Part shown: piece by piece, positions 1 to 64,000 of the stretch
How positions within the stretch are numbered: the stretch's first letter is position 1
Layout: every line of letters begins with the position of its first letter
Source of the DNA: Nitrospinota bacterium
Lineage (GTDB): Bacteria; Nitrospinota; Nitrospinia; Nitrospinales; VA-1
Assembly: GCA_027619975.1 (NCBI GenBank)
Contig: JAQCGX010000009.1
Span: 5,813-69,812, forward strand
DNA length: 64,000 nt
Direction: 5' to 3'
Program-made: the position numbers and the translations under genes
The notes under the pieces: generated by a model
What the model was told of the DNA's origin: nothing
What the model saw: the letters and a program-made list of their open reading frames with translations, nothing else
The model's database searches: none

Positions 1-1
1 A

Positions 2-1180
2 CCAGAGCTATACGAAGCCCAACAAAATTTCAAAAATGGAGATTTCAAAGAAGCCGCATCCAATTACCACAGTTTTATTGAAGGCCAACAACCCCAAGCG
101 CCGCTGACTGAACCTCTCGCTCGCGCCTACAATGGACTGGGATGGAGTCAGTTTCAAAAAGGCCAGTACGAACAAGCCCTGGAAAAGTTTAAAAAATCCC
201 GCAAGCACGTCATTTATGAAACGGATGCCATTAAAGGCATCGGTTTTTCAAATTATCATCTGGGTAGATACACCGACGCTTCCTATTTCTTGAAAATAGC
301 CCATGCCGTCTATCCCGAGCAAAAGCAGATCTCCTATAAACTCGACTGGAGCGTGATGCGAAGTTGGGAAAATACCCGAGCGCGGCAATATTATAACCGC
401 GAGTTACAAAAAGATCCTTTGCGGCCCTCGTTATACATGGGGTTGGGATGGCTTCACCTCAAGCAAGACAAACCAGACCTGGCAGTGGAACATTTTTTAA
501 AATCAATCTCCCTGGACCCGGATTCGGCTATTTCGGAAGAGTTTTTCAAATTTCTTGGAAGTCAGCGGTTCGGTTGGCAGGTATATAACCGTCTGGGATG
601 GGCTTTTTATCAACAGGGAGAATTTGAAAAATCCAAGCAAATGTTCCAGACATCTTTGAAAGAGCAACCGCATAAATCGGATTCACACAAGGGGATGGGC
701 TATAGCCTGTTTAGATTGCGAGATTATAAGGCCGCCATCAACTATTTAGAGCAATCCTTGTCAATTAACAGCAAACCCGACCCGATCACTGAGACCATCA
801 GCGATGAAACCGGCAAGCGTCCTTTTAAAACCCAAACCACCGCAAGGACCCGATTGGCACGGGCCTATTTTAACCTGGAGAATTATGCGGAGGCCATACG
901 GCACTATCAACAGTCTTTGCGTCATCACCCGGATCAAGCCGATGCTTATGACGGATTGGGTTGGGTTTATCTGCAGTTGCATCGACTGAACGAGTCCCGA
1001 GCGGCCTTCACCCAGGCTGTGAAATTACAACCCATGAATAGCCAGTCGCATCGAGGGTTGCGGGAAGTTAAACAACTGCAGGCAACCCGGAATATTCGCC
1101 TGAAAAAGCCTGATTTTCTCAAAATTTCTGCAAATAACACCCTGCCCAAAGTGAGTCCAAAATTTCTAAATAACGAGTAA
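2..1180 (+). CDS. TPR repeat protein, 5' end outside window
   Basis: Frame 2 is open from the window edge (PELYEAQQNFKNGDFKEAASNY...) and runs into the 296-aa ORF. It has recurring TPR-like motifs: GLGWSQF, GLGWLHL, RLGWAFY, GMGYSLF, GLGWVYL. Confidence 0.8.
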   Translation, partial: PELYEAQQNFKNGDFKEAASNYHSFIEGQQPQAPLTEPLARAYNGLGWSQFQKGQYEQALEKFKKSRKHVIYETDAIKGIGFSNYHLGRYTDASYFLKIAHAVYPEQKQISYKLDWSVMRSWENTRARQYYNRELQKDPLRPSLYMGLGWLHLKQDKPDLAVEHFLKSISLDPDSAISEEFFKFLGSQRFGWQVYNRLGWAFYQQGEFEKSKQMFQTSLKEQPHKSDSHKGMGYSLFRLRDYKAAINYLEQSLSINSKPDPITETISDETGKRPFKTQTTARTRLARAYFNLENYAEAIRHYQQSLRHHPDQADAYDGLGWVYLQLHRLNESRAAFTQAVKLQPMNSQSHRGLREVKQLQATRNIRLKKPDFLKISANNTLPKVSPKFLNNE

Positions 1181-1331
1181 TATGAATAAAATCAAAACTT
1201 TTTCTTTGACACCCTTCCCAAAGATGGTAAAATTATTCTTAAACCTACATTAAAACAAGCTTGTAGCTTTTCGAATATTGCGCTTTAGGGGGGGGAGGGG
1301 GTTCCTTTCTCTTTTCACAGCCGAGTGGAAG

Positions 1332-1363
1332 TCATGGAGTTGAAGTTTGCTTCAACTCCATGA
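1332..1363. terminator. perfect 14-bp hairpin between convergent genes (possible bidirectional terminator, no U-tract)
   Basis: tcatggagttgaag-tttg-cttcaactccatga lies between the TPR stop (1180) and the acs stop (1423). Confidence 0.3.
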
Positions 1364-1422
1364 TCCTGCAGTGATTACCAGCAAATATTTCCGTCCTGTG
1401 GCTTCCTGTCAGTTTTTTTTGA

Positions 1423-3417
1423 TCATCCAGTCTTTCCATCCTGTTTTAACTTTTGATACGAACTTTTCAATTCCTCAACCACCGAAGGGTCCGCCAAAGT
1501 AGAAACATCGCCCAATTGGTCAGCTTCGTCGGCGGCGATTTTGCGCAGGATGCGACGCATAATTTTTCCGGAACGCGTTTTAGGTAACGCCTGCGCCCAC
1601 TGAATCACATCCGGTGCGGCAATGGGACCGATCTCCTTGCGCACAAAATTTTTGAGTTCCTTTCCAAGTGCATCGTTGTACGCCACCCCATCCATCAACG
1701 AAACATAGGCATAGATGCCCTGCCCTTTGATCTCATGAGGGAAGCCAACCACTGCGGCCTCGGAAACTGCCTTGTGAAGAACCAGTGCCGATTCCACTTC
1801 GGCGGTCCCGATACGATGACCGGACACATTGATCACATCGTCTACACGGCCCGTGATCCAGTAATATCCGTCTTCATCACGCCGACACCCATCGCCAGTA
1901 AAATAATACCCTGGGTAGAGTTTGAAATAAGTTTCTTCAAAGCGATCATGATCTCCATAAATAGTCCGGGCCTGTCCCGGCCAGGGCTCTGAAAGGGCCA
2001 GCACGCCGGAAACGCCGTTGCCCTCTGCCACCTTTCCGGTTTCAGAATTTATAACGGTTGGTTTGACTCCAAAAAATGGAAACGTCGCCGAACCGGGTTT
2101 CAAGGGCGTGCATCCCGGAAGCGGGGTGATTAGAATTCCGCCCGTTTCCGTTTGCCACCAGGTATCGACAATGGGGCATTTTCCGCGCCCGATATTCTTG
2201 TGATACCACCGCCAGGCCTCCGGGTTGATAGGTTCCCCGACCGAACCTAGAATTTTTAACGATGAAAGATCGTAGCGCCCCGGAATTTCTTCGCCATGAG
2301 CCATTAAAGCGCGGATTGCCGTAGGCGCCGTATAGAACTGGGTGACCTTGTATTTGTCCACCACCTCCCAGAAGCGTCCTGCATCGGGATAGGTGGGAAC
2401 GCCTTCAAACATGATCGTCTGAGCCCCATTGGCCAGGGGTCCGTAAATAATATAAGAATGGCCGGTGACCCAACCGATGTCAGCCGTGCACCACCAGACA
2501 TCGCCGTCATGGTAATCAAAAATATATTTATGGGTCAACGCCGTAAAAATCATGTAGCCGCCGACATTATGCTGAACCCCTTTGGGTTTACCCGTAGACC
2601 CTGAGGTATAAAGAAGAAACAACGGATCTTCCGCATCCATCGGTTCGGCGGCGCAAACCGGGGACGCTTCCTGCATCTCGTCATGCCACCAGAAATCCCG
2701 CCCCGGTTTCATCGTGACCGGAATCTCGGAACCGACACGTTCGACGACGATGCATTTAGTAACTTCTATGCCTTTTTGACGGGAAATTTCCATGGCCTCG
2801 TCGGCGTTGGATTTTAGTGGAACGGGTTTGGTCCCGCGAAAGGCTCCGTCGGTTGTTACCAGCAATGCTGATGATGAGTCATGAATTCTTTCACCTAGAG
2901 CCGTCGCCGAGAAACCGCCAAAAACGATGGAATGGACCGCTCCTATCCGGGCGCATGCCAGCATGGCCACCGCCAGTTCCACCACCATCGGCATGTAAAT
3001 GGTGACGCGATCGCCCTTTTTAACTCCGTGCTTTTTGAGCACATTGGCAAATTTACATACCTTCGCGTGCAGTTCTCTATAAGTAAGCGTCTTATCCGTC
3101 CCCGGCTCGTTACCCTCCCATAAGATCGCCGGTTGGTTGCCCTTTTTCTCCAGATGCCGGTCCAGGCAGTTCATAGTGATGTTGGTTTTCCCACCTTTAA
3201 ACCACTCGATGGATATCGGGCCATTTTTTACGTTGTAATTATAATTTCGGACTTGATCCCACTTTTTAAACCAAAAGAATTTTTCCGCCTCTTCAGCCCA
3301 GAACGCGTCAGGGTCATCAATAGACCGTTGATACATTTCCTTATATTGATCCATATTCTGAAAAAAAGCCGCATCGCTGACGGCTTTTGAAGGGGTATAA
3401 ATTTCATTCTCGCTCAT
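1423..3417 (-). CDS. acs: acetyl-CoA synthetase (AMP-forming)
   Basis: 664 aa with the AMP-binding signature [11 protein letters not shown] and C-terminal RSGKIMRR. Length and layout are typical of Acs. Confidence 0.95.
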
Positions 3418-3456
3418 TCCAGGGTCTCCCTAGATAGTAACGGTTATTATTGATTA

Positions 3457-3882
3457 TCATCCAATGGTACGAACCGCCCGGGCCGCTTCGGCCAGAGTCC
3501 ATAACCCATCCGGTTGCGTGTACTCTCCATCCCGTATGTTTAAAACCCAGGTGCGCATCCGCCCCGGGACCTGGTCGGCAATCATGGAAAACCCGCCGCC
3601 AGGGGCAAAACATTCATTAATATGAATGTCCTTGTCAAACCTGTCTTTTATGGCCCAGTCCTTGTCGTAAATGGTAGCAAGCTCATCTCGTGTGGGCAGT
3701 CGCCAGTTTTCATACCCGGCGAATTTTTTTTCGTTGAGTTCCCTGGCGTAATCGGCGCTATCCTGATAATTGATCCATTTTTTCAGATCATTCATGGAGT
3801 CCGTTTTTTTCCACATGAGGTTTTTTTCGGTATCTGTGACTGTGCCATCGCCATTATCAATGAATCGCTTGTTATTGCTCAC
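3457..3882 (-). CDS. DUF1566 (Lcl C-terminal domain) protein
   Basis: 141 aa with the GTVTDTEKNLMWKK ... YENWRLPTRDELATIY pattern characteristic of DUF1566. Confidence 0.6.
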   Translation of the reverse strand: MSNNKRFIDNGDGTVTDTEKNLMWKKTDSMNDLKKWINYQDSADYARELNEKKFAGYENWRLPTRDELATIYDKDWAIKDRFDKDIHINECFAPGGGFSMIADQVPGRMRTWVLNIRDGEYTQPDGLWTLAEAARAVRTIG

Positions 3883-4101
3883 GGAACCTCTTAAATTTTC
3901 AATTTAAATCAATGAAGTTTAATAAAATTGAATGAAATTACCATTTTTCGCTGAGATTTACAAAACTAGATGGACTGCCAGAGGTTATGAAATATTTACG
4001 TTAACCTGAGCGGATGTTGTAATATGAATGAATTATAAGAGAATACAGGGTGCCACCCAAAATCTTTCATCGGATTCCCGTTTTCAAGCCATCTAATCAC
4101 A

Positions 4102-4506
4102 ATGAACTCCTCAAGTACGCCATCCGCAAAAATCTTACTGACCCATTTTCGCTGGACGGTCGATCGGTTTGAAGAAATTCTCAAAAACGAAAAATCCGAC
4201 TATTACCGGGACGCCGCCCTGCAACGCTTCACCTTTACCTGTGATATAGCCCTGAAGTTCATTCGCTCACTGGCCGCCGAACAGGGAACTCCCTGCGAGT
4301 CCTTCCAGCAATGCCTCCAATGGGCCGCGGAAAACCAATGGCTGGCAGAAGATGCGCCCTGGGAAGAGATGGAGACGTCCTTCAATCATGCCTCCCGGAA
4401 ACTTAAAGGGGAGGCAGCCGACCTTGAATACGAAAAGCTGGCGGCATATTGTTTGCTGATGAAGCACCTGTGCGACAAGTTAACCGGAGTTGCCGATAAA
4501 AATTAG
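4102..4506 (+). CDS. HI0074-family nucleotidyltransferase substrate-binding (HEPN-like) protein, orphan
   Basis: 134 aa. YYRDAALQRFTFTCDIALKFIRSL matches the rD..iqRFEft.E..WK core of the family. No MNT partner ORF is adjacent. Confidence 0.6.
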   Translation: MNSSSTPSAKILLTHFRWTVDRFEEILKNEKSDYYRDAALQRFTFTCDIALKFIRSLAAEQGTPCESFQQCLQWAAENQWLAEDAPWEEMETSFNHASRKLKGEAADLEYEKLAAYCLLMKHLCDKLTGVADKN

Positions 4507-4508
4507 CG

Positions 4509-5069
4509 TCAACCCATCATTTTCTTCAAATTTTCAAAAGCTCTTTTCCTGTGGGAAATGGCGTTTTTTTCGGTGGCCGGCATTTCTGCGTAGGTGAGAG
4601 CGTGACCCCCGGGAATGAAAAGCACGTCCCAGCCAAAACCACTGGTTCCGCTCAATTGTGGCGCTATCCTCCCCCGGACCTCGCCCTTGGCGATTTTGAT
4701 GTTTTCACCATCATGGAAGCCGACATAGCACAACGCAAATGCTTCCCTGTTATCAAACGGTTCGAGCATTTTGAGCATCCCCTCACAGCCCACGGTCAAT
4801 TCGAACCATTTTACCAGCGCTCCAGGCAATCCGTTCCAGGCCGAAAATATCAGGCCAGAATCTTCCACCAAAACAGGCCCCTTGACAATCTCGTACGCCT
4901 GGCTCAATTTATGGCGAACAATTGCTTCGGGGTCATGGGTCTGAAGTTCATATAAATCAGGGATATCAACCTGTTGCAGAGATACTCCCAGGATTTCCCC
5001 GGCTTCGCGGACTTTATTAATATTGCCAGTTACAAATTTAATATTTTCAAAAATAGATTGCGAGTTCAT
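4509..5069 (-). CDS. rdgB: non-canonical purine NTP pyrophosphatase (Ham1/RdgB family)
   Basis: 186 aa with the motifs FVTGNINKVREA, VEDSGL, LPGALVKW, FGWDVLF and SHRKRAF. Confidence 0.9.
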   Translation of the reverse strand: MNSQSIFENIKFVTGNINKVREAGEILGVSLQQVDIPDLYELQTHDPEAIVRHKLSQAYEIVKGPVLVEDSGLIFSAWNGLPGALVKWFELTVGCEGMLKMLEPFDNREAFALCYVGFHDGENIKIAKGEVRGRIAPQLSGTSGFGWDVLFIPGGHALTYAEMPATEKNAISHRKRAFENLKKMMG

Positions 5070-5153
5070 AGATTACCTTAGACTTCCTCAGGACTGCCCT
5101 TGCACGTGTCATGGGACTGTGATATAAATCTGGACCTTTCAAATCAATAAATT

Positions 5154-5951
5154 ATGGTTATCAACTTCATGCCCCAGTTTAACATTTCGCGGTTGTTTAT
5201 TTCATTATTCCTGCTCATTTTCACAGCTTCCTGTTCCCAGCATTTTGAAAATAATCTGGATTTCCAGGCCAAAAAGGCCTTGCAGGACCTTATGGTAATT
5301 CAGGAATCCTTCTATGCAGAAAATCAACGCTACGCCCACAATCTGGTTGAGATAGAAAAATATAATTTAAAATACCATAATGGCCTCGTTTATCTTGAAA
5401 TTGAATCGGCAGGTAAGGACCAGTACCGGGCGATCTCACTTCCCGCTGAATCCACTACCGCTCGGGTTTTTGCCTTCGATACCAGTAAGGGGGGCTTCTA
5501 TGAAATGGACGAAATTGAAGTGTCTCAATATGTTTTGGGCGCTTTAAAACATATTCGAAAAGAGCAGTCAGACAAAAGCATCAGCGCCAATGCTTTCTAC
5601 CTTTTGCTTGCCACATTATTCGTTTTAGGCGTTCGCTTGCAAGCCCGCTTTAAGGAATCAAAAAACCAGCCGGTCTTCGCGGCGTTCTACCTGAGCCTGA
5701 TCCCGCTCACCTGGTCATTTTCTGTTTTAAACTATATGTCGAAGGATATTGTCTTCAGCAGTTCTTTAAGCGGAGTCTCAGTCGCGGCTTTTGCCATTGC
5801 TGTTTTGATACTAGTGATCGACGGATGGTGGTTCAAACGGCAAAATATATACGACACATCTGCTTCCCTGTTTAGTTTACTGGCAATGACCTTGATCATT
5901 GCTCTTTTCAGCGGCGGCGTGATGATACATACGTTTCTGGGGTATTCCTGA
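5154..5951 (+). CDS. hypothetical membrane lipoprotein
   Basis: 265 aa with an N-terminal hydrophobic segment ending LIFTASC (lipobox-like). A soluble domain is followed by about 4 predicted TM helices. I recognise no family. Confidence 0.5.
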   Translation: MVINFMPQFNISRLFISLFLLIFTASCSQHFENNLDFQAKKALQDLMVIQESFYAENQRYAHNLVEIEKYNLKYHNGLVYLEIESAGKDQYRAISLPAESTTARVFAFDTSKGGFYEMDEIEVSQYVLGALKHIRKEQSDKSISANAFYLLLATLFVLGVRLQARFKESKNQPVFAAFYLSLIPLTWSFSVLNYMSKDIVFSSSLSGVSVAAFAIAVLILVIDGWWFKRQNIYDTSASLFSLLAMTLIIALFSGGVMIHTFLGYS

Positions 5952-5975
5952 ACTCTAGGCGGGGCGGGACATTTT

Positions 5976-6842
5976 TCAAGCGAAATGAATTGTTACCACA
6001 TGGCTTGAGGAACTTTTGCTTTTCTCATTGGGTTTAGATTTCAGAACAAAATTTTGTCCTTGTTTTATGTTACGCGGTAACACAAACTTTATGGGACCGA
6101 AAACAGAATCCAAGGTCTGCACTTTAGACGATTTAACATTTTCGCGAGGAATATGGAGTTCATAATAGAACCTCGTTTCGTCGGCATTGATGTTTTGTGA
6201 ATTGACCACCTCAATATTCAAAAGAAGGTCTCCCCGTTTTTTTCCAAACAGGCTGGACTCTCCTTTTTCAGGTATGCGTAATGTCATTCGGTTCCAGGTG
6301 CCGGAAGGAATCGTTATCTGAAAGGTTTCTTTTCCTTTACGCATCCGAATGACCCCGCCTTGAGCCGCGGTGTGGGGATGGACCCGAATATTTTTTCGAA
6401 TATCCAGTAAGAAAATTTTTCTATCATATTTTGTTAAGTTTTTCTGAAACTTCTGGACCCACTTGTTCCACAGGTTCCTTTTTCCCCGGGTCTCGACTAA
6501 CCCATCCAATGGACGGACCGGACTACTTTCAATGAAAGGGGATTTATCCAGGCTTGGGGCTTTGGCATCAATAAACGATGGGCTAAAACGAGTAGCAGGG
6601 GAAACCTGGGCATCTTTTTCCTGATGGCTCTCCTGATACTTATAATGTTTTTCCAGGACCTTGAAAGCACTGATGACTTCTTTCAGTTTGTTTTCATAGA
6701 TAAGGTTATTGGGATGCCGATCAGGGTGATACTGTTTAACCAACAAGTGATAGGATTTCCTGACAGCATCCCATTTCTCACGGGGAGATATATTTAAAAC
6801 CCTGAAACACTGCGAGAGTTCCATTGTGGTAAGATAGTTCAT
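5976..6842 (-). CDS. J-domain protein with DnaJ-like C-terminal domain (no zinc finger)
   Basis: 288 aa with an N-terminal J domain (KSYHLLVKQYHPDRHP). The C-terminal half resembles DnaJ/CbpA CTD beta-domains. Confidence 0.75.
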   Translation of the reverse strand: MNYLTTMELSQCFRVLNISPREKWDAVRKSYHLLVKQYHPDRHPNNLIYENKLKEVISAFKVLEKHYKYQESHQEKDAQVSPATRFSPSFIDAKAPSLDKSPFIESSPVRPLDGLVETRGKRNLWNKWVQKFQKNLTKYDRKIFLLDIRKNIRVHPHTAAQGGVIRMRKGKETFQITIPSGTWNRMTLRIPEKGESSLFGKKRGDLLLNIEVVNSQNINADETRFYYELHIPRENVKSSKVQTLDSVFGPIKFVLPRNIKQGQNFVLKSKPNEKSKSSSSHVVTIHFA

Positions 6843-7134
6843 CAGCTCATCCGGAAAACAAGTTTGCGGGTTTTCTTCTTTTGCTTAAAAAAAATACTGA
6901 CTGGCTGGAATTTGTTTATTTGGTTTGATCTGAAAACTACTTGGTGGAAAAAACAAACTTTGGTTTTATCGCAAAAGATTGTCGCGGGCCGCGGATACAG
7001 AAGGAGGGTGGGAATCAAGAAATTTCACCTGTCGGCCTCCTCCAAGAACCTAACGGTTTTATATCCCGAATCGCCCCGCATGGGAACAATCAAAAATTTC
7101 AACCGAATACTACTCCCTTTAATTTGCAATTGAA

Positions 7135-8169
7135 ATGGAAAATTTACTAGGCACTACAGAAAAAAAATTAACTGACTATTTTGTTCAATGGGATGTGAAG
7201 CCTTACCGCGTGCATCAGGTTTTTACCTGGATTTATCATCGTGGAGTGAGAGACTTTGATCTCATGACCAATCTCTCCAAGTCTCTGCGCCAGCTTTTGA
7301 GTGAAAAGTTTTATATTTCCCTGCCTCGCATTCTTAAAAAACTTTCATCCGTGGACGGGACCATAAAATATTTATTTGAACTGGAGGATGGATCCACCAT
7401 AGAAAGCGTTTGGATGCCTTCAGAGCAGAGAAAGACATTGTGTATCTCCACACAGGTTGGGTGCCGATTGGCATGTACCTTTTGCAAAACAGGGACACTT
7501 GGGTTAAAACGTAACCTGACCGCCGATGAGATTATCGGGCAGTTCATAAAAGTAAACGAAGACCTTCCAGAAAAGGACAGGATCACCAACGTGGTCATCA
7601 TGGGAATGGGAGAGCCACTTGATAATTATCAGCCGGTGGTGGATGCGTTGCGGTTGATGGTGTCTCCGCAGGCTCTGAAAATTTCTACGCGGAAAATCAC
7701 TCTTTCGACATCAGGATTGGTCGATAAGATAAGAAATTTCCAGGAAGAAAACATCCATGTGAATCTGGCCATTTCATTGAACGCAACCCTTGATGAAGTG
7801 CGGGATAAAATCATGCCCATCAACAAGAAATATCCCATTGAAGTTTTAATGGACACTCTCAGGAGTTATCCCTTAAAACCCACCCGGATGATTACATTTG
7901 AATATGTTCTCCTGGCTGGTATCAACGATACGGATGAAGATGCGAAGCGCCTGGCCCGGTTACTGAAAGGCATTCCCAGTAAAATTAATCTGATTCCATT
8001 CAACCACTATGAATCCAGTGACTATTATCCGCCGTCTGAGGACAGGATTGCATCGTTCCAGAATTATTTACTATCCAAAAATTATTCGGTTTTTGTTCGA
8101 AAAAACCGCGGAACTGATATTATGGGAGCCTGCGGACAACTTGCCGCCCAAGCTGTGTCCTACGTATAA
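7135..8169 (+). CDS. rlmN: 23S rRNA (adenine2503-C2)/tRNA methyltransferase, radical SAM
   Basis: 344 aa with the radical-SAM cluster CRLACTFC, plus GMGEPLDN and a C-terminal GACGQL motif. Confidence 0.92.
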   Translation: MENLLGTTEKKLTDYFVQWDVKPYRVHQVFTWIYHRGVRDFDLMTNLSKSLRQLLSEKFYISLPRILKKLSSVDGTIKYLFELEDGSTIESVWMPSEQRKTLCISTQVGCRLACTFCKTGTLGLKRNLTADEIIGQFIKVNEDLPEKDRITNVVIMGMGEPLDNYQPVVDALRLMVSPQALKISTRKITLSTSGLVDKIRNFQEENIHVNLAISLNATLDEVRDKIMPINKKYPIEVLMDTLRSYPLKPTRMITFEYVLLAGINDTDEDAKRLARLLKGIPSKINLIPFNHYESSDYYPPSEDRIASFQNYLLSKNYSVFVRKNRGTDIMGACGQLAAQAVSYV

Positions 8170-8199
8170 TTCTTTTAAACCCATTCAATTTTTATTCAG

Positions 8200-8934
8200 A
8201 TGAGCCAACCCCAGCCTGATGCAAGCCTCGATCTTTCGGTGGTCATTCCCATTTACAATGAACGGGAAAATTTAGTAGCCCTGGAAGAAAGGTTAAACGA
8301 AACCCTTCAAAAACTCGATTTCAATTATGAGGTCGTATTTGTAGATGATGGCAGTCTGGACGGCAGTGATGAATTGATCCGCACTCTTCAGAAACACAAT
8401 CCACATTTGCGATTGATCCGGTTTGCAAAGAATTTTGGCCAGTCAGCCGCATTTGTGGCTGGGTTTCGAACCTCTCGCGGTCGAATCATTGTCACGATGG
8501 ATGCTGATCTTCAAAATGATCCAGCGGATATTCCTGCTCTTTTGGAAAAAATCAAGGAATTTGATGTGGTCTGTGGCTGGCGGCACAAACGCAATGATCC
8601 CTGGATAAAAAAAATATCCTCTAAAGTCGCTAATGCAGTGCGCAACCAATTGAGTGACGAAACCATTGCCGACACCGGCTGTTCTCTCAAGGCATTTCGC
8701 AGGGAATGTTTTGATAATATTATTTTGTTTAACGGGATGCATCGCTTCTTCCCGACCCTGATTAAAATGGAAGGCTTCAGTGTCACTCAGGTCAAGGTCA
8801 GCCATCATCCCAGACTTCACGGCAAATCCAAATACAACATCCGCAATCGGCTATGGTCTTCACTGAAGGATCTCTTTGGGGTCCGCTGGTTGAAAAAAAG
8901 GAGATTGAATTACTATGTCATTGAGGAGGAATAG
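8200..8934 (+). CDS. family 2 glycosyltransferase (polyprenyl-phosphate sugar transferase type)
   Basis: 244 aa with LSVVIPIYNE, VFVDDGSLDGS and MDADLQNDP motifs (GT2, ArnC/DPM1-like). Confidence 0.85.
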   Translation: MSQPQPDASLDLSVVIPIYNERENLVALEERLNETLQKLDFNYEVVFVDDGSLDGSDELIRTLQKHNPHLRLIRFAKNFGQSAAFVAGFRTSRGRIIVTMDADLQNDPADIPALLEKIKEFDVVCGWRHKRNDPWIKKISSKVANAVRNQLSDETIADTGCSLKAFRRECFDNIILFNGMHRFFPTLIKMEGFSVTQVKVSHHPRLHGKSKYNIRNRLWSSLKDLFGVRWLKKRRLNYYVIEEE

Positions 8935-9225
8935 ATGACCGCAACTTATTGGCTCGTAGTCGGTTTTATAGGGCAAGCGCTTTTTGCCATGCGGTTTATC
9001 ATCCAATGGATAATTTCAGAAAAGCATGGAGAAAGCATAATCCCCCTGCCCTTCTGGTATTTCAGCATTGGCGGCAGTATCATATTGCTGACCTACTCCA
9101 TACACAAACAGGACCCCGTATTTATTCTCGGGCAGAGTTTGGGATCTGTTATCTATATCCGCAATCTCATTCTGATTTCCCGCAAGAAAAAGGCAATGGC
9201 AAACGCCGAAATCCAAAATGGATAA
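8935..9225 (+). CDS. lipid-A-disaccharide synthase N-terminal domain (LAB_N) membrane protein
   Basis: 96 aa with GFIGQALFAMRFIIQWIISEK ... FWYFSIGGSIILLTY ... YIRNL. The ATG directly follows the GT2 stop. Confidence 0.75.
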   Translation: MTATYWLVVGFIGQALFAMRFIIQWIISEKHGESIIPLPFWYFSIGGSIILLTYSIHKQDPVFILGQSLGSVIYIRNLILISRKKKAMANAEIQNG

Positions 9226-9433
9226 GTTGACCATCCGCATCGTAGGCCTGGCAAGCTTGATATTGGGTGGAGTTTTATTTGTCTTTTCGGTGAAAAGCAT
9301 CGCCGCCGAATGGCCGCAAATATTTGTGGGGCTACTTTCCGTATTATTTTCGGCCATGGGATTTGGGCTTCTTATCATGCCCCTCGACTCTCTGGACAAA
9401 AACAGTCCCGGAGATGACTCGAATACCGGTTAA
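9218..9433 (+). CDS. small hypothetical membrane protein
   Basis: 71 aa with two hydrophobic helices. It overlaps the upstream stop by 8 nt, suggesting an operon. Confidence 0.4.
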   Translation: MDKLTIRIVGLASLILGGVLFVFSVKSIAAEWPQIFVGLLSVLFSAMGFGLLIMPLDSLDKNSPGDDSNTG

Positions 9434-9758
9434 TCCAATTGCAGGCTCGTACTTTTTTCAGACGGTAAGGCCCTGTAATTTCCGTAAACTAACCAATTTC
9501 ATTAGACTTTAATTTCTTGACTTTACAAAAACCCTATGATATTTCTCTACCCTATTTTAATGTGTCCGGTATTTTTTGGGTAAGATTTAAGGGTTTAATT
9601 TTCAATGAGTTACCCTTATTTCATGAACAGAAAAAAACACCATTCGGAGAATAAGGCCTCACAATCAGGGGGTCGAAGTTACCAAATTTTTCTCTGAAAT
9701 ACGTATTGATTTATAACGTGTCAAATTTTCCAATCATCTGGCGTTAGAGGGAGCCCTG

Positions 9759-11867
9759 ATGGACAGTTTTCGGAACCTGAAATACAAGTCATTTTCACTT
9801 AAAGTTCTTTTCGCCCTGATTCTGGTTTACGGACTGGTTCACCTGGCGCCTGAACCTTTTTCGTCGTCCTCAAAATTCAGCTTCGTGGGTGGTCCTGACA
9901 AGGTATTTGCTCAGGAAGAAGATGAGTTTGAAGAAGGCGAGGAAGCCCCTGCTGAAGGCGAGGAAACTGGTGCAGAAGAAGGTTCTACAGATGGTGAAGA
10001 TGCCGCCGTTGCGGGTGAAGAAGAGGAAGATTTATCCTACCTGACAGATATCGGACCCGCTAAAGACCATGAATTTAAACCTTTCTCCTTCATGGGATTT
10101 AGTAACCGCAAGATCACCTGGGTAGCCGCCCAATTACATATTCTGTTTGCCTCGTTCATTCTTGGCTGTCCCATGTTTGTTGTCATCATGGAGGTCATGG
10201 GGGCCCGAAGGACTCAGGGGGTTCGTAAGGCGATCATTCTTTCCAATGTTTTTCTCGGCGTGCTGATCGGCGTTGTTATTGGGATAACCGGAGAAATTAT
10301 CGTCGGTATTCACCATGGCGTTCTCTATGGTCTATGGGCGTGTGCATTTGGCGCATTTATCGTGAGTTTCCTGAACTATTTCCATCGATTGATGGACGTC
10401 AGAGTTTCAGCTCTGGTTGGCGCCGTATTTGGGACACTCATCGCTATTCCACTGACCCCTGTCGAACATATTGAAACATCGGGCATCATCTTAGCCGTCA
10501 TTAATGGCGCGGTGGGTGGCACCCTGGCAAATATGATCATGTTTGCCAAGTCCGACTTCAAGTTTGAGCGGTTGGCTCACGAGATCACCAAAGTCATCGG
10601 CATGTGTTACAGCTTCACCGCTCTCACCGGCGGGTTGTTTCTTTTTGTGATGATCGTGCTCTACCAGGACTTCATCACCTATCTGGTGCAATCCTTCCCG
10701 GTTCTGTTCATGGTGGCCTACCCGACGCTGTTCATCCTGGAAACCATCGTCATGTACATTTACGTGTACTCCTGGGATCCACTCAATCAACAGAATAAGA
10801 AAGGCCGACACATCGTTTGTGGCGTTGTCTTGAATGTTTTAGGTCTGTCTCTGCTTTGTGCGCTCGACGGTCCGGCTACTTTCATGCAGACACCTCCAAA
10901 ACCCCTTGATGAACTGATGAACATCAATGAATGGTCGCGAATCGCCACTTCCACCTGGATGCCGCTCAATTACCATCGTCTGGTGGGCAATGGCACCTTT
11001 GGCGGTTATATGGTCGGCATCATCGGCGCGTACATGTATCTTTGGTCGGATAAAAAGGAAGAAAAGGAATATTACGACTGGGTCGGGTATATCGGCAACA
11101 TCATTGGCGTCGCCATCATGATTCCCCTGCCAGCCATGGGTTATATCTTCGTCCGCGAAATTTACCAATACGATGCCACCATCGGCATGTACATCATGTC
11201 GGACCGGGAATCAATGTTCATGCTCGTGCAGGGTTTACTGGTCGGAACCATGTTCAGCGCCAGTAATATCTATATGTGGGTGAGTATGAAGCGTATTGAA
11301 AATGCACAACGGTTTTTCCCGGCCATGAAGTTCGGATTCATCCTGATTGTCATATCCGCAACCATTTGGTTCACACCCAGGCGCTTCTTTGCCACGATGA
11401 TGCCGGAACCGGGAATGGACCCCAATATGGTGCTACCGGATAACCTGGCGTTCCTGGCTCTCATGATATCCAAGAACACAGCGGCATTTGCCCTGGTCAC
11501 GGTAACTTTCATCAATTACGTCTTTTACACCATTGCCACGAAAACCGGGAAGGTGCATTACGGAAAAATCAACCCGCTGGGAATATATGTTCTGATTTTA
11601 CTCGGATTTGCGGATATCTGGCTGATGAGCTGGATGGGGACCATTCGTGAGCTATCGCGAATGAACTGGCATATCTATAAAGTCTTTAAAGACGTGACGC
11701 CGGAGAAATTTGCCCCATCGCTTGCTGAGTCCGGGTTCCATGTCACCACCATCGTTTGGACGTTTTTTATTATTATGACGGCCACGATCTGGCTTGCCAT
11801 TAAGTACCCAAAAACCAAGAAAACACCGGCAATACCGGCTACAGCTACGCCACAAATGGCTGAATAA
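9759..11867 (+). CDS. cytochrome bd oxidase subunit I (CydA)-like polytopic membrane protein ('bd-like oxidase')
   Basis: 702 aa with many TM helices. The first core helix, WVAAQLHILFASFILGCPMFVVIMEVMG, mirrors the CydA helix-1 pattern (H-x-L-F ... L-G ... I-M-E) that carries the heme-ligand His. After the signal anchor there is an N-terminal acidic tract of about 45 aa. Confidence 0.65.
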   Translation: MDSFRNLKYKSFSLKVLFALILVYGLVHLAPEPFSSSSKFSFVGGPDKVFAQEEDEFEEGEEAPAEGEETGAEEGSTDGEDAAVAGEEEEDLSYLTDIGPAKDHEFKPFSFMGFSNRKITWVAAQLHILFASFILGCPMFVVIMEVMGARRTQGVRKAIILSNVFLGVLIGVVIGITGEIIVGIHHGVLYGLWACAFGAFIVSFLNYFHRLMDVRVSALVGAVFGTLIAIPLTPVEHIETSGIILAVINGAVGGTLANMIMFAKSDFKFERLAHEITKVIGMCYSFTALTGGLFLFVMIVLYQDFITYLVQSFPVLFMVAYPTLFILETIVMYIYVYSWDPLNQQNKKGRHIVCGVVLNVLGLSLLCALDGPATFMQTPPKPLDELMNINEWSRIATSTWMPLNYHRLVGNGTFGGYMVGIIGAYMYLWSDKKEEKEYYDWVGYIGNIIGVAIMIPLPAMGYIFVREIYQYDATIGMYIMSDRESMFMLVQGLLVGTMFSASNIYMWVSMKRIENAQRFFPAMKFGFILIVISATIWFTPRRFFATMMPEPGMDPNMVLPDNLAFLALMISKNTAAFALVTVTFINYVFYTIATKTGKVHYGKINPLGIYVLILLGFADIWLMSWMGTIRELSRMNWHIYKVFKDVTPEKFAPSLAESGFHVTTIVWTFFIIMTATIWLAIKYPKTKKTPAIPATATPQMAE

Positions 11868-11884
11868 CCGTTTAGGAGCAAGGA

Positions 11885-13180
11885 ATGCAGGAAAAAACTT
11901 TTAAACAAAAAGCGACCAAAATTGTACCCATATCTCTGGGTTTAATAGCCGTATTCTGGATTGGCGGGAACGCTATCGGCCTTTCCCCCGCCGTTGTAAA
12001 ACGGTTAGCGGGAATCGTTCTGGTGGCGATGACCTATGCCCTTTTATTGGCTATTCCAAAATCAGAATTTAAGGAAAAGACCTTTTTCCAGAATTTGAAG
12101 TTTAAGATTCCGGTCATCACCATTATTGCAGTCATTATCTGGGTTGTCTCCGGGCAATTTGGTTTTCCCATCTGGTGGCAGATTGAGTTTGTGGCTTTTG
12201 CTTTGGTCGGCCTGACCTATTTCGTGTTGCTGGACTTACGGGCCATGAAACCGGAAAAAGGCCAGGTTCAAACCACGATTCGCCTGATCGGCACGTATGC
12301 ACTACCGTCCATACTTTTTATTGTCATCACCGCCCAGCTCCCCCAGTTCGATCCACAATTTGAGTTGGATAAGCTCAACAAGCCGCCGGTGAAACTATCT
12401 GGCTTGGCAGGCCCTGAAGTCATCGCTGCGGGCCGGGAAGTGTTCGAAAATAACAAATGTTTCAACTGCCATAAAGTTTTCTGGGAAGGCAATTCCGATC
12501 GAGGCCCCAATTTAGGCACCAAGCAAATTGGCCTTTACTCGGATGACTACATTAAAGAACAAATTTTGGAACCCAGAAAAAAACAATCGCCCGGCTTTGA
12601 TGACCCCAAGTCGAAAAAAGCCATGCCGACTTATTATGGGGAGGATCTCAGCGAGGATGAACTGTCCGCTCTTGTGTCTTACTTAAAGACTCTGAGAGAT
12701 CCCACCCATATGCCGGTGGAGGGAAAATTCCCCGATCAATGGACCTGGTGGGACGATGCGACTATAGTTGCCGAAGGCCAGCAGGTTTTTGAGGGAGCCG
12801 AACCCGCAACGGAGGGTCTCAACTGTGCGGTCTGTCATGGTAAAGATGGAACTCCCATGATGACCGGTGCTTTGGACTTCAGAAAAGAAGACAATCCCGA
12901 CACCTTAAAAATGCCCGATAGGCTCCCTGATGTGTTACTCAAAGACTGGCCGGATGCTCTTTGGTACAAAAGGGTCACTCGCGGCGTCGACGCTACGCCT
13001 ATGGCTCCCTGGGGCATGATATTTCAGCATCTGTATTTGTGGAAAGCCGAAGCCTATGCGCGGACATTTCACGATCCTCTGGATAAGAGAGCCGCAAAAC
13101 GGCCTGTTCCACCTGTTCCCACCAAGGAAGAGGTTGAAAGTTGGAAAACGAATGGATTGTTCCTCGATCCGCTTATTTAA
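11885..13180 (+). CDS. membrane-anchored diheme c-type cytochrome
   Basis: 431 aa with about 5 N-terminal TM helices. These are followed by two cytochrome c domains with CFNCH and CAVCH heme motifs. It lies 18 nt downstream of the CydA-like gene. Confidence 0.75.
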   Translation: MQEKTFKQKATKIVPISLGLIAVFWIGGNAIGLSPAVVKRLAGIVLVAMTYALLLAIPKSEFKEKTFFQNLKFKIPVITIIAVIIWVVSGQFGFPIWWQIEFVAFALVGLTYFVLLDLRAMKPEKGQVQTTIRLIGTYALPSILFIVITAQLPQFDPQFELDKLNKPPVKLSGLAGPEVIAAGREVFENNKCFNCHKVFWEGNSDRGPNLGTKQIGLYSDDYIKEQILEPRKKQSPGFDDPKSKKAMPTYYGEDLSEDELSALVSYLKTLRDPTHMPVEGKFPDQWTWWDDATIVAEGQQVFEGAEPATEGLNCAVCHGKDGTPMMTGALDFRKEDNPDTLKMPDRLPDVLLKDWPDALWYKRVTRGVDATPMAPWGMIFQHLYLWKAEAYARTFHDPLDKRAAKRPVPPVPTKEEVESWKTNGLFLDPLI

Positions 13181-13208
13181 TAAAGATATAAGTCTCACTC
13201 GAATCATT

Positions 13209-13240
13209 AGCCGGTTCCTTTATCGGGGCCGGCTTTTTTA
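13209..13240 (+). terminator. rho-independent terminator
   Basis: agccggttcc-tttatc-ggggccggct followed by TTTTTT, 29 nt after the cytochrome c stop. Confidence 0.7.
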
Positions 13241-13321
13241 TTGCTTTAAATCCTTCCTTCGCCGCTTTTCTGTTAAAATATAAAAACCTATAAAGACTTA
13301 AAGACAATTTTGGAGAACTTA

Positions 13322-13801
13322 ATGAGCAAACTTGATGACCTGATAAAAGAAAACCTGACCCCGGATGGAGAGGTTTTAACCCTTAGGGAAAAGTTTTTGG
13401 GTGTACGTGGTTTAATGAAATTAGCCGAACACCCGGCACTGGCTACAGTAAAAAAACTGGTTCTACCCGCAAATCAGGCCAGCGACGAAGGCGCAGAAGC
13501 ATTGGCAAACTCGCCTTACCTGGGAAACTTGGAGCATCTCAATTTAAACCACAATGAAATTGGGGATGACGGTGCCATTGCCCTGGCAAACTCCGATAAA
13601 CTCCCCAAGCTCACAGATTTGTCCATGTTTGGAAATGCTGTTGGCGATGTGGGGGCTAAAGCTTTTGCGGATTCCCCGCACAGCAAAAAATACATCAAGC
13701 TGGATCTCTACAAAAACCAGTTTGGAAGCGAGGGGTACAGAGCCTTAACTGAATCTGAAAATTTAAAAAACTGCGAGGAACTGGAAATCTATCGCGACTA
13801 A
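13322..13801 (+). CDS. leucine-rich repeat protein (ribonuclease-inhibitor-like LRR)
   Basis: About 159 aa from the ATG at 13322 (GGAGA 5 nt upstream). It has repeats of about 28 aa: LxxLxLxxNxIGDxGAxALAxS. Confidence 0.7.
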   Translation: MSKLDDLIKENLTPDGEVLTLREKFLGVRGLMKLAEHPALATVKKLVLPANQASDEGAEALANSPYLGNLEHLNLNHNEIGDDGAIALANSDKLPKLTDLSMFGNAVGDVGAKAFADSPHSKKYIKLDLYKNQFGSEGYRALTESENLKNCEELEIYRD

Positions 13802-13830
13802 GAAGCCAGAGGCATCTACAGTATACGCCC

Positions 13831-14121
13831 TCAATTTCCGCTAGCCGCTTTCCATTGCTCTGGAGTCAAAGTTTTTATCTGCAGGGCGTGGATGAGTTTG
13901 GGAGTCCCGTTGATTTGATCGTCCAGAGCGCTGTATACCAGCCGTCTTTGGTCGATCGCGTTGACGGTTTCAAATTGGGAGGAAACCACGGTCAGGTGAT
14001 AGTGCCCTCCCCCGCCCGCCGCTTTATGGCCGCGATGGAGATAGCTTTCGTCAACAATGGCTACATGCTGGGCTTCCAGTTTTTCCTTCATTATTTTTTC
14101 TATGACTTCAGTGGTATCCAT
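13831..14121 (-). CDS. BolA family protein
   Basis: 96 aa with VDESYLHRGHKAAGGGGHYHLTVVSSQF ... RRLVYSAL, the typical BolA core. Confidence 0.85.
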   Translation of the reverse strand: MDTTEVIEKIMKEKLEAQHVAIVDESYLHRGHKAAGGGGHYHLTVVSSQFETVNAIDQRRLVYSALDDQINGTPKLIHALQIKTLTPEQWKAASGN

Positions 14122-14147
14122 TGATAATTTCCTGAACTTGGTTGGCG

Positions 14148-14363
14148 TTATTTGTCAGAGTCGGAACGCAGTCCGATATCCGGTAAATTGAAAAAACTAT
14201 TGAGAGATTGACCGTATTTGGCATGCACATCATTTTCTTCCTGTTTTACCAGAGGGGTTTTGCATTTTGCGCACACCGGAGTCTGCTCGGCGTTATAACC
14301 CTTAATTCGGTTTTTGACCTGGCAGTTAGGACAAGGTAGAATAATGAAGGTTGAATTTTCCAT
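14148..14363 (-). CDS. small zinc-ribbon protein
   Basis: CPNCQ ... CAKCKTP four-Cys ribbon. The likely start is the ATG at 14363 (MENSTF...), while the ORF track begins at a TTG at 14378. Confidence 0.5.
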   Translation of the reverse strand: MENSTFIILPCPNCQVKNRIKGYNAEQTPVCAKCKTPLVKQEENDVHAKYGQSLNSFFNLPDIGLRSDSDK

Positions 14364-14419
14364 GCTCCATATTAGCAAACTGCCAGATTAAAAAATACTC
14401 TTTCTGAACAAGAAAGGTT

Positions 14420-14698
14420 GTGACAATGACACAATACCAATCTTCCCCATTCCAAGCCATTCCCCTGAAGACAAAAATATCCTTGGCCCTTGGCGCGATA
14501 TTGGTTCTAAGTCTTTTGTTCTTTTTTGCCTTCGCATTTTTTATCATAACAGTTGCTTCGGGGGTGGTTCTGTTTTTCATCAATCTTTTCCAAAGGACCC
14601 AGAAAAATCTCGGTTTCAACCCAAATATGCCCCCAAATCAACCCAGACCCTATCATCGTCCCCCTTCCAAGGATAATGACAACGTGATCGACGTATAG
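14420..14698 (+). CDS. small hypothetical membrane protein with Pro-rich tail
   Basis: 92 aa with two hydrophobic segments. I recognise no family. Confidence 0.35.
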   Translation: MTMTQYQSSPFQAIPLKTKISLALGAILVLSLLFFFAFAFFIITVASGVVLFFINLFQRTQKNLGFNPNMPPNQPRPYHRPPSKDNDNVIDV

Positions 14699-14702
14699 CC
14701 GT

Positions 14703-16097
14703 TTATTTTCTTTTGTATACGTGGGGCGATTTCCCCAAATGGGCTTCTGCGGCCTCTTTCAGCGTTTCTGATAACGTCGGATGCGGATGAATGGAAAAGG
14801 CAATATCCCCGGCCATCGCCCCCATTTCAATGGCTAAAACCGCTTCCCCGATCAATTCTCCGGCTCCGGTTCCAACGATGCCCACTCCAAGAATTTTGTC
14901 TGAATCAGCGGCCAGGATCAGTTTGGTCGATCCATCGGGTCGTCCCAAAGTCTGCGCCCGGCCCGAAGCCCCCCAGGGGAATTTGGCAATTCTAATATCC
15001 TTCCCCTTTTCTTTCGCTTCCATTTCCGTGAGCCCACACCAGGCAATCTCGGGGTCGGTAAATACCACAGCGGGAATGGCCCGGTAATCAAATTTACCCG
15101 GTTGACCGGCAAGGACTTCCACCGCGACATGCGCCTCCGCTGAAGCTTTATGGGCCAGCATGGCCCCACCGATCACATCGCCAATGGCGAAAATTGCGGG
15201 ATCGGCAGTTTTCTGCTGGTCATCTATTTGCACGAATCCTCTGCCATCCATTCTGACCTGGGTATTTTCCAGTCCGATTCCATTGGAATTGGGCTGACGG
15301 CCCACTGAAACCAGAATGCGGTCATAAGTGGCTTCTGTTTTTCCAGTGGAAGATTCCAAAACAACCGTGATGCCTGCCGGAGTCTCTTTTGCATTAATAA
15401 CTTTTGTATCCAGCAAAATATCTGCCAATGTTTTTTTCAGCCTGGCTTGCAGAGGACGAACCAGATCGCGGTCGATTCCTGGAAGAAGCCCGGAGGTCAT
15501 TTCCACAACGGTCACCCGGCTTCCCAAGGCGTCATAAACCGTTCCCATTTCCAGACCGATATACCCGCCGCCGACCACCAAAAGTTTCTTTGGTATTTCA
15601 TATATCTCCAAGGCCGAGGTGGAGTCCATCATCCGAGACCCCAGACCGGAAAATATTTCAGGGATTACAGGCCGCGAACCCGTGGCCAGAATGCAGTGAT
15701 CAAAACTTATTTTTTCTTTTCCGGAAATCTCAAGATTGTGTGAGTCCAGAAACACGCCACGCCCCTGAATAAGGGTGACCCCTCTTTGTTTAGAGAGTGT
15801 CATCAACCCGCCGGTCATTTTTTGGACCACGTCATTTTTCCAGGATTTCAGCTTTTCGAGATCAATTTTTGGTTCACCAAAATCCAGGCCCCAGCCTTTG
15901 GCCTCGTGGGCTTCGTTAATCAACTTGGCAATGTGAAGCAGAGCTTTGGAGGGGATGCAACCGCGGTTAAGACAGACACCGCCGAGGTTTGGGTCTGAAT
16001 CCACCAGCGTCACCTTCATTCCCATATCCGCGGCCAGAAAAGCGGCGGCGTAGCCTCCCGGCCCGGCCCCCAAAACCAAAAGATGTTTTTGATCCAT
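14703..16097 (-). CDS. lpdA: dihydrolipoyl dehydrogenase
   Basis: 464 aa with GAGPGGY, the redox-active GGVCLNRGCIPSK, and a C-terminal HPHPTLSE dimerisation motif. Confidence 0.92.
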   Translation of the reverse strand: MDQKHLLVLGAGPGGYAAAFLAADMGMKVTLVDSDPNLGGVCLNRGCIPSKALLHIAKLINEAHEAKGWGLDFGEPKIDLEKLKSWKNDVVQKMTGGLMTLSKQRGVTLIQGRGVFLDSHNLEISGKEKISFDHCILATGSRPVIPEIFSGLGSRMMDSTSALEIYEIPKKLLVVGGGYIGLEMGTVYDALGSRVTVVEMTSGLLPGIDRDLVRPLQARLKKTLADILLDTKVINAKETPAGITVVLESSTGKTEATYDRILVSVGRQPNSNGIGLENTQVRMDGRGFVQIDDQQKTADPAIFAIGDVIGGAMLAHKASAEAHVAVEVLAGQPGKFDYRAIPAVVFTDPEIAWCGLTEMEAKEKGKDIRIAKFPWGASGRAQTLGRPDGSTKLILAADSDKILGVGIVGTGAGELIGEAVLAIEMGAMAGDIAFSIHPHPTLSETLKEAAEAHLGKSPHVYKRK

Positions 16098-16172
16098 GAA
16101 ATTATCCTTGAAGAATTATTGTCCGGCGGGTTTCAATTTTTATGATTCCTGATGGAGACCGGCAAGAAACGG

Positions 16173-16763
16173 CTATTTATGCCGCTTGCGGCTGAGTTGT
16201 TCCCATTTTTTGGGTTCGGCTTTTTGCTGGGTTTTACGAAGGATAAAATTAAAAATTATTCGGGCATCTTTTTGTTGGGTATGGGTTCCCAGCAAGCGAG
16301 CCACAGTCTCCTTTTCAAAATCAAGAAAAGGTCTCAGCTGACGGCCAACTTTTTTGACGATTTGTAGATTACTCAAATCCGAAGCATTTTCCCGATTAGA
16401 AGTTTTACCTGCATCTGGAATCGAGCGAGGTTGTTGATTGTGCGAACCTTTCAGAGGTAGCGGTGAAACCCGGGGTCGTTGTCCCAGAAAATATGAGATG
16501 GCAAAACCCGCTTCCGTGCGGGTCAACGCTTCGAGATGATCTCGAACCACGTCCCGCAACGGGCCTGAAGAGTGATTATTTTCCATGCCGCAAAGTTTCC
16601 AAAGGTCCCCTCCCGCAGGCTCAAGGATTCCGAGATCCGCGAAATGATGCATAAATGCAAGGACTCCGGGGGCATCCAAATCCGAGGGCGCCAATTCCGA
16701 TTTGAACCAGGCAGACCACTGGTCAAGCTCGTAGGGTTGATCCGCGGCCATATCCAAATTCAT
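16173..16763 (-). CDS. hypothetical protein
   Basis: 196-aa ORF in the same orientation as its neighbours. I recognise no motif. Confidence 0.4.
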   Translation of the reverse strand: MNLDMAADQPYELDQWSAWFKSELAPSDLDAPGVLAFMHHFADLGILEPAGGDLWKLCGMENNHSSGPLRDVVRDHLEALTRTEAGFAISYFLGQRPRVSPLPLKGSHNQQPRSIPDAGKTSNRENASDLSNLQIVKKVGRQLRPFLDFEKETVARLLGTHTQQKDARIIFNFILRKTQQKAEPKKWEQLSRKRHK

Positions 16764-16770
16764 TTCACCT

Positions 16771-17451
16771 TTAAACTCCCTTCAAGCGAAGTTGCGTGTC
16801 TTCTGTAGTCCCGTCGTTTAACCGCTTTTGAAACGTTTCCCGCCAGCTATCCGACAACGCCGCAACCGATAGAATTTCACCAATCCCGTCCCAGTCCTTT
16901 TTGTTCTTATGCATGAGGTCATTGGCGGTTTCAACAGAAATCCCTTTGGGGTCAGCTTGCAAAGGAACAATTTTCTCACCGGCCTCCACCCACCCCGGTT
17001 TGAGGACGCGCAGGTAGTAGCCGCTGAATCCCGTGGTTTGCACCCGGCAGGCCATTCCCTGAAAATCAAATACCTTATTGAGTTTGTGGCAGGGTTGCCG
17101 GGGTTGGGTGCATTGCACCTCCGCTTCGCCAACGCGGAAAACGTCGCCAATATGAACCTCGGTTTCCGTCAACCCGGTCACACTTAAATTTTCACCAAAA
17201 GCCCCGAAACTCAATGCCTGTTTCAACTCCTTTTCCCAGAAAGGATAATGATCAATGCAATAAACGCACACCGCCTTATCGCCGCCCCCATGAAAGCGGT
17301 GATCGGCAACGCCATCGCCCTGAAAACCAAGATTATCGAGAAAAATTTTTCCCTGAACGGGTTTTTTCAGGATTCCAGAGAATATTTTTTTGTCCCCAGA
17401 AACAAGCACATTTCCAGGAACTGCAATATTTATCGATTGAATTGTCGCCAT
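16771..17451 (-). CDS. MOSC domain protein (YiiM-like)
   Basis: The likely start is MATIQSINIA at 17451. Motifs are HGGGDKAVCVY, GAFGENLSVTGL, and CTQPRQPCHKLN with the conserved MOSC Cys. Confidence 0.8.
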   Translation of the reverse strand: MATIQSINIAVPGNVLVSGDKKIFSGILKKPVQGKIFLDNLGFQGDGVADHRFHGGGDKAVCVYCIDHYPFWEKELKQALSFGAFGENLSVTGLTETEVHIGDVFRVGEAEVQCTQPRQPCHKLNKVFDFQGMACRVQTTGFSGYYLRVLKPGWVEAGEKIVPLQADPKGISVETANDLMHKNKKDWDGIGEILSVAALSDSWRETFQKRLNDGTTEDTQLRLKGV

Positions 17452-17853
17452 GAGCCTAATTTTGACATTTAGTTTGGAGATTATAAAAATATTCCCAAAA
17501 GTTGCTCGGTCACACTTTATCAAATTTTCGTAGGCGATGTGATTGAATTTAATTATTGAGAAGGGGAATCAGAGGTGGAGGTTCGGCGAAATAGCTCAAA
17601 CCAACTATTCGAAGTCCTAGAGGAATGGAGCACATTCCTCGCGCTTTCTTTACTTAATTTAACGTCACCCACTTCCAGGGTTGAGGATCTTCCCGAAAAA
17701 ATTGAGTCTGCCTTATTTTTTATCAAATCAATCCGGATTTGCCCGCAACTATAGCATGTTTTCAGTTTTTTAAATTATTGGGGAGAAGTCTTAGGGAGCG
17801 CTTGGTTCATTAACGACTTGTTCAAATGGGCTTTCTCCGGTTTCATTCTAGTT

Positions 17854-17869
17854 TGGTATATTTCTTGCT
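17854..17869 (+). promoter_or_regulatory. candidate sigma-54 (-24/-12) promoter
   Basis: TGGTATATTTCTTGCT has GG and GC elements at the canonical spacing (TGG-N8-TTGC). It sits 75 nt upstream of the transporter start. Confidence 0.4.
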
Positions 17870-17944
17870 TTTAGGGGTTTTGCGCCCTTAGAAACCAGTA
17901 TTCCGAAAAAGAATAAGAAATTTTAATTACAATTCCGGCCAAGA

Positions 17945-19366
17945 ATGGAGAAATTCAGCATGAGCAAACAAGAAAATTGCCACAATGCACTGGGTAACGC
18001 TTTCGATCCCGAGACCCATTTGACGCATGACGGTTCTCATACACCTCAGTCGGAGTGCTTGAATGAGAAGGATTCCTGTGAAAAAGATAACCCTTCCACC
18101 GAAGAGGATATAATCGACCGGGTGGTGGAAAACGCGGTGGTGAGAGCGATCTTTAATAACAATGACGTGTCCCGCAGGTCATTCATGAAGTTGGTGGGCT
18201 CCGGGACCGCGGCGGCGATCATTGCCAGCATATTTCCCTTAGGTGCCGCAAAGGCATTGGCCAAGGAGGGGCTGAAGGGGGGTCTGGAGATGAAAAACCT
18301 TTCACTCGGGTTCATCCCCATCACTTGCGCTACGCCCATCATCATGTCCGAGCCCATGGGATTTTACAAAAAAAACGGGTTGAACGCGAAGGTGCGCCGG
18401 GCCTCAGGGTGGGCCATGGTGCGCGACTGGGCGATCAACAAGGAAGTGCAGGCCGCGCATATGCTGAGCCCGATGCCGTTGTCGATTACCATGGGTGAGG
18501 GATCCAAGAAGGTTCCTTTTTTCATGCCAGCAATAGAAAATATCAACGGTCAGGCGATTACCCTGGCCAACAAGCACAAAGGAGTAAAATCCGCGAAGGA
18601 CATGAAGGGTTTCCGGTTCTGCGTGCCATTTGATTACTCCATGCACAACTTTCTTTTACGCTATTATCTGGCCGAGGGAGGCATCCATCCGGACAAGGAC
18701 GTTCAGATTCGTGTGATTCCGCCGCCGGAGATGGTGGCCAATTTGAAGGCGGGCAACGTGGACGGGTACCTGGCTCCGGAACCGTTCAACCAGCGTGCGG
18801 TGTATGAAAATGCCGGATTCATCTACAAGCTTTCTAAGGAAATCTGGCCGGGGCATCCTTGTTGCGCCTTTGGAATTTCACAAGAGTTCGCCAAGGAGAA
18901 CCCCAACACCTTTTTGGCGCTGTTCCGGTCGATCGTCGAGGCCACGCATTTCGCCTCGAATCCGGCCAACCGGAAAGATATCGCCAAAGCGATCGCTCCA
19001 AAGAATTATTTGAACCAGCCGCTCACCGTTGTCGAACAGGTGTTGACGGGCCGGTATGCCGATGGCTTAGGAAACATTAAGAACGAGCCGGACCGCATCG
19101 ATTTCGATCCTTTCCCCTGGCATTCGATGGCGGTTTGGATTTTGACTCAGATGAAGCGATGGGGCTTCGCCAAGGGCAACATCGATTACAAAAGTGTCGC
19201 TGAGGAGGTTTACCTGGCGGCGGAATGTGACAATATCGCCAAGGAGTTAGGATACGAAACCCATGGTGATACCTATGCAAAGCATGTCCTTATGGGAGGA
19301 AAGGTGTTTGATCCTTCCAAACCGGAAGAATATCTAAAGAGTTTTCCGATTCACAGCATGACATAA
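17945..19366 (+). CDS. NrtA/CmpA/CynA-family ABC transporter substrate-binding protein (nitrate/nitrite/cyanate type), Tat signal
   Basis: 473 aa with a twin-arginine motif SRRSFMKLVGSGTAAAII. That motif is preceded by a Cys/His-containing extension of about 75 aa. Gene order A-B-D-cynS matches known cyanate uptake operons. Confidence 0.8.
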   Translation: MEKFSMSKQENCHNALGNAFDPETHLTHDGSHTPQSECLNEKDSCEKDNPSTEEDIIDRVVENAVVRAIFNNNDVSRRSFMKLVGSGTAAAIIASIFPLGAAKALAKEGLKGGLEMKNLSLGFIPITCATPIIMSEPMGFYKKNGLNAKVRRASGWAMVRDWAINKEVQAAHMLSPMPLSITMGEGSKKVPFFMPAIENINGQAITLANKHKGVKSAKDMKGFRFCVPFDYSMHNFLLRYYLAEGGIHPDKDVQIRVIPPPEMVANLKAGNVDGYLAPEPFNQRAVYENAGFIYKLSKEIWPGHPCCAFGISQEFAKENPNTFLALFRSIVEATHFASNPANRKDIAKAIAPKNYLNQPLTVVEQVLTGRYADGLGNIKNEPDRIDFDPFPWHSMAVWILTQMKRWGFAKGNIDYKSVAEEVYLAAECDNIAKELGYETHGDTYAKHVLMGGKVFDPSKPEEYLKSFPIHSMT

Positions 19367-19390
19367 ACAGTAATAATTTAGGGGTAGAAA

Positions 19391-20296
19391 ATGGCAGAGA
19401 AAATACAGGTCTCCCAAAAAAAAGGTGCGTCCTATGCTTACATGCTGGTCTCCTTGGCGATTCTGGCGTTCTTCATTGGGGTGTGGCATCTAAATACGCT
19501 TACAAAGGAGTTTGTTTCGGCCGGGCTTTCCGAAGATCAACTCACGGTCATGGAGTTTAATGGCGATATCATTCGTACCGAGGATGGCGGTTACGAGAAC
19601 AACCCAGCGAAAACCCAGGGGATCCCCGGCCCCCTTGCTGTTCTGAAATACTCGATCGATCAATTTTCACGCCCGTTCCACAAGAACGGCACCAATGATC
19701 ATGGTATCGGCCATTTGGTCACCTATACCATCAAACGGTTTTTCTCGGGATTTCTGATCGCCTCGGTGATAGGCATTTTCATCGGCGTGATCATCGGTCT
19801 CAATGCCGTGATCTATCAGGCGCTCAATCCGTTTTTTCAAATTCTGAAACCCATTTCTCCGCTGGCCTGGATGCCCCTGTTGCTGTACACGGTTAAGGAT
19901 CCTAAAATCACGGCGATCTTGGTGGTATTCATGGCGGCGATTTGGCCGACCATGGCCAATACCGCCTTTGGCGTTAAGTCGCTCAAGAAAGAGTACCTTC
20001 ATGTCGCCAGCATTTTGCAACTTTCCTGGTTTACCAAGTTGTTCAAGGTCGTCCTGCCCGGCGCGGCGCCGGCCATTGTTGCGGGGTTACGCATTTCGTT
20101 CGGCGCGGCACTGGTAGCCGTGGTGCCGGCGGAAATGCTGTTGGGCGAACTGGGAGTTGGATACCTGACCTGGATCGAGTGGAACAACCTGGACATCTCG
20201 GGGGTTCTCTTTGCCATCGGGGTTATAGGGGTCGTTGGTTGGTCCTTGGACATGCTTTTCAATAGCGTCGCTAATTCATTAACCTATTCGGAATAA
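19391..20296 (+). CDS. NrtB/CynB-type ABC transporter permease
   Basis: 301 aa, polytopic, with an EAA-like loop (TMANTAFGVKSLKKEY). Confidence 0.8.
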   Translation: MAEKIQVSQKKGASYAYMLVSLAILAFFIGVWHLNTLTKEFVSAGLSEDQLTVMEFNGDIIRTEDGGYENNPAKTQGIPGPLAVLKYSIDQFSRPFHKNGTNDHGIGHLVTYTIKRFFSGFLIASVIGIFIGVIIGLNAVIYQALNPFFQILKPISPLAWMPLLLYTVKDPKITAILVVFMAAIWPTMANTAFGVKSLKKEYLHVASILQLSWFTKLFKVVLPGAAPAIVAGLRISFGAALVAVVPAEMLLGELGVGYLTWIEWNNLDISGVLFAIGVIGVVGWSLDMLFNSVANSLTYSE

Positions 20297-20316
20297 CCAA
20301 GGGTAAAAATCGAACC

Positions 20317-21225
20317 ATGAGTTATCTTGAACTTTCAAAAATCTCCAAGTACTTTAACAATCCAGAAGGTGAGGGCGAACCGCTCTGTGTTTTCAAAGAT
20401 GTCGATTTGAAAATCAATGAAAGCGAGTTCATCACCGTTGTCGGTCATTCGGGTTGCGGTAAGAGCACCATGCTCAATATCATCGCGGGACTCGACGAAG
20501 CCTCCGAGGGTGGGGTGATTTTGGAAGGGAGAGAAGTGAACAGCCCTGGGTTGGACCGAAGCGTAGTGTTTCAAAACTTCGCGCTGATCCCGTGGATGAC
20601 GGTTTATCAGAATATCCGCCTAGCCGTGAAGGCCGCCAATCCTGACTGGAACAAGGATAAGATCAGGGAATACTCCTACAAGTACATCGACTTGGTCAAT
20701 CTTCGCCAAGCGGCCAATAAGCGGCCCTCCGCGCTTTCAGGTGGCATGAAACAGCGAGTCGGGCTGGCCAGGGCGTTTTGCATCAACCCCAAGGTCCTGC
20801 TGTTGGACGAACCCTTCGCTCAGATCGACGCCCTCACTCGGGGCGTCATCCAGGATGAACTTGTCGAAATGTGGAATGCCTCGAAAAATACGGTGTTCAT
20901 GGTCACTCATGATGTGGACGAGGCCATTCTTTTAAGCGACCGGGTGGTCTTGATGACGAACGGGCCCAACGCCCGCATCGGAGAAATCATCGAGATCGAT
21001 ATTCCGCGTCCGAGGGAGCGCACGACCATTATCGACCATCCCCACTATTACAAGATCCGGAACCACATCATTCATTTTCTTATAGAACGTTCGCAAAAAA
21101 TGTCCGGAGCCGCCAAATCCGATGCCGATGCCGAGCAGGCACCACCGCCGTCTGAGGGTTCGCGTGTGGTGCATTTTAGGGATGAAGCTTCGGAGTCTGA
21201 ACCCCATCTTCGGGCAATTCAATAA
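20317..21225 (+). CDS. NrtD/CynD-type ABC transporter ATP-binding protein
   Basis: 302 aa with Walker A GHSGCGKST, signature LSGGMKQR and Walker B LLLDEPF. Confidence 0.9.
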   Translation: MSYLELSKISKYFNNPEGEGEPLCVFKDVDLKINESEFITVVGHSGCGKSTMLNIIAGLDEASEGGVILEGREVNSPGLDRSVVFQNFALIPWMTVYQNIRLAVKAANPDWNKDKIREYSYKYIDLVNLRQAANKRPSALSGGMKQRVGLARAFCINPKVLLLDEPFAQIDALTRGVIQDELVEMWNASKNTVFMVTHDVDEAILLSDRVVLMTNGPNARIGEIIEIDIPRPRERTTIIDHPHYYKIRNHIIHFLIERSQKMSGAAKSDADAEQAPPPSEGSRVVHFRDEASESEPHLRAIQ

Positions 21226-21263
21226 GGTTTTAAACGTCATTTTCAATCAAAGGAGACTCACCG

Positions 21264-21716
21264 ATGGATAAAAAAGAACTGGTAAAAAAACTTCTGGAAG
21301 CTAAGGAGAAATCCGGGAAAACCTATGATCAGATCGCGGACAAGCTGGGAGTGGCCAACGGTTACGTGGCACAACTGTTTCAGGCGCAAGCGCAATTGAC
21401 ACCGCCGTTGGACAAGAAACTTAGTAGGGTGGTCCCCGGTTTGACCAAGGACCTGTTGAAGGAAATGTCCAAATGCCCCATGCGGTCCTACAATCCCACG
21501 CTCCTTCAGGAACCGAACGTTTACCGCATGACTGAAGTTTGCCTGCACTATGGCGAAGGCATCAAAGCCGTCATGAACGAGAAATTCGGCGACGGTATCA
21601 TGTCCGCAATCGATTTCCGGCTGACAATTGACAAGGTCAAGGGAGATAAAGGGGAGGATCGCATGGTCGTTACCATGAACGGCAAATTCCTGCCTCACAT
21701 CATCCAAACTATGTAG
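21264..21716 (+). CDS. cynS: cyanase (cyanate hydratase)
   Basis: 150 aa. The C-terminal half, NEKFGDGIMSAIDFRLTIDKV...MVVTMNGKFLPH, closely parallels E. coli CynS ([21 protein letters not shown]...AVITLDGKYLP). Confidence 0.9.
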   Translation: MDKKELVKKLLEAKEKSGKTYDQIADKLGVANGYVAQLFQAQAQLTPPLDKKLSRVVPGLTKDLLKEMSKCPMRSYNPTLLQEPNVYRMTEVCLHYGEGIKAVMNEKFGDGIMSAIDFRLTIDKVKGDKGEDRMVVTMNGKFLPHIIQTM

Positions 21717-21919
21717 GCGACCGCGGGTCTAACGGATTCAACCCTTAGTCGAAGCGGGCGAAAGAAGAAAAAATTCCTCCCCCTGATCCGCTCTCAAAAA
21801 CAGATCAAGATCATATACAAGATTTGGATCAAAAACCCAATGATTGGGGAGGAAAAAATGGGTAGAAAGTCCGTCGCACATTAATATTAGGTCCAGCTGC
21901 ACGCTGGTGGACCCGAGGG

Positions 21920-22030
21920 GGAAAACGTCGCCAATATGAATCTCGGTTTCTGTCAATCCGGTCACACTTAAATTTTCACCAAAAGCACCCGAAACTCAAT
22001 GCCTGTTTCAACTCCTTTTCCCAGAAAGGA
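21920..22030 (-). pseudogene. duplicated internal fragment of the MOSC gene
   Basis: The 111 bp are about 96% identical (3 substitutions, 1 indel) to 17136..17245 in the same orientation. The fragment encodes FWEKELKQALSFG.F..(frame break)..TGLTETE.HIGDVF, and similarity ends abruptly on both sides. Confidence 0.85.
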
Positions 22031-22079
22031 AGAGAGCCGTCTCTAAAAAAAGGTTTGGATTTATTGATGAGGGGAAATG

Positions 22080-22510
22080 CTATATCCAGCTGATTCCGGT
22101 GATAAAATTTCTGGAGCCAGCTTTTAAATTGGGCAGGGAGTATCCTCCTTCCTGCACAAGCATGGAGACAAAGCAAACATCCTTTCTTTCATAAAAAATA
22201 TTCTGGGTACCGTTTCCATGATGATAATCAATGTCCAGAACAGCCACTCGGTTTTCTTTCGATAAATAATGCGCGGCTATGGCGGTACTGTTCAGGTAAC
22301 AAAATCCTCCGAACACTCTTCGCTCGGCATGGTGGCCCGGCGGGCGGCACAGCACATAAACCAGATCCTGGGCCTGATGGAAATTTTTCCTATCTGCGCT
22401 GCATATTCGGGAGAATAAGGAAGAGAATCCTGATATAATTCTAATACCGCGCCCAGTCTTTCTTTGTCCCCGAGCGTCGAGACCTGATACAATCTGCGAA
22501 ACTGAATCAT
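22080..22510 (-). pseudogene. histone deacetylase/acetoin-utilisation (HDAC) family gene remnant
   Basis: One frame reads RPPGHHAERRVFGGFCYLNSTAIAA...LDIDYHHGNGTQNIFY...FVSM, then jumps directly to QEGGYSL. The roughly 130 aa normally between these motifs are missing. The upstream part is in another frame and too short. Confidence 0.65.
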
Positions 22511-22631
22511 GAGTTTTTCCCGTGTGATATTTTTTCTTTCCTAAACAGCGAATAATATAATATCTTCATAGAAACTATCTACAGATAAGATAGTCATGAT
22601 CAATTTCCATATTTCTCAGGTGAAAATATAA

Positions 22632-22976
22632 GTGGAGAGGCAAAAGCCGCAGGACCCGATTAAAAATTCCGCAAAAACCAGTTCCCCCGCAAAAAAAACC
22701 AAACTCACTCCCGTAAGGACCCTCGGCCCTGTTTCGGATCTGGAACGCCATCTCCCTCCGGAATGGTGGAAAGACATTTTCAATTCATTGTATTTGAAAA
22801 CTGACGGCGACGTGGTCGAAAACGATTTGAACACAGTCCGCGATATTGACTGGGTCATCAAAACCACGGGGATTCAACCAACAGACCATATTCTGGACAT
22901 GTGCTGCGGACAGGGACGGCATTCGCTGGAACTTTCTGGCCGGGGTTATCTGAATGTTTCGGGACTGGACCGGTAA
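22632..22976 (+). CDS. class I SAM-dependent methyltransferase, N-terminal part ending at an in-frame TAA
   Basis: Motif I is ILDMCCGQGRHS. The ORF ends ...GLDR-TAA (22974-22976), and the same frame continues as RYLVRLARKRAKRRGLKVQFSEGDA. Confidence 0.6.
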   Translation: MERQKPQDPIKNSAKTSSPAKKTKLTPVRTLGPVSDLERHLPPEWWKDIFNSLYLKTDGDVVENDLNTVRDIDWVIKTTGIQPTDHILDMCCGQGRHSLELSGRGYLNVSGLDR

Positions 22977-23021
22977 CGGTATCTGGTCCGGCTGGCACGC
23001 AAACGGGCCAAACGGCGCGGG

Positions 23022-24569
23022 TTGAAAGTCCAGTTTTCCGAAGGCGACGCACGCAAACTCAGCAGTCTGGAAAGCTCCAAAGACTGCATCATCGTGATGG
23101 GCAATTCATTTGGATATTTTGAGCGTGAAGAAGATGACATTTCAATATTGGAGTCCATCAAGCACAGCCTCAAATCGGAAGGCAGGCTGGTACTCGATAT
23201 CGTCGACGGGGTATGGATGGCAACGAATTTTGAACCCCGGTCCTGGGAGTGGATCGACAAAACCCACTTCGTTAACCGGGAACGGTCCTTGACTCAGGAC
23301 CGAAAGCGCATCATTTCGCGCGAGGTGATCACAAATTCCGAGATCGGCGTCCTGGCCGACCAGTTTTACGCAGAGCGGCTTTACACCTTTGATGAAATCA
23401 CCCAACTTCTTACGAAGCTGGGTTTCACCCACATACAATCCCACGGCAACCTAGTTTCGGAGTCCACGCGCGGACAGGATCTGGGCATGATGGCTAACAG
23501 GCTGTTCATCACCGCCATGGGCCCGGTCAAAATCGCCGCCAAACCCCCGGCAAAAAAAGAAACCCGTCTCGTCACTGTTCTCATGGGGGATCCACGTCTT
23601 CCCGATACCGTTAAAAAAGACGGCAAGTTCAATGAAGAGGACATAGAGACCATCAATATTCTTAAACGCAATCTTGAGAAACTCTCGGAATATAAATTCA
23701 CCTATCTCGACGATCATAAATCAATTATCAAGCAAATCACCAGCAAGTCTCCCGGACTGGTCCTGAATTTGTGCGATGAAGGTTACAACAATGATCCCAC
23801 CAGGGAGTTGCATATCCCCGCCCTTCTGGAACTTTTGGATGTCCCTTATACCGGGGCGGGGCCAGGATGCCTCTGGCTTTGCTACAACAAGGCCAACGTC
23901 AGAGCTCTCGCCCAGAGTCTGGACGTGAGCGTTCCGATGGAAACGTATTTTGACCCTAACGATCATGCGGCCAACCTGCCTTCGTATTTTCCCGCGTTGC
24001 TCAAGCCCAATTGCGGTGACAGCTCAATCGGCATCACCCCTAAAGCAGTGGTTCATAACGCAGAGGAATTGCTCAGTTACCTGGATTATTTACGGGAAAT
24101 CCTTCCGGGCGTTCCCATCCTCATACAGGAATATCTTCAGGGTGCTGAATACAGCGTCAGCCTGATCGGCAATGCAGATAAGTTTGAGGTTCTGCCCATA
24201 CTGGAAGTAGATTACAGCGATTTGCTCCCGAATTTACCGCCGATTTTGTCTTACGATTCCAAATGGCTCCCGGATTCGCCTTACTGGAATCGCATCCATT
24301 ACAAGGAAGCGAAACTGGACGAGGAGAACTATCGCAAGCTGATGAACTTTTCGAGCCGGTTGTTCGAACGATTGGAGTGCAAGGATTATGCCCGCTTCGA
24401 TTACCGCGCCGACGCGGAGGGAAACATCAAACTTCTGGAAGTCAATCCGAACCCGGGCTGGTGCTGGGACGGTAAATTGAACCTCATGGCCGGGTTTGCG
24501 GGTATGGAATACTGGCAACTTCTTGAGATGATTCTCCAGGCCGCGAGAGAAAGAATTGCTGGGAGTTGA
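23022..24569 (+). CDS. methyltransferase C-terminal part fused to a D-Ala-D-Ala-ligase-like ATP-grasp domain
   Basis: It is in the same frame as 22632..22976. The methyltransferase post-motif region is DCIIVMGNSFGYF...EGRLVLDI. The ATP-grasp region follows: LKPNCGDSSIGI, LIQEYLQGAEYSVSLIG, ARFDYR...LLEVNPNPG. Confidence 0.7.
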   Translation: MKVQFSEGDARKLSSLESSKDCIIVMGNSFGYFEREEDDISILESIKHSLKSEGRLVLDIVDGVWMATNFEPRSWEWIDKTHFVNRERSLTQDRKRIISREVITNSEIGVLADQFYAERLYTFDEITQLLTKLGFTHIQSHGNLVSESTRGQDLGMMANRLFITAMGPVKIAAKPPAKKETRLVTVLMGDPRLPDTVKKDGKFNEEDIETINILKRNLEKLSEYKFTYLDDHKSIIKQITSKSPGLVLNLCDEGYNNDPTRELHIPALLELLDVPYTGAGPGCLWLCYNKANVRALAQSLDVSVPMETYFDPNDHAANLPSYFPALLKPNCGDSSIGITPKAVVHNAEELLSYLDYLREILPGVPILIQEYLQGAEYSVSLIGNADKFEVLPILEVDYSDLLPNLPPILSYDSKWLPDSPYWNRIHYKEAKLDEENYRKLMNFSSRLFERLECKDYARFDYRADAEGNIKLLEVNPNPGWCWDGKLNLMAGFAGMEYWQLLEMILQAARERIAGS

Positions 24570-24603
24570 TGTTGACCCGGTATTTTCTCCATAGTGTCGG
24601 AAA

Positions 24604-26100
24604 ATGAGTTTCACTCCCTACCAGCACCTTGAAAAACGTTTCAAACGGGTTGAGGTTCTCCGCAGCATCACTCACCTTTTGCGGTGGGATGCCGAAGTTC
24701 TGATGCCCCTGGGCAGTACAGGCATTCGTGCGGAACAATTGGCGTTGCTGGATACGGAATGCACGGCTATTCTCCTCTCCAAAAAAACTGCCGTGCTCCT
24801 GGATCGGGTCGAGTCCATCACCTATTCCCTGGATGATTGGCAGGAGGCCAATGTCCGGGAAATGCGCCGCCATTGGCAGCACGCCAATGCCATTCCCAAA
24901 CGGCTGACCAACTCCCTGCACCGGGCCACCACCAAAGCTGAGGTGGTCTGGAGACAGGCCTGTCAGGAAAACAACTTCAAAATATTATCTCCACATCTTG
25001 ATAGAGTAGTTGAAATTGTTCGTGAAAAGGCTCACTCGATGGGAGATGCCTTGAACTGTCTGCCTTACGATGCCCTGCTTGAAGAACATGATCCCGGCAG
25101 AAATACGTCCGAAATAGAATCCATATTTCAGCAACTGGGCTTGCACCTGCCACCATTAATCGACCAGATAATAAATAAACAGGCCGCAAATCCCCCGCAA
25201 GTCATTCGTGAAAAAATTTCAAAAGGAAAACAAAAAGACCTCAGCAAGCATCTGATGAAGAAAATGGGTTTCCCTTTTGACAAAGGCAGGCTGGATGAAA
25301 GCCTGCACCCGTTCACCGAAGGCACCTCGGAAGATCTCCGCATCACCTCATTGTTTGCGGAACACGACTTCCTGCCAGGGTTGATGGGGATCCTTCACGA
25401 AACCGGCCATGCCATGTATGATTTTGGATTGCCCTCTAAATGGTTCTTTCAACCGGTGGGTCGCGATCGTGGAATGACCGTGCATGAAAGCCAGGCACTG
25501 CTTCTGGAAATGATGATAGGGCGAACTCAGGAATTTATGATCTTCGCCGCCCCGAGCCTGGTAAAAATTTTTGGAGTTTCCGGGGTTGCCTGGGAACCCG
25601 AAAACCTGTTTCGAATTGCAACCCAGGTAAAAAGAAGTTTTAACCGGATGAACGCAGACGAGGTAACCTATCCCCTGCATATTCTGATGAGATATGAATT
25701 GGAAAAGGAAATATTTTCAGGATCGCTGCGTATAAAGGATTTACCCGAAGCCTGGAATGAAAAATTCAGACAACGGATGGGCATCATTCCCGACAACTGC
25801 AACCAAGGGTGCTTGCAGGATTCACACTGGCCGGCGGGGTATTTCGGGTACTTTTCAACTTATGCCCTGGGAGCCATCATGGCGGCACAGCTTTTCAGCA
25901 CCCTGAAAAAAGAGCAGCCCCATATCATGTCCGAAATTCAACAAGGAACTTTTGAGACCTTATTCAGTTGGTTGAACAGTAAAGTTTATCAGCATGGTGC
26001 AAAATTATCGAGCCAGGAACTCTTGCAACAAGCCACTGGGGAACAATTGAATCCCACCTCATATTTAAAATATTTACGGGAAAAATATCTCGGTGCATAA
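24604..26100 (+). CDS. carboxypeptidase Taq-like M32 metallocarboxypeptidase
   Basis: 498 aa with the HPF motif (SLHPFTEG), the zinc site HETGHAMY, and HESQALLLE. Confidence 0.88.
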   Translation: MSFTPYQHLEKRFKRVEVLRSITHLLRWDAEVLMPLGSTGIRAEQLALLDTECTAILLSKKTAVLLDRVESITYSLDDWQEANVREMRRHWQHANAIPKRLTNSLHRATTKAEVVWRQACQENNFKILSPHLDRVVEIVREKAHSMGDALNCLPYDALLEEHDPGRNTSEIESIFQQLGLHLPPLIDQIINKQAANPPQVIREKISKGKQKDLSKHLMKKMGFPFDKGRLDESLHPFTEGTSEDLRITSLFAEHDFLPGLMGILHETGHAMYDFGLPSKWFFQPVGRDRGMTVHESQALLLEMMIGRTQEFMIFAAPSLVKIFGVSGVAWEPENLFRIATQVKRSFNRMNADEVTYPLHILMRYELEKEIFSGSLRIKDLPEAWNEKFRQRMGIIPDNCNQGCLQDSHWPAGYFGYFSTYALGAIMAAQLFSTLKKEQPHIMSEIQQGTFETLFSWLNSKVYQHGAKLSSQELLQQATGEQLNPTSYLKYLREKYLGA

Positions 26101-26144
26101 AATGATCCCTTTAATATCTTACAAGAATTAAAGATTGGATTATT

Positions 26145-28097
26145 CTATTCGCCCCCACCCATTTCCTGAGGATTGAAAAACTGATAACAGTTTTTTCCCT
26201 GTTTTTTGGCGAGATACAGGGCATCGTCTGCATGTTTTAAAAGGGTGGTGCTGTTTTCCCCATCCCTGGGATAAAGAGCGACCCCCACACTGAGGGTGAT
26301 CCTGAGTTCATGCTCCTGAATATGCAAAGGCTGGCTCACCGCATGCAGGAGCTTTTTTGCCAGTTGGTCGACATCGCTTGGAGAATTGATTTCCGGTAAC
26401 AGGAGAATAAATTCATCGCCTCCCAATCGTGCGACGGTGTCCTGATTACGAAGGCAATTTTTTAATCGTGCCCCGATCCCCTTTAACACCTGATCCCCCA
26501 CTCCATGCCCCAAATTATCATTTATCTTTTTAAAATGATCAAAATCAAGAAATAAAACCGCCAACAGGCTCTGACTGCGTTGCGCCTGGGCCAATGCCAT
26601 TTCGAGTCGGTCATTAAGCAAAATACGATTGGGAAGTCCCGTCAATGCATCGTGATAGGCCATATTCCTGATCAGACCCTCCGTTCGCTTCCGCTCCAAC
26701 TCCGCCCCTGCCCTGGCCGCAAATAGTTTCAGAATAGACAGGGTCCGTTGTCGATCGGCCATGGGTTTTTCGTCCATGATCGACAAATGCCCGATGATCT
26801 TACACTTGGAGTCAAAACAGGGAACCGCCGCATAACTTCTGATGTCTCCGGTTGAGAAACTCAAATGACCATTGAAATTATTCTGTGTGGAATCAGGATT
26901 GAAAGAAACCATTCCTGCCAGCACATCTTCAAAAGGAGTATTTTTAATGGTAAACATTTGATCTCTTAAAAATTCGCCGTCATTCCAACCCGCTACAATA
27001 GAACATTCCGATGAGTTGTAACCCAACATTTCAGACACAAAAACTTTACTAACCCGGAGCGCCGTCGCGAGATGGCTAACAAGGGACTGAAAAAAATCAT
27101 CTCCCACTCGCGAGGAGGTCCCTTCTATAATGGAATGGAAGGCCGTCTCATCATTGTGACGCCGAATCTCACACCCAATATTCGCCGCCACAGCTTTTAA
27201 AAGAGATTCTTCATTCTTGGACCATTTCCTTTCGGATTGAGAATCTCCAAAGGTGATGAATCCCCAAAATGCTTCATCAATAATTACAGGAACCAATGAG
27301 AGCAATGAAATGCCCCGCTGTTGAATAGTTTCCGCAATTTTTTGGGGTAAGTCTTTTACCAGAATTTGAACAAAATTATCCGCCTTCAAAGAATTAAAGC
27401 AGTCTTCCATTTGTAAATTTTGAACCGTTTGGTTATGAAAGGAACCCTCAAGGTTTTCTTTGCGAACGGGCCCCTGATTCCAGAAAAAACATTTTACAAA
27501 TTTTTTCGATCCATTGGCGCCTTCATTACCCTGGTAAATTTCAACAATTTTTACTTTCAATGCCTTACCCAGAATATCCAGAGCTTTTGCAATTGCCTCC
27601 TGATGATTTTTTAAAATCAATAAACAATTTGTAGCGTCTGAAATGGCTTGCAACAACTGGTCCTGTACGCTTAAGGTATTTTCAGCCCTACGGCGCTGGT
27701 CGGCCTCCTCATGAATTCTGAGGGCCTGATGAATCGCATGGGATAAAGATTTAGCAGACAAACTCGACTTTCCAAGGTAATCGGTGGCTCCGGATTTCAT
27801 AACTTCAACGGCTATTTCTTCATCCCCCTGGCCTGTCAGGAAGATAATGGGAAGGGTATAACCCTTTTCCCGGACACTGCGTAGCAACTCCAACCCATTC
27901 TTTTCCCCCAGCCGGAAATCAAAAAAGCAAAAATTATAGTCGTTATTTTCAAGGTGGGATAAAGCATCGGAGGCGGAAGAAGCCCAGTCAAAATGTAGAT
28001 TTGTGGCGGGGAATCCATCTCGAATGAATTCTCTGATCAGGATGACATCGTCTTCATCATCTTCCGCGAGTAATATTTTTAGATTTGGAAACTGCAT
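26145..28097 (-). CDS. response regulator receiver - GAF - GAF - GGDEF diguanylate cyclase
   Basis: 650 aa with an N-terminal REC domain (LLAEDDEDD...IIFLTGQGDE). The central region is GAF-like. The C-terminus carries RLGGDEF. Confidence 0.85.
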   Translation of the reverse strand: MQFPNLKILLAEDDEDDVILIREFIRDGFPATNLHFDWASSASDALSHLENNDYNFCFFDFRLGEKNGLELLRSVREKGYTLPIIFLTGQGDEEIAVEVMKSGATDYLGKSSLSAKSLSHAIHQALRIHEEADQRRRAENTLSVQDQLLQAISDATNCLLILKNHQEAIAKALDILGKALKVKIVEIYQGNEGANGSKKFVKCFFWNQGPVRKENLEGSFHNQTVQNLQMEDCFNSLKADNFVQILVKDLPQKIAETIQQRGISLLSLVPVIIDEAFWGFITFGDSQSERKWSKNEESLLKAVAANIGCEIRRHNDETAFHSIIEGTSSRVGDDFFQSLVSHLATALRVSKVFVSEMLGYNSSECSIVAGWNDGEFLRDQMFTIKNTPFEDVLAGMVSFNPDSTQNNFNGHLSFSTGDIRSYAAVPCFDSKCKIIGHLSIMDEKPMADRQRTLSILKLFAARAGAELERKRTEGLIRNMAYHDALTGLPNRILLNDRLEMALAQAQRSQSLLAVLFLDFDHFKKINDNLGHGVGDQVLKGIGARLKNCLRNQDTVARLGGDEFILLLPEINSPSDVDQLAKKLLHAVSQPLHIQEHELRITLSVGVALYPRDGENSTTLLKHADDALYLAKKQGKNCYQFFNPQEMGGGE

Positions 28098-28247
28098 ATG
28101 TGGGGATATTAAATTTTGAGTTGGAGAGCCTTTCTTTAATGTTAATTACTATTTGAAATAAAATCAATTAATTCCAAAATGATGGAGCCTTTGACAACAA
28201 GCAAAGCAATTGAAAAAACACCACTTGTCTTCTAATTGAGTTTTATT

Positions 28248-29222
28248 TCAAAGCATCCACAAATACATGAAATGCGGGGATAACTTATCCAGATTGAGGC
28301 CCAGGTCGATATTTATTAAATTGACAGTCGGGGACGCAGGCAATGCGGAGTAGACGCTAGACTTGTACTCTCCGGGCCGGTGATAGGTAACCACTTTGAT
28401 TTCGGACACTCCAAGCTCCTTCTTGATGAGATCCAAAGTATCGTCAAGGTAGCCAATTTTATCGATCAACTTTGCATCCAAAGCCTGCTTCGCATTATAG
28501 ACCCTGCCATCTGCAAGCGGTTTCACTTGCGCCAACTCAAGGCCCGGTCGATTCTCGGCGATCACTTCTACAAAACGGTTGTGAAAACTATCGATGGTAA
28601 ACTGAAACAACTTCAATTCTTCTTCAGTCAGAGGACGCAGAGGAGAAAGGAAATCTTTTTTATCACCCGATTTAACGACTTCCCAATCAACGCCAATTTT
28701 TTTCATCAATCCATCAACATTGACCTTCATGGCAATGACCCCGATGCTCCCCGCCAGCGACGTTGGATGCCCCATGATGGTGTCGCCAGCCATCGCAATA
28801 TAGTATCCACCTGAAGCCGCAAGATCGACAATCGATACGTAAACTTTTATTTTTTTCTTTTCTTTAAATCTCTTAATCTCATGATAAATAATATCGCTGG
28901 AAGTCACCGTGCCGCCGGGGCTGTTAATTCGCAAAAGCAGGGCTTTGATATTGTCATCCTCCTCAGCCTTCATCAAACTTTCACGAACTCTTTCAACCAT
29001 TCCCATTTTTATCGGAAATCCCGTGAGAGAGCGCTCCGACTTATTACTTATGAGGCCCTGGATATCCATCAAAAGAACCTTATCGGCCCCCTTGCCCATA
29101 ATGACTTTTTCTTCAAACGGCTTTATTGAGGGGCCCAGATTAAACGACGCGCATCCGCTAGCTGTCATCATCAGCATTAAAATAATAATGTTTTTAAAAC
29201 CCAGCCTCATTGATTTAGCCAC
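28248..29222 (-). CDS. sppA: signal peptide peptidase SppA, 36K type (S49)
   Basis: 324 aa with INSPGGTV, AASGGYYIA, and GSIGV containing the catalytic Ser context. Confidence 0.85.
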   Translation of the reverse strand: MAKSMRLGFKNIIILMLMMTASGCASFNLGPSIKPFEEKVIMGKGADKVLLMDIQGLISNKSERSLTGFPIKMGMVERVRESLMKAEEDDNIKALLLRINSPGGTVTSSDIIYHEIKRFKEKKKIKVYVSIVDLAASGGYYIAMAGDTIMGHPTSLAGSIGVIAMKVNVDGLMKKIGVDWEVVKSGDKKDFLSPLRPLTEEELKLFQFTIDSFHNRFVEVIAENRPGLELAQVKPLADGRVYNAKQALDAKLIDKIGYLDDTLDLIKKELGVSEIKVVTYHRPGEYKSSVYSALPASPTVNLINIDLGLNLDKLSPHFMYLWML

Positions 29223-29243
29223 GCTTCCCTCGATTTAATGGTT

Positions 29244-30161
29244 TTAATTATCTAAAAGACTATAAAAGGGTTTTAAACTTGTTAAAATAATTTCGGCTTC
29301 CTCTTTAGGGTGTTCATCAAACGTTTCTTCGATGCGGCTCCATGTTTTTTGAATGATGTCGTAATTGCGTTGCTCTTTCGGTTTCTGAACAGATTCAGCC
29401 AGTGAATGGAGAGCGTAAATCATTTCCTTCGTTTTAACGGTTTCTTTGGCCACCCGCATTCTCCATGCTTTCCGGGCGACAACATCATGCGATGAGGGAA
29501 TTTGATTTTCCACTTTTTTTGCAAATTTTACCCGTTCGATGATTCCTTCATGCACTCCATTTGTAACAGTCTCATCGATATGATTTTCATTCATTTTGTC
29601 AAACATAATATGGATTTCCTGTAACACTTTTACCAAATGCATTTGATTGAGGGTTTCTCTGTCGATGCCATATTTTTCCTGCAGCTGGTCAGGACTGATC
29701 GAATTTGTGGTTTGCATCTCTACATCCAGAGTTTGAACCAGTTTGTCCATCATAGTCTCAAGATTTTCTTTATGCTTTAATGCCGTTTGTTCAATTCTGG
29801 CTTTAAATTCTTCGCTATTGCCCTTCAGGGTATACAACTGTTGATATTTTGTAACCATTTCCTGAATGATCAAATCCATTTCTTCATTTATTGTAGAAAG
29901 AACACGAATTTTACGATCTTCATTCAGGGTAAGTAGAAATTTAAGTCTGATTTTTTTTTCTATATTTAAAAGTTCCTTCGATATCCCCCGTAGCAATTTT
30001 TCATAAGAAGCATAAAGTTCATCCAGATGTTCTATGGAGTTTTTTTTATTATTTTTAGTTTGACGAATATTTATTTTCTTAGAGCGGACAGAATTTTCCT
30101 GAATCAGGGTAAATAGTTGTTCCCGGCACATTGTGTCAATTTTGGCATCTAGATCCTCCAT
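29244..30161 (-). CDS. hypothetical alpha-helical protein
   Basis: 305-aa charged, helical ORF. I recognise no family. Confidence 0.45.
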   Translation of the reverse strand: MEDLDAKIDTMCREQLFTLIQENSVRSKKINIRQTKNNKKNSIEHLDELYASYEKLLRGISKELLNIEKKIRLKFLLTLNEDRKIRVLSTINEEMDLIIQEMVTKYQQLYTLKGNSEEFKARIEQTALKHKENLETMMDKLVQTLDVEMQTTNSISPDQLQEKYGIDRETLNQMHLVKVLQEIHIMFDKMNENHIDETVTNGVHEGIIERVKFAKKVENQIPSSHDVVARKAWRMRVAKETVKTKEMIYALHSLAESVQKPKEQRNYDIIQKTWSRIEETFDEHPKEEAEIILTSLKPFYSLLDN

Positions 30162-30213
30162 AGGACTCGTTCTTTCTTTCCAGTAAAAATGATATGATTG
30201 GTTATATATCGAA

Positions 30214-31014
30214 TTAATCCGAAGCTGATTTGACGCACCGACACCCTATTCCATAAAAATCCTTGGCATCATTATATCCGTAACGACTGCTCGACCGCAT
30301 ATATCCCGACAGGCTATTCCAGGCGCCACCTCGAATCACATGGTATTTTCCATTCTTAGGGCCTTTGGGGTTTTTGGATGGACTGATCTCGTAGTAATTT
30401 TTATCATACCAATCATATACCCATTCAGCAACATTTCCAGCGAGGTCATAAATATTGTCCGGAGTTTTACCCGCTGGCAGTTCCCCTACCTCCTTAAATA
30501 CCTGCCCTTTCATGACGAAGCAACAACGCCCGAAATTGGCTTTGGAAGGATCTGGGGGTTCATTTCCCCAAGGATAAAGCCGACCTTCCTGGCCTTTAGC
30601 GGCTCTTTCCCACTCCGCTTCCGTAGGAAGTCGTTTTCCTGCCCAGGCACAATAATTTTGACAGCGTTTCCAAGTCAGGCCAAATACAGGTTTATGAGTC
30701 ATATCCGGACGCACCTTTCGTCCATACCAACCCGTGATAGTAGGATGCACCTTGGGTTGATCGTCCATGTAGGCCTCAAAATCTTTGCCCGTCACTTCAT
30801 ATTGATCCATATAATAGGCGTCCAGTGTCACTGAATGAGAGGGACGTTCATCTTTCCGCCCACTCTCCTCCTGGTTCCCCATGATGAATTCTCCAGCGGG
30901 AATCAGAACCATTTTTGACCCTCTTTCAGCCGCCGCTATCAATGGAGCCATTACAAGAGTGATGGCCAGAATTAAACATAAAATTAACATCCGCGGCATG
31001 GGTTCAAACTCCAA
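30214..31014 (-). CDS. formylglycine-generating enzyme (SUMF1/FGE-sulfatase domain) family protein, secreted
   Basis: 266 aa with a signal peptide, MVLIPAGEFIMG, YMDQYEVT, RLPTEAEWERAAKG, GNVAEWVYDWY, VIRGGAW, and GIGCRCV. Confidence 0.85.
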   Translation of the reverse strand: MEFEPMPRMLILCLILAITLVMAPLIAAAERGSKMVLIPAGEFIMGNQEESGRKDERPSHSVTLDAYYMDQYEVTGKDFEAYMDDQPKVHPTITGWYGRKVRPDMTHKPVFGLTWKRCQNYCAWAGKRLPTEAEWERAAKGQEGRLYPWGNEPPDPSKANFGRCCFVMKGQVFKEVGELPAGKTPDNIYDLAGNVAEWVYDWYDKNYYEISPSKNPKGPKNGKYHVIRGGAWNSLSGYMRSSSRYGYNDAKDFYGIGCRCVKSASD

Positions 31015-31165
31015 TTAAAAATATTGTACCTCTCTGGCAGAGGTATTATTATAAACAGTGATATCGCCTTCGTCAGGAGAAAATTTTTTATTATCTCCAG
31101 GGGTGATCTTTACTCCTGATTTATATTTCCCTCTCGGTCAGGCCAACCCTTTTACAGAAACTTTT

Positions 31166-31654
31166 GTGAGACTCATCAAAAAAATTGAAAACATTCTGGG
31201 AAGAATCGAAGCCCTCTCCGTTACATTATTGCTTTCTCTGATGATTCTCTTTTCCTTCACACAGGTCCTTCTACGTAATTTTTTTAATGATGCTATTCTG
31301 TGGGCGGATATTTTTACCAGGCAATTGGTATTATGGGTCGGTTTTTTGGGCGCTTCTCTTGCCGTCCGCGAAAACAAGCATATCTCCATTGATTTCCTCC
31401 CAAATATTCTACCCAAATCCTGGGGGAATTTTATTCAGTTTACCGTCAACCTGACAGCCGGAATTGTCAGCGGTTTTTTGGCCTTTGCAGCCTGGCGGTT
31501 TGTGCAGTTCGAGATGGATGGACAGGCCACGCTTTTCCTCGATACACCTGCATGGGTTTTTCAAGTCATCCTCCCTTACAGCTTTGGAATTATTTCAGTC
31601 CGGTTCCTTCTAAAAACAGTGCAGGTTATCCTATCACCAGAGAAGCCTAATTAA
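31166..31654 (+). CDS. TRAP transporter small permease (DctQ family)
   Basis: It has four hydrophobic helices and LLRNFFNDAILWADIFTRQLVLWVGFLGA. The start is uncertain: GTG at 31166 chosen here, while the ORF track starts at 31058. The stop abuts the dctM ATG. Confidence 0.7.
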   Translation: MRLIKKIENILGRIEALSVTLLLSLMILFSFTQVLLRNFFNDAILWADIFTRQLVLWVGFLGASLAVRENKHISIDFLPNILPKSWGNFIQFTVNLTAGIVSGFLAFAAWRFVQFEMDGQATLFLDTPAWVFQVILPYSFGIISVRFLLKTVQVILSPEKPN

Positions 31655-32929
31655 ATGACCCTTCTCCTTATTGCGAGCATTGTCTTTCTGGCCTTCCTGG
31701 GTACCCCTTTGTATGCCATCCTCGGTCTTGCCGCCCTGCTGGCGTTTCATTCCGCCGAAATTGATCCGGCGGCCATATTTATCGAATTGTACCGGGTGAC
31801 GAGCAATCCCACTCTTGTAGCGATTCCACTATTTACTTTTGCCGGGTTTATCCTTGCCAATGGGAAAACTCCCGACCGGCTGACCCGGCTTTCGCAGGCT
31901 TTTTTGGGCGGACTGACCGGCGGCGTGCCTTTGGTCGTCTTGGTTGCCTGCGCATTTTTTACCGCCTTCACGGGAGCCTCCGGCGTAACCATCATTGCTC
32001 TCGGCGGGCTTCTCTATCCCTTGATGATAAAGGAAATGTACTCAAAGAATTTTTCCCTTGGGTTGATGACTTCCTCCGGGAGTTTGGGTCTTTTATTTCC
32101 GCCCTCCATCCCCTTAATTCTATATGGTCTCATCGCCCAGGTGAGCGTGGATCAATTATTTTTAGCGGGGATCGTTCCCGGTACTTTGATGATTGCCATC
32201 ATCGGCGCTTACAGCATCTTCAAAAGCAAAAGCTTGCAAATTAAGCAAAGGGCGTTCCAGTGGAATGAGGCCATCAGCGCGTTACGCGAAGCCATTTGGG
32301 AAGTCCCCCTGCCATTTATTATTTTATTTGGAATCTATGGGGGCATCATCACCGTGGGAGAAGCGGCGGCGGTCACGGTGGTGTACGTGATTGTCGTAGA
32401 ATCTTTCATCTACAAGGATCTCCATCCCCTCCGCGATCTGCCGCGAATCATGCGGGAGAGCATGGTGCTGGTGGGCTCCATTCTTATTATATTGGGAACC
32501 GCAATGGGGTTCACCAATTACCTGATTGACGAGCAGATTCCCATGCAACTGCTCGACACCATGAAGCTTTACATCCACGACCCCTTGACCTTTCTCATTG
32601 CACTGAATGTGTTTCTGCTGATCGTGGGCTGTATGATGGATATATTTTCAGCCATCATCGTGGTGGTTCCGCTGATCATCCCCATCGCCAAGAATTTTGA
32701 CGTCAATATGATTCATCTGGGAATCATATTTTTGACCAACCTCGAAATCGGATACTCGACGCCACCTGTAGGCATTAATCTGTTCATCGCAGCATCCAGG
32801 TTCCATGAACCCATCGTCAAACTTTATCGAGCCACCCTCCCCTTTCTAGGCCTAAGAATTCTGGGTCTTTTGGCCATCACCTATTTCCCCTTCCTCAGCC
32901 TGTTTCTACTGGATTGGTTTAAAAATTAA
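31655..32929 (+). CDS. TRAP transporter large permease (DctM family)
   Basis: 424 aa, polytopic, with typical DctM length and layout. It directly follows the DctQ-like gene. Confidence 0.85.
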   Translation: MTLLLIASIVFLAFLGTPLYAILGLAALLAFHSAEIDPAAIFIELYRVTSNPTLVAIPLFTFAGFILANGKTPDRLTRLSQAFLGGLTGGVPLVVLVACAFFTAFTGASGVTIIALGGLLYPLMIKEMYSKNFSLGLMTSSGSLGLLFPPSIPLILYGLIAQVSVDQLFLAGIVPGTLMIAIIGAYSIFKSKSLQIKQRAFQWNEAISALREAIWEVPLPFIILFGIYGGIITVGEAAAVTVVYVIVVESFIYKDLHPLRDLPRIMRESMVLVGSILIILGTAMGFTNYLIDEQIPMQLLDTMKLYIHDPLTFLIALNVFLLIVGCMMDIFSAIIVVVPLIIPIAKNFDVNMIHLGIIFLTNLEIGYSTPPVGINLFIAASRFHEPIVKLYRATLPFLGLRILGLLAITYFPFLSLFLLDWFKN

Positions 32930-33144
32930 GAATCGTTTAAAAATTTAAGCTCGGCCCCCTCAGCCAACTTTGCCACAATATCGGGCTACCAATAGGCAAG
33001 CTCTAAACCACCATTTCTAAAGGGTTCTGTTAATCTCGGTTTCTCAAAGGCTTTGATCAATAGATTTGACAAAATTGACTTCACCCGCCAATATTATTAG
33101 TTCCACTCCACTAATATAAAAATCAACGGGATAGATCTAAATCC

Positions 33145-34053
33145 ATGAACCGACGAAGTTTTTTAAAATCAATCGCTGGATTTACGGTTGGAATAGCCGG
33201 AGCTCATCTGGCGCTTCCTATAACAGCAAAATGCAAAATGCTTGCTCCGGTTACGGAAATTGTCGGCAAAACTTTTTTGGATCGACGAATCAAGAATAAT
33301 ATCGCCAAACTGAAACAGGCCAATCCCTGGTTAAAAATCGGAGAAACCCATTGCCATTCCATTTATTCAGACGGTACCTTTACGGTAGATCAGATCATGA
33401 ACCGGGCCGCAAATTTAGGACTGGATTTCTTAATCATCACAGAGCATGTCACGCCCAAATACTTCCCTCTTGAGGATAGCCTGACATCTATCCAGGAGCG
33501 CTGGCGCTGCTGCCAGGAGTGGAAAAATCCGAAACTGTCTCCCATAGATGTATATCCGGCCTTTGAAGTGAGTACGGAGCAGGGTCATTTGATTCTGGTG
33601 ATGGATCAGGATTACCTGAAACCCCATAATCTAAGCGATCTGAGAATTCAATTTTCTTCATGCGAAAAAAAAATGGTTTCCATGGAAAAAGCGGCTAAAA
33701 TGGTTGAGCCATTTGGAGGGGTTTCAATCATTCCCCACCCAGATATTGAACGGAGCTACCCGTTTGGGGTTCCCATCTCGTTTGCAAAGCAAAACCTGAC
33801 GGGATTGGTGGACGCCATTGAAGACATATCAACGGGGCACGGTTTTGATGAAAATTACTCAAAGGAACTCGGAATGGCCTCCATCGGCTCCAGTGACGAC
33901 CATTTCAATCTTATCATTGGAACAACGGTGACCGGGTATGACTCCCGCCGCCACAAAAATTTCCTGTCTGCCGTCAAAGCCCGTGACACCCAGGCCATCA
34001 AAGTGAATGATTCTCTCGATGATCTCATGGACATGGCACGAATAATTTTATGA
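33145..34053 (+). CDS. PHP-domain metal-dependent phosphoesterase with Tat signal
   Basis: 302 aa with MNRRSFLKSIAGFTVGIAGA, the PHP motif ETHCHSIYSDGT, and ITEH and HPD motifs. Confidence 0.65.
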   Translation: MNRRSFLKSIAGFTVGIAGAHLALPITAKCKMLAPVTEIVGKTFLDRRIKNNIAKLKQANPWLKIGETHCHSIYSDGTFTVDQIMNRAANLGLDFLIITEHVTPKYFPLEDSLTSIQERWRCCQEWKNPKLSPIDVYPAFEVSTEQGHLILVMDQDYLKPHNLSDLRIQFSSCEKKMVSMEKAAKMVEPFGGVSIIPHPDIERSYPFGVPISFAKQNLTGLVDAIEDISTGHGFDENYSKELGMASIGSSDDHFNLIIGTTVTGYDSRRHKNFLSAVKARDTQAIKVNDSLDDLMDMARIIL

Positions 34054-34054
34054 A

Positions 34055-34585
34055 ATGACAAAACGGATTTTAAAACCTTCCCCTACTGACCCGATCCGCT
34101 ACACAATTATATCCACCCCATTGGGCTTGACGGGAATTGCAGGTTCCCCTAGAGGGCTTTCAAAAATTATCCTGAAACTGCCCGGCGAATCCGATTTTAA
34201 AAAATATTTACAAAAATCCCACCTGGGCAACTTCGTATCGGACCCACCCTTCTTCGAAAATATAGTAAAACAATTGAATCTATATTTTGCGGGAAAATTG
34301 AAGAGCTTTACCTGCAGGATGGATTTAACCGGCGGCACACCCTTTCAACAAACGGTCTGGCGGCAATTGTCCACCATTCCTTATGGTAAAACTCATAGTT
34401 ACCGCACTCTGGCTGAAGCCATCGCCCACCCACAGGCGTTTCGGGCGGTTGGCAATGCCAATGGGAAAAACCCCTTGCCACTCATCATCCCCTGCCATAG
34501 AGTGATCCGGGAAAATGGAGCGCTGGGAGGATATACCGGAGGATTGTCTATTAAAAAGTTTCTGCTGGATTTAGAAAGTACCTGA
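34055..34585 (+). CDS. ogt: methylated-DNA--protein-cysteine methyltransferase
   Basis: 176 aa with the active site IIPCHRVI, plus TPFQQTVWRQL and YGKTHSYRTLA. Confidence 0.9.
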   Translation: MTKRILKPSPTDPIRYTIISTPLGLTGIAGSPRGLSKIILKLPGESDFKKYLQKSHLGNFVSDPPFFENIVKQLNLYFAGKLKSFTCRMDLTGGTPFQQTVWRQLSTIPYGKTHSYRTLAEAIAHPQAFRAVGNANGKNPLPLIIPCHRVIRENGALGGYTGGLSIKKFLLDLEST

Positions 34586-34586
34586 A

Positions 34587-35345
34587 ATGCCATTATATCG
34601 GACCCGGGGAATCGTTTTACGCAGCTTCAACCTTTCTGAAACGGACAAACTCGTCACGTTCATGACCGAACGTTACGGCAAGATCAAGTGTGTTGCCAAA
34701 GCGGCACGAAAAATCAAAAGCCGACTCATCGGTTCTCTGGAACCGATGTCCTATGTTCACTTGATCTATTTCGGCAAGGAAAATCAGCAACTCCATCGCC
34801 TCAATCAAGCAGATATCATTCTATCCTTCCAAACGGTTCGCGAGGATTTTCTAAAACTGTATACTGGAATCTATATGAATGAGTTGGTGGACTGCATGGC
34901 TCCCGAGGGCCATCAGGAAGTAAACATTTTTAATCTTCTTCTGGATTCGCTGGGAGCCCTGCAAAGCCAGACCAATCTGGAGCCTCTGTGCAGGATGTTT
35001 GAAATACGTCTTTTGTCACTTTCAGGATATCGACCGGAATTAAACCAATGTACAATATGCCGCTCCAAAAGTGTCGATGGATGGATAGGATTCAGCTATA
35101 ACAGACGCGGCATCGTTTGCGCGACCTGTATGAAGACAAATGAATCTGAGATAAAGCTCACGACGGGAACGTTGAATTATTTAAAGAAATTGCTCACTCT
35201 GGATATCAAATGTTCGGGCAGGCTTAAGTTTCCCAAGGGAATGGATGAAGAGATTGAGAAGGTCACTCATCGGCTCATTCGGGCGCATGTTGGGCGAGAA
35301 TTGAAGTCCTATCCCTTCATCAAACAAATGGCTGCAATCGGGTAA
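34587..35345 (+). CDS. recO: DNA repair protein RecO
   Basis: 252 aa with an N-terminal OB fold (RGIVLRSFNLSETDKLVTFMT) and a Cys4 zinc motif (CTIC...CATC). Confidence 0.85.
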   Translation: MPLYRTRGIVLRSFNLSETDKLVTFMTERYGKIKCVAKAARKIKSRLIGSLEPMSYVHLIYFGKENQQLHRLNQADIILSFQTVREDFLKLYTGIYMNELVDCMAPEGHQEVNIFNLLLDSLGALQSQTNLEPLCRMFEIRLLSLSGYRPELNQCTICRSKSVDGWIGFSYNRRGIVCATCMKTNESEIKLTTGTLNYLKKLLTLDIKCSGRLKFPKGMDEEIEKVTHRLIRAHVGRELKSYPFIKQMAAIG

Positions 35346-35368
35346 CCATTTTACTAAAAAGGAACGTC

Positions 35369-35752
35369 ATGGCAAAAGTAATCATCAAAACAGAAAATGC
35401 GCCGGCGGCTATTGGCCCCTACGAACAGGGAATCGCCGCAAATGGTTTTTTATACACTTCCGGGCAAATTGCCCTCGAACCAGGGACAGGAAATTTTCGA
35501 CAAGGTGAAATCGAAGAGGAAACCGAACTGACCATTAAAAATATCCAGGCTATTTTGGAAGCGGGGGGATTGTCACTCAAGCATGTTATCAAGACGACGG
35601 TGTACCTTACGGATCTGAATCATTTCGCCCGGATGAATACGATCTATGAAAACTTTTTCTCCGAGAGCAAACCCGCCCGCGCTTGTGTTCAGGTGGCCGC
35701 CCTTCCCAAAGGGGCCAAAGTTGAAATCGAAGCTATCGCCGTTTCCCACTAA
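35369..35752 (+). CDS. ridA: RidA/YjgF family reactive intermediate deaminase
   Basis: 127 aa with APAAIGPYEQGI, YTSGQI, and PARACVQVAALPKGAKVEIEAIA. Confidence 0.9.
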   Translation: MAKVIIKTENAPAAIGPYEQGIAANGFLYTSGQIALEPGTGNFRQGEIEEETELTIKNIQAILEAGGLSLKHVIKTTVYLTDLNHFARMNTIYENFFSESKPARACVQVAALPKGAKVEIEAIAVSH

Positions 35753-35776
35753 TAGTTCCCAGGAGCTCCTTATTTT

Positions 35777-36025
35777 ATGGCAAAAAAAACAGGACAAAGA
35801 AATTTTTTCCGGGTCATGACCTTGATCGGAGTGGTTGTTATTGGTGGGCTGGGATACAGCTTTTTAGTGGCCGCTCCCAAATTGAATGATTCGGAATACC
35901 ACAAAACTCCTTCATCCACGGAAACCTGTCTTCAATGTCATGTACGAAATGTGGATAAGGCCCCCATCATGCCTCACCGTCCCATGGGTTCCTGCACCTT
36001 CTGTCATCGGCCCAAGGAGCAATAG
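35777..36025 (+). CDS. small membrane-anchored diheme c-type cytochrome
   Basis: 82 aa with one N-terminal TM helix and two CxxCH motifs (CLQCH, CTFCH). Confidence 0.6.
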   Translation: MAKKTGQRNFFRVMTLIGVVVIGGLGYSFLVAAPKLNDSEYHKTPSSTETCLQCHVRNVDKAPIMPHRPMGSCTFCHRPKEQ

Positions 36026-36042
36026 CATTTTCGAAATAAACG

Positions 36043-36065
36043 ACCTCGCCACAAGCGGGCGAGGT
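36043..36065. terminator. hairpin between convergent genes (possible bidirectional terminator)
   Basis: acctcgcc-acaagcg-ggcgaggt lies between the cytochrome stop (36025) and the ugd stop (36130). Confidence 0.35.
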
Positions 36066-36129
36066 GTCCGACAAAGTTATTTTTAATAATGCTTGGCAAA
36101 CCACGGGAGATAAAACCTACTTGTGGGAT

Positions 36130-37512
36130 TTAAAAATGTTGCAGTGGAGGTTTTCCAATCGGAAAAACGTTGAACCCGATTTCATGAAGTTTTTGATGGT
36201 CCAGATGATTTCTTCCGTCAAAAAGAAACGCTGGTTTTTCCATAGAATCAAAAATTTTCTTGTAATCCAGGGTTTTGTACTCCTCCCATGCCGTCATCAG
36301 GGCAATGCAATGAGCGCCTTTGGCCGCTTCGTAAGGATCTTCCACATAATCTATATTATTAAGTCCAGCAAGATCTTTTTTTGCATTTTCCAAAGCGTGC
36401 GGGTCGGTAATACTGAGGTGCGCCTTTTCTTCCACTAATTGCTGGCTTAAGTAAATCGCAGGGGTGTCACGGGTATCTCCGGTATCCGGCTTGAAAGCAA
36501 ATCCAAAGACTGCGATTTTCTTGCCCACCAAAGTATTGAACATGGCTCTGAGTATTCGTTTGACAAACCGTTTGACCTGATAATCATTGATTGATACCAC
36601 CTGCCGCCAGAAATCGGCGATCTCATTCAAGCGATAATATTCGCAAAGATAAACCAGGTTAAGGATATCCTTCCGAAAACACGAACCGCCAAATCCGATT
36701 CCAGCCTGGAGAAATTTTTCGCCGATGCGGCTGTCCTTGCCCACCGCAAAAGCCACTTCACTCACATCCGCTTCTGTAGCTTCACAAATGGCGGAAATAC
36801 TATTGATGGATGATATGCGTTGCGCAAGAAACGCATTGGATACCAATTTAGACAGTTCACTACTCCATAGATTGGTAGTGATTAACTTTTCTTTTGGAAC
36901 CCAGTGGGAATAAATTTTCATCAACTCATCCCTTGCAACTCTTCCCGTTGGAGTATCTTTTGAACCAATCAATACTCTATCCGGATTCTCCATGTCGTTG
37001 ATAGCCGTTCCTTCGGCCATGAATTCCGGATTGGAAAGAATCTCAAAATGCACGGAATTGTTTCCTGAGTGCAAAATCGCTTCCAGTGCTTCTGCGTTGC
37101 GGACAGGAAGGGTGCTTTTTTCTATGACGATTTTGTCGGACTTTGAGTTTTCCTTTATGCGCCGTGCAGTCAGTTCCACGAATTGCAGATCTGCCGCCTT
37201 GCCCGCGCCTTCGCCAAATGTTTTGGTCGGGGTGTTGACCGAAACAAAAATAATATCAGCTTCGGCAATTTCCTTGTCAACTTCGGTGGAAAAAAATAGA
37301 TTTTTCCCTCGTGACTTTAAAACCCGTTCTTTTAAGCCAGGCTCATAAATAGGAAGACTATCTGAGTTCCAGGCATCAATTCGAGGTTTGGCAATATCGA
37401 CGATCGTGACTTTATAATCCGGGCATTTATTGGCGATAATGGTCATCGTTGGACCGCCTACATACCCCGCACCAATGCATACGATTTTCTTGTAAAAATT
37501 ACCATTGCTCAT
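36130..37512 (-). CDS. ugd: UDP-glucose 6-dehydrogenase (long form)
   Basis: 460 aa with [10 protein letters not shown], the catalytic region [10 protein letters not shown], and [15 protein letters not shown]. Confidence 0.92.
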
Positions 37513-37542
37513 CAGCGACCACGTCAGGAAATTTTAAATGGA

Positions 37543-37583
37543 TAAAAAAAAGAGGTCTGACCTTGAAAAAAGGTCAGACCTCA
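37543..37583 (-). terminator. rho-independent terminator of the tetraheme cytochrome gene
   Basis: On the minus strand gaggtctgacc-loop-ggtcagacctc (11-bp stem) is followed by TTTTTTTT. It lies 20 nt past the stop at 37604. Confidence 0.8.
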
Positions 37584-37603
37584 AATTCAGTAAGGAAAAA
37601 TAA

Positions 37604-38440
37604 TCATTCCTTATAATTGTAAGTTTTTGTCTTTGCTGTGTAAGGCATGGATTTAGATTTAAACAAAAGTTTATCCTTCTTTACAGCAAAGTCTTCGATC
37701 AAGAGAGGTTTCTTTTCTGATATAGCCACCTCTTTTTTGCGATCCTTAACTTTTTCAAGCTTTTGGTCCATATTATCTTCGTTCCAGTACTTGTCCTTGT
37801 CGTGAACCTTCAACTTGCGTTCTTCAAAGTTGAACTTATACTTGTCATGGACTTCAGGCTTAAAGGGAGTATTTGGGTGGGTATGACACCGCGTACAGAC
37901 ATTGGCGTAATCCCATCTCTGTCCATACTTTTCAATGTCGGCCTTTTTAAAATCTCCCTTGGTGTTTTTCATGACAACCCGGAACTGGGCTCCGCCGGCA
38001 ACCGAATGACACATTTCACAGCCAACCTGTTCTAAATTTGGTTCATCCGGGTCTATCTTTGTGGCGACTACTTTGCCCTTTTTATTCTTAGTGCCAGCCG
38101 GCTTGAATCCCCCTGCTTGCATATAACCGGTAGTGTGGCATCGCAAACATAGCGGAGTGGTGGTATAGTCCTTTTGCGGGTCCAGCTTGACCCTTTTTTT
38201 AGCTTCTTCACGGACTCCAGGTTTCAGCAGGTTAAAGGTGCCACCATGAGGAGAGTTTTTCCAACCCTGGTAATAGGCGTCGTGGCAACTTCCATTACAT
38301 TTGACAGCTCCCACATAGGATGGCTGCGCAGGGACTTTCTTTTTTTTACTTTTCCCTTTTGCATCCGCTTCTCCGGCCGCACTGATTATCAAGGCAAAAG
38401 AGAGCACAACCAAACTTAAAAACTTTAACGTCTTCCCCAT
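37604..38440 (-). CDS. secreted multiheme cytochrome c (c554-like), four heme motifs
   Basis: The start at 38440 (MGKTLKF) is preceded by GGAGGAG. The protein has a signal peptide. Heme motifs are CNGSCH (CX3CH) plus CLRCH, CEMCH and CTRCH. Confidence 0.75.
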   Translation of the reverse strand: MGKTLKFLSLVVLSFALIISAAGEADAKGKSKKKKVPAQPSYVGAVKCNGSCHDAYYQGWKNSPHGGTFNLLKPGVREEAKKRVKLDPQKDYTTTPLCLRCHTTGYMQAGGFKPAGTKNKKGKVVATKIDPDEPNLEQVGCEMCHSVAGGAQFRVVMKNTKGDFKKADIEKYGQRWDYANVCTRCHTHPNTPFKPEVHDKYKFNFEERKLKVHDKDKYWNEDNMDQKLEKVKDRKKEVAISEKKPLLIEDFAVKKDKLLFKSKSMPYTAKTKTYNYKE

Positions 38441-38611
38441 TATCTCCTCCAATCCACTTTCCAAAAATAATTCCTTTTACAGGTTAACTGTCGAAGAATA
38501 ATATATTTACTTAAAGGGGTCAACCACAATTTAGGTAAGTAATTGTAAATGCTATTTTGACGCCAAATTTCCTGCATCTCATAAAATTTCATTAGAAGGA
38601 AAAATGTTTCC

Positions 38612-39658
38612 ATGAAGTTAACCGATTTCGATTTTGAATTGCCCGAAGAACTGATCGCCCAGCGACCGGCGTTGCGACGAGACCAGTCCAGGCTGATGGT
38701 TGTGAGCCGACAAACGGGCACAGTTATTCACGATGTCTTTAAAAATATATGCAAATACCTGCCCCATCATCCTCTCATGGTATTCAATGATACAAGGGTC
38801 ATTCCAGCAAAAGTATCCGGGTTCAAAAAGAATACTGGCAAGCAAGTAGAAATTATCCTGATCCGTGAGCAGGAACCTGACGTCTGGGATGCCCTGGTAA
38901 AGGGGCTGGGAAAAATGAAACCAGGCGCAGAATTTATCCTTTGCGGAGGAGCCCTCACCGCTATTTTTAAGGGTCGGAATGACAACCGAGGAATGTTCAA
39001 ATTAAACTATAAGGGAGATCTTCGGTCTCTGTTAAACAAATCAGCAAGAATGCCCCTCCCCCCTTATATCCGCCGGGAACCCCATGATAACGAAGAAACC
39101 CGTGAAATGGATGGAGAGCGCTACCAAACCGTTTACGCTGCCAATGAAGGGGCTGTTGCGGCTCCTACGGCGGGATTGCATTTCACCCCTGAGTTGATGG
39201 CAGAAATAGGCGCAGGAAAAGCCGATCTGGCATTTTTAACCCTTCATGTCGGAATCGGGACTTTTTTACCCATTCGCGTTCAGGATGTGCGCGATCATCA
39301 AATGGAGAAGGAACGTTTTATACTCTCAAGAGAGACATGGAATCAAGTCACTGGAGCCAGGAAAAAGGGGCAAAAGGTGCTGGCGGTGGGAACGACGGCA
39401 ACTCGCGTGCTGGAGTCGCTAACCTTTGATGCTCCCACTCAAAAAGAAGTCTCGGGAGAGACTGATATATTTATCTATCCGGGAGTAAAGTTCAAGATGG
39501 TAGACCAGTTATTAACCAATTTTCACTTGCCCAAGTCAACACTCTTCCTACTGGTCTGTGCATTTGCAGGTACAGACCTGATGCGCAAAGCCTATCAAGA
39601 AGCCATCAGCAAACAATATCGGTTTTTCAGCTATGGTGATGCCATGCTGATTCTTTAA
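38612..39658 (+). CDS. queA: S-adenosylmethionine:tRNA ribosyltransferase-isomerase
   Basis: 348 aa with MKLTDFDFELPEELIAQRP, PLPPYI, TAGLHFT and AVGTTATR. Confidence 0.93.
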   Translation: MKLTDFDFELPEELIAQRPALRRDQSRLMVVSRQTGTVIHDVFKNICKYLPHHPLMVFNDTRVIPAKVSGFKKNTGKQVEIILIREQEPDVWDALVKGLGKMKPGAEFILCGGALTAIFKGRNDNRGMFKLNYKGDLRSLLNKSARMPLPPYIRREPHDNEETREMDGERYQTVYAANEGAVAAPTAGLHFTPELMAEIGAGKADLAFLTLHVGIGTFLPIRVQDVRDHQMEKERFILSRETWNQVTGARKKGQKVLAVGTTATRVLESLTFDAPTQKEVSGETDIFIYPGVKFKMVDQLLTNFHLPKSTLFLLVCAFAGTDLMRKAYQEAISKQYRFFSYGDAMLIL

Positions 39659-39698
39659 GATGGCTTCTCCCTACCCCCCTCCCACGACAGAGGTTTTT

Positions 39699-39983
39699 TT
39701 ATTCGTCTTCGTCGTTAACAGCTTGTTTAAAATGCTTTCCTGATTTAAAGCGAACCACTTTTCGTGCGGTAATTTCTGCTTCTTCACCGGTTTTTGGATT
39801 TCGCCCAACGCGGCTGGTTTTAGCTCTGACCTGGAACGTTCCAAATCGGCGCAAAATCACAGGCTCACCATGACCAAGAGATTCTTTGATCAATTCGATT
39901 ACAGTTTCAACAGCCTCTTCTGCTTTAGATCTGGACAAATCTGCCCTGGAAGAAACCTGATTAATAATATCTTGCTTGGTCAT
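39699..39983 (-). CDS. HU/IHF family DNA-binding protein
   Basis: 94 aa with FGTFQVRAKTSRVGRNPKTGEEAEITARKVVRFKSG, the typical HU/IHF arm. The SD GGAGGAG lies upstream. Confidence 0.88.
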   Translation of the reverse strand: MTKQDIINQVSSRADLSRSKAEEAVETVIELIKESLGHGEPVILRRFGTFQVRAKTSRVGRNPKTGEEAEITARKVVRFKSGKHFKQAVNDEDE

Positions 39984-40567
39984 GACTCCTCCTTGCGAAA
40001 AAAAACGATTTTTTAATTTTCTTGAATCACTTATGGCCGAACGGAAAAAAAATATTTTAAAGTTTCAGCGTACTCTGACACTCAAACGGCTATGCTACTT
40101 TTAACCTCTTCGGATAAGTAGCTTCCCCTTGCAATTTACAAGAAAAACAAGAAAAATCTGAGTTCCGAATTCCATCCCGTTTTAAAAAGAACGGAACCTT
40201 ATCAGCAATAGCTTCTTGGCCCCGTCGGCTCGGTTCTGCTTTAAGATTAAATTAAGATGCGATGTAGCTACTTTACCACTTATATTAAAAATATCAATAC
40301 CTTATTGACATTTTTATTCAGTTTTCACCCTACCGATTATTTTTCAAATAATTATCATTAAATTCCTTTAATGAAGTAAACAGAAACTACCCACCCTAAA
40401 GTATTGGTAAACCGTAACTTCTGTTAAAGGCCCTTCAATGATTAACCGTATACAACCATTATACACTAACTATTTGAATTTTAATGAGTTTTTTTGTTTT
40501 TTTTAAATCTAAAGAAAAAGCTATGTGAGGGAAATTTAAAAGATTTTAACGGGGAGAAATTCTGAGA

Positions 40568-40873
40568 TCAGTTATTTTTTTGAGGGAGGGCGGTATTACG
40601 TACAATTTGATAAACGGTCTCTCCTGGTTTGACCCAGTTTAATTTCTCACGAGCGATCTTTTCAATCGCCAGAGAGTTAAACTTCAAGCCTTCTATTTCT
40701 TTGCGGATTTTAAGGTTGTTTTCGTGCAGCGTCTTGTTGCTTTGATTCATTTCCGCCATTTGATCCTGCAACTTAAATACCTGTAAAATGCCTTCATCAT
40801 GAAATACGGCAACCAACACCAACAACGCAAAAAATGAGAAGGTCAGCAATAGAATTTGATGATAACGCGCCAT
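40568..40873 (-). CDS. ftsB: septum formation initiator (FtsB/DivIC family)
   Basis: 101 aa with an N-terminal TM helix, a coiled coil, and IEKIAREKLNWVKPGE. It is immediately downstream of eno, as in many bacteria. Confidence 0.75.
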   Translation of the reverse strand: MARYHQILLLTFSFFALLVLVAVFHDEGILQVFKLQDQMAEMNQSNKTLHENNLKIRKEIEGLKFNSLAIEKIAREKLNWVKPGETVYQIVRNTALPQKNN

Positions 40874-40896
40874 AAGTACCCCTGCTAACCGCTAAA

Positions 40897-42189
<1,293 letters not shown>

Positions 42190-42226
42190 TTATCCCTGTT
42201 GGTTACTCGTATCATAGATTATTACT

Positions 42227-43522
42227 CTATCCCCTGGCCTTTTTCAAAGCAACAAAATTAGCTTCAATTGTTTGATTTATATCATCTTGTGTGTGTACGG
42301 CGGACATAAATCCGGATTCAAACTGTGAAGGAGCAATGTAAATCCCCGCATCCAGCATGGCGTTAAAGTAGCGTTTGAAAAATTCAGTGTCACATGTTTT
42401 TACGGAATGGAAATCAACAATTTCTTCGCTGGTAAAAAACATGGAAAACATGGCCCCCACGCGGGTGAAACGGGCATGAATCCCCAGTTTCTGAACATTA
42501 TCCTTGAACCCGGCGCACAACTTTTCAGATTTTGCTTCGAGATCCTCATAAACCCCTGGAGCGGACAGAAGCTCCAGCATTTTAATGCCTGCGGCCATGG
42601 CCAGAGGATTGCCCGAAAGCGTTCCCGCCTGGTAGATGGAACCCGTTGGGGAAACCTGATCCATGATCTCTTTGGTTCCACCATAGGCTCCCACAGGCAA
42701 TCCACCGCCTATAATTTTCCCCAGACAAGTGAGGTCCGGCAGGATATCGTAAAGCTCCTGAGCCCCTCCCAGGCCCACCCTGAACCCGGAAATCACTTCA
42801 TCAAAAATCAACAGGGTGCCAGAACGACGGGTCACATCGCGGAGGGTTTGCAGAAACCCCGGTTGCGGGGGAACCACTCCCATATTGCCGGCAATCGGCT
42901 CAACAATGATGCAGGCGATTTCATCGCCCTGTTCGGCAAACAGATTGTCCACACTGGAGGAATCATTATAGGGAAGGGTCAAAGTATTTTTGGCGAGATC
43001 AGCCACAATACCCGGACATTCTGGAATTCCCAGAGACATCAGGCCGGAGCCGGCTTTGACCAACATACTGTCGGCATGACCGTGATAACAGCCTTCAAAT
43101 TTCAGAATTTTGTCTCGCCCGGTGATCCCACGGGCCAGGCGAATGGCGCTCATCACGGCTTCCGTACCGGAATTCACCATACGCACCACATCCATGGAAG
43201 GAACCGCCTGCACGACCTTTTCAGCCAAGATGATTTCCAGCTTTGTCGGTGCGCCAAAACTGGTTCCCAACCCCGCCTGATGGCGGATCGCTTCCACAAT
43301 TTCAGGATGGGCGTGGCCAAAAATCAAGGGCCCCCAGGATGAAACATAGTCGATGAACTCACTGCCATCGACATCTGTTATTCGGGCGCCTTGGCCTTTT
43401 TTAATGAACAGGGGATGCCCCCCGACCGCTTTAAACGCACGAACCGGGCTGTTGACGCCTCCTGGCATTACACTCTGGGCGCGCGAAAATAATTCTTCAG
43501 ATTTGGATCGATTCAAAGTCAC
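42227..43522 (-). CDS. hemL: glutamate-1-semialdehyde 2,1-aminomutase
   Basis: 431 aa with GGVNSPVRAF, FDEVISGFRV, and LGKIIGGGLPVGAYGG (PLP Lys). Confidence 0.95.
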   Translation of the reverse strand: MTLNRSKSEELFSRAQSVMPGGVNSPVRAFKAVGGHPLFIKKGQGARITDVDGSEFIDYVSSWGPLIFGHAHPEIVEAIRHQAGLGTSFGAPTKLEIILAEKVVQAVPSMDVVRMVNSGTEAVMSAIRLARGITGRDKILKFEGCYHGHADSMLVKAGSGLMSLGIPECPGIVADLAKNTLTLPYNDSSSVDNLFAEQGDEIACIIVEPIAGNMGVVPPQPGFLQTLRDVTRRSGTLLIFDEVISGFRVGLGGAQELYDILPDLTCLGKIIGGGLPVGAYGGTKEIMDQVSPTGSIYQAGTLSGNPLAMAAGIKMLELLSAPGVYEDLEAKSEKLCAGFKDNVQKLGIHARFTRVGAMFSMFFTSEEIVDFHSVKTCDTEFFKRYFNAMLDAGIYIAPSQFESGFMSAVHTQDDINQTIEANFVALKKARG

Positions 43523-44361
43523 ATCTCAAATAAAATTGATAAATCTTTTTTAAGTTTCTCGGGGATCAGCTTTTTGTCGGTAACAATGGCATGAGTTGCC
43601 GCAGACGCACACGAGCAGGAAGGAGAACCTGTCAAATTTGCCACCAGTTCCTTGACCGCTATCTGGGCTTTTTCCACATTCTCACCCATGATCTGCAAGA
43701 CCGCTTCCAGGGTGACCGGCTCCTCCTCCACCAGCCAGCAATCGAAATCGGTGACCAGAGCCAACGTGGCATAACAGAGCCCCGCTTCGCGCGCCAGTTT
43801 GGCTTCGGTCACGTTGGTCATACCGATGATGTCTACGCCCCATGACCGATACAAATTCGATTCTGCGCGGGTGGAAAATTGTGGACCCTCGATACAAATA
43901 TAAGTGCCGCCTGCATGCACTTCAGTACCGGTTTTTTTTGCGGAATCGGTCAATACCTTGGCGAGGTCCGGGCAAATGGGATCTGCCAGACTCACGTGTC
44001 CCACCAGGCCTTGAGTAAAAAACGTGCTGATTCGGCGGGTCGTCCTATCAATGAATTGATCGGGAACCGAAAAGTGACCCGGCTTTAATTCTTCTTTCAT
44101 GCTACCGACCGCACTCACAGACAGGATGCGCTCCACGCCGATTTTCTTCATGGCAAAAATATTGGCGCGAAAGTTGATCTCAGAAGGTGGAATGAAGTGG
44201 CCCGTCCCGTGGCGGGGCAAAAATGCCAGTCGCACCCCCATCAATTCTCCCAAAATAATATCGTCCGAAGGAGGGCCGTACGGTGTTTCCACCTTTACTT
44301 TTTCCAGAACTTTCAACTCCTTCATGTGATACAGACCGCTCCCGCCTATAATTCCAAGCAT
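43519..44361 (-). CDS. mtnP: S-methyl-5'-thioadenosine phosphorylase
   Basis: 280 aa with IIGGSGLY, FLPRHGTGHFIPPSEINFRANI, and GMTNVTEAKLAREAG. It overlaps the hemL start by 4 nt. Confidence 0.88.
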   Translation of the reverse strand: MLGIIGGSGLYHMKELKVLEKVKVETPYGPPSDDIILGELMGVRLAFLPRHGTGHFIPPSEINFRANIFAMKKIGVERILSVSAVGSMKEELKPGHFSVPDQFIDRTTRRISTFFTQGLVGHVSLADPICPDLAKVLTDSAKKTGTEVHAGGTYICIEGPQFSTRAESNLYRSWGVDIIGMTNVTEAKLAREAGLCYATLALVTDFDCWLVEEEPVTLEAVLQIMGENVEKAQIAVKELVANLTGSPSCSCASAATHAIVTDKKLIPEKLKKDLSILFEM

Positions 44362-44401
44362 TTCGCCTCACTCAAAAAATATTCTTTATATAACGCCGTT
44401 A

Positions 44402-46153
44402 TTAACTGTCATCTTCCTCTGAACTTTGTTTGACCTTGTTCACCTGGCTCAAAAGAAATTTCAATTCAGCGATCTGCTCACCTGCCACCCGTATGGTGGC
44501 TTTTTCTTTGTTCAAACTTTGAATTTTCATGTTCACGTCTTCAGCGATCAGGTTCAGGTTACTCAACCGCTTATCGACATCATTCAACAACCCAATCTTA
44601 TTGTTCAGAATATCAATCTTGATCTCAGCTTCCTCGGTGACCGAGTTCAGCTTGTCTATATTGAGATTGATCTTGTTCATGTTTTCCCGTTCTTTGTCAA
44701 TCCGGTCTTTTTCCGAGTTGACTCGGGCAATGACATTATCCAGTTTAGCCAGAGCCACCTCGGTTTCCCGGACTTTATCTTCACTGGCGACCACCTGTTT
44801 GATCCTTTTTTCCACTTGGGCCGTCAAATTGTTAAGGTGCTCTATCTTCTGTTCCGCTCGGACGATGAGCTCCTCTTTATCGTCCAAAACTTCCTGTCGC
44901 AATTTCAGATCTTTTAAAACATTGTCAAGCTCCGAAAGCTTACTTTCTACAGTCAGAACCTTTAATGTTTCCTGGCTCAGATCTTCCACCTTACTTGCAA
45001 AGTTGCTGGACACCTCTCCCAGCTCTTCCCTAATCTGGCTGATTTGGTTGTTTTCCTCTTTTGCATCCGTAAGGTCTTTAAACCTGGATCGCAATTCAGT
45101 TTCCAATATGCTGTGTTTGGTAGCCAGGCTGTTCATTCTCTTTTCTTGAGCATCAATGGCGGATTTTTCCTTGGCAATGTCCAGAATCTTTTCCTCCACC
45201 GTATTGGACATCGCTTTCAAACTCTCCAGCTTGGTGTCCAATTTGTCCAGAAAATCGATCTTCTTGCTGACTTTGGCGATTTTGATATTGGCTTCTTCGA
45301 TGAAGAAATCCAGTCCATCCACTTTTTTCTCCAGCTTTTCGATCAAGGCCTTTCTTTGCATCTGAGTTTCCATCTTGACATCCAGACTGATGACCATAGA
45401 GCTGAGATCATTGATTTTCTTGTCCACTTGATCTACGAGGTTTTGCTTGCGAATGATCTCATCCATCTGCAGGCGAGTGGATTCGCTGACGGACTCAATT
45501 TGCTGAAGAATGGCGCCGACAGAGTCCAGTTTTTCAATTTCGCCATCCAAACGTTTGACCTTTTGTTCCGCTTCATCGGGCATCTGGTTGAACCGGTTCA
45601 TTTTTTCATTAGCGACATCAATATTTCTCATTTCCTCTTTCAGGAGAATCATTTTGTTGCTCAGATTGTCCATGAGGAAAGAATTCAGCTTGTTGATTTT
45701 TTCTTCCGTTTTTTCGATAACTACTTTCTCATCCAAAATTCGGGAAATTTTAGTCTCGACATCAACGGATAAAGCATCAAGATCTCTCAATCGACCGCTT
45801 ATGCTACGGATCATCTCATTTTTAACGCATATGTTTTTCGATTCTACTTTCAGGTCGCTGATTTCCTGACTGAGCTTGTTTAAAGAATCATGCGTTTCAC
45901 GGACAATGTGGCTCTTCCCCAGCAGGGATTCATAATCATCTTTCACCACTTCCAACGTCCGCTTCAAATCCTCCGTATCTCTTGTGTAATTTTTAATTGC
46001 CTCTTTTTCCTGGAGAATGGTGGCAAAGCGGGAATCGAGTTCCACCAGGGCGGTTTTCATTTCCGACACTTTTAACGAGCCGGTTTTCATCATCTCTTTA
46101 AAACTGACAACTTCATCCACCTTGTCAGACACGCTGTTTAGCATGTTTTCCAA
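44402..46153 (-). CDS. long coiled-coil repeat protein (C-terminal ORF of a probably split gene)
   Basis: 583 aa, extremely K/E/L/N rich, with a recurring K-I-x-x-L-N/D heptad-type pattern. The reading frame stays open upstream of its start (AQTGSINRLENML). Confidence 0.6.
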   Translation of the reverse strand: MENMLNSVSDKVDEVVSFKEMMKTGSLKVSEMKTALVELDSRFATILQEKEAIKNYTRDTEDLKRTLEVVKDDYESLLGKSHIVRETHDSLNKLSQEISDLKVESKNICVKNEMIRSISGRLRDLDALSVDVETKISRILDEKVVIEKTEEKINKLNSFLMDNLSNKMILLKEEMRNIDVANEKMNRFNQMPDEAEQKVKRLDGEIEKLDSVGAILQQIESVSESTRLQMDEIIRKQNLVDQVDKKINDLSSMVISLDVKMETQMQRKALIEKLEKKVDGLDFFIEEANIKIAKVSKKIDFLDKLDTKLESLKAMSNTVEEKILDIAKEKSAIDAQEKRMNSLATKHSILETELRSRFKDLTDAKEENNQISQIREELGEVSSNFASKVEDLSQETLKVLTVESKLSELDNVLKDLKLRQEVLDDKEELIVRAEQKIEHLNNLTAQVEKRIKQVVASEDKVRETEVALAKLDNVIARVNSEKDRIDKERENMNKINLNIDKLNSVTEEAEIKIDILNNKIGLLNDVDKRLSNLNLIAEDVNMKIQSLNKEKATIRVAGEQIAELKFLLSQVNKVKQSSEEDDS

Positions 46154-46697
46154 CCGGTTGATGCTCCCGGTCTGCGCCCTTGATCAGCTTATTTTTATCC
46201 TTGAGCTTTTTGATTTTAGAGTCCATGTCCCAGATGAGGACATTGAGCCGCCCGGCATCATCATTGGCTTTTTCCACAAGCCCTCTTTGCTGATGCAAAC
46301 TTTTGATCTTATGATCGACATGCTCGCTGAGCAAATGCAACTCATCCAACTCCCGCTTCAAGACGTTGTAGTTGGACTCCAGCTCCTTGGAAACCTTCTG
46401 AAAGTCCCTGACCCGCACATCAATGGTTTTGACTTCCTGAAAACGGTCATTAAACATACTGAGTTTATTCAGGGTGTCTGGAACCTGGCTTTCAATTTTT
46501 TCAAAAAAGTGTTTTTTATCCTCCAATTCCTCGCTTTTACGCTCAAAGTATTCCACGAGCAATTGCAGGTTCTTGCGTTCGTGCGCAGCAACCTCCAATA
46601 AACCTTTAAACTCTGTCACATTAAAATTTGCGGGGCTGGCTGGATTTTCCTGGCCGGATGCGCCTTCCGGCCGGTTTTGCTTGGCATCTTCTGACAT
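46125..46697 (-). CDS. coiled-coil protein (N-terminal ORF of the same probable gene)
   Basis: 190 aa with the same composition. It overlaps the next ORF by 29 nt in a different frame, and its last 14 residues break the coiled-coil pattern. Confidence 0.55.
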   Translation of the reverse strand: MSEDAKQNRPEGASGQENPASPANFNVTEFKGLLEVAAHERKNLQLLVEYFERKSEELEDKKHFFEKIESQVPDTLNKLSMFNDRFQEVKTIDVRVRDFQKVSKELESNYNVLKRELDELHLLSEHVDHKIKSLHQQRGLVEKANDDAGRLNVLIWDMDSKIKKLKDKNKLIKGADREHQPVGKHAKQRV

Positions 46698-46855
46698 GGT
46701 TGGATTCCTTGAAGGTAGATTCGAGTCGAGGAAAAATTAAGTGACTTGCTTCAATAAGTGGCTTTTATATATACAATTAGTGCTTGCTTAATGTCAAGAT
46801 TAAGTCAGGCGGGAAAAGGGGATGGCTGCCCCCTGATTTTTTGATTTACAGTGAA

Positions 46856-47878
46856 CTACGGCCGTCCAAGAATCAATTCTACAATTTGAATCGCATTCAG
46901 GGCCGCCCCTTTTCTCAAATTATCCGATACCACCCAGAAGTTGATCGCATTTTCTTTGGAAATATCGTTACGCAACCGGCCCACAAACACAGCGTCTTTT
47001 CCTTCCGCATCAATTGCCAATGGGTACTCGTTTTTTTGCGGGTCATCCACGACACAAATTCCTGGAAAACTGGCCAATAATTTTTTAACGTCTTCAGCCC
47101 GGATGGGTTTTTCGGTTTCGACATTCACGGATTCCGAGTGTGAATAAAAAACGGGAACGCGAACGGTGGTTGGCGAAACCTGAATGGAATCGTCCCCAAG
47201 AATCTTTCTGGTTTCGTTCACCATTTTCATTTCTTCTTTTGTGTAACCGTTCTCCATAAAAACATCTATTTGCGGAATACAGTTAAAACCAATCTGATGG
47301 GGATACACCTGCTTGTCAATTTCCTTGTCATCCAAAATATTCCGGGTTTGTTGCACCAGTTCGGCAATGGCTTTCTGCCCCGAACCGGAAACCGATTGAT
47401 AGGTGGAGACCACCACCCGTTTGATCTGGTATCTGGCATGAATCGGATAAAGCGCGAGGACCATTTGAATCGTTGAACAATTGGGATTAGCGATGATTCC
47501 GGGCTGGTCGCCGATGGCGTGGGGGTTCACTTCTGGAACGACCAGAGGAACGTCCTTATCCATCCGATACGCACTGCTATTATCGACCAAAATGCAACCG
47601 GCTTTGACCGCACTGGGGGCGAACTGCAGGCTGACGGAGGCTCCGGCTGAAAACAGGGCAAAATCCAGACCCGCAAATGAATCTTCCGTCAGCACTTCCA
47701 CTTCGATGGATTGACCGTTAAAGGGCAAAACCTGCCCTGCCGACCGAGCGGAGGCCAAAAGCGATAATCGATCCACCGGAAATTTTCTCTCCTCCAATAT
47801 GGAAATCATTCTTCGCCCAACGGCACCGGTGGCGCCCACCACACCGATGTTATATTTATCTTTTTTCTTAAAAGCCAT
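46856..47878 (-). CDS. asd: aspartate-semialdehyde dehydrogenase
   Basis: The likely start is [21 protein letters not shown] at 47878. It has IANPNCSTI with the catalytic Cys. The start overlaps the leuB stop by 11 nt. Confidence 0.92.
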
Positions 47879-48959
47879 TGCTCTCCATTTCCTTGACCAC
47901 AAGGTCACCCATTTCCGAAGTCCCCACTTCCTTCATTCCCTGGGACATGATATCCGCCGTCCGGTATCCCTGGTTCAAAACCGATTCAACGGCTCTTTCT
48001 ATCCATTGATCGGGTTCCTCCTGATTGAAGGAATATTTAAACATCATCCCGACAGAAAGAATCGTGGCCAGTGGATTGGCTTTGCCCTGCCCTGCAATAT
48101 CCGGGGCACTGCCATGAATGGGCTCATACATCCCGGTGTCTCCACCCACGCTGGCGGAAGGCAGCATTCCTATAGAACCTGTCAGCATAGAGGCTTCGTC
48201 GCTCAAAATATCTCCAAACATGTTGGTGGTGACGATGACATCAAACTGTTTGGGATTGCGAACCAGCTGCATGGCGCAATTATCCACGTACATATGCTGT
48301 AGCTCGACATCCGCATAATCCTTATGGATCTCGGTGACGACTTCACGCCACAATCCGGTGGCTTCCAGGACATTGGCTTTATCCACGGACATGACCTTCT
48401 TATTTCTTTTTTGCGCCACTTCAAAGGCGATGCGGGCGATGCGCTCGATTTCCATTTCGTTGTAAACCAGGGTATTCCTTCCTTCGCGGGTGCCATCGGC
48501 CAGGGTTTGGATGCCCCGTGGCTCGCCAAAGTAAATGCCTCCGGTCAATTCCCGCACCACGAGAATATCCAGCCCTTCCACGACTTCCCGCTTCAAGGTG
48601 GAAGCCTCGACCAGGGCTGGAAATATTTTTGCAGGACGCAGATTGGCATAAAGTTTCAGAGAAGATCGCAGTCCCAGCAAGGCTCTTTCCGGACGCAGGG
48701 AAAAGTCCAGTTTTTCCCATTTGGGTCCCCCCACCGCGCCAAGCAGAACCGCATCTGAATTTTTAGCGGCTGCTAAGGACTCTTCTGGCAATGGGTGACC
48801 GGTAGCCTCGTATCCTGCGCCGCCTACAGGAACAGAGTCCATCTCAATTGTTAAATCCAGCCTGGACTCCAGAATTTTTAAAATTTTTACCGCTTCCCGC
48901 ACGACTTCCGGGCCGATACCATCCCCCGGTAAAAGAGCAATTTTGTATTTTTCCTTCAT
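47868..48959 (-). CDS. leuB: 3-isopropylmalate dehydrogenase
   Basis: 363 aa with [19 protein letters not shown], and [25 protein letters not shown]. Confidence 0.95.
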
Positions 48960-49230
48960 CGGTACAATTCCCCGTCCTTGTTATTGATTGTTTCCTGGGA
49001 TTAAAGGGTTCTCCCCTACCCTCGATCAAGGGTGAATGGCAAGAGTCCTGTCTAACGGCAACCACACTGGCCGTCAAAGGGGGTGAACCCCGGCAAGTAT
49101 AGCGGCATTAAACTCATTGTAAATATTTTTTTTTGCCTTATTATACTCTCCTCGGAGCGTAGTTTTATTGGAAATTTTCACGATTTGAAACCCTTTCCAC
49201 CCCTATAATTTTTCTCCTCCCTCGTCTCCA

Positions 49231-49998
49231 ATGATAAATGGAAAACGCATCGCCGTGGTCATGCCGGCGTATAACGCCGAAAAGACGCTCCTGAAAACCT
49301 ATCAGGAAATTCCCAAAGGCGTGGTGGACGAAGTCATCCTCACCGACGACGCCAGCCAGGACAATACCGTTAAAGTCGCCGAGGAACTCAATATAACCAC
49401 TTTGGCTCATTCTAAAAATATGGGCTATGGGGCCAACCAGAAAACCTGCTATCAGGAAGCTGTTCGCAGAAATTGCGATATCGTCATCATGTTGCACCCG
49501 GACTACCAGTACACGCCGAAACTCATAACGGCCATGGCCTCCATGATCGCTGAGGGAGTGTTCGATGTGGTGATCGGGTCCCGAATCCTCGGGAATAAGG
49601 CAATGGCGGGAGGCATGCCGGTTTACAAATATTTCTCGAACCGATTTTTAACCGGTGTTGAAAACTTTATCATCAATCAGAAATTATCTGAATACCACAC
49701 CGGCTACCGGGCATTCAGCCGGGAAGTATTGACCACTATTCCTCTATTGGAAAATTCGGATGATTTCGTTTTCGACAATGAAATGCTTTTACAAACTTTA
49801 TATTTCGACTTTAACGTCGGGGAAGTCTCCTGCCCCGCTAAGTATTTCGAAGAAGCCTCATCCATCAGTTTTAGAAGAAGCGTTAAATACGGTCTAGAAG
49901 TTCTTAAAACTGCGACAAAATATTTTCTTGCGAAAAGGGGATTGAAATCCTTTCCTATTTTTGACCCCAACGGGCGAAAACTGACAACTGATCTATAA
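49231..49998 (+). CDS. family 2 glycosyltransferase
   Basis: 255 aa with IAVVMPAYNAEKTL, ILTDDASQDNT, and the MLHPDYQY pattern. Confidence 0.8.
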   Translation: MINGKRIAVVMPAYNAEKTLLKTYQEIPKGVVDEVILTDDASQDNTVKVAEELNITTLAHSKNMGYGANQKTCYQEAVRRNCDIVIMLHPDYQYTPKLITAMASMIAEGVFDVVIGSRILGNKAMAGGMPVYKYFSNRFLTGVENFIINQKLSEYHTGYRAFSREVLTTIPLLENSDDFVFDNEMLLQTLYFDFNVGEVSCPAKYFEEASSISFRRSVKYGLEVLKTATKYFLAKRGLKSFPIFDPNGRKLTTDL

Positions 49999-50106
49999 GG
50001 GTAATTTACCAGAAACCAGGAATAATCACGCCCTCCCTGTTCTCCTAGTTATTAAGATAGTCTTCTTTTTAAGTTTCAATATTCAATCTGCAATAAGGTG
50101 AAATTT

Positions 50107-50745
50107 ATGACTAAGTTTTTTTCAAACTCCCGAATCATCCTGCTCGTCTTGTTTTTTTCCACCCTCATGGGCGCAGAAGCCTGGGCTTTTGGTCAATTGA
50201 CGCTGATCGCCAAAACGGAGGACGGCAAAGTCAAAATATCGCTCATTGAAGAAGAGGGCCGTTATTTTGGTGACATCCGGGAAGGCCTCACCGTCCTGAC
50301 ACCCCTACAATTCATCCAGCAACCTAAATATCTAAAAATTGGTATTGGGGAGCAGGACTATACTATTGAGCGCTGGGAACTGGGGAAGTACATCAGTTAT
50401 GGCGGCGTCATTCAGGACGAAAGGGGAATTTCCGCGCAAGCGGAATTTGACGGACCGAAATTGACGATTTCGGGAACCATCGAAGATGAAAGAAATTCCC
50501 TCGTCGATTTTGAAGTCATCGCCAATGATAAAAAGGGTTCTTTGGAATTGCATTGGGGAGCTAAATACCTGTTCCTGAATAAAATCGCCGATAAAAAACC
50601 GGGTGGTTGCCACGGCGGACTGATCAAGGAAGATCTGGCAAAACTGGGCGGCTTCTGGTGTTCCAGTTCAGGAAGCCTGGAAGACGTTTTTTTCACCGAT
50701 CCGGATCAGATTCTTGCGTGGATCGTGGCGTTATTTGTTAAGTAA
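50107..50745 (+). CDS. hypothetical secreted protein
   Basis: It has a signal peptide (ILLVLFFSTLMGAEAWA). I recognise no family. The ORF track start at 50098 is a GTG; the ATG at 50107 is chosen here. Confidence 0.45.
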   Translation: MTKFFSNSRIILLVLFFSTLMGAEAWAFGQLTLIAKTEDGKVKISLIEEEGRYFGDIREGLTVLTPLQFIQQPKYLKIGIGEQDYTIERWELGKYISYGGVIQDERGISAQAEFDGPKLTISGTIEDERNSLVDFEVIANDKKGSLELHWGAKYLFLNKIADKKPGGCHGGLIKEDLAKLGGFWCSSSGSLEDVFFTDPDQILAWIVALFVK

Positions 50746-50796
50746 AGATTAAAATAAAGATCTCTGGCAGTCCGGCTTTTAGGAACTACTCCTTTC

Positions 50797-51543
50797 TTAT
50801 TCCTCATCATAAAAAACCTTGACCAGACAAAGCCCATAAGGTCTGGCTGTGGGTCCGGCATTTTTCCGGTCGCGGGATTCCAGAATGGTTTTGATCTGTT
50901 CGGGTTTGATCTTATTTCGGCCTACTTGCACCAGGGTTCCGACAATATTACGGACCATGTATTTTAGAAATCCGTTGCCATCGCAATGGATAATTATAAA
51001 ATCCCCATCCTGCTCAATATCGATTGAATTGATTTCGCGCACCGGGTTCCTGGCTTCACAGTTGGAGGCCCTAAACGCTGTAAAATCGTGTTTGCCTTCC
51101 AGATAATTTTTCGCCTGGCGCATGGCTTCGATATTTAGGTGATATTGAATGAACAAGCATCGGTTGTGTTGCAGGGCAGAGGGATATTGCCGGTTTAATA
51201 TCGTGTAGCGGTATATTTTTCGTTTGGCTGATCTTTGTGCGTGAAAGGTGTCTGGAACCTCATCCACCTGTTTGATGACGATATCGTGGGGCAACAGACT
51301 ATTAAAGGCCATCAGGAATTGCTGCGCTGTCATCTTTGAAATGGTCTCGAAATGAGCCGCCTGTGCTTCCGCATGAACTCCGGCATCGGTTCTGCCTGAT
51401 CCGATGACCGGCCGTTCTTCGCCGGTTATCTTTTTTAAGCAATTCTGGAGAACTTCCTGAATGGTGATGCCGTTGAGCTGTACCTGCCACCCGTGGTAAC
51501 GGGTCCCGTCATATTCGATGATGAGTTTAAATTTCCTGGTCAA
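50797..51543 (-). CDS. truA: tRNA pseudouridine(38-40) synthase
   Basis: 248 aa with YDGTRYHGWQVQ, GSGRTDAGVHA (catalytic Asp), and GNGFLKYMVRNIVG. Confidence 0.93.
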   Translation of the reverse strand: MTRKFKLIIEYDGTRYHGWQVQLNGITIQEVLQNCLKKITGEERPVIGSGRTDAGVHAEAQAAHFETISKMTAQQFLMAFNSLLPHDIVIKQVDEVPDTFHAQRSAKRKIYRYTILNRQYPSALQHNRCLFIQYHLNIEAMRQAKNYLEGKHDFTAFRASNCEARNPVREINSIDIEQDGDFIIIHCDGNGFLKYMVRNIVGTLVQVGRNKIKPEQIKTILESRDRKNAGPTARPYGLCLVKVFYDEE

Positions 51544-51572
51544 AAATTATTCCTTCCCGGAAAATATGCAAT

Positions 51573-51607
51573 AAAAAACGCGTTACATGCTTCGTAACGC
51601 GTTTTTT
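51573..51607 (-). terminator. rho-independent (bidirectional-looking) terminator of micro-gene copy 1
   Basis: aacgcgttac-atgcttc-gtaacgcgtt is a 10-bp perfect stem flanked by A6 and T6 runs. It ends about 30 nt upstream of the truA start. Confidence 0.75.
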
Positions 51608-51674
51608 CTCTTTTTAAGCCCCGAGGCCAATCCCCACTCGGGTATGTCCAGGATTATAGATGGACTTTTTAATT

Positions 51675-51716
51675 TTATTTTTTAACTCCCTTGAAAGGTG
51701 GACTTGCTTCTACCAT
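51675..51716 (-). CDS. 13-codon micro-ORF MVEASPPFKGVKK
   Basis: The ATG is 5 nt after AGGAGG. The first 9 codons are shared with copy 2, including a synonymous Pro change. Confidence 0.4.
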   Translation of the reverse strand: MVEASPPFKGVKK

Positions 51717-51920
51717 AAGCACCTCCTGCTTCAAGTTTATCCCAAACCCTCAACTCTAATATAGTTCCATTCTGAAATTTGGCAACTTATTTTTCTTACA
51801 AGTTGAAGAAACTTAAAAATACAAATAACTTATTTAAATTCAATATTTTATGTAAATTTCACCTGGAAAAAATGGGTTTAAATTTCCACATCAAAAACAA
51901 TTCTTTCAGAGGGAAATCCT

Positions 51921-52157
51921 AAAAAAAAACGCGCTACCTGCCCGGCAACGCGTTTTTTCTCTTTTTAAGCCCCGAGGCCAATTCCCACTCGGGTATGTCC
52001 AGGATTATAGATGGACCTTTTAATTTTATTTTTTAACTTCTATTTTAATTTTTTACAACCTTGAATGGTGGACTTGCTTCTTCCATAAGCACCTCCTGGT
52101 TCAAGTTAGCCTTAAACTCTTCACTAACCAATATAGTTCTGTCTACCGATTTCGCAA
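51921..52157 (-). repeat. micro-gene module copy 2 (promoter to terminator)
   Basis: It contains -35 TTGCGA (52157-52152), a 16-nt spacer, -10 TATATT (52135-52130) and an AGGAGG SD. These are followed by a 13-codon ORF, a near-identical 3' segment (51955-52035 vs 51601-51680), and a weaker hairpin with A9/T6 runs. Confidence 0.8.
52045..52086 (-). CDS. 13-codon micro-ORF MEEASPPFKVVKN
   Basis: The SD and ATG context match copy 1. An insertion of about 19 nt after codon 9 changes the C-terminus. Confidence 0.4.
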   Translation of the reverse strand: MEEASPPFKVVKN

Positions 52158-52217
52158 CCTTTTTTTATGAAAATAAAATAAAATAATAATCCATATAACA
52201 TAAATATAATCAATATC

Positions 52218-54353
52218 TTAACCCTTAATCATCCGGGAGAATGGCTTTGTGCCCACCAGCATCAAATCGTCTTCGGCACGGGTGATGGCTACGTACAGCA
52301 TATTTCGGCTTTCGGGCCGGGTTTGGGGATAATTTTCCTCGGTAGGCTCGACAATACAGACCGCATCAAACTCCAGGCCCTTCACCTGATGAACATTGGT
52401 GACTATGATTCCGGGCTCAAAGGAAAACTGGTCCCGGTGGCCCAGGCGAAGCCCTTCGGGAATCATTTCATCCAGATCTTCTTTTAACTCCATCGCCTGC
52501 TTGGGAGAACGGCAAATGAGAGCTATCAGCTTGTTGGGTTTACCGGCTTGAACCGTCTCTACCCAATGAGTGATTGTTTCCAGCAGTTCGTCCTTATCTT
52601 CTACGTTTTGAAAGAGCGGTTTCGTCCCCTGCCGACCCTCCACAACTTTATTATCGCCTGCCACTCGGCTGGCGAGCGTCATGATCTGGGCTGTGCACCG
52701 GAAGGAGATTTCCAAACGGATCAAATCGCTTTCCTCAAGGTTCAGACTGTCGATGATTTTTTCCCAGCCGATAAATCGTCTGGCAAATAATATTTTCTGA
52801 CTGACATCGCCAACGATTGTCAAATTGCGCCGGTCCTTGACCGCTTGCACCATGATGGCGAATTCAACGGGGCCAAAATCCTGAGCTTCATCAATAACCA
52901 AATGATCCAGCAAAGTGATCTCATCGTTTTTGCCAGGCAATCCACCGTTTTTAAGCTGGATATTATACAAAATCAAGGACATGTCGAAATAATCGAGGTT
53001 TTTATTTTTGCGATTTTTTTCCGTTCGGTCCCGCAAATATTCCAGGTGGTAATCAAGCTTTTGATCTGGCTTGAGATGAGAGCGCAAATGATCTGAATCG
53101 GCCAACAGATCGTAAATATCGTTTATATAGTCTTCCATTTTGCCCATCAGGGAGCGCAAGGAAATAAGAAGATCATTTTTATCCTTATCGGGTATTTTCG
53201 CGCCCTTGACCTCATGTATAAAGTTTCTGATCCGGGGGAGAACGGCGTCATCCCGCCCCTGGTCCCAATGTTTAATGAGGCTGGTCCAACGGGAAGAATT
53301 CTCTCTAATCCAGTGATCGGTTGTCTGCGTTTGTTTTTTCACCTGCCCGGCAATGGCCGACAGAATTTCTTCTGAGAATTTTATTTTTTCAACAAAATCA
53401 GGGAGCTGGTGGAATTTAAATAATGCCTTCCCCTTGGTTAACCTGCGAATGATCGAAAGCGCCCAACCGTTGAAGGTCGAAGTTTCCACATTATGGATTC
53501 CCATGGAAGGAAGCGTTGAATCCACGTATATCTGCAAAGACTTATTCATCACCAGGACGCGGGTTTTTTCGGGACTGGCAAAAGAATTTTCCTCATGCAG
53601 TAACCAGGCGAGGCGATGCAGGGCGACCGTTGTTTTTCCAGACCCCGCAGAACCTTGAATAATCACCGGACGATCGGGATCGGTGGTGATGAGTTCAAAC
53701 TGATCTTTGGTGATTAGAGACAGTATGTTGGGAAGCTTTTTATCCGAAGAACCGACTTTCCGTGACCGGTGCGCGGCAATTTCCGCATCGACATCCAGTT
53801 TTAGCCACCCGTTATCACTCCAGTGATACACGGCTTCCGGAGTATCTATCTGAACCAGTTTTCCTCCTTCGATCTGATAAGAACGTCGCAACTTGATTTT
53901 ACCGCTACGCTCCCTTTCATTGATTTCCTCGAAAAATTCTTCTCCCTGCTTGTAATTGAAATAGAGAGCGGAGATCGGACCGTTACGCCAATCGACTATC
54001 CCCGATTCAATGTTGCTCTTTTTTCCGATCAGAAAAGCCACTTCCTTACCGTCATCCTCGGAGGTCACCACCCGGCCAAAATAGGGCTCGCGGATCAACT
54101 CTAACAACGTTTGATCGCTTTCCTTGCGAATATCGGAAATCCTATGGGCCACGGCCTCATCTGAAACCAACGGCTGTCTTTCCTCATGATTCCATTCGCC
54201 GACCATTTGTTGCGTCAACTCCCGCGCCAGAATATTGGCTGATATTTTAGAAGCCTGCACCTGAGGGAGTTCCTTGCACAATGATTCTATAGTCCTGCTA
54301 AAAAGAGTTTCCTCTTCTTCAATAAGCTTTTTTTCGTCTTCCGATAGTTCCAT
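52218..54353 (-). CDS. UvrD/Rep-superfamily helicase, HelD/helicase IV-like
   Basis: Walker A is GSAGSGKTTVALHRLAWLL. It also has LVIDEAQDF and VHQVKGLEFDAV, and an N-terminal helical region before the helicase core. The start is either MELSEDEKK at 54353 (AGGAA upstream) or the ATG at 54410. Confidence 0.8.
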   Translation of the reverse strand: MELSEDEKKLIEEEETLFSRTIESLCKELPQVQASKISANILARELTQQMVGEWNHEERQPLVSDEAVAHRISDIRKESDQTLLELIREPYFGRVVTSEDDGKEVAFLIGKKSNIESGIVDWRNGPISALYFNYKQGEEFFEEINERERSGKIKLRRSYQIEGGKLVQIDTPEAVYHWSDNGWLKLDVDAEIAAHRSRKVGSSDKKLPNILSLITKDQFELITTDPDRPVIIQGSAGSGKTTVALHRLAWLLHEENSFASPEKTRVLVMNKSLQIYVDSTLPSMGIHNVETSTFNGWALSIIRRLTKGKALFKFHQLPDFVEKIKFSEEILSAIAGQVKKQTQTTDHWIRENSSRWTSLIKHWDQGRDDAVLPRIRNFIHEVKGAKIPDKDKNDLLISLRSLMGKMEDYINDIYDLLADSDHLRSHLKPDQKLDYHLEYLRDRTEKNRKNKNLDYFDMSLILYNIQLKNGGLPGKNDEITLLDHLVIDEAQDFGPVEFAIMVQAVKDRRNLTIVGDVSQKILFARRFIGWEKIIDSLNLEESDLIRLEISFRCTAQIMTLASRVAGDNKVVEGRQGTKPLFQNVEDKDELLETITHWVETVQAGKPNKLIALICRSPKQAMELKEDLDEMIPEGLRLGHRDQFSFEPGIIVTNVHQVKGLEFDAVCIVEPTEENYPQTRPESRNMLYVAITRAEDDLMLVGTKPFSRMIKG

Positions 54354-54588
54354 TCTAATTCCTGTCACGTGATAGGCAAAAATCCTGTAAATTCCAAGAC
54401 CTGAACCCATTAATGTAGATTAGATACTCCCGTGCGGTCAATGGAAAAGTCGAAATTTTAAGGGTTAGTTTTATCGCCCCCCTATCCTCGAAACTTGCCC
54501 TTTCAAACTCTGCCAGAGTTCTATATGATAAAAGGGAATTTTTGTATGTATTTTAAGCCCAAACACTTATCGCTTTTCAGGAGCAATC

Positions 54589-55479
54589 ATGAAAACCTAT
54601 GAAGATCTGGCGGGAGATGGCGGTTCCAACATCATCAGCCAGGTGGTGTCCCAAAGGGAGAAACTCCGCTCCCGGCTGGACAAAATAAAGCACAAGGTCG
54701 CTTTAATGAGCGGCAAAGGCGGCGTTGGTAAAAGTTCAATAACAGCCAATATTGCCGCTTGTCTTGCAGATCAGGGTCACAGCGTCGGAATTTTAGACGC
54801 GGACCTGAACGGCCCTAGTATCGGTCATCTGCTTGGGGTGGGAAATGAGCGGAAACTTGAAATTGACGAGCAAGGGATTCAACCCGGAGCGGGAGCTATG
54901 GGTATCAAAATCATGTCTATGGATATGCTGGTGGCCAGCCCGGACACTCCGGTTATGTGGACCGAGGATGGAGGAGCCACATCGACTTGGGTCAGTACCA
55001 TGGAATCGACCGCGTTGCGTGAACTTCTGGCCGATACCAACTGGGGAGATCTCGATTATCTATTGATAGACATGCCGCCGGGAAGCGATCGTATCGACAA
55101 TATTCGCGACTTGATTCCTGAGTTGGCTGGTGTGGTCGAAATCACCATCCCTTCTCTGCTTTCTCAGCACATCGTTTCCAAGTCCATCACCAAGAACAAT
55201 ACGATGGGCGTTCCCATCATCGGGCTGATCGAAAACATGGCCACCTACGTGTGCCCGCATTGCGATCAGGAAGGAAAACTGTTTGAGGGCCAGGACGTTG
55301 AAAAGCTGACGGAAAGAAAGGGGATCAACTATATCGGAAAGATTCCTTTCGATACCCGAGTGTCCAGAAAAACAGATTCAGGAACATTATTTTATGCCGA
55401 GAACAAGGATTCCATAACGGGGAAAGCCATCGCCTCGGCAGTCAACTACATAACGAATTTTATAGAAAATAAATCCTAG
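54589..55479 (+). CDS. Mrp/NBP35/ApbC family Fe-S cluster carrier ATPase
   Basis: 296 aa with the deviant Walker A SGKGGVGKSS, DADLNGPS, and the CPHC cluster-binding motif. Confidence 0.88.
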   Translation: MKTYEDLAGDGGSNIISQVVSQREKLRSRLDKIKHKVALMSGKGGVGKSSITANIAACLADQGHSVGILDADLNGPSIGHLLGVGNERKLEIDEQGIQPGAGAMGIKIMSMDMLVASPDTPVMWTEDGGATSTWVSTMESTALRELLADTNWGDLDYLLIDMPPGSDRIDNIRDLIPELAGVVEITIPSLLSQHIVSKSITKNNTMGVPIIGLIENMATYVCPHCDQEGKLFEGQDVEKLTERKGINYIGKIPFDTRVSRKTDSGTLFYAENKDSITGKAIASAVNYITNFIENKS

Positions 55480-55487
55480 GGGGAACG

Positions 55488-55922
55488 ATGAAATTTCTTT
55501 GTATACCTTGCGATGCACAGATGGAAACTCAAACCGACGGCATCATGCCGGATGAGTCTAAAAATCTGTCCATGAAATTTAAGTGCAAAAAATGCGGCCA
55601 TATGATCGCCATGCTGACCAATAAATTTGAAACCGAGTTTGTCAGCAAACTGGGGGTCGAAGTTGGCGGCGCTTCCAGTGTGGGAACGGGACCTCTCAGC
55701 ATGGTTGGCTCGCAACTGGCCCAGGCTAAAAAAGAACTCGATAAGGGCAAACCGGAAGACAATCTCGTGTGGTCGGAGGAAGCTCAGCTACGGATCAAAA
55801 AAGTACCGTTTTTCGTCCGCAACATGGCGAAGAAAACCGTGATCAACTTTGCCCTCGAAAAAGGTGTCACCCTGATCGACGCCAAGTTAATGGATGAAGT
55901 CCGTGAAAAAGTGGGAATGTAA
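55488..55922 (+). CDS. zinc-ribbon + PCP_red (protochlorophyllide-reductase C-terminal-like) domain protein
   Basis: 144 aa with an N-terminal CIPC...CKKC ribbon. The C-terminal WSEEAQLRIKKVPFFVRNMAKKTVINFALEKG resembles the PF08369-type domain. It starts 9 nt after mrp. Confidence 0.6.
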   Translation: MKFLCIPCDAQMETQTDGIMPDESKNLSMKFKCKKCGHMIAMLTNKFETEFVSKLGVEVGGASSVGTGPLSMVGSQLAQAKKELDKGKPEDNLVWSEEAQLRIKKVPFFVRNMAKKTVINFALEKGVTLIDAKLMDEVREKVGM

Positions 55923-55937
55923 CAGCTTACACATGCG

Positions 55938-55982
55938 ACGGTTTCGCCCGGAATTGTAATCAAAACGTCCTGGCGAAACCGT
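55938..55982 (+). terminator. 11-bp hairpin just after the PCP_red gene (no clear U-tract)
   Basis: acggtttcgcc-N23-ggcgaaaccgt starts 16 nt after the stop at 55922. Confidence 0.3.
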
Positions 55983-56159
55983 TACCAGTCCGCGCAGTAT
56001 TTTTTGGGCGACCGATGCAACATTTTTTGCTTGAAGGCATTACAGATGAAAAATAAACCATCGTTCAGCACCTTAGTAAATTCTCTAACAGGTTGCTGAA
56101 AAACTATTTTTGGGACCTTAAAATGTTAATTTCAAGTTTACTGTTAATTTAAGAAAACC

Positions 56160-56189
56160 AGTAGCACAGCCTGGAAAGGCTGTGCTACT
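56160..56189. repeat. REP-like perfect palindrome related to the MITE core
   Basis: agtagcacagcc-TGGAAA-ggctgtgctact is a 12-bp stem. It has the same loop and a near-identical stem to acaggc-TGGAAA-gcctgt inside the elements at 58.7 and 60.8 kb. Confidence 0.4.
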
Positions 56190-56315
56190 TAAAAGCAAAA
56201 ACCTGTAAAACTTAACCCGCTGACGGATTTTTCTCTTTTTCAGCAACCTGCTAATTCCCCTTGTAGTTCATATAATGCCCCCCTTTTTAGTTCCTCTTTA
56301 CAGGGCCATAAAAAA

Positions 56316-56453
56316 ATGGAACCTTTTGCAGGGGCCATCCTTGACCAGGGTCTGGAAAACCTAAGGAACAGTTTGGAACAGGACATTAGAAAAACAGAAA
56401 TAACCGGAACAATCCGAGGAAAAAATACTCTGAGGCGGGACGAGTCCTCGTAA
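56316..56453 (+). CDS. possible 45-aa hydrophilic small protein
   Basis: The ATG ORF (MEPFAGAILDQGLENLRNSLEQDIRK...) has a perfect TATAAT at 56270-56275 upstream and a terminator 25 nt downstream. The SD is weak. Confidence 0.25.
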   Translation: MEPFAGAILDQGLENLRNSLEQDIRKTEITGTIRGKNTLRRDESS

Positions 56454-56477
56454 TATACGGGTTCCATGAAATGAATT

Positions 56478-56510
56478 AGGCGGGGCTTCGTGGCCTCGCC
56501 TTTTTATTTT
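56478..56510 (+). terminator. rho-independent terminator
   Basis: aggcgggg-cttcgtgg-cctcgcct followed by TTTTTATTTT. Confidence 0.6.
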
Positions 56511-56666
56511 ATGAACCTCTTTTCACAGTTGGAACAGCGCAACGCCTTAAAATATGCCATTTAAACACATATGAAATGCACCCTGATGAAACCCTCGCCC
56601 TCTTTACCAATCATTTTAGAAACCGTTCTGAAGGGCTGGCCACGCGCATCATCTACGGCAAAAGGC

Positions 56667-57032
56667 TCAATGCGAGCCTTCCTCCTTCTCGTGCTGAGAC
56701 CCCTCTTCCCTGCCGCTCATCATAGGATTTTCTGCCGGTCGTCCGAGTGATTCATTGGCGTGTTTGAGAGCTTCGTTATAATGCTTCAACGCCTCATTCG
56801 CATGTTTCAGGGATTCTTCGGCGTGCGTTTTCAGTTCTTCGCTGGCATCCGGCATTTTCAAGCTGAATTCCAAATGTTTTACCATCTCTTGAAGGTGGAG
56901 ATAGCCTTCTTCTCCATGACCTAAACCAACGCTGGCGTGAGCTCCCGCTTGCGCCCAACTCATCGACACCACTGATAAGGAAAAAATAATACCCGCTACC
57001 CCAATCAACCCACGTTGCAAAGTTCTATTCAT
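56667..57032 (-). CDS. secreted His-rich small metal-binding protein, SmbP-like
   Basis: 121 aa with a signal peptide ending SWAQA. It has heptad-like repeats: LKTHAEE SLKHANE ALKHYNE ALKHANE SL. This resembles the repeated H-x3-ALKHA pattern of Nitrosomonas SmbP. Confidence 0.5.
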   Translation of the reverse strand: MNRTLQRGLIGVAGIIFSLSVVSMSWAQAGAHASVGLGHGEEGYLHLQEMVKHLEFSLKMPDASEELKTHAEESLKHANEALKHYNEALKHANESLGRPAENPMMSGREEGSQHEKEEGSH

Positions 57033-57434
57033 GATTCATCCCCTGTATAAGGAATATTATGTTTGATTTTAATAACCTTTATTTAACCGCGTTTGAGTCA
57101 TCGTTCGCAAGAGGAAATAATTCAGTGAGAGCCGAGGATTGCATAACGGTTGTATATAAAAATCCTCCCCTCGACCAAAATTGAAATATAACAAACTCTA
57201 ATTTGTTCAATCCCCCCCTTTTTTTAAAGGGGAGACAATAAAGCCCCCTTTTAAAGAAGGGGGTTTGGGGGATTTGGAGCCTACCCCCCTCACCTCAATC
57301 CGTCACTTGGCAAGTGCTCCTTCAAGGGGGTGAGGAAGAAATCCTTAACGATGGCGAGTACTGTCCATAAACCCATTGAACGTTCATATTGAGTCCAGCC
57401 CCAGGCTGGTTGGGTCCAGCGTCACGCTGGGCAA

Positions 57435-57470
57435 CAAAAAAAGCCCCCGGAGAAAAATCTCCAGAGGCTT
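57435..57470 (-). terminator. rho-independent terminator after fliE
   Basis: On the minus strand agcctctggaga-tttt-tctccgggggct (one mismatch) is followed by T8. It begins 26 nt past the fliE stop. Confidence 0.75.
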
Positions 57471-57495
57471 TTTGAATGGTTTCTTTTCAAAAACT

Positions 57496-57816
57496 TTACA
57501 CTTGGGTACGCAATACTTCTTGGTAAGCTTCGACTATTTTGTTGCGCACCTGCATGGTCAATCGAAACGCCAGATCGGCCTTGTTGACGGCGATCATGGT
57601 TTCGGTGATATTCCGGGTCTCACCGGAAACAAAGTCCTTGATAGCCGCATCAGCTTCTTTTTGCAGATTATTCACCTTCTCCAGCGATTGGGTGAGGGTA
57701 TCCGCAAACGAGGGACCGTTCTGCCCGTTTTGAGAATCACTTCGCAGTTCGATCTTGCCGACCGCGCCGGGGCCTTGCAGAGCCTTCAGATTGCTTTGGA
57801 TGGTGATATCTTTCAC
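57496..57816 (-). CDS. fliE: flagellar hook-basal body complex protein FliE
   Basis: 106 aa with SFADTLTQSLEKVNNLQKEADAAIKDFVSGE...MIAVNKADLAFRLTMQVRNKIVEAYQEVL. Confidence 0.88.
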   Translation of the reverse strand: MKDITIQSNLKALQGPGAVGKIELRSDSQNGQNGPSFADTLTQSLEKVNNLQKEADAAIKDFVSGETRNITETMIAVNKADLAFRLTMQVRNKIVEAYQEVLRTQV

Positions 57817-57918
57817 GACTTCTTACCTAATATAAATGGTTGCTACCAAGTTAATCCCTAAACCTGTTTTTGTCAATCTATACCTGTTTCGGCTGTTTCA
57901 CCGAAATCAATTAACTAA

Positions 57919-58344
57919 TTATTGCGACGCCGATTCGGTGATGGCGCTTCTAACTGACGATCCTCGCTTCATCATCATTTGCGTTACCGCATTGAAGTCG
58001 ATCTGGTTCTCTGCCAGCTTAGCCATTTCATAATCGATATTCACATTATTGCCGTTTGATTTTGCCAGGTGCCCCTCTTCATAAGGAAGAGCAGAAATAC
58101 CCTGGACCGCTGTCTTACCCGGCCCGAAGTGTCTCTCATTCGTTGTGCGCAAATTGAGTTGAGAGCTACTGCCGATGGCGTCCCGCAACTGACTTTTAAA
58201 ATCCACATCGTGCGCCTTATAACCGGGAGTGTCCATCTGCGAGATATTATTGGAAATCAGAAGATGTCGACTGGAGTTGAAATCCAGACTCTTTTTCATC
58301 ATTGCAGGAACGGTATCTGAAAATAATAGTTTATCAATCAGCAT
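57919..58344 (-). CDS. flgB: flagellar basal-body rod protein FlgB
   Basis: 141 aa with SRHLLISNNISQMDTPGYKAHDVDF (the FlgB DTPGY signature) and a C-terminal NVNIDYEMAKLAENQIDFNA. Confidence 0.85.
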   Translation of the reverse strand: MLIDKLLFSDTVPAMMKKSLDFNSSRHLLISNNISQMDTPGYKAHDVDFKSQLRDAIGSSSQLNLRTTNERHFGPGKTAVQGISALPYEEGHLAKSNGNNVNIDYEMAKLAENQIDFNAVTQMMMKRGSSVRSAITESASQ

Positions 58345-58379
58345 GGCATCCTCATTATTGTTTAGTCGCTATATACAAA

Positions 58380-58394
58380 GCAAAATACGCGCCA
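58380..58394 (-). promoter_or_regulatory. sigma-54 (-24/-12) promoter of flgB-fliE
   Basis: The minus strand reads TGGCGCGTATTTTGC (TGG-N8-TTGC). The -12 element is about 37 nt upstream of the flgB ATG. Confidence 0.6.
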
Positions 58395-58693
58395 TATCGG
58401 CCGCCACCCTACTTATTTTTTACTAAAAAAATTCATTTGAATATTAACGATTTATATCATGAAATCGGCATTATCGGAACCACGAATTTGCGTGCCACAA
58501 ATTTTTGGGAATTTATTTCCCAACCTCAGGATGATAGAGAGAAATATCTTCCTACCTTGCAATTAAGCGAAATGCATTAACAAAAAAACCTGGTTACCGA
58601 CACCGATTACAAAAATGAAACTTATTAGTTTTGTGAAATTCATCTCTAAGACCGTTAAAGTATCGTATGACTAAAAACCTTGGAGTCACATAA

Positions 58694-58833
58694 GGACACC
58701 TCTAAAAATTAGTTTTTAAGTGGCACGGGCTTTCCAGCCCGTGCGAACAGGCTGGAAAGCCTGTCCCACTATAACAAAGACACTTCTTTGAATTGACGAT
58801 ATAAGAACATTTAGTCAATTTTTAGAGGTGCCC
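58694..58833. mobile_element. MITE-like element, copy A (140 bp)
   Basis: Terminal inverted repeats are GGACACCTCTAAAAATT and AATTTTTAGAGGTGCCC. It is flanked by ATAA on both sides (58690-58693, 58834-58837). The internal double palindrome is cacgggc-TTTCCA-gcccgtg / acaggc-TGGAAA-gcctgt. Confidence 0.75.
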
Positions 58834-59206
58834 ATAATTTCTGGATAAATCCTTACAGCAACCTTCACCCCTTGAAACAGCAATAAATATCCGTATAGCA
58901 AATATTACCTTTACCTTCCCTATAATATCAGCTAAACTGTAACAAATAAAGACTTCCTTACAACCCAGAAAAGTTATTATGGACGAACGGGTAAAAACCC
59001 CTTAGAATGGCAAAAATGAGGACTTTTCCTCGCCGATTACCTGTCTTCTATGACACTATTTCAGTGTTGAATTAAGAAGAAATGATTGCTTGTTCGCTGG
59101 TATTCAGCATATACCAGACCCGAACTTTGGAAACCTTCCCTAACCCACTAAATTTAATTCATTATCTATTGACCCACTTTCAATTAACCCTATTTAGGAG
59201 AAAAAG

Positions 59207-60514
59207 ATGTCCACAGCCACTGCTGCTGAAAAATTTAAGGTAAAAGACCTCTCACTGGCTGAATGGGGCAGGCAGGAGATGATTCTTGCTGAAAAGGAAA
59301 TGCCCGGATTGATGGCCCTGCGCGATAAACACGGAAAATCCAAACCTCTTAAAGGAGCAAGGATTGCGGGCTCTCTGCACATGACCATTCAAACCGCCGT
59401 TCTGATAGAAACCCTGATCGAACTTGGTGCCCAGGTCCGATGGGCATCCTGCAATATTTTTTCTACGCAGGACCACGCTGCAGCGGCAATTGCTAAAGCA
59501 GGTATTCCTGTATTCGCCTGGAAAGGTGAAACCGAAGAAGAGTATTGGTGGTGTACCGGGCAAACCCTGTTGTTTGATAATGGCCAGGGCCCTAACATGA
59601 TCCTAGACGATGGCGGCGATTTGACCTGCTACGTGCATAAAAATCACCCGGAATTTCTCGCCGATCTAAAAGGCGTTACCGAGGAAACCACAACCGGCGT
59701 ACACAACCTATACAAGATGTTGAAGGACGGGTCTCTAAAGCTTCCGGCAATGAACGTCAATGACTCCGTCACCAAATCCAAATTCGACAACCTTTACGGT
59801 TGCCGCGAATCTCTGGCGGATGGCATCAAACGGGCCACAGACATCATGATTGCGGGAAAAGTAGTGGTGATCGCAGGTTATGGGGATGTGGGTAAGGGTT
59901 GCGCCAGGGCCATGCGCGATCTCGGAGCCCGCGTTCTGGTGACGGAAATTGACCCCATTTGCGCCCTGCAAGCCGCCATGGAAGGATACGAAGTGACCAC
60001 CATGGAAGAAGGCGTGAAGGAGGGAAATATTTTCGTCACCACCACTGGCTGTAAAGATATCATCACCATTGGACATATGGAAGCGATGAAAGACGATGCT
60101 ATTGTCTGCAACATCGGTCATTTCGACATTGAGATTCAGGTAGAACAACTGAACAAATTCCCCGGAATCAAAAAAATCGAAATCAAACCGCAGGTGGACA
60201 AATATACCTTTCCGAAGGGGAACAGCATCATCCTGTTGGCCGAAGGAAGACTTGTCAACCTCGGTTGCGCTACCGGACACCCTTCCTTCGTCATGTCCAA
60301 CTCCTTCACCAACCAGGTGCTGGCGCAGATGGAGTTGTACAATAATAAATACGAAGTTGGCGTTTACACCCTTCCAAAAATACTGGACGAGGAAGTCGCC
60401 CGGTTGCATTTGGACAAGCTTGGCGTCAAGTTAACCACCATGACAAAGGAGCAGTCGGAATATTTGAATCTCCCGCTTAAAGGCCCGTACAAACCGGATA
60501 CGTACCGGTACTAG
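59207..60514 (+). CDS. ahcY: adenosylhomocysteinase
   Basis: 435 aa with [23 protein letters not shown], the NAD site [10 protein letters not shown], and [10 protein letters not shown]. Confidence 0.96.
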
Positions 60515-60583
60515 AAATTTGTACTGGGAGTCGCGCTGAGTTTGTCGAAAGCTGACTTTAAATTGAATCTGTTTAATACTAAA

Positions 60584-60612
60584 ACGGCGTTCCTAAGGAG
60601 CGCCGTTTTTTT
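60584..60612 (+). terminator. rho-independent terminator of ahcY
   Basis: acggcgttcc-taa-ggagcgccgt followed by T7. Confidence 0.8.
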
Positions 60613-60686
60613 ATACCTGTTTTCAATCTCCACTTTTTTCAGGTAAAACGGAAATAGCTCTTCCGTATCAAATGCCATTAATATAA

Positions 60687-60862
60687 GGGTACCTCTAAAA
60701 ATTAGTTTTTAAAAGGGAATTGAACATTGTAAAGAGTTTCTTAAATCAGTGGCACGGGCTTTCCAGCCCGTGCGAACAGGCTGGAAAGCCTGTCCCACTA
60801 TAACAAAGACACTTCTTTGAATTGACAATATAAGAACATTTAGTCAATTTTTAGAGGTGCCC
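60687..60862. mobile_element. MITE-like element, copy B (176 bp)
   Basis: It has the same orientation and sequence as copy A, plus a 36-nt internal insertion. The TIRs are GGGTACCTCTAAAAATT and AATTTTTAGAGGTGCCC. ATAA flanks it on both sides (60683-60686, 60863-60866). Confidence 0.75.
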
Positions 60863-60930
60863 ATAAGAATTACTTTTTTTTAATCACTGACAGGAAACAA
60901 CATGGGTCGTCACCTTTGCCAAAGAATATT

Positions 60931-61708
60931 ATGAGTCCGGTCTGGCCGCGACATCATATATTCAAAAAGCGCATTGGGTGGTTCGCCGTTATATTCTTTC
61001 TTACCGTCTCATTTCCGGCACAACCGAAAACTGCAATCATACCGGACATGGTTCTGATCAAAGTAAATTGTTTCACGATGGGAAGCGAGGAGTTCGTGGC
61101 GAGGAACCAGAGCATAAAGTATGCCTCAATTCTTTTTACCTGGGGGTTTACGAAGTCACTCAAAAACAATTCAAGAAAGTCATGGGTTGCAACCCATCTC
61201 ATTTCAAGGGACCCAACCTGCCGGTTGAAAATGTCTCCTGGCCTGAAGCAGACGCCTATTGCCGGACTTTCGCCGGCCCACTTCCAACCGAAGCGGAATG
61301 GAAATATGTTGCCCGGGCGGGCTCTTCCACCGCTTATTCATGGGGCTGGGACATGGACGATACATTCGCCTGGCACCGGGGCAATTCCAAAAATATGACG
61401 CATCCCGTCGGGCAAAAAAAGCGAACTCTGCAGGCATTCACGATATGAACGGCAATGTCTGGGAATGGGTTGGCGACTGGTACCGCGAAGATTATTTTGA
61501 GACGAGCGCCGTAGCCCAACCGGTGGACAACCCGCTGGGCCTAACCACCGGACAATTTGTCATCCTTCGCGGCGGCTCCTTCGAGGATGAAGCATATTTT
61601 CTCAGATCCGCCTCCCGCTACTGGTACCCGCCGACCTTGAAGCACCACAACCTGGGGTTTCGGTGCGCCGCCAACCCCATGGAAATCAAAGAGGGGAATC
61701 TGCAATGA
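60931..61708 (+). pseudogene. FGE/SUMF1-family gene interrupted by two frameshifts
   Basis: The conserved FGE blocks are spread over three frames. These are the signal peptide+MVLIKVNCFTMGSEE, then EEPEHKVCLNSFYLGVYEVT...PLPTEAEWKYVARAG...HPVGQKK, then NSAGIHDMNGNVWEWVGDWY...ILRGGSF...GFRCA. The breaks are near 61095-61102 and in the A7 run 61414-61420. Confidence 0.75.
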
Positions 61709-61973
61709 CCGTCAAAAATGTTTTTTTCCTGACGGCCTTTTTTTAGCCTTCCTTCTGTGTTCACAAGTGGGTTGGGCGGAAACGGAGGAACTTCTGCACA
61801 CGATAACGAGCGGAAAATCCCCCATGCATGACAAAAAATTCAACGCCGCCTATGTAAAAAAGGAGTTCGAAGTGACCCTCGACAAACCAGGTTTTTACGA
61901 TTATTTTTGCGAACTGCATCAGGCCATCATGCGCGGCGTGATCATTGTTGAAGAAGCGGGATCGCCTCCATAA
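61705..61973 (+). pseudogene. small cupredoxin (blue copper) gene with a frameshift in a T7 run
   Basis: The ATG overlaps the FGE stop (ATGA). MTVKNVFFLTAFF stops at TAG after T7 (61738-61744). One extra T would give MTVKNVFFLTAFFLAFLLCSQVGWAETEE...GFYDYFCELHQAIMRGVIIV, with the Cys-x2-His-x3-Met copper-ligand loop. Confidence 0.6.
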
Positions 61974-61994
61974 ACTGCCAATCATAATTCATCA

Positions 61995-62309
61995 TCATTT
62001 TACCTCGCCAATCGCCCTTTGTATCAATTCTGCTGGTGGAACGCCCTTTAGCATCCCATTTTCATCGTATACTCTACATTTTTTGCTATATCCTTCTGAT
62101 GTGGATTCGTGTGTATCATCAATATCTTTTCCGTTTATACGAATGGTTGGGGAACCGGGGAATTTTAACCCTTCTGCCATTGCATCCGATTCGACCTGAA
62201 TCATTTTAACCGGCGATTCAATTCCTTCTTTTCTTAGAATCATTTTAAGAAGATTCAAAGCCGGTTGGTAACTCGCACATCCATCAAAATATAAAAATTC
62301 AATTTTCAT
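61995..62309 (-). CDS. thioredoxin-fold protein (single-Cys, glutaredoxin/DUF2703-like)
   Basis: The likely start is MKIEFLYFDGCASY at 62309, forming an ATGA overlap with the upstream hydrolase stop. It has the FPGSPTIRINGKD motif. Confidence 0.5.
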   Translation of the reverse strand: MKIEFLYFDGCASYQPALNLLKMILRKEGIESPVKMIQVESDAMAEGLKFPGSPTIRINGKDIDDTHESTSEGYSKKCRVYDENGMLKGVPPAELIQRAIGEVK

Positions 62310-63199
62310 TTTTTTAATAAAGGGTGCTCTTGTATAAAATCTTGCATCCAAGGAACAATACGCTCGTGCGCATCTTCCACCACGTAATGACCGGCATCCT
62401 GCAACTCATGCACTTCTGCTTCAGGGAAATATTCCTTCCAGCGCTGTAAAAAATGATCGTTGAAACAGAAATCCTGCTTGCCCCAGATGATCAACATGGG
62501 CCGGTCGTTGAACTGGTGTAAATTTTCCTGGATGGATTTAACGACCGGGTAACTAGGGATTCCCGGATGCATGGGAATATCTTGAATGAACCGTAAAATC
62601 CCAATACGATTGGCATATGTATTATACGGTGCCAGATAACCTTCTCGGACTTTTTCAGTCAATCGTTCGCGGTGTACGCAGGCGCGGGCAAAAGCCCCCC
62701 GCACAAACGCATTGCACAGAAGAATCGCTATCGGGCCCAATACCGGAAGCCGACAGAAATTGATACTTGCGGGAATATGGTCGGACAAAAAGGCGGCGGT
62801 ATTAAAAACAACTATTCGGGCAATTTTTTCAGGATTGCGAACTGCAAACCCCATCCCGATCGCCCCACCCCAGTCGTGCAGAACCAGGGTGATATTTTTT
62901 AATTGCAGGGAATCGACCAGGGTTTCCAGATTTTCAATATGCTGGGAAAGTGTGTAATTGTATTTAAATGGTTTTTCGGAAAATCCGCAACCGATATGAT
63001 CTGGAACCACACAGCGGTATTTATCTCTCAATCCAAGCACCAGATTGCGATAATAAAATGACCACGTGGGATTGCCATGCAACATCAGCAGAACCTCCCC
63101 TTGGCCTTCGTCCAGATAATTGTAACGAAGTGCCCCAAGATTCAGTGACCGGGCCTGAAAAGGATAGAGTTCTTCGAATTGTTGAAACCGGATCACCAC
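62306..63199 (-). CDS. alpha/beta hydrolase, haloalkane-dehalogenase-like (OleB-like)
   Basis: 297 aa with MLHGNPTWSFYYRNL, LVLHDWGGAIG (nucleophile Asp context), and a C-terminal DAGHYVVED. Confidence 0.8.
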   Translation of the reverse strand: MVIRFQQFEELYPFQARSLNLGALRYNYLDEGQGEVLLMLHGNPTWSFYYRNLVLGLRDKYRCVVPDHIGCGFSEKPFKYNYTLSQHIENLETLVDSLQLKNITLVLHDWGGAIGMGFAVRNPEKIARIVVFNTAAFLSDHIPASINFCRLPVLGPIAILLCNAFVRGAFARACVHRERLTEKVREGYLAPYNTYANRIGILRFIQDIPMHPGIPSYPVVKSIQENLHQFNDRPMLIIWGKQDFCFNDHFLQRWKEYFPEAEVHELQDAGHYVVEDAHERIVPWMQDFIQEHPLLKK

Positions 63200-64000
63200 T
63201 CGATACCTAACATGAGGCTATTGAGTCCACTGCCGATCCCCAGAAGAGCCGCGTGACTCCCCTTCTGCAAAACGCCCTGCTCTTCTCCCATTGCCAGGGT
63301 GACGGGAAGCGAGGCAGACCCGGTATTCCCCAACGTTTCCAGGGTGGTGAAATCCTTTGCCAGATCCATTTCAATAGTTTCTAAAAGGAGTTTTCGGTGC
63401 ATCGTTCCGACCTGATGGCAGAACACACGATCCACATCGTCATTTTTCCAGTTCATAGTGCGCTTAAAAGATTGCCAGGTTTCCCCGGCCAAAGCACAGC
63501 CTTCCTTCATCAAAGTCTCGGAATCGGTATCCATTAAAGGGGCCCCTTTAAAACTGCTTCCGCTGCTCTCACTTCCCCTGCACAGATCGTTGAACTGGGT
63601 TGCGGCAAAGGAGACTCCTCCCAACAACCGATGGCCCGTTTGTGATATGTTTTTGTGCGTCAGCAGAACACCAACCGCCGCAGAGCCTATGGTCAGGGAA
63701 GCGAAAGACTTTTTAATATCTTTGCGCGTCACCCCAGGGGTTGAAAGAAGAGTTTCGATGGTGTTGAAAACCAGGGGTCCGCCATTTTCTCCGGCCACCA
63801 CCAATCCTGCCTGAATGTGCCCAAGCTCAATCATATTGGCAATGTGCACCATGCCGTTGAGAACTCCCAAGCAGGCATTGGATATGTCGAATACCTGCGA
63901 TTCTTCTGGTAATCGCAAATTATGGTGGATCAGGGAAGCGGTCGCAGGCTCCAGGAAATCCCTGCAAACCGAACCGCTGATCAGGCACCCGATCAGCGAA
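63193..64000 (-). CDS. FabH-like thiolase (3-oxoacyl-ACP synthase III / OleA-like), 5' end outside window
   Basis: The frame is open to the window edge (...AIGCLISGSVCRDFLEPATASLIHHNLRLPEESQVFDISNACLG with the active-site Cys). It also has HQVGTMH and GNTGSASLP motifs. It overlaps the hydrolase start by 7 nt. Confidence 0.8.
   Translation of the reverse strand, partial: SLIGCLISGSVCRDFLEPATASLIHHNLRLPEESQVFDISNACLGVLNGMVHIANMIELGHIQAGLVVAGENGGPLVFNTIETLLSTPGVTRKDIKKSFASLTIGSAAVGVLLTHKNISQTGHRLLGGVSFAATQFNDLCRGSESSGSSFKGAPLMDTDSETLMKEGCALAGETWQSFKRTMNWKNDDVDRVFCHQVGTMHRKLLLETIEMDLAKDFTTLETLGNTGSASLPVTLAMGEEQGVLQKGSHAALLGIGSGLNSLMLGIEW

What the first reader, a model, noticed from the sequence alone, without database searches (positions are those of the whole stretch)
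9759..13180. CydA-like oxidase subunit without CydB, partnered with a membrane diheme cytochrome c and carrying an acidic N-terminal tract
The 702-aa protein keeps the CydA helix-1 signature (LHILF...LG...IMEVMG) but is much longer than canonical CydA. No CydB or CydX gene follows it. Instead, 18 nt downstream, there is a 431-aa protein with about 5 TM helices and two CxxCH cytochrome c domains, then a strong terminator, so this is a two-gene operon. That arrangement implies electron entry from a c-type cytochrome rather than quinol. Such an arrangement has been proposed for the poorly characterised 'bd-like' oxidases of nitrite oxidisers, but I know of no biochemical proof. After its signal anchor the protein also has a tract of about 45 residues that is more than half Asp/Glu (QEEDEFEEGEEAPAEGEETGAEEGSTDGEDAAVAGEEEEDLSY). 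I know of no counterpart in CydA.
Basis: partly seen in the sequence, partly recalled or inferred. Interest (0 to 1): 0.65.

Follow-up and report, generated by a model that had tools for sequence, protein, structure and literature searches.

The report
Nitrospinota bd-like oxidase with cytochrome c
This two-gene operon from a marine nitrite-oxidising bacterium (phylum Nitrospinota) encodes an already described but biochemically untested "cytochrome bd-like" oxidase subunit and its membrane-anchored diheme cytochrome c partner; only two lineage-specific additions, an acidic tail and four extra membrane helices, seem not to have been described.

Summary
A 702-aa CydA-like gene (9759-11867) is followed after 17 nt by a 431-aa gene with five TM helices and two CxxCH motifs, then a strong terminator. 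No cydB lies in the 64-kb window.

The protein belongs to the published OR-N family of the cytochrome bd superfamily, the "bd-like oxidases" of nitrite oxidisers. It keeps the His19, Glu107, His126 and His186 equivalents (H127, E328, H351, H406) and has an invariant candidate for Met393 (M569). It has Tyr at Glu99 and no Q-loop.

The cytochrome c gene follows it in all 64 Nitrospinota loci that have room. A cytochrome c gene also follows in every distant relative I examined, and in some it is fused to the oxidase. Its closest solved relative is Kustd1711, a +350 mV diheme cytochrome c from the anammox nxr cluster.

Two features appear undescribed. All 120 Nitrospinota homologues, and outside them only one Nitrospinales protein among 169 other family members, carry both the disordered poly-Asp/Glu tail and a conserved 113-residue, four-helix insertion between CydA TM1 and TM2.

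Interest is moderate to low.

The parts
9428..9758 (+). Upstream intergenic region, presumed to hold the promoter and 5' UTR of the two-gene operon
   Evidence: About 330 nt with no ORF lie between the stop of a small conserved ORF and the ATG. The simple sigma-70 scan found no site here above chance. The promoter role is inferred, not shown.
9759..11867 (+). Gene for the 702-aa cytochrome bd-like (OR-N family) CydA homologue
   Evidence: ORF. PF01654 at E 2.7e-7. Profile hit to CydA 5DOQ_A at E 1.6e-17. AF2 model with pLDDT 76.6 and pTM 0.76. The top ten Foldseek PDB hits are all CydA/AppC at probability 1.0.
9786..9911 (+). N-terminal signal anchor (helix, residues 10-29) followed by a conserved small-x-small motif (V-F-A, residues 49-51; A-x-A in most homologues) directly before the acidic tract
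   Evidence: Hydropathy and AF2 helix 10-29. The A-Y-A / A-F-A / V-x-A motif sits directly before the acidic run in the 58 full-length homologues, by visual inspection of the listed N-termini. Cleavage is inferred, not shown.
9912..10040 (+). Poly-Asp/Glu tract (residues 52-94), predicted to be disordered and periplasmic
   Evidence: 21 of 43 residues are Asp/Glu and none is Lys/Arg. pLDDT is below 50 for residues 29-99. The tract is acidic but variable in sequence and length in all 120 Nitrospinota homologues, and absent from 168 of 169 other family members. A weak 21-nt tandem repeat lies at 9932-9978.
10104..10202 (+). CydA TM1 (residues 116-148) carrying H127, the equivalent of E. coli His19, and invariant E145
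   Evidence: The motif W..AQLHxLF...LG......IME aligns to 5DOQ_A His21. H127 is invariant in 74 sequences. Mean column identity across Nitrospinota is 96%.
10212..10550 (+). Nitrospinota-specific insertion of about 113 residues (152-264), forming four TM helices between CydA TM1 and TM2
   Evidence: In every distant homologue, query residues 111-151 and 264 onward align to adjacent target positions. AF2 helices are 153-182, 187-208, 214-232 and 240-261. The H127-to-E328 spacing is 201 in all 120 Nitrospinota proteins and 87-91 in the 119 profile hits (median 87 among the other 50 family members scored). Mean column identity is 80%, with conserved (>=97% of homologues) R156, N163, E179, H185, C195, N206 and H209. 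There is no similarity to any other segment or Pfam family.
10551..11048 (+). CydA core TM2-TM5 with Y321 (Glu99 position), E328 (Glu107), Y333/Y335/Y337/W339, H351 (His126) and H406 (His186)
   Evidence: Residue-by-residue profile alignment to 5DOQ_A and 9R2G_A. The residues are invariant in the 74-sequence alignment and across the OR-N relatives.
11049..11864 (+). C-terminal six TM helices (TM6-TM11) that replace the Q-loop half of CydA. They carry invariant M569 (candidate Met393 equivalent), K572, N573, R630, R634, H638 and D645
   Evidence: The profile does not align with CydA beyond TM5. AF2 helices. Invariance. M569 lies at the periplasmic start of TM9, on the same side as H406; this topology is inferred and the positive-inside rule.
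11874..11878 (+). Shine-Dalgarno AGGAG, 6 nt before the ATG of the cytochrome c gene
   Evidence: Read directly from the sequence.
11885..13180 (+). Gene for the 431-aa membrane-anchored diheme cytochrome c
   Evidence: ORF. PF00034 at E 5.4e-17 and PF13442 at 2.2e-12. It lies adjacent and on the same strand in 64 of 64 Nitrospinota loci with room.
11885..12349 (+). N-terminal five-helix membrane domain of the cytochrome c (residues 1-155)
   Evidence: AF2 helices 6-30, 35-56, 67-91, 96-116 and 127-151, from a low-confidence model. Hydropathy. There is no Pfam family. TM3-5 are conserved (69%) and TM1-2 are variable (31%).
12419..12700 (+). Cytochrome c domain 1 (residues 179-272): C192-x-x-C195-H196, distal M247
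   Evidence: Aligns to Kustd1711 (7ZS0_A) including its Met116-Pro motif, at E 1.2e-6. The motif and the Met are conserved in 63 of 64 homologues.
12773..13084 (+). Cytochrome c domain 2 (residues 297-400): C314-x-x-C317-H318, candidate distal M373
   Evidence: Motif. Conserved in 63-64 of 64 homologues and in the Chloroflexota partner.
13209..13244 (+). Intrinsic terminator that ends the two-gene operon
   Evidence: 10-bp stem with 7 G-C pairs, a 6-nt loop and a TTTTTATT tail.

Best explanation
This is the Nitrospinota version of the published OR-N type 'cytochrome bd-like oxidase'. It is a two-subunit membrane complex.

Subunit A (702 aa) keeps the heme-binding TM1-TM5 core of CydA but has lost the quinol-binding Q-loop. 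Subunit B (431 aa) is anchored by five TM helices and holds two His/Met class-I cytochrome c domains in the periplasm.

The most likely mechanism is as follows. High-potential electrons from periplasmic nitrite oxidoreductase reach B, either directly or through a soluble carrier. They pass from its two c hemes to a low-spin heme b near the periplasmic face of A (ligands H406 and probably M569). From there they reach the high-spin heme site in the TM1-4 bundle (H127), where O2 is reduced to water. Protons come from the cytoplasm along the retained part of the CydA proton path (E328, H351, Y321). This separates charge across the membrane without pumping.

What is shown: homology, retained ligands, lack of a Q-loop, strictly conserved gene pairing, natural fusions, and kinship of B to a +350 mV cytochrome. 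What is inferred: heme content, electron path, O2 as acceptor and energy conservation.

The poly-Asp/Glu tail (periplasmic, disordered, preceded by a conserved A-x-A) most plausibly acts as an electrostatic docking or divalent-cation-binding arm. The four-helix insertion probably shields or extends the TM1-4 heme bundle where CydB would otherwise sit. Both of these are speculative.
For: Family membership:
- PF01654 scores above its gathering threshold.
- The family profile hits CydA 5DOQ_A at 1.6e-17, 9R2G_A at 2.2e-15 and 6RKO_A at 2.8e-6, over TM1-5 only.
- The AF2 model (pTM 0.76) matches only CydA/AppC chains at probability 1.0.

Ligands and motifs:
- H127, Y321, E328, Y333, Y337, W339, H351, N404, H406, R407, M569, K572 and N573 are invariant in 74 sequences, and Y335 is nearly so (W in a few).
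- The pattern Y at Glu99, E at Glu107 and His at 19/126/186 matches the OR-N2 row of Supplementary Table 6 of Murali et al.; their OR-N1 reference lists Gly at Glu107.

Pairing with cytochrome c:
- 64 of 64 Nitrospinota loci.
- A cytochrome c gene lies directly downstream in Methylomirabilis, Chloroflexota, Nitrospirota and other loci.
- Fused bd-like-cytochrome c proteins exist.
- The partner B matches the 397-aa Chloroflexota partner over both its TM and heme parts, at E 1.3e-38.

High-potential donor:
- B's nearest solved relative is Kustd1711, from the nxr cluster of Kuenenia. It has His/Met hemes at about +350 mV (PMC11791136).
- In Chloroflexota the same pair sits directly after arsenite-oxidase-like Rieske and molybdopterin genes, another periplasmic donor of high-potential electrons.

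Physiological need:
- Ca. Nitrohelix vancouverensis grows aerobically on nitrite and lacks any heme-copper oxidase (PMC8026999). It carries the syntenic pair.

The literature proposes the same function (PMC3578206, PMC10839748, bioRxiv 10.1101/2021.01.16.426971).
Against: No member of the OR-N family has been purified or assayed, so heme content and O2 reduction are unproven (PMC10839748).

Glu99 is replaced by Tyr. The heme b595 ligand Glu445 has no identified equivalent, so the tri-heme site of canonical cytochrome bd may not be intact.

M569 as the sixth ligand rests on invariance and predicted topology, not on an alignment to Met393.

Published work favours a heterodimer of two CydA paralogues (CydAA'), which a two-gene operon with a single CydA-like gene does not explain. 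Mueller et al. list the other Nitrospinota paralogue, not this one, under Complex IV.

The model of B is of low confidence (pLDDT 57), and no model of the complex could be made.
Confidence: 0.6

Rival explanations
1. The protein is only one half of a CydAA'-type heterodimeric oxidase. It would pair in the membrane with the second, unlinked Nitrospinota bd-like paralogue (the one clustered with three cytochrome c / NxrC-like genes), which would take the place of CydB.
For: Murali et al. and Kop et al. hypothesise that OR-N1 and OR-N2 CydA associate, and the Nitrospirales comparison says the same. In the Nitrospirota locus L085, two bd-like genes lie in one cluster with Rieske and cytochrome b genes. 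In cytochrome bd, His19 and heme d sit at the subunit I/II interface.
Against: Across the 64 Nitrospinota loci the pair is adjacent. No second CydA-like gene was called in the flanks I inspected: the 64-kb window and L088. The closest outside relatives (Chloroflexota L084 and L086) also have a single bd-like gene plus one cytochrome c within 6 kb on each side. Murali et al. note that OR-N2 often occurs without another CydA-like gene. The Nitrospinota-specific four-helix insertion and the five-helix anchor of B could fill the CydB position (speculative).
Confidence: 0.2
2. The complex does not reduce O2. It would run electrons uphill from cytochrome c to the quinone pool (reverse electron transport, like an alternative complex III) to supply reductant for CO2 fixation.
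For: This was proposed for the bd-like proteins of the NXR cluster by Lucker et al. 2013 and, for a related cluster, by Mundinger et al. 2019. Nitrite oxidisers need reverse electron flow.
Against: All residues of the CydA quinol site and the Q-loop are missing. The residues that are kept are those of the O2-reducing heme bundle and its proton path. The two-gene operon includes no ion-translocating module.
Confidence: 0.1
3. It is a membrane cytochrome b/c electron conduit or detoxifying enzyme (NO, H2O2 or O2 scavenging, or a membrane anchor for periplasmic NXR) rather than the main respiratory oxidase.
For: Canonical cytochrome bd has such side roles. Nitrospina NXR is membrane-associated but its NxrC looks soluble, so an unidentified anchor is needed. 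The acidic tail could tether a partner.
Against: The TM core is very strongly conserved (88-96% column identity across the phylum), and the pair was found in 78 species-representative Nitrospinota genomes and in organisms lacking other cytochrome c oxidases. Both point to a central function. The operon is not linked to nxr genes in this window.
Confidence: 0.1

Closest known systems
[quoted passage not shown] 2010, 2013)
   Same: It has the CydA TM1-5 core with His19, His126 and His186 equivalents. It has Tyr at Glu99 and the Y-x-Y-x-Y-x-W motif. It lacks a Q-loop or quinol site, has many extra TM helices and an N-terminal signal sequence, and is followed by a cytochrome c gene.
   Different: The Nitrospinota clade adds a four-helix insertion between TM1 and TM2 and a poly-acidic N-terminal tail. 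These are absent from all but one (a Nitrospinales protein) of the 169 other family members examined. It lacks the extra helices that other subfamilies carry after TM8 or TM9. Its operon has only one cytochrome c gene, with no EB_dh/NxrC-like gene and no Rieske/cytochrome b genes. Assignment to a subfamily is unresolved. The nearest relatives and their residue numbering fit the OR-N1 reference, but Glu is present at the Glu107 position, where that reference lists Gly.
Canonical cytochrome bd quinol oxidase CydAB(X) (E. coli 6RKO, G. thermodenitrificans 5DOQ)
   Same: The fold and sequence of TM1-5 are shared, as are the axial His of the active-site heme and of heme b558 and part of the proton channel.
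   Different: There is no Q-loop, no CydB or CydX, Glu99 is Tyr, no Glu445 equivalent is identified, there are 15 TM helices plus a signal anchor instead of 9, and the presumed donor is cytochrome c.
Kustd1711, the diheme cytochrome c of the Kuenenia stuttgartiensis nxr gene cluster (PDB 7ZS0; PMC11791136)
   Same: It is the nearest solved relative of subunit B (E 1.2e-6). Both have two class-I cytochrome c domains with CxxCH and a Met-Pro distal ligand, and the P...GFD frame of the calcium-binding loop is shared.
   Different: Kustd1711 is soluble and has a beta-strand 'nose' domain. B has a five-helix membrane anchor and a 5-residue insertion before the Met. Calcium binding and redox potential of B are untested.
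CcoP (FixP), the membrane-anchored diheme cytochrome c subunit of cbb3 oxidase
   Same: The architecture is the same: an N-terminal membrane anchor followed by two cytochrome c domains that feed a terminal oxidase. There is a weak TIGR00782 match (E 9.5e-12).
   Different: The score of 44.8 is far below the equivalog cut-off of 179.95, so B is not CcoP. B has five TM helices where CcoP has one or two (the CcoP figure is from my own knowledge, not tested). The catalytic partner is a CydA homologue, not CcoN.
Acidic accessory domains of cytochrome bc1 complexes (the yeast Qcr6 / bovine 'hinge' protein, and the acidic N-terminal domain of Paracoccus denitrificans cytochrome c1). From my own knowledge, not retrieved here.
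   Same: Each is a long, disordered, strongly acidic stretch attached to a respiratory complex on the side where cytochrome c docks.
   Different: There is no sequence relationship. Here the tract is the N-terminal extension of a CydA homologue. Its role is untested. A literature search for the Paracoccus case found nothing in the held library.

Membership tests
Cytochrome bd superfamily, subunit I (CydA, PF01654) | Significant sequence match to the family model | tested here: met
   PF01654 at E 2.7e-7 and 30 bits, against a gathering score of 26.2. The family profile matches 5DOQ_A at E 1.6e-17.
Cytochrome bd superfamily, subunit I (CydA, PF01654) | CydA fold | tested here: met
   AF2 model with pTM 0.76. 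Foldseek PDB ranks 1-10 are all CydA/AppC, at probability 1.0 and target-normalised TM-score 0.40-0.58.
Cytochrome bd superfamily, subunit I (CydA, PF01654) | His19 (axial ligand of the active-site heme) in TM1 | tested here: met
   H127 aligns to His21 of 5DOQ_A and is invariant in 74 sequences.
Canonical quinol-oxidising cytochrome bd (qOR) | His186 and Met393 ligands of heme b558 | tested here: inconclusive
   H406 aligns to His186. Met393 lies outside the alignable region. M569 is an invariant candidate on the periplasmic side of TM9 and matches the M430/N434 pair that Murali et al. list for OR-N2.
Canonical quinol-oxidising cytochrome bd (qOR) | Proton-channel glutamates Glu99 and Glu107 | tested here: not met
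   The Glu107 equivalent, E328, is present. The Glu99 position is Y321 in all relatives.
Canonical quinol-oxidising cytochrome bd (qOR) | Periplasmic Q-loop with a quinol-binding site between TM6 and TM7 | tested here: not met
   The profile aligns with CydA only up to TM5. The model has only short loops between helices after TM5. The literature reports the same for the family.
Canonical quinol-oxidising cytochrome bd (qOR) | Co-transcribed CydB (and CydX) | tested here: not met
   The only downstream gene before the terminator is the cytochrome c. No CydB-like protein is in the window.
OR-N family (Murali et al. 2021) | CydA homologue with a conserved TM1-4 oxygen-reduction site, without a quinol site | tested here: met
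   compared with Supplementary Table 6.
OR-N family (Murali et al. 2021) | Operon with alternative electron donors (c-type cytochromes) | tested here: met
   A diheme cytochrome c lies downstream in 64 of 64 loci. The same holds in distant relatives.
OR-N family (Murali et al. 2021) | Assignment to subfamily OR-N1 or OR-N2 (14 TM helices; OR-N1 with petABD, OR-N2 with multiheme cytochromes c plus an EbdC-like subunit) | tested here: inconclusive
   The nearest relatives (40-47% identity: P0122-P0124, L085 bd1) number like the OR-N1 reference (H52, Y133, Y147, Y149, H162), and one sits beside Rieske and cytochrome b genes. However, E328 is present where the OR-N1 reference lists Gly. The protein has 15 TM helices plus an anchor, and the operon has neither pet genes nor EbdC. 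The reference sequences could not be fetched.
Heme-copper oxidase superfamily | Homology to COX1/CcoN (PF00115) with a CuB site | tested here: not met
   No PF00115 match at E <= 1, and no heme-copper oxidase among the fold matches. The published suggestion of HCO-like Cu ligands in some bd-like proteins could not be checked residue by residue.
Class I c-type cytochromes (subunit B) | CxxCH heme attachment with a distal Met, two domains | tested here: met
   C192/C195/H196 with M247 and C314/C317/H318 with M373 are conserved in 63-64 of 64 homologues. PF00034 at E 5.4e-17. Alignment to Kustd1711 includes Met116-Pro.
CcoP of cbb3 oxidase (TIGR00782) | Score above the equivalog cut-off | tested here: not met
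   44.8 bits against a cut-off of 179.95.

The most novel reading that the evidence does not exclude
The Nitrospinota pair is a self-sufficient cytochrome c:O2 oxidoreductase of the bd type, and the long-sought main terminal oxidase of the abundant marine nitrite oxidisers that lack heme-copper oxidases. In this reading, the lineage-specific four-helix insertion and the five-helix anchor of the cytochrome c take over the structural role of CydB. The poly-Asp/Glu N-terminal arm captures the electron donor (NXR or a basic carrier), or concentrates Ca2+/Mg2+ to keep the c hemes at high potential, as calcium does in Kustd1711.
Probability: 0.2. Interest if true: 0.7.

Novelty: already known. Interest (0 to 1): 0.33.

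Why it matters
Nitrospinota are the main nitrite oxidisers of the ocean, and most of them have no recognisable cytochrome c oxidase. Which enzyme reduces O2 in them, and with what affinity, bears on nitrification in oxygen-minimum zones. This operon is one of the two published candidates.

The present work does not answer that question. It narrows the target in four ways:
- The module is always bd-like plus one membrane diheme cytochrome c, never with a second CydA in the loci inspected.
- The same module follows arsenite-oxidase-like genes in Chloroflexota.
- The partner is related to a cytochrome measured at +350 mV.
- The Nitrospinota proteins carry two unique, strictly co-occurring additions that a structural study would need to explain.

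Tried and rejected
1. A single-sequence search of the PDB found nothing relevant. A family profile was needed.

2. I considered H237 as the His19 equivalent, because its spacing to E328 (91 residues) fits the OR-N2 reference. I rejected it. H127 sits in the exact CydA helix-1 motif, aligns in the profile search and is invariant. H237 did not reach the 97% conservation cut-off, and the spacing difference is explained by the insertion.

3. I tested whether the four inserted helices are a relocated copy of the extra helices of other subfamilies, or are related to the TM domain of B. An HMM of the insertion found only Nitrospinota proteins, and Pfam found nothing. Rejected.

4. The AF2 model of B was too poor to use (pLDDT 57, pTM 0.33). 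I did not fold-search it and make no claim about its membrane domain beyond five helices.

5. Subfamily assignment from the ligand pattern pointed to OR-N2. Residue numbering and nearest neighbours pointed to OR-N1. This is left open.

6. Rfam found nothing in the window. The promoter scan gave no site above chance in front of the operon.

7. Lucker et al. 2010 (the original Nide0901 description) is not held, so the proposed copper ligands could not be checked.

8. Literature searches for the Paracoccus acidic cytochrome c1 domain and for Nitrospina metatranscriptome evidence gave nothing usable.

9. I did not model the A+B complex, because the structure tool takes one chain only.

Full report
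**1. Observation**

The window carries two same-strand ORFs: 9759-11867 (702 aa) and 11885-13180 (431 aa). They are separated by 17 nt that contain an AGGAG. A terminator-like hairpin with a 10-bp stem and a T-run follows at 13209-13234.

The first protein matches Pfam PF01654 (cytochrome bd subunit I) just above threshold: E 2.7e-7 and 30 bits, against a gathering score of 26.2. The second matches PF00034 and PF13442 (cytochrome c). It has CxxCH at residues 192 and 314 and five N-terminal hydrophobic helices.

The acidic tract is real. The quoted 43 residues hold 21 Asp/Glu and no Lys/Arg. No other ORF segment in the window has 15 or more Asp/Glu in 40 residues.

The neighbours are housekeeping genes: RlmN, a GT2 glycosyltransferase and a LAB_N protein upstream, and an LRR protein and BolA downstream. 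The only other polytopic membrane proteins in the 64 kb are an ABC permease, a TRAP DctM and an unassigned 265-aa protein with five predicted TM helices (5154-5951). So there is no cydB.

**2. Organism and family**

The 120 best database relatives are 78-100% identical and, where named, come from Nitrospinota or Nitrospinaceae, including Ca. Nitrohelix vancouverensis. A scan of species-representative genomes returned 78 loci, all Nitrospinota.

The protein belongs to a group that has been described several times:
- the 'cytochrome bd-like oxidases' of Nitrospira, Nitrospina and anammox bacteria (PMC3578206; PMC5029188; PMC8026999);
- the OR-N family of the cytochrome bd superfamily, as formalised by Murali, Gennis and Hemp (bioRxiv 10.1101/2021.01.16.426971);
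- a family reported as conserved across Nitrospinota by Kop et al. (PMC10839748).

These papers already state that the family lacks the quinol site, sits in operons with c-type cytochromes, probably uses cytochrome c as donor, and has never been studied biochemically.

**3. Tests of homology and ligands**

A profile of 13 family members hits solved CydA chains over TM1-TM5 only: G. thermodenitrificans 5DOQ_A at E 1.6e-17, M. smegmatis 9R2G_A at 2.2e-15 and E. coli 6RKO_A at 2.8e-6.

The printed alignment gives these equivalences (E. coli numbering / G. thermodenitrificans numbering):

| Window residue | CydA equivalent |
|---|---|
| H127 | His19 / His21 |
| Y321 | Glu99 / Glu101 |
| E328 | Glu107 / Glu108 |
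| Y335, Y337 | the aromatic pair |
| H351 | His126 / His128 |
| H406 | His186 |

These residues, together with N404, R407, M569, K572, N573, R630, R634, H638 and D645, are invariant in a 74-sequence alignment that spans 32-93% identity; Y335 is the one exception, replaced by Trp in a few sequences. The pattern Tyr/Glu/His/His/His equals the OR-N2 row of Murali's Supplementary Table 6; their OR-N1 reference lists Gly at the Glu107 position.

Met393 lies outside the alignable part. M569 is the obvious candidate. It is invariant, it forms an M-x-x-x-N pair like the M430/N434 listed for OR-N2, and in the model it sits at the periplasmic start of a helix, on the same side as H406. No equivalent of Glu445 was identified.

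An AlphaFold2 model (pLDDT 76.6, pTM 0.76; the TM core is mostly above 85) has a signal-anchor helix, a disordered stretch at residues 29-99, and 15 TM helices. Its ten best PDB matches are all cytochrome bd subunit I chains at probability 1.0.

**4. The partner and its conservation**

The 431-aa cytochrome c gene lies adjacent and on the same strand in every one of the 64 Nitrospinota loci that extend far enough. In 63 it starts within 700 nt downstream, and in one it overlaps by 8 nt. Both CxxCH motifs and the Met residues M247 and M373 are conserved in 63-64 of 64 homologues.

Outside the phylum, a cytochrome c gene directly follows the bd-like gene in every locus I fetched:
- a Methylomirabilis locus, L079;
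- an unassigned locus, L080, where heme-copper oxidase genes also follow;
- Chloroflexota loci L084, L086 and L087;
- a Nitrospirota locus, L085.

In several proteins the two cytochrome c domains are fused to the C-terminus of the bd-like protein (P0129, P0283, P0288, P0289, P0392). That is independent evidence that the two parts work together.

The closest outside relatives of the window protein (about 43-47% identity) are Chloroflexota proteins. Their downstream 391-397-aa cytochrome c matches the window's partner over both the membrane and heme parts (E 1.3e-38). There the pair directly follows Rieske and molybdopterin genes with the arsenite-oxidase-type Rieske_3 domain. That is another periplasmic enzyme that yields high-potential electrons.

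The nearest solved relative of the partner is Kustd1711 (7ZS0, E 1.2e-6). It is the diheme cytochrome c of the Kuenenia nxr gene cluster, with His/Met hemes at about +350 mV held high by bound calcium (PMC11791136).

**5. What seems to be new**

Distant homologues align to query residues 111-151 and then, without a gap on their side, to residue 264 onward. Residues 152-264 are therefore an insertion between CydA TM1 and TM2. In the model it forms four helices, an even number, so the topology is preserved.

A motif-based count gives these results:

| Group | H127-to-E328 spacing | Best 40-residue window before TM1 |
|---|---|---|
| 120 Nitrospinota proteins | exactly 201 | 16-35 Asp/Glu |
| 169 other family members | 87-91 in the 119 profile hits; median 87 in the other 50 | 0-14 Asp/Glu (median 3) |

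The single exception among the 169 is P0121, a Nitrospinales protein, which has both features.

The insertion is well conserved (80% column identity). It has conserved (>=97% of homologues) polar residues in the membrane: R156, N163, E179, H185, C195, N206 and H209. It resembles nothing else.

The acidic tract is conserved in composition but not in sequence or length (20-54 Asp/Glu in the N-terminal region). By visual inspection of the listed N-termini it follows a small-x-small motif (A-Y-A, A-F-A or V-F-A), and it precedes a conserved EEEDLSYLTDIGPAK motif. That looks like a signal-peptidase site which would leave the acidic arm as the free periplasmic N-terminus. Cleavage is not shown.

Other subfamilies carry their extra helices at different places, after TM8 or after TM9. 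So the family seems to add peripheral helices freely.

I found no mention of the insertion or the tail in the papers I read, but I could not see their supplementary figures.

**6. Subfamily**

Two lines of evidence disagree.
- The ligand pattern fits OR-N2.
- The nearest relatives (P0122-P0124 and the first bd-like gene of L085) number exactly like Murali's OR-N1 reference (H52, Y133, Y147, Y149, H162), and one lies beside Rieske and cytochrome b genes, as described for OR-N1.

The EB_dh-containing operons that define OR-N2 belong to the more distant relatives, at about 30-33% identity. Mueller's table lists, under Complex IV, a different Nitrospinota paralogue (660 aa followed by three cytochrome c genes). 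The window protein is thus most likely the Nitrospinota OR-N1-clade paralogue. I leave this open because the reference sequences could not be fetched.

**7. Mechanism and rivals**

The best-supported reading is a cytochrome c-dependent, bd-type O2 reductase. Electrons would pass from NXR to the two c hemes of B, then to a low-spin heme b at H406/M569, and then to the H127 site where O2 is reduced. Protons would come through the retained E328/H351 path.

Shown: homology, ligand retention, loss of the Q-loop, obligate pairing and fusion with cytochrome c, and kinship to a high-potential cytochrome. Also shown is the presence of the pair in Ca. Nitrohelix vancouverensis, which grows aerobically without any heme-copper oxidase.

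Inferred: heme content, electron path, O2 as acceptor and energy conservation.

The rivals are:
- half of a CydAA' heterodimer with the unlinked paralogue (the literature's favoured idea);
- reverse electron transport to quinone;
- a non-respiratory conduit, anchor or detoxifying role.

None is excluded. The single-CydA two-gene module, which recurs in Chloroflexota, argues mildly for self-sufficiency.

**8. Verdict**

But the gene family, its cytochrome c partnership, its occurrence in Nitrospinota and the proposed function are already published, and this exact protein is in public databases.

The new content is limited to two strictly co-occurring, Nitrospinota-restricted additions, the link of the partner to Kustd1711, and the link of the module to arsenite-oxidase-like genes. 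Interest is moderate to low unless biochemistry follows.

Noticed in passing
window 9227-9433 (+): A small ORF of about 68 aa with two TM helices starts (TTG) right at the end of the LAB_N gene. A 65-aa homologue sits at the same place in Ca. Nitrohelix vancouverensis (L088 7536-7733), sharing the motif S-I-x-x-E-W-P-Q...GLLSVLF. It seems to belong to the upstream GT2/LAB_N operon, not to the oxidase operon, and it is not CydX-like in position.
   Followed up: partly
window 37604-38464 (-): A stand-alone 286-aa protein with three CxxCH motifs and one TM or signal helix matches Cytochrome_C554 (PF13435, E 7.3e-17). It is the only other c-type cytochrome in the window, about 24 kb from the operon, between a UDP-glucose dehydrogenase gene and a queuosine synthesis gene.
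   Followed up: partly
L084 2662-8707 and L086 2720-8755 (Chloroflexota/Caldilineae contigs): The closest non-Nitrospinota relatives of the pair lie directly downstream of Rieske and molybdopterin (Rieske_3) genes that look like arsenite oxidase AioB/AioA. A GAF-HisKA_3 kinase and a GerE-type regulator lie further upstream. This suggests a dedicated arsenite-to-O2 chain through a bd-like oxidase.
   Followed up: partly
P0129, P0283, P0288, P0289, P0392; locus L082 6001-8643: These are natural fusions of a bd-like CydA homologue with two C-terminal cytochrome c domains (880-1014 aa). In L082 the fusion is followed by a 757-aa triheme cytochrome c with an EB_dh domain.
   Followed up: partly
L085 5531-13971 (Nitrospirota contig JACQFA010000027.1): One cluster holds two bd-like genes (656 and 606 aa), each followed by cytochrome c genes, with Rieske and cytochrome b genes between them. 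This layout is the one discussed in the literature as a possible complex III/IV supercomplex of Nitrospira.
   Followed up: no
window 9932-9978 (+): A weak 21-nt tandem repeat (2.2 copies, 76% matches) lies inside the acidic tract. The tract differs widely in length among homologues (20-54 Asp/Glu before TM1). Repeat expansion and contraction could explain this.
   Followed up: no
window 13310-13801 (+): A 163-aa leucine-rich-repeat protein (LRR_6, E 4.8e-18) lies just after the operon's terminator. A 160-aa ORF lies at the same position in Ca. Nitrohelix vancouverensis (L088 11629-12111). LRR proteins are uncommon in bacteria, and its role is unknown.
   Followed up: no
window 44402-46153 (-): A 583-aa ORF has no Pfam match at E <= 1e-5. 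Several shorter ORFs overlap it on the opposite strand.
   Followed up: no
alignments A1/A3; P0124, P0126, P0131, P0139: Different OR-N lineages carry their extra TM helices at different positions: after TM1 in Nitrospinota, after TM8 in the L085-bd1/P0124 group, and after TM9 in the EB_dh-cluster group. The helix count of '14' reported for the family therefore hides non-homologous additions.
   Followed up: partly

Follow-up and report, generated by a model that had tools for sequence, protein, structure and literature searches.

In an uncultured, nitrite-oxidizing bacterium of the Nitrospinaceae, a 110-nt segment of a resident MOSC gene is repeated on the far side of a cyanate-utilization cassette. 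We conclude that the second copy (copy B) is probably a stranded and decaying remnant of the resident MOSC 5′ region, left by integration of the cassette in one Nitrospinaceae lineage. The analysis covered a 64,000-nt stretch of DNA, hereafter the window. The original prediction had read the locus as the scar left when insertion or illegitimate recombination introduced the cassette and clipped neighboring genes, and this reading is supported by the pre-insertion state that was found in a cassette-free sister contig (L135).

Direct repeat and cassette content

The two copies of the repeat are in the same orientation, differ by three substitutions and one indel, and end abruptly, all as originally predicted, and copy A does lie inside an intact MOSC gene (Table 1). 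The copies were 96.4% identical over 111 alignment columns (blastn E = 2e-47), the indel being a 1-nt insertion in copy B. Both the MOSC domain (PF03473, E = 2.1e-36) and the YiiM 3-alpha helix domain (PF03475, E = 8e-12) were identified in the intact gene. All four differences were assigned to the copy B branch; they consist of three G>A changes and the frameshift, and they include a V>I replacement. Four differences in 110 nt is typical of the divergence between the window and L135 (median of 3, with at least 4 in 41% of the intervals compared). The nearest match of copy B was the MOSC gene of its own lineage, at 96.4% identity vs 86% to the outgroup contig L130. The left edge of copy B is its joint with the cassette tail (21919|21920). 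Its right edge is the junction of a ~458-bp deletion at GGA within the imperfect repeat CCCAGAAAGGA / CCAGATTAGGGA.

Table 1. Coordinates of features at the MOSC–GGDEF locus
Feature	Position	Strand	Remarks
MOSC/YiiM-like gene, 226 aa, intact	16771..17451	-	PF03473 and PF03475
Repeat copy A	17136..17245	-	MOSC nt +207..+316 in functional gene; identical to L135
MOSC promoter-proximal region, conserved	17452..17575	-	Motif AAATTCAATCACATCG...AAAATTTGATAAAGTG; alignments to L016, L018, L130, L132, L133
Leader	17576..17888	+	No match in any relative or in closest cyn cassettes
cynABDS cassette core, conserved	17889..21716	+	Pfam; 84-85% nt identity to L136-L141
cynA	17960-19366	+	NrtA-like binding protein, PF13379
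cynB	19391-20296	+	Permease, PF00528
cynD	20317-21225	+	ATPase, PF00005
cynS	21264-21716	+	Cyanase, 150 aa; PF02560, E = 9.5e-29
Cassette tail	21717..21919	+	Long hairpin TTCCTCCCC...GGGGAGGAA, then T-run on minus strand
Repeat copy B	21920..22030	-	Frameshifted relic of MOSC nt +207..+316
Relic of HDAC-proximal end of ancestral HDAC-MOSC spacer	22031..22079	-	L135 8110-8157
GNAT-HDAC remnants	22080..22510	-	573 aa in L135
Methyltransferase/ATP-grasp fusion gene, broken	22632..24569	+	Intact, 645 aa, in L135 and Ca. Nitrohelix
M32 carboxypeptidase	24604..26100	+	Last gene of older layer
Response-regulator/GAF/GGDEF gene	26145..28097	-	Stop codon is right edge of 8.6-kb block

At least 10 metagenome assemblies, made independently from one Nitrospinaceae population, carry the repeat. 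All contigs long enough to span both sites carried both copies with the same four differences; these contigs matched the window at 99.8-100% identity and came from JGI, ENA and NCBI-MAG assemblies of different samples. Breaks at the 43-nt exact core of the repeat do occur in short-read de Bruijn contigs, as in two 4802-nt Logan contigs (L013 and L014), which are unitigs that end there; no circular contig was found. However, because both copies are spanned in at least 10 assemblies that differ in project and assembler, we conclude that the repeat is not an assembly artefact, and the chance of a chimeric or collapsed repeat is negligible. Since the copies differ at four positions, reads can be assigned to one copy or the other.

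The region between the copies contained the MOSC 5′ end, a low-GC spacer (~0.40), and genes for an NrtA-like protein, a permease, an ATPase and a cyanase, the cyn unit lying on the strand opposite to MOSC; both the content and the strand agree with the original prediction. The extra DNA between MOSC and HDAC amounts to ~4.3 kb (~4.34 kb) and consists of a 313-nt leader, cynABDS and a 203-nt tail. The leader contains a candidate sigma-54-like motif, TGGTAT-N5-TTGCT, at 17854-17869. Similarity to the related cassettes ran from 17889 to exactly the cynS stop codon. The A-B-D-S order was also found in most of 80 related loci long enough to show order; in a few related loci cynS was upstream of cynA, or between cynB and cynD. 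From its linkage to cynS alone, the transporter is predicted to be specific for cyanate and not for nitrate, nitrite or bicarbonate; the database names of its homologues are nitrate/nitrite or CmpA/NrtA.

The GC content of 53-67% given earlier for the cassette was overstated, the value being 0.47-0.55 in 500-nt windows. Even so, no other part of the window was as atypical as the cassette in tetranucleotide distance and GC3. Its tetranucleotide distance was 0.265 vs 0.163 ± 0.024 (+4 sd), and the GC3 of all four cyn genes was 0.63-0.66 vs 0.514 ± 0.05 (z = +2.3 to +2.9). The nearest relatives of the cassette are in other Nitrospinae at unrelated loci, and the genes for the closest CynA proteins (92%, 90% and 82%) adjoin Fer2, UDG or MutL, not MOSC.

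Cassette-free sister contig and the layered spacer

The arrangement expected before insertion, with MOSC next to an intact HDAC gene, was found in L135, a metagenome contig (not an isolate) with ~97.3% nt identity to the window. L135 lacks cyn genes, and a 300-nt spacer separates its MOSC gene from an intact GNAT-HDAC gene of 573 aa. On both sides of the insert, the window and L135 are collinear at 97.2-97.5% identity. Window positions 22028-22165 matched L135 8107-8243 by blastn, and base-level alignment of the junctions placed copy B at L135 7542-7651.

This comparison effectively refutes the proposal of an old MOSC paralogue pseudogene that includes copy B and the central 110 nt of which were homogenized by gene conversion with the functional gene. 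A weak protein-level echo does occur just beyond the repeat (IGDVFPLGSTSVQL vs IGDVFRVGEAEVQC); however, the DNA beyond the edge matches at only 12 of 30 positions, the right flank is the HDAC-MOSC spacer of L135 and not MOSC, and L135 has no second MOSC copy at the site.

On the MOSC side, homology to cassette-free relatives stops at -125 to -140 from the MOSC ATG, with the blastn breakpoint at 17575. Sliding identity to L135, L130 and L132 showed that MOSC nt +60 to +420 are 98-100% identical to L135, and that the allele type differs from L135 in the promoter and the initial ~45 nt. The switch at +45 to +60 is sharp. The window's type is also that of the nearest outgroups, L130 and L132, and therefore L135 may be the changed lineage; the promoter/5′ allele of L135 resembles that of L133.

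In four more distant relatives (L130, L132, L018 and L019) GGDEF is directly upstream of MOSC with no insert, so the whole block between these genes is lineage-specific and layered. An older layer, consisting of HDAC, methyltransferase/ATP-grasp and M32 genes, is common to the window and L135 and is also missing from more distant relatives. The block, which spans 8.6 kb of the GGDEF-MOSC spacer and is confined to this lineage, therefore has two layers, of which the cassette is the younger. The spacer holds other cargo elsewhere: an SDF transporter and SnoaL in L016, and CSD with small ORFs in L133. It resembles an integration hotspot in having different cargo by lineage, and it differs from one in having no integrase, tRNA or att site.

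Cargo flanked by direct repeats could also indicate a mobile element (a transposon, integron cassette or integrase-driven island), the repeats being its target-site duplication or att repeats; we consider this origin to have almost no chance of being correct. No transposase, integrase or recombinase was found among the called genes of the block, and no tRNA was present. The block ends had no terminal inverted repeats and shared no repeats of ≥9 nt. At 110 nt the repeat far exceeds the length of a transposon target-site duplication (2-14 bp), and copy B is not at an edge of the 8.6-kb block. Transposon or IS insertion and an integrase-mediated island were both rejected on these findings. Turnover of the GGDEF-MOSC spacer appears to involve only homologous and illegitimate recombination.

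Two genes to the right of copy B are damaged, as the original prediction had proposed for the HDAC-family gene. PF00850 was detected on a 55-aa called ORF, and the remnants could be reconstructed against L135. Three pieces are left, namely the 3′ end, an internal block of 205 nt and codons 1 to 52; the two deletions that separate them, of ~0.29 kb and ~0.98 kb, occurred at short imperfect repeats, with a loss of ~1.3 kb. The methyltransferase/ATP-grasp gene contains a nonsense codon, TAA at 22974-22976, where L135 has TCA. Both genes are intact in L135, in agreement with the suggested clipping of neighboring genes. All three deletions near the site (the ~458-bp deletion and the two in HDAC) have short imperfect repeats at their ends.

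Origin of copy B

Each copy of the repeat is contiguous with one original flank: copy A with the 3′ part of MOSC, and copy B, across the ~458-bp deletion, with the spacer and HDAC. The immediate ancestor was L135-like, with HDAC(-), the 300-nt spacer and MOSC(-). The extra DNA meets the MOSC promoter at approximately -125 on one side and MOSC nt +316 on the HDAC side. Copy B runs to +207, where the GGA microhomology of the deletion joins it to the final 51 nt of the spacer and the 3′ end of HDAC.

A molecule carrying the cassette and a MOSC 5′ fragment would have recombined within MOSC, either by a Campbell-type single crossover of a circle or by a one-sided homologous event. Integration would have duplicated at least the MOSC segment from -125 to +316 (441 nt), leaving MOSC whole and with its promoter on one side and a truncated copy joined to the old spacer on the other. 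The allele switch in MOSC may mark the crossover; it may be explained equally well by replacement in L135, and would then be silent on the crossover. A later slippage-type deletion would have taken the promoter and first 206 nt of the duplicate. Loss of this promoter would have ended transcription antisense into cynS, and shortening of the repeats from ~441 to 110 nt would have locked the cassette in. Subsequent decay would have produced the changes in copy B, the HDAC deletions and the methyltransferase/ATP-grasp stop codon. Excision through the present 110-nt repeats, which had been suggested originally, would also take the MOSC promoter and the gene's first 206 nt; no excised variant was seen in the 10 places inspected, out of 23 contigs carrying the remnant ORF.

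We infer both the integration mechanism in its details and, from continuity with the spacer relic alone, the longer original duplicate; a 110-nt templated patch would give the same end sequence. Such a patch could have arisen by one-step illegitimate insertion with filler, in which the HDAC-MOSC spacer broke and 110 nt of MOSC were copied by template switching, copy B never having been longer than 110 nt. We regard this alternative as unlikely, although it fits the end sequence equally well. The template would have been very near the break (~330-440 nt away), and copy B lies exactly between the cassette tail and the spacer relic with short or patchy microhomology at both edges. However, two template switches would be required in a single event, and the right edge has the signature of the two independent deletions a few hundred nt away, i.e. 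deletion between short imperfect direct repeats; these two show that simple deletions do take place at this locus. Insertion-duplication is, moreover, an experimentally documented outcome (PMC3240628). Similarity beside the joint 21919|21920 is patchy (CCGAGGGGG vs CCAACGCGG); the donor arrangement was not found, and therefore this joint has no unjoined donor sequence for comparison.

The junction between positions 21919 and 17136 also looks like the join point of a tandem duplication, and such duplications are common in bacteria. Simple insertion of the cassette could have been followed by a 4.8-kb tandem duplication of 17136-21919 and then by an illegitimate deletion that collapsed the second copy to its first 110 nt. 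This series is improbable: it needs three events instead of two, a 4.8-kb tandem copy is normally lost by precise homologous recombination, and no trace of a second-copy cassette was found to the right of copy B.

A different possibility is that copy B has been kept because it is functional. From the cynS stop codon to copy B, no intrinsic terminator was predicted on the plus strand, so read-through from the cyn operon would yield an RNA with 110 nt almost perfectly antisense to MOSC mRNA, the copies sharing the same orientation. As a trans regulator, this RNA would tie MOSC expression to cyanate/nitrogen status, and the regulatory link would have been made by the integration event itself. We consider such co-option of the stranded fragment very improbable. 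Copy B is no better conserved than the adjoining pseudogene pieces (96.4% vs 95.6% identity) and was found in one population only. No Rfam covariance model matched at E ≤ 1 across 16500-26500, which includes the leader, tail and repeat, and the fold z-score of -0.75 indicated no unusual RNA structure. Finally, the origin of copy B is fully accounted for as a by-product of integration.

Relation to known systems and significance

Insertion-duplication of the preferred kind has precedents. Single-crossover integration of a circular molecule that carries part of the target locus leaves duplications of 109-950 bp of the homologous locus, as for lacZ in E. coli conjugation experiments (PMC3240628). 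The present locus likewise has foreign DNA between direct repeats of a resident segment (96.4%), one copy joined to the 3′ part of the gene and the other to the original upstream DNA, and a possible crossover mosaic within the repeat-bearing gene. Unlike the laboratory cases, it represents a natural event in an uncultured bacterium for which the donor and circular form are unobserved, and a subsequent deletion reduced one of the repeats to 110 nt. An earlier illegitimate event must also have joined the cassette to the MOSC fragment.

Homology-facilitated illegitimate recombination (HFIR), summarized in the same source for naturally transformable Streptococcus pneumoniae, Acinetobacter baylyi and Pseudomonas stutzeri, uses 3-10-bp microhomology at its joints (PMC3240628). 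Features in common are the integration of non-homologous DNA beside a homologous anchor, the lack of dedicated mobility genes and, possibly, short microhomology where the illegitimate joint lies. However, HFIR typically deletes recipient DNA, whereas the primary event at this locus duplicated it, and the deletions lie at junctions of their own. An ambiguous allele mosaic is the sole hint here of a homologous crossover.

The gene order of the cassette itself (NrtA-like binding protein, permease, ATPase, cyanase) is that of known operons, including cynABDS of Synechococcus elongatus and cynABD-cynS of Nitrospira moscoviensis, as cited in PMC10753782, and the unit is widespread and conserved. Unlike these, the operon of this lineage has arrived recently and has atypical GC3; its substrate specificity is a prediction.

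Nitrospinae are the main nitrite oxidizers of the ocean. They are reported to assimilate cyanate although cynS, which is horizontally transferred, is patchy among their genomes (PMC7005884). The acquisition described here is ordinary but well documented, with no new type of element or mechanism. The locus provides a before/after pair at ~97% identity, in which a Nitrospinaceae chromosome gained a complete cyanate uptake and cyanase module without mobile-element machinery. The aftermath is also visible, in that a fragment of a host gene was duplicated and then trimmed, and the HDAC and methyltransferase/ATP-grasp genes were eroded. It thus offers a worked example of how accessory nitrogen-acquisition genes enter uncultured nitrifiers, and of recombination-driven gene gain.

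The direct repeat

Copy A (17136-17245, 110 nt) and copy B (21920-22030, 111 nt) align in the same orientation over their whole length (blastn E = 2e-47). Copy B differs from copy A by three substitutions and a 1-nt insertion, and similarity stops sharply on either side. Copy A corresponds to nt +207 to +316 of the MOSC ORF, and the minus-strand reading of copy B, FWEKELKQALSFG/AFGENLSVTGLTETEIHIGDVF, is frameshifted. Between the copies lie the 5' end of MOSC, a low-GC spacer and, on the plus strand, genes encoding an NrtA-like binding protein, a permease, an ATPase and cyanase (cynABDS). The joint between the cassette tail and copy B (21919/21920) reads GGTGGACCCGAGGGGGAAAACGTCGCC. A search for further copied fragments in the remnant zone found none.

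Population contigs were gathered by searching for exact matches to the MOSC and CynS proteins and to a 72-aa remnant ORF; their source samples include brackish and marine metagenomes (such as JGI 3300074305 and 3300004369, and ENA ERZ23495042). The contigs obtained from JGI, ENA, NCBI and Logan were 99.8-100% identical to the window; the NCBI member is MAG GCA_027624285.1, ‘Nitrospinae bacterium’. Both copies, with the identical four differences, were found in every population contig of sufficient length, and an assembly artefact was rejected after 25 population contigs had been compared. Blastn and multiple population assemblies therefore confirm the 110-bp direct repeat with three substitutions, one indel and sharp ends of the original prediction. 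Two 4802-nt Logan contigs were suggestive of a circular or excised form, as the repeat spacing is 4785 nt, but both start and finish inside the repeat's 43-nt exact core (de Bruijn unitig breaks) and are unitigs rather than circles.

A second, unrelated direct repeat of 119 nt (58719-58837 and 60748-60866; 99% identity, 2029 nt apart) flanks an S-adenosylhomocysteine hydrolase gene (59207-60514; PF05221/PF00670), with an additional paired segment at 58690-58719 / 60683-60712. A 52-nt palindrome (AGTGGCACGGGCTTTCCAGCCCGTGCGAACAGGCTGGAAAGCCTGTCCCACT) stands at the start of each copy. The repeat may represent a hairpin element of intergenic DNA, REP- or terminator-like, or else a further rearrangement scar.

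The locus without the cassette

A search with the ATP-grasp protein established that its normal form is a 645-aa methyltransferase/ATP-grasp fusion, and a 98%-identical intact copy (P0242) was present on a large JGI contig. The context of this copy, L135, has the order PyrRedox-E2-E1-hyp192-MOSC(-), a 300-nt spacer, GNAT-HDAC(-), methyltransferase/ATP-grasp(+), the carboxypeptidase gene M32(+), the response-regulator gene GGDEF(-) and S49. The HDAC gene is intact (573 aa), no cyn genes were found in the L135 context, and identity to the window is 97.2-97.5% on either side of the cassette. The synteny comparison suggested with the original prediction thus identified MOSC directly beside an intact HDAC gene with no cassette, and it supports and refines the proposal that the locus is a scar of cassette insertion or illegitimate recombination with clipped neighbours. 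The HDAC, methyltransferase/ATP-grasp and M32 unit is at a different locus in Ca. Nitrohelix vancouverensis.

Features of the window locus and their counterparts in cassette-free relatives
Feature	Window	Relative	Remarks
E1/E2 gene locus	16098-16172 (counterpart)	L135 2468-6584; L133 11295-15397	
MOSC/YiiM gene	16771-17451, minus		intact; PF03473 and PF03475
Extra DNA	17576-21919	after L135 7950	4344 nt; collinear up to this point
Copy B		L135 7542-7651	
Deletion		L135 7652-8109	~458 nt; MOSC nt +1 to +206, promoter and most of spacer
Spacer end and HDAC 3' end		L135 8110-8243	
Deletion, then retained block		L135 8537-8741 (block)	deletion ~0.29 kb
Deletion			~0.98 kb; between CACATAAACCCGAT and CTCATAATCCCGAT
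HDAC first 52 codons		L135 9723 onward	then 12 kb collinear

The deletion that follows copy B was joined at GGA inside the imperfect repeat CCCAGAAAGGA / CCAGATTAGGGA. Copy B is flanked by the cassette tail on one side and by DNA formerly upstream of MOSC on the other, and the full MOSC gene, together with 125 nt of its promoter, is on the opposite side of the cassette from copy B and the spacer remnant. Copy A matches L135 exactly across the repeat, and all four differences map to the branch of copy B, as the frameshifting insertion and three sense-strand G>A changes, one of which is V>I. Two of the three substitution sites are homoplasic synonymous positions, and these sites were not decisive when polarised as a donor-allele test. 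Divergence between the window and L135 is 2.5-2.8%; 110-nt windows have a median of 3 differences, and 41% have 4 or more. As the count in copy B is typical of such windows, copy B would date from about the time of the window-L135 split and appears to evolve without coding constraint.

The neighbouring genes have also decayed. The methyltransferase/ATP-grasp gene (22632-24569), intact (645 aa) in L135, Ca. Nitrohelix and many Nitrospinae, contains TAA at 22974-22976 where L135 has TCA (Ser115). This stop codon is fixed across all population contigs; it removes the methyltransferase domain and leaves an ATP-grasp ORF of 490-515 aa. The HDAC gene (L135 8158-9879) encodes a fusion protein, with a GNAT acetyltransferase domain at the N terminus and a deacetylase domain at the C terminus (PF00583 and PF00850). 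Since it is conserved in Nitrospinaceae, divergent from the methyltransferase/ATP-grasp and M32 genes, this trio may be a functional unit that is being lost in the window lineage.

Proposed route of integration

Because copy B joins the cassette tail to DNA once upstream of MOSC, with full MOSC across the cassette, the simplest history would be integration that duplicated MOSC -125 to +316, after which a deletion cut the promoter-bearing duplicate back to 110 nt. The inferred intermediate would arise if a 4785-bp circle, consisting of MOSC -125 to +316 with the leader, cynABDS and the tail, recombined inside the MOSC gene. Single-crossover integration of a circle carrying part of the locus leaves direct duplications of 109-950 bp flanking the insert (PMC3240628). 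In contrast, homology-facilitated illegitimate recombination, which uses 3-10-bp microhomology, usually deletes recipient DNA (PMC3240628). The same end product would result if the cassette had entered in one step with a templated 110-nt filler, or if a tandem duplication had later collapsed; duplication and trimming is the simplest of these histories. An old MOSC paralogue subject to gene conversion was also considered. The weak protein-level echo past the left edge fails at the DNA level, and the L135 spacer match contradicts this explanation.

Identity of the window MOSC to L135 is 98-100% from +60 to +420, 80% at +0 to 59 and 36% at -60 to -1. Within the latter two intervals it resembles L130 and L132, two relatives' loci, and L135 resembles a third, L133. 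This allele switch fits a crossover but is only suggestive, because L130 and L132 are the nearest outgroups with the window type, so L135 may instead be the changed lineage. Over the 60 nt nearest the MOSC ATG, the window, L130 and L132 share one allele type (type I), and L135 and L133 share another (type II). A motif upstream of MOSC (AAATTCAATCACATCG ... AAAATTTGATAAAGTG) is kept in the window (~17452-17590), L130 (9875-10000) and L016 (~2340-2465), lineages whose spacers otherwise do not align, which makes it a candidate for the operator or promoter of the MOSC-hyp196-PyrRedox operon.

When species-representative genomes were searched with MOSC as query, Nitrospinaceae relatives were identified at 87, 71, 70, 55 and 50% identity. 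The order DctM-DctQ-FGE-hyp-S49-GGDEF, 185-320 nt, MOSC-hyp196-PyrRedox was found in L018, L019, L020, L130 and L132 (MOSC identity 90% in L130 and 85% in L132), and all of these loci share synteny with the window on either side. As blastn matched window 30000-26157 to L130 5821-9668 and window 17575-14000 to L130 9875-13456, the intervening 8.6 kb (17576-26156) is missing from L130. The 8.6-kb block is layered and lineage-specific. The GGDEF-MOSC spacer contains an SDF transporter and SnoaL in L016 and a cold-shock gene (CSD) with three small ORFs in L133; other contents among L016, L020, L133, L135 and L130 are nothing, a second GGDEF gene, or the HDAC, methyltransferase/ATP-grasp and M32 genes. 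With such differing cargo across Nitrospinaceae, the spacer behaves as an integrase-free hotspot. Pyruvate-dehydrogenase-type E1 and E2 genes lie between hyp192 and a dihydrolipoamide-dehydrogenase-like gene in L135 and L133 and are missing from the window, L130, L132 and L018. The adjacent PyrRedox gene is 92.6% identical between the window and L135 (~97% elsewhere), pointing to a recombination tract of its own.

Provenance and fate of the cassette

Within the 64 kb, tetranucleotide distance (0.265 versus 0.163 ± 0.024) and GC both peak in the 4-kb segment 18001-22000. GC3 is raised in all four cyn genes (0.63-0.66 versus 0.514 ± 0.05), and M32 is typical. The cassette is thus compositionally atypical, although the GC range of 53-67% initially put forward was overstated for bulk GC (0.47-0.55) and fits GC3. 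The closest CynA proteins are 92% (P0122), 90% (P0135) and 82-83% identical (including a Nitrospinae MAG); those of Binatia and Tectomicrobia reach 76% or below only. Cassette neighbours in the 92, 90 and 82% relatives are Fer2, UDG, or a MacB/TP_0789-like cluster and MutL, and a donor arrangement with the cassette beside MOSC was not found in these contexts or in 80 metagenome loci. DNA similarity to the 92% group begins at 17889 and ends precisely with the cynS stop codon (21716). Neither the 313-nt leader (17576-17888) nor the 203-nt tail (21717-21919) had a convincing match among ~120 non-population loci; the sole match, 49 nt at 78% in L136, a locus of cyn-cassette relatives, was judged not meaningful. 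The block contains no transposase, integrase, tRNA or Rfam element, and its ends have no TSD and no inverted or shared repeats of at least 9 nt.

A candidate sigma-54 promoter had been proposed, and the motif TGGTAT-N5-TTGCT is present upstream of cynA at 17854-17869. Near-consensus sites are not above chance window-wide (38 versus 30.3 ± 5.3 expected). The aligned counterpart of the candidate in the 92% relatives, TGGCAT-N5-TTGA, lacks the -12 GC, and the 82% relatives do not have this site. The tail contains a long hairpin at 21771-21864 (TTCCTCCCC ... GGGGAGGAA, with an inner CCCAATCATTGGG stem) followed by a minus-strand T-run; the structure resembles a terminator that would stop minus-strand transcripts coming into cynS from the direction of HDAC.

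With the original ~441-nt repeats, homologous excision would have restored the locus. Excision through the present 110-nt repeats would cost MOSC its promoter and first 206 nt, such that the trimming deletion would have stabilised the cassette; it would also have removed a promoter firing antisense into cynS. Repeat-mediated excision had been suggested earlier; no cassette-free variant was seen among 10 places inspected of 23 contigs with the remnant ORF. As no plus-strand terminator was predicted in the interval from cynS to copy B, RNA reading through from the cyn genes would run antisense to MOSC mRNA. The missing terminator, and nothing else, favours an antisense function of copy B, which appears doubtful; copy B has no extra conservation and no structure, and occurs in one population only.

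Acquisition of cynABDS in the window agrees with the patchy, horizontally transferred cynS of Nitrospinae (PMC7005884), and some nitrite oxidisers likewise have cynABD-cynS clusters (PMC10753782). We conclude that the locus is a well-resolved example of recombination-driven cynABDS acquisition in an uncultured Nitrospinaceae lineage, its scar being a duplicated fragment of a host gene. It is a new instance of already known processes.

What the first reader, a model, noticed from the sequence alone, without database searches (positions are those of the whole stretch)
51573..52157. Tandem pair of self-contained micro-genes (promoter, strong SD, 13-codon ORF M-x-EASPPFK, conserved hairpins, terminator) between a HelD-like helicase and truA
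Two direct copies lie in minus-strand orientation, co-directional with both flanking genes. Each copy has the same parts in the same order. First comes a promoter: -35 TTGCCA or TTGCGA, exactly 16 nt, then -10 TATATT. Next is a leader of about 45 nt, then AGGAGG 5 nt before an ATG. The ORF has 13 codons: MVEASPPFKGVKK at 51716-51675 and MEEASPPFKVVKN at 52086-52045. A nearly identical 3' segment of about 80 nt follows, with two small hairpins (gtcca-N10-tggac and cccgag-N11-ctcggg). Each copy ends in a terminator hairpin with A/T runs. The promoter spacer and leader have diverged between copies. The promoter hexamers, SD, first nine codons and 3' segment are retained, and one of the two coding substitutions is a synonymous Pro (cct/cca). 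That pattern suggests selection on both a peptide and an RNA structure. Copy 2 has an insertion of about 19 nt right after codon 9, so only M-x-EASPPFK is shared. PPF is a stalling-prone, EF-P-sensitive type of motif, and the copy 1 terminator ends about 30 nt before the truA start. Plausible roles are a translation-sensing leader/attenuator, a dual-function sRNA, or a tiny peptide (possibly a modified-peptide precursor). I do not recognise it as any known RNA or peptide family.
Basis: partly seen in the sequence, partly recalled or inferred. Interest (0 to 1): 0.8.

Follow-up and report, generated by a model that had tools for sequence, protein, structure and literature searches.

The report
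Conserved small RNA upstream of truA
The two "micro-genes" are tandem copies of an undescribed, structured small RNA of about 185 nt that sits directly in front of the tRNA-modification gene truA throughout the nitrite-oxidising Nitrospinaceae; the 13-codon reading frame is not conserved, so the RNA, not a peptide, is what selection keeps.

Summary
Both minus-strand modules have the stated promoter, AGGAGG-N5-ATG, 13-codon ORF, two hairpins and terminator.

I recovered 33 distinct full-length homologues from 36 Nitrospinaceae loci. Wherever truA is within reach (31 loci), the element lies immediately 5' of it, and in 29 of these the terminator ends 13-30 nt before the start codon. Single copy is the rule. 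The tandem pair occurs only in the window's close clade and arose from an old duplication that also copied the truA start.

ATG occurs in 5 of 33 sequences; 22 have ATA, 4 have ATC and 2 have no start. Only Ser-Pro-Pro is shared, there is no codon periodicity, and ORF ends vary.

The conserved features are:
- the promoter;
- an invariant AGGAGGU, stronger than the SD of any long ORF in the window;
- an invariant AGUCCNCC that can pair with it;
- two hairpins and a terminator with compensatory changes (10 pairs; 0 of 500 shuffles).

Rfam has no match, and no antiterminator alternative exists.

Best reading: a new family of small RNA genes whose transcription unit also feeds truA by terminator read-through. 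Whether the RNA acts in trans or in cis is unresolved.

The parts
51758..51785 (-). Copy 1 promoter-like site: -35 TTGCCA, 16 nt, -10 TATATT
   Evidence: The same TTGCNN-16/17-TATATT lies upstream of truA in every locus that holds truA and upstream of the copy-2 elements.
51574..51757 (-). Copy 1 RNA (truA-proximal), about 184 nt from just after the -10 to the end of the terminator
   Evidence: Covariance-model hit of 181.7 bits, E = 8e-47. Orthologue identity is 0.86, against 0.58-0.67 for neutral proxies.
51741..51752 (-). Conserved 5' block TGAGGGTTTGGG (family consensus GRGGGWUUUGAGAC)
   Evidence: Alignments A2 and A4. It can pair with AGUCC (95% of cells paired, no covariation).
51721..51727 (-). 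Invariant Shine-Dalgarno-like AGGAGGT (copy 1)
   Evidence: Invariant in all 33 homologues. None of 43 long ORFs in the window has AGGAGG near a start, and only 2 have GGAGG.
51675..51716 (-). Copy 1 13-codon ORF MVEASPPFKGVKK plus stop. It is clade-specific, not a family feature.
   Evidence: ATG occurs only in copy 1 of the four closest genomes and in window copy 2.
51697..51704 (-). Invariant AGTCCACC (anti-SD-like; it faces GGAGG in the weak hairpin P1)
   Evidence: four G-C pairs that never vary. P1 folds at only -5 to -9.5 kcal/mol.
51646..51665 (-). Hairpin HP2, GTCCA-TCTATAATCC-TGGAC, with invariant loop core AUAA
   Evidence: Five pairs show compensatory changes across the family.
51620..51642 (-). 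Hairpin HP3, CCCGAG-N11-CTCGGG
   Evidence: Three pairs show compensatory changes.
51573..51607 (-). Copy 1 intrinsic terminator (A-tract, 14-bp stem, T-tract), ending 29 nt before the truA start
   Evidence: The upper stem covaries (G-C/A-U, U-A/C-G).
50797..51543 (-). truA (tRNA pseudouridine 38-40 synthase), TTG start. No promoter-like site lies between the terminator and the start.
51872..51907 (-). Decayed copy of the truA 5' end, downstream of the copy 2 terminator
   Evidence: family D6 (81% identity). The remnant is also visible in the spacer of L013, L014 and L015.
52130..52157 (-). Copy 2 promoter-like site: -35 TTGCGA, 16 nt, -10 TATATT
   Evidence: Orthologue identity is 0.84.
51925..52129 (-). 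Copy 2 RNA (helicase-proximal), about 205 nt including a 19-nt insertion at 52041-52059
   Evidence: Covariance-model hit of 163.6 bits. Orthologue identity is 0.76 overall, 0.91 in the SD..CCACC core, 0.85 in the 3' module and 0.62 in the 5' part.
52045..52086 (-). Copy 2 13-codon ORF MEEASPPFKVVKN plus stop. The orthologous copy 2 in L013, L014, L015 and L020 starts with ATC.
51921..51958 (-). Copy 2 intrinsic terminator
52218..54410 (-). Upstream neighbour: UvrD-family, HelD-like helicase (730 aa)
   Evidence: best NCBIfam hit HelD_BACSU, 222 bits, below the curated cutoff. It is the upstream neighbour in every locus except L047.

Best explanation
The two modules are paralogous genes of an undescribed, structured small RNA of about 185 nt that is conserved across Nitrospinaceae. 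The selected product is the RNA, not the 13-residue peptide.

Each gene has a sigma-70-type promoter (TTGCGA-16-TATATT) with an A/T-rich upstream flank, and each ends in a strong intrinsic terminator.

truA starts 13-30 nt after that terminator and has no room for a promoter of its own. truA mRNA must therefore arise by read-through, giving an sRNA-truA operon in which the short terminated RNA is the main transcript.

Shown:
- The RNA is conserved.
- HP2, HP3 and the terminator carry compensatory base-pair changes.
- AGGAGGU and AGUCCNCC are invariant.
- The ORF is not conserved.
- The element is strictly linked to truA.
- Both tandem copies, each with its own promoter and terminator, have been maintained since before the four sister genomes diverged.

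Inferred:
- The RNA works through an SD/anti-SD-type module. The pyrimidine strand AGUCCACC(U) would act as an anti-SD-like seed that pairs with purine-rich ribosome-binding sites (other mRNAs, and possibly the truA site in read-through transcripts).
- The perfectly SD-like AAGGAGGU would be its weak intramolecular mask and/or a 30S-binding site.
- This would explain why both strands are frozen in sequence rather than covarying.
- In the window's clade the strong SD plus a newly acquired ATG probably also causes incidental translation of the micro-ORF.
For: Distribution:
- I found 33 distinct full-length homologues in 36 loci. Seven came from truA homologues of 73-88% identity, three from homologues of 59-65%, and 25 from a metagenome pattern scan.
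- All lie directly 5' of truA. There is no second locus in the 64-kb window or in 330 kb of flanks.

Structure:
- 91% of cells pair, and 10 pairs show double-sided changes.
- No shuffle out of 500 reached these values, and slid controls gave 32-55% pairing.

ORF not conserved:
- Start triplets are ATA 22, ATG 5, ATC 4 and none 2.
- There is no codon periodicity.

Other points:
- No antiterminator: with the 3' arm removed, the 5' arm stays unpaired in the consensus fold.
- No promoter lies between the terminator and truA. The gap is 13-30 nt in 29 of 31 loci.
- Both tandem copies are more conserved than neutral proxies. Identities are el1 0.86, el2 0.76 and promoters 0.83-0.84, against spacer 0.61, upstream flank 0.58 and truA third positions 0.67.
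- Copy 2 has its own compensatory change in HP3 (CCCGGG/CCCGGG in L015).
- AGGAGGU is stronger than the SD of any of 43 long ORFs in the window.
- P1 is weak and never varies.
- No Rfam family matches.
Against: - There are no expression data, so the promoter and terminator are consensus matches only.
- A free-standing sRNA gene ending only 13-30 nt before the next start codon is unusual. The usual reading of that anatomy is a cis-acting leader.
- When the upstream synteny broke (L047), the element stayed with truA.
- No target can be named because whole genomes were not available. A duplex screen on the window was uninformative.
- The 5' domain fold is unresolved. P1 (SD:CCACC) and an alternative pairing (5' block GGRUU:AGUCC) are mutually exclusive, and neither has covariation support.
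- Twenty-five of the loci were found with a pattern that required AGGAGGT, AGTCCNCC and AAAACGCGTT. The invariance of those motifs is unbiased only in the 11 loci reached through truA. Within that set, L045 and L046 change the terminator stem and L047 has AAUCC.
- Gene conversion between the copies could account for part of the conservation of copy 2.
Confidence: 0.5

Rival explanations
1. The element is a purely cis-acting leader or attenuator of truA. Its structured RNA would sense a factor such as a protein, 30S subunits or TruA itself, or would modify RNA polymerase as put or EAR elements do. That would set how much transcription passes the terminator or how well truA is translated. On this view the terminated 185-nt RNA is a by-product.
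For: - The order promoter, structured RNA, intrinsic terminator, then 13-30 nt to the start codon holds in 29 of 31 loci.
- No truA promoter is present.
- Linkage to truA survived loss of the helicase neighbour in L047.
- In many D-clade loci the truA ribosome-binding region (GGGUGGA-AUG) is complementary to the invariant UCCACC.
Against: - No conserved terminator/antiterminator alternative exists.
- Several D-clade loci lack the complementarity: L025, L028 and L033 have GACCAAA or GAACAAA.
- In the two-copy clade the upstream copy keeps its own promoter, core, hairpins and terminator, even though a second full promoter lies between it and truA. That is hard to explain for a cis-only device.
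- No ligand rationale exists for a pseudouridine synthase.
Confidence: 0.3
2. The micro-ORF is the functional unit. It would be a translated leader peptide that starts at AUG or a near-cognate AUA/AUC and stalls at Pro-Pro, sensing EF-P, tRNA-Pro or TruA-dependent decoding. Alternatively, it would be the peptide half of a dual-function sRNA.
For: - The SD is invariant and lies 4-6 nt before an AUN triplet in 31 of 33 sequences.
- Indels respect the frame: +3 nt inside the ORF in L044, and +1 or -1 nt only in the SD-start spacer in L028/L033 and L019.
- S-P-P is conserved.
- TruA-modified tRNAs affecting leader-peptide attenuation has precedent in hisT and the his operon (established knowledge).
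- In the window clade, a perfect SD plus ATG makes translation physically likely.
Against: - ATG is present in only 5 of 33 sequences. L045 and L046 have no start at the aligned place.
- AUA and AUC are very poor initiators (established knowledge).
- There is no codon periodicity, and residues other than SPP are not conserved.
- ORF lengths range from 11 to 20 codons, with an in-frame stop in L023.
- The variable third positions of the Pro codons coincide with the unpaired positions of the RNA helix.
- The stops lie roughly 55-65 nt before the terminator stem, and no alternative pairing exists.
Confidence: 0.1
3. The element functions at the DNA level. It would be a strong promoter plus palindromic protein-binding sites (AACGCGTT arms, TATAAT-like box) regulating truA or helD, with no functional RNA.
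For: - The invariant AACGCGTT is itself a palindrome.
- The HP2 loop reads TATAAT in the window.
- The promoter is strongly conserved.
Against: - HP2 variants such as CACATAAGTG destroy the -10 reading yet are exact compensatory RNA pairs.
- The terminator stem covaries in L045 and L046 (ACGCGCUG...CAGCGCGU).
- HP3 covaries as well.
- Compensatory changes are a signature of RNA, not of DNA binding sites.
Confidence: 0.04
4. Copy 2 is a decaying duplicate kept similar only by gene conversion, and the pair has no significance beyond the single ancestral element.
For: - Gene conversion is evident in the window: paralogue identity of 0.95-0.97 exceeds orthologue identity.
- The 5' part of copy 2 evolves near neutrally (0.62).
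- Copy 2 carries lineage-specific insertions.
Against: - In L013, L014 and L015 the copy 2 orthologues keep copy-specific characters (ATC, CCA) and so evolve independently of copy 1.
- All of them still retain the promoter, SD, AGUCC, HP2, HP3 and terminator.
- Copy 2 of L015 has its own compensatory pair.
Confidence: 0.06

Closest known systems
Tandem paralogous trans-acting sRNA pairs (OmrA/OmrB, PrrF1/PrrF2, AbcR1/AbcR2) - from established knowledge
   Same: Two head-to-tail copies, each with its own promoter and intrinsic terminator. The core and 3' part are conserved, while the promoter spacer and 5' end have diverged. An A-rich stretch plus a U-tail resembles Hfq-binding modules.
   Different: There is no sequence or structure relation. 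Targets and chaperone are unknown. The element is single-copy in most of the family and is always glued to truA, which has no promoter of its own.
sRNA-mRNA operons and attenuator-derived sRNAs (ssrS-ygfA; rnTrpL/peTrpL of Sinorhizobium; SreA/SreB of Listeria) - from established knowledge
   Same: A short, abundant RNA and a downstream protein gene share one promoter, and the terminated leader can be a functional RNA. rnTrpL even carries a 14-codon ORF.
   Different: Those leaders have a known sensor (a riboswitch or a Trp-codon attenuator) with alternative structures. Here none is detectable and the ORF is not conserved.
Leader-peptide attenuators with Pro codons (mgtP/mgtL of Salmonella) and the hisT(truA)-sensitive his attenuator - from established knowledge
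   Same: The order is promoter, SD, short ORF with consecutive Pro codons, terminator, then gene, and the downstream gene concerns tRNA function.
   Different: The start codon is non-canonical or absent, there is no antiterminator, and the ORF ends far upstream of the terminator.
C-rich-seed sRNAs that mask Shine-Dalgarno sequences (RsaE/RoxS, LhrC, RNAIII loops) and STAB-SD 5' stabilisers (cryIIIA) - from established knowledge
   Same: There is an invariant pyrimidine motif complementary to ribosome-binding sites. There is also an invariant perfect SD that is not tied to a conserved ORF.
   Different: Function is untested. Here the SD-like and anti-SD-like motifs sit in one molecule and can pair with each other. 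There is no homology to any of these RNAs.

Membership tests
Any Rfam 15 family (4227 models) | Score at or above the family's gathering threshold | tested here: not met
   No hit in the whole window or in 12 homologous loci. With permissive E-values, only chance matches on the terminator appeared (rliE, GibS, FsrA; 17-22 bits against cutoffs of 80-115).
Leader-peptide transcription attenuator | Conserved translatable ORF with a canonical start behind an SD | tested here: not met
   ATG in 5 of 33 sequences, ATA 22, ATC 4, none 2.
Leader-peptide transcription attenuator | Mutually exclusive terminator and antiterminator pairings coupled to ribosome position | tested here: not met
   The consensus fold without the 3' arm leaves the 5' arm unpaired. 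The ORF stops lie roughly 55-65 nt upstream of the terminator stem.
Leader-peptide transcription attenuator | Intrinsic terminator directly upstream of the regulated gene, with no intervening promoter | tested here: met
   The gap is 13-30 nt in 29 of 31 loci. No promoter-like site was found.
Dual-function sRNA (SgrS/SgrT, RNAIII/hld, SR1/SR1P type) | ORF under coding constraint inside the sRNA | tested here: not met
   There is no third-position excess outside SPP. Only S-P-P is shared.
Trans-acting sRNA gene | Own promoter and intrinsic terminator; conserved structure | tested here: met
   Consensus promoter and terminator are present in all loci, with 10 covarying pairs. This is sequence-level evidence only; transcription was not observed.
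Trans-acting sRNA gene | Base-pairing targets elsewhere; chaperone dependence | not testable with these tools
   No whole genome of the clade was available. The duplex screen on the window was uninformative.
Riboswitch / T-box type leader | Aptamer whose ligand state is transmitted to an expression platform by alternative pairing | tested here: not met
   No alternative pairing with the terminator was found, and there is no Rfam match. The 5' domain fold is unresolved.
RiPP or modified-peptide precursor | Conserved precursor peptide next to maturation enzymes | tested here: not met
   The peptide is not conserved. The neighbours are a HelD-like helicase, TruA, a glycosyltransferase, LeuB and Asd.
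tRNA / tmRNA-like element | Cloverleaf or tRNA-like domain | tested here: not met
   ARAGORN finds nothing in 50000-53000.

The most novel reading that the evidence does not exclude
The element could be a new kind of cis-regulatory RNA for a tRNA-modification enzyme. It would be an ORF-independent ribosome sensor in which an invariant super-SD (AAGGAGGU, with a deliberately poor AUA/AUC start) captures 30S subunits. That capture would free or mask the anti-SD-like AGUCCACC, or would render RNA polymerase terminator-resistant. truA read-through and translation would then track the state of the translation apparatus, with no classical antiterminator involved.
Probability: 0.12. Interest if true: 0.75.

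Novelty: new member of a known kind. Interest (0 to 1): 0.45.

Why it matters
- Nitrospinaceae are the main nitrite oxidisers of the ocean, and to my knowledge none of their regulatory RNAs has been described; three literature searches found nothing on one.
- This is a family-wide, apparently highly expressed RNA with frozen ribosome-related motifs, and it is physically fused to the only route by which truA can be transcribed.
- If it acts in trans, it is a candidate global translational regulator in these organisms.
- If it acts in cis, it would be, as far as I know, the first leader shown to control a pseudouridine synthase, and it would do so without a recognisable antiterminator.
- The case is also a caution for micro-ORF calls. 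A perfect SD plus ATG plus 13 codons, duplicated and "conserved", turns out to be a lineage-specific accident on an RNA gene.

Tried and rejected
1. A genome-contig scan with GTCCA-N8-12-TGGAC-N3-CCCGAG-N9-13-CTCGGG gave only 10 chance hits, in coding regions of high-GC genomes.
2. I tested the HP2 loop TATAAT as a -10 box for truA and rejected it. There is no -35, and the D-clade variants (CACAUAAGUG) are compensatory RNA pairs.
3. I looked for a truA promoter overlapping the terminator (TTGAGC-17-CATTTT in the D clade). It is weak, not conserved in the other clades, and not called by the scan.
4. I looked for an antiterminator and found none.
5. I considered a CsrA-sponge reading based on multiple GGA motifs. 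Apart from the SD, the motifs are not conserved in position.
6. I rejected a 6S-like rod, a tRNA-like fold and mimicry of the anticodon stem-loop substrate of TruA. Covariation supports local hairpins, loop sizes are 4-14 nt rather than 7, and ARAGORN and Rfam were negative.
7. An all-against-all column covariation screen for extra helices or pseudoknots gave only isolated pairs that split by clade.
8. A 5' three-way-junction model (5' block:AGUCC closing two variable hairpins) is compatible with the data (95% paired) but has no covariation support, and constrained folds are heterogeneous.
9. An RNAduplex screen of the RNA against 329 candidate start regions in the window gave implausible long-loop duplexes and no signal at truA or the helicase. 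I discarded it.
10. Three literature searches found nothing on a Nitrospina sRNA or a truA leader.
11. I tested the guess that a group II intron lies after the terminator in L038. Rfam found nothing, but only about 100 nt are held.
Full report
**1. The observation**

Each of two direct copies carries:
- a promoter-like site, TTGCCA or TTGCGA, 16 nt, then TATATT. These are the only two minus-strand promoter-like sites in 51300-52400;
- AGGAGG 5 nt before an ATG;
- a 13-codon ORF;
- hairpins GTCCA-N10-TGGAC and CCCGAG-N11-CTCGGG;
- a hairpin flanked by an A-tract and a T-tract.

The pairwise alignment and the repeat finder confirm a diverged promoter spacer and leader, a conserved SD..codon-9 core, a 19-nt insertion in copy 2 and a nearly identical 3' segment.

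One feature was missed. The repeat continues past the terminator into the start of truA: 51872-51907 is 81% identical to 51521-51556 (family D6). The pair is therefore a tandem duplication of the element plus the truA 5' end.

The flanking genes are as stated. The upstream gene is a 730-aa UvrD-family helicase whose best NCBIfam match is HelD (below the curated cutoff). The downstream gene is TruA.

**2. Where it comes from and who else has it**

The exact TruA protein occurs on metagenome contigs. Its homologues that carry source names are labelled Nitrospinaceae, Nitrospinales or Nitrospina (lineage).

I fetched truA loci of relatives at 88-73% TruA identity (L013-L019) and at 65-59% (L045-L047). 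I also scanned the metagenome collection with AGGAGGT-N12-20-AGTCCNCC-N85-115-AAAACGCGTT, which gave 25 loci (L020-L044).

A covariance model built from 30 sequences finds 33 distinct full-length copies plus one truncated copy. It finds nothing else in the 64-kb window or in about 330 kb of flanks. The only reverse-strand hits are the palindromic terminator.

Every copy lies between the HelD-like helicase and truA, on the same strand as both, with one exception. In L047 the upstream neighbour is different and the element has stayed with truA.

The terminator ends 13-30 nt before the truA start codon in 29 of 31 loci. The two exceptions carry insertions of 59 and 178 nt.

Most genomes have one copy in a 265-325-nt gap. 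Only the window and its closest relatives (L013, L014, L015, and copy 2 on the truncated L020) have two copies in a gap of about 660 nt. The truA-start remnant is present in the inter-copy spacer of all four complete loci, so the duplication predates their divergence.

**3. The ORF is not the conserved feature**

At the aligned position, the start triplet varies as follows:
- ATG only in copy 1 of the four two-copy genomes and in the window's copy 2;
- ATC in the other copy 2 sequences and in L016;
- ATA in 22 sequences;
- no start at all in L045 and L046, which read ...GGUAUUGAGGAG... and ...GGUUUAGAGGAG....

If read from that triplet, the peptides share only S-P-P. Lengths run from 11 to 20 residues, and L023 has an earlier in-frame stop.

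Column entropy by codon position is flat:
- codons 8 onward: 0.41/0.44/0.51 in the Nitrospina-like clade and 1.08/1.03/1.03 in the others;
- codons 2-4 in the non-Nitrospina-like sequences: 0.61/1.37/1.26.

Only the S-P-P codons vary at third positions alone. Those positions are exactly the central A.A mismatch and the first base outside the GGAGG:CCNCC pairing, so an RNA model predicts the same pattern.

Two observations keep a small door open for ribosome involvement:
- The triplet is AU[A/C/G] at 4-6 nt from the SD in 31 of 33 sequences.
- The few indels respect a frame: +3 nt inside the ORF in L044, and single-nucleotide changes only in the SD-start spacer.

Within the window clade, copy 1 peptides differ by about 7 non-synonymous and 4 synonymous changes. 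That shows no clear purifying selection on the peptide.

**4. What is conserved**

- Promoter: TTGCNN-16/17-TATATT lies upstream of truA in every locus that holds truA and upstream of the copy-2 elements.
- 5' block: GRGGGWUUUGAGAC.
- AGGAGGU is invariant. In the window, none of 43 ORFs of at least 200 aa has AGGAGG near a candidate start and only 2 have GGAGG, so this is an unusually strong SD-like sequence.
- AGUCCNCC, 14-19 nt downstream of AGGAGGU.
- HP2, with loop core AUAA.
- HP3.
- An A-rich tract, AAAAGAGAAAAA.
- The terminator.

On the 33-sequence alignment:
- 91.4% of cells pair.
- Ten pairs carry changes on both sides: five in HP2, three in HP3 and two in the terminator.
- No shuffle out of 500 reached these values.
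- Sliding the 3' partners drops pairing to 32-55% (RNAalifold consensus).

The SD:CCNCC helix (P1) never varies, so it has no covariation support. It folds at only -5 to -9.5 kcal/mol, not better than shuffles of its inner segment (mean z = -0.59).

An alternative pairing of the 5' block (GGRUU) with AGUCC is 95% paired but also lacks covariation, and it is mutually exclusive with P1. Constrained folds are heterogeneous, so the 5' domain remains unresolved.

A caveat on ascertainment applies. The metagenome pattern required AGGAGGT, AGTCCNCC and AAAACGCGTT. Their invariance is therefore unbiased only in the 11 loci reached through TruA. Within that set, L045 and L046 do change the terminator stem, by compensatory C-G pairs, and L047 reads AAUCC.

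**5. Selection versus conversion in the tandem pair**

Among the four orthologous two-copy loci, identities are:

| Segment | Identity |
|---|---|
| Copy 1 element | 0.86 |
| Copy 2 element | 0.76 |
| Promoters | 0.83-0.84 |
| Inter-copy spacer | 0.61 |
| Upstream flank | 0.58 |
| truA third codon positions | 0.67 |

Copy 2 keeps its core (0.91) and 3' module (0.85) but lets its 5' part drift (0.62). It has copy-specific characters shared among orthologues (ATC, CCA) and its own compensatory pair in HP3 (L015). Copy 2 is therefore maintained as an RNA.

In the window genome itself, the paralogues are 95-97% identical in the core and 3' module. It probably also carried the ATG into copy 2.

**6. 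How it most likely works**

*Shown.* This is a conserved, structured RNA bounded by a promoter-like and a terminator-like signal. truA lies immediately behind it with no space for a promoter and no consensus promoter. No terminator/antiterminator alternative exists: in the consensus fold with the 3' arm removed, the 5' arm stays single-stranded.

*Inferred.* truA is transcribed only by read-through, so the element is physically its leader and the short terminated RNA is the main product.

Two readings compete.

For a discrete, functional sRNA (my preference, about 0.5):
- Both tandem copies retain a promoter, core and terminator even though a full promoter separates copy 2 from truA.
- There is no antiterminator.
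- The promoter is strong, with an A/T-rich upstream flank.
- The terminator is strong.
- The A-rich tract plus U-tail resembles chaperone-binding modules.

For a cis-only leader (about 0.3):
- The anatomy is that of a leader, the 13-30-nt spacing is constant, and the element stayed with truA in L047.

My mechanistic inference is an SD/anti-SD module:
- The frozen pyrimidine motif AGUCCACC(U) would be a seed for purine-rich ribosome-binding sites.
- The frozen, perfectly complementary-type AAGGAGGU would be its weak internal mask and/or a 30S-binding site.
- If the seed is fixed by its partners, the mask cannot covary, which fits the data.
- In several Nitrospina-like loci the truA ribosome-binding region (GGGUGGA-AUG) is complementary to UCCACC, but others lack this. 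A cis target is therefore possible but not general.

The peptide hypothesis keeps about 0.1. DNA-level explanations are contradicted by the compensatory changes.

**7. Comparison with known systems and novelty**

No Rfam 15 family matches the window or 12 homologous loci. ARAGORN finds nothing.

- The element resembles tandem sRNA pairs (OmrA/B, PrrF1/2) in gene anatomy.
- It resembles sRNA-mRNA operons and attenuator-derived sRNAs (ssrS-ygfA, rnTrpL) in its relation to truA.
- It resembles C-rich-seed sRNAs or STAB-SD elements in its motifs.
- It fails the defining tests of leader-peptide attenuators, dual-function sRNAs, riboswitches and RiPP precursors (see the membership table).

I file it as a new member of a known kind: an undescribed, lineage-specific bacterial small RNA or leader family. 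It is not a new kind of system.

Its interest is moderate, for three reasons. It is a family-wide RNA in ecologically important and little-studied bacteria. It carries unusual frozen ribosome-type motifs. And it has an unusual, obligatory coupling to a tRNA-modification gene.

The most novel reading not excluded is an ORF-independent ribosome-sensing leader for truA (probability about 0.12).

Noticed in passing
window 58690-58840 and 60683-60866: Two copies (93-99% identical) of a palindromic element of about 150 nt. Its ends are the inverted repeat CACCTCTAAAAATT...AATTTTTAGAGGTG and it has an internal GC-rich hairpin. The copies flank a 435-aa ORF (59207-60514). It looks like a MITE or a cassette boundary.
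   Followed up: partly
window 17129-17245 and 21913-22030: Direct repeats 87-91% identical and about 4.8 kb apart (families D4 and D5). They are probably the ends of paralogous genes. I did not examine them.
   Followed up: no
L038:101-1 (minus strand): In this locus the sequence 9 nt after the element's terminator U-tract switches to GUGCGCCCGGCAGGGCGCACCC... instead of the truA leader seen in the otherwise identical L029. The GUGCG start resembles a group II intron 5' end; from memory, some bacterial intron classes insert after terminators. Rfam gives no match, but only about 100 nt are held.
   Followed up: partly
L031:413-590 and L042:1-165: A GC-rich insertion of about 170 nt, with several hairpins, lies between the terminator and the truA start. 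It is the only large exception to the 13-30-nt spacing. Its nature is unknown.
   Followed up: no
L018, L026, L031 and L042, 5' domain (A4 columns 15-31): This sub-clade has an extra 15-17-nt segment that forms its own hairpin (for example CCUGAAAUUUCAGG in L018), inserted between the 5' block and the SD-like motif. That part of the RNA therefore tolerates an added helix.
   Followed up: partly
L002 (Logan contig) and L020: Independent assemblies break inside the repeated element. L002 starts 82 nt upstream of truA, and L020 ends in the copy 2 terminator. The tandem repeat evidently fragments short-read assemblies.
   Followed up: partly
window 51541-51543 and homologous loci: truA starts with TTG (GTG in L017) in the window-type clades and with ATG in the Nitrospina-like clade. 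In several Nitrospina-like loci there is no recognisable SD at normal spacing: GGGUGGA abuts the ATG, or the sequence is GACCAAA.
   Followed up: partly
window 51925-52129 compared with 51574-51757: There is a signature of recent gene conversion between the two copies in this genome only. Core and 3' module identity is 0.95-0.97, higher than between orthologues.
   Followed up: yes
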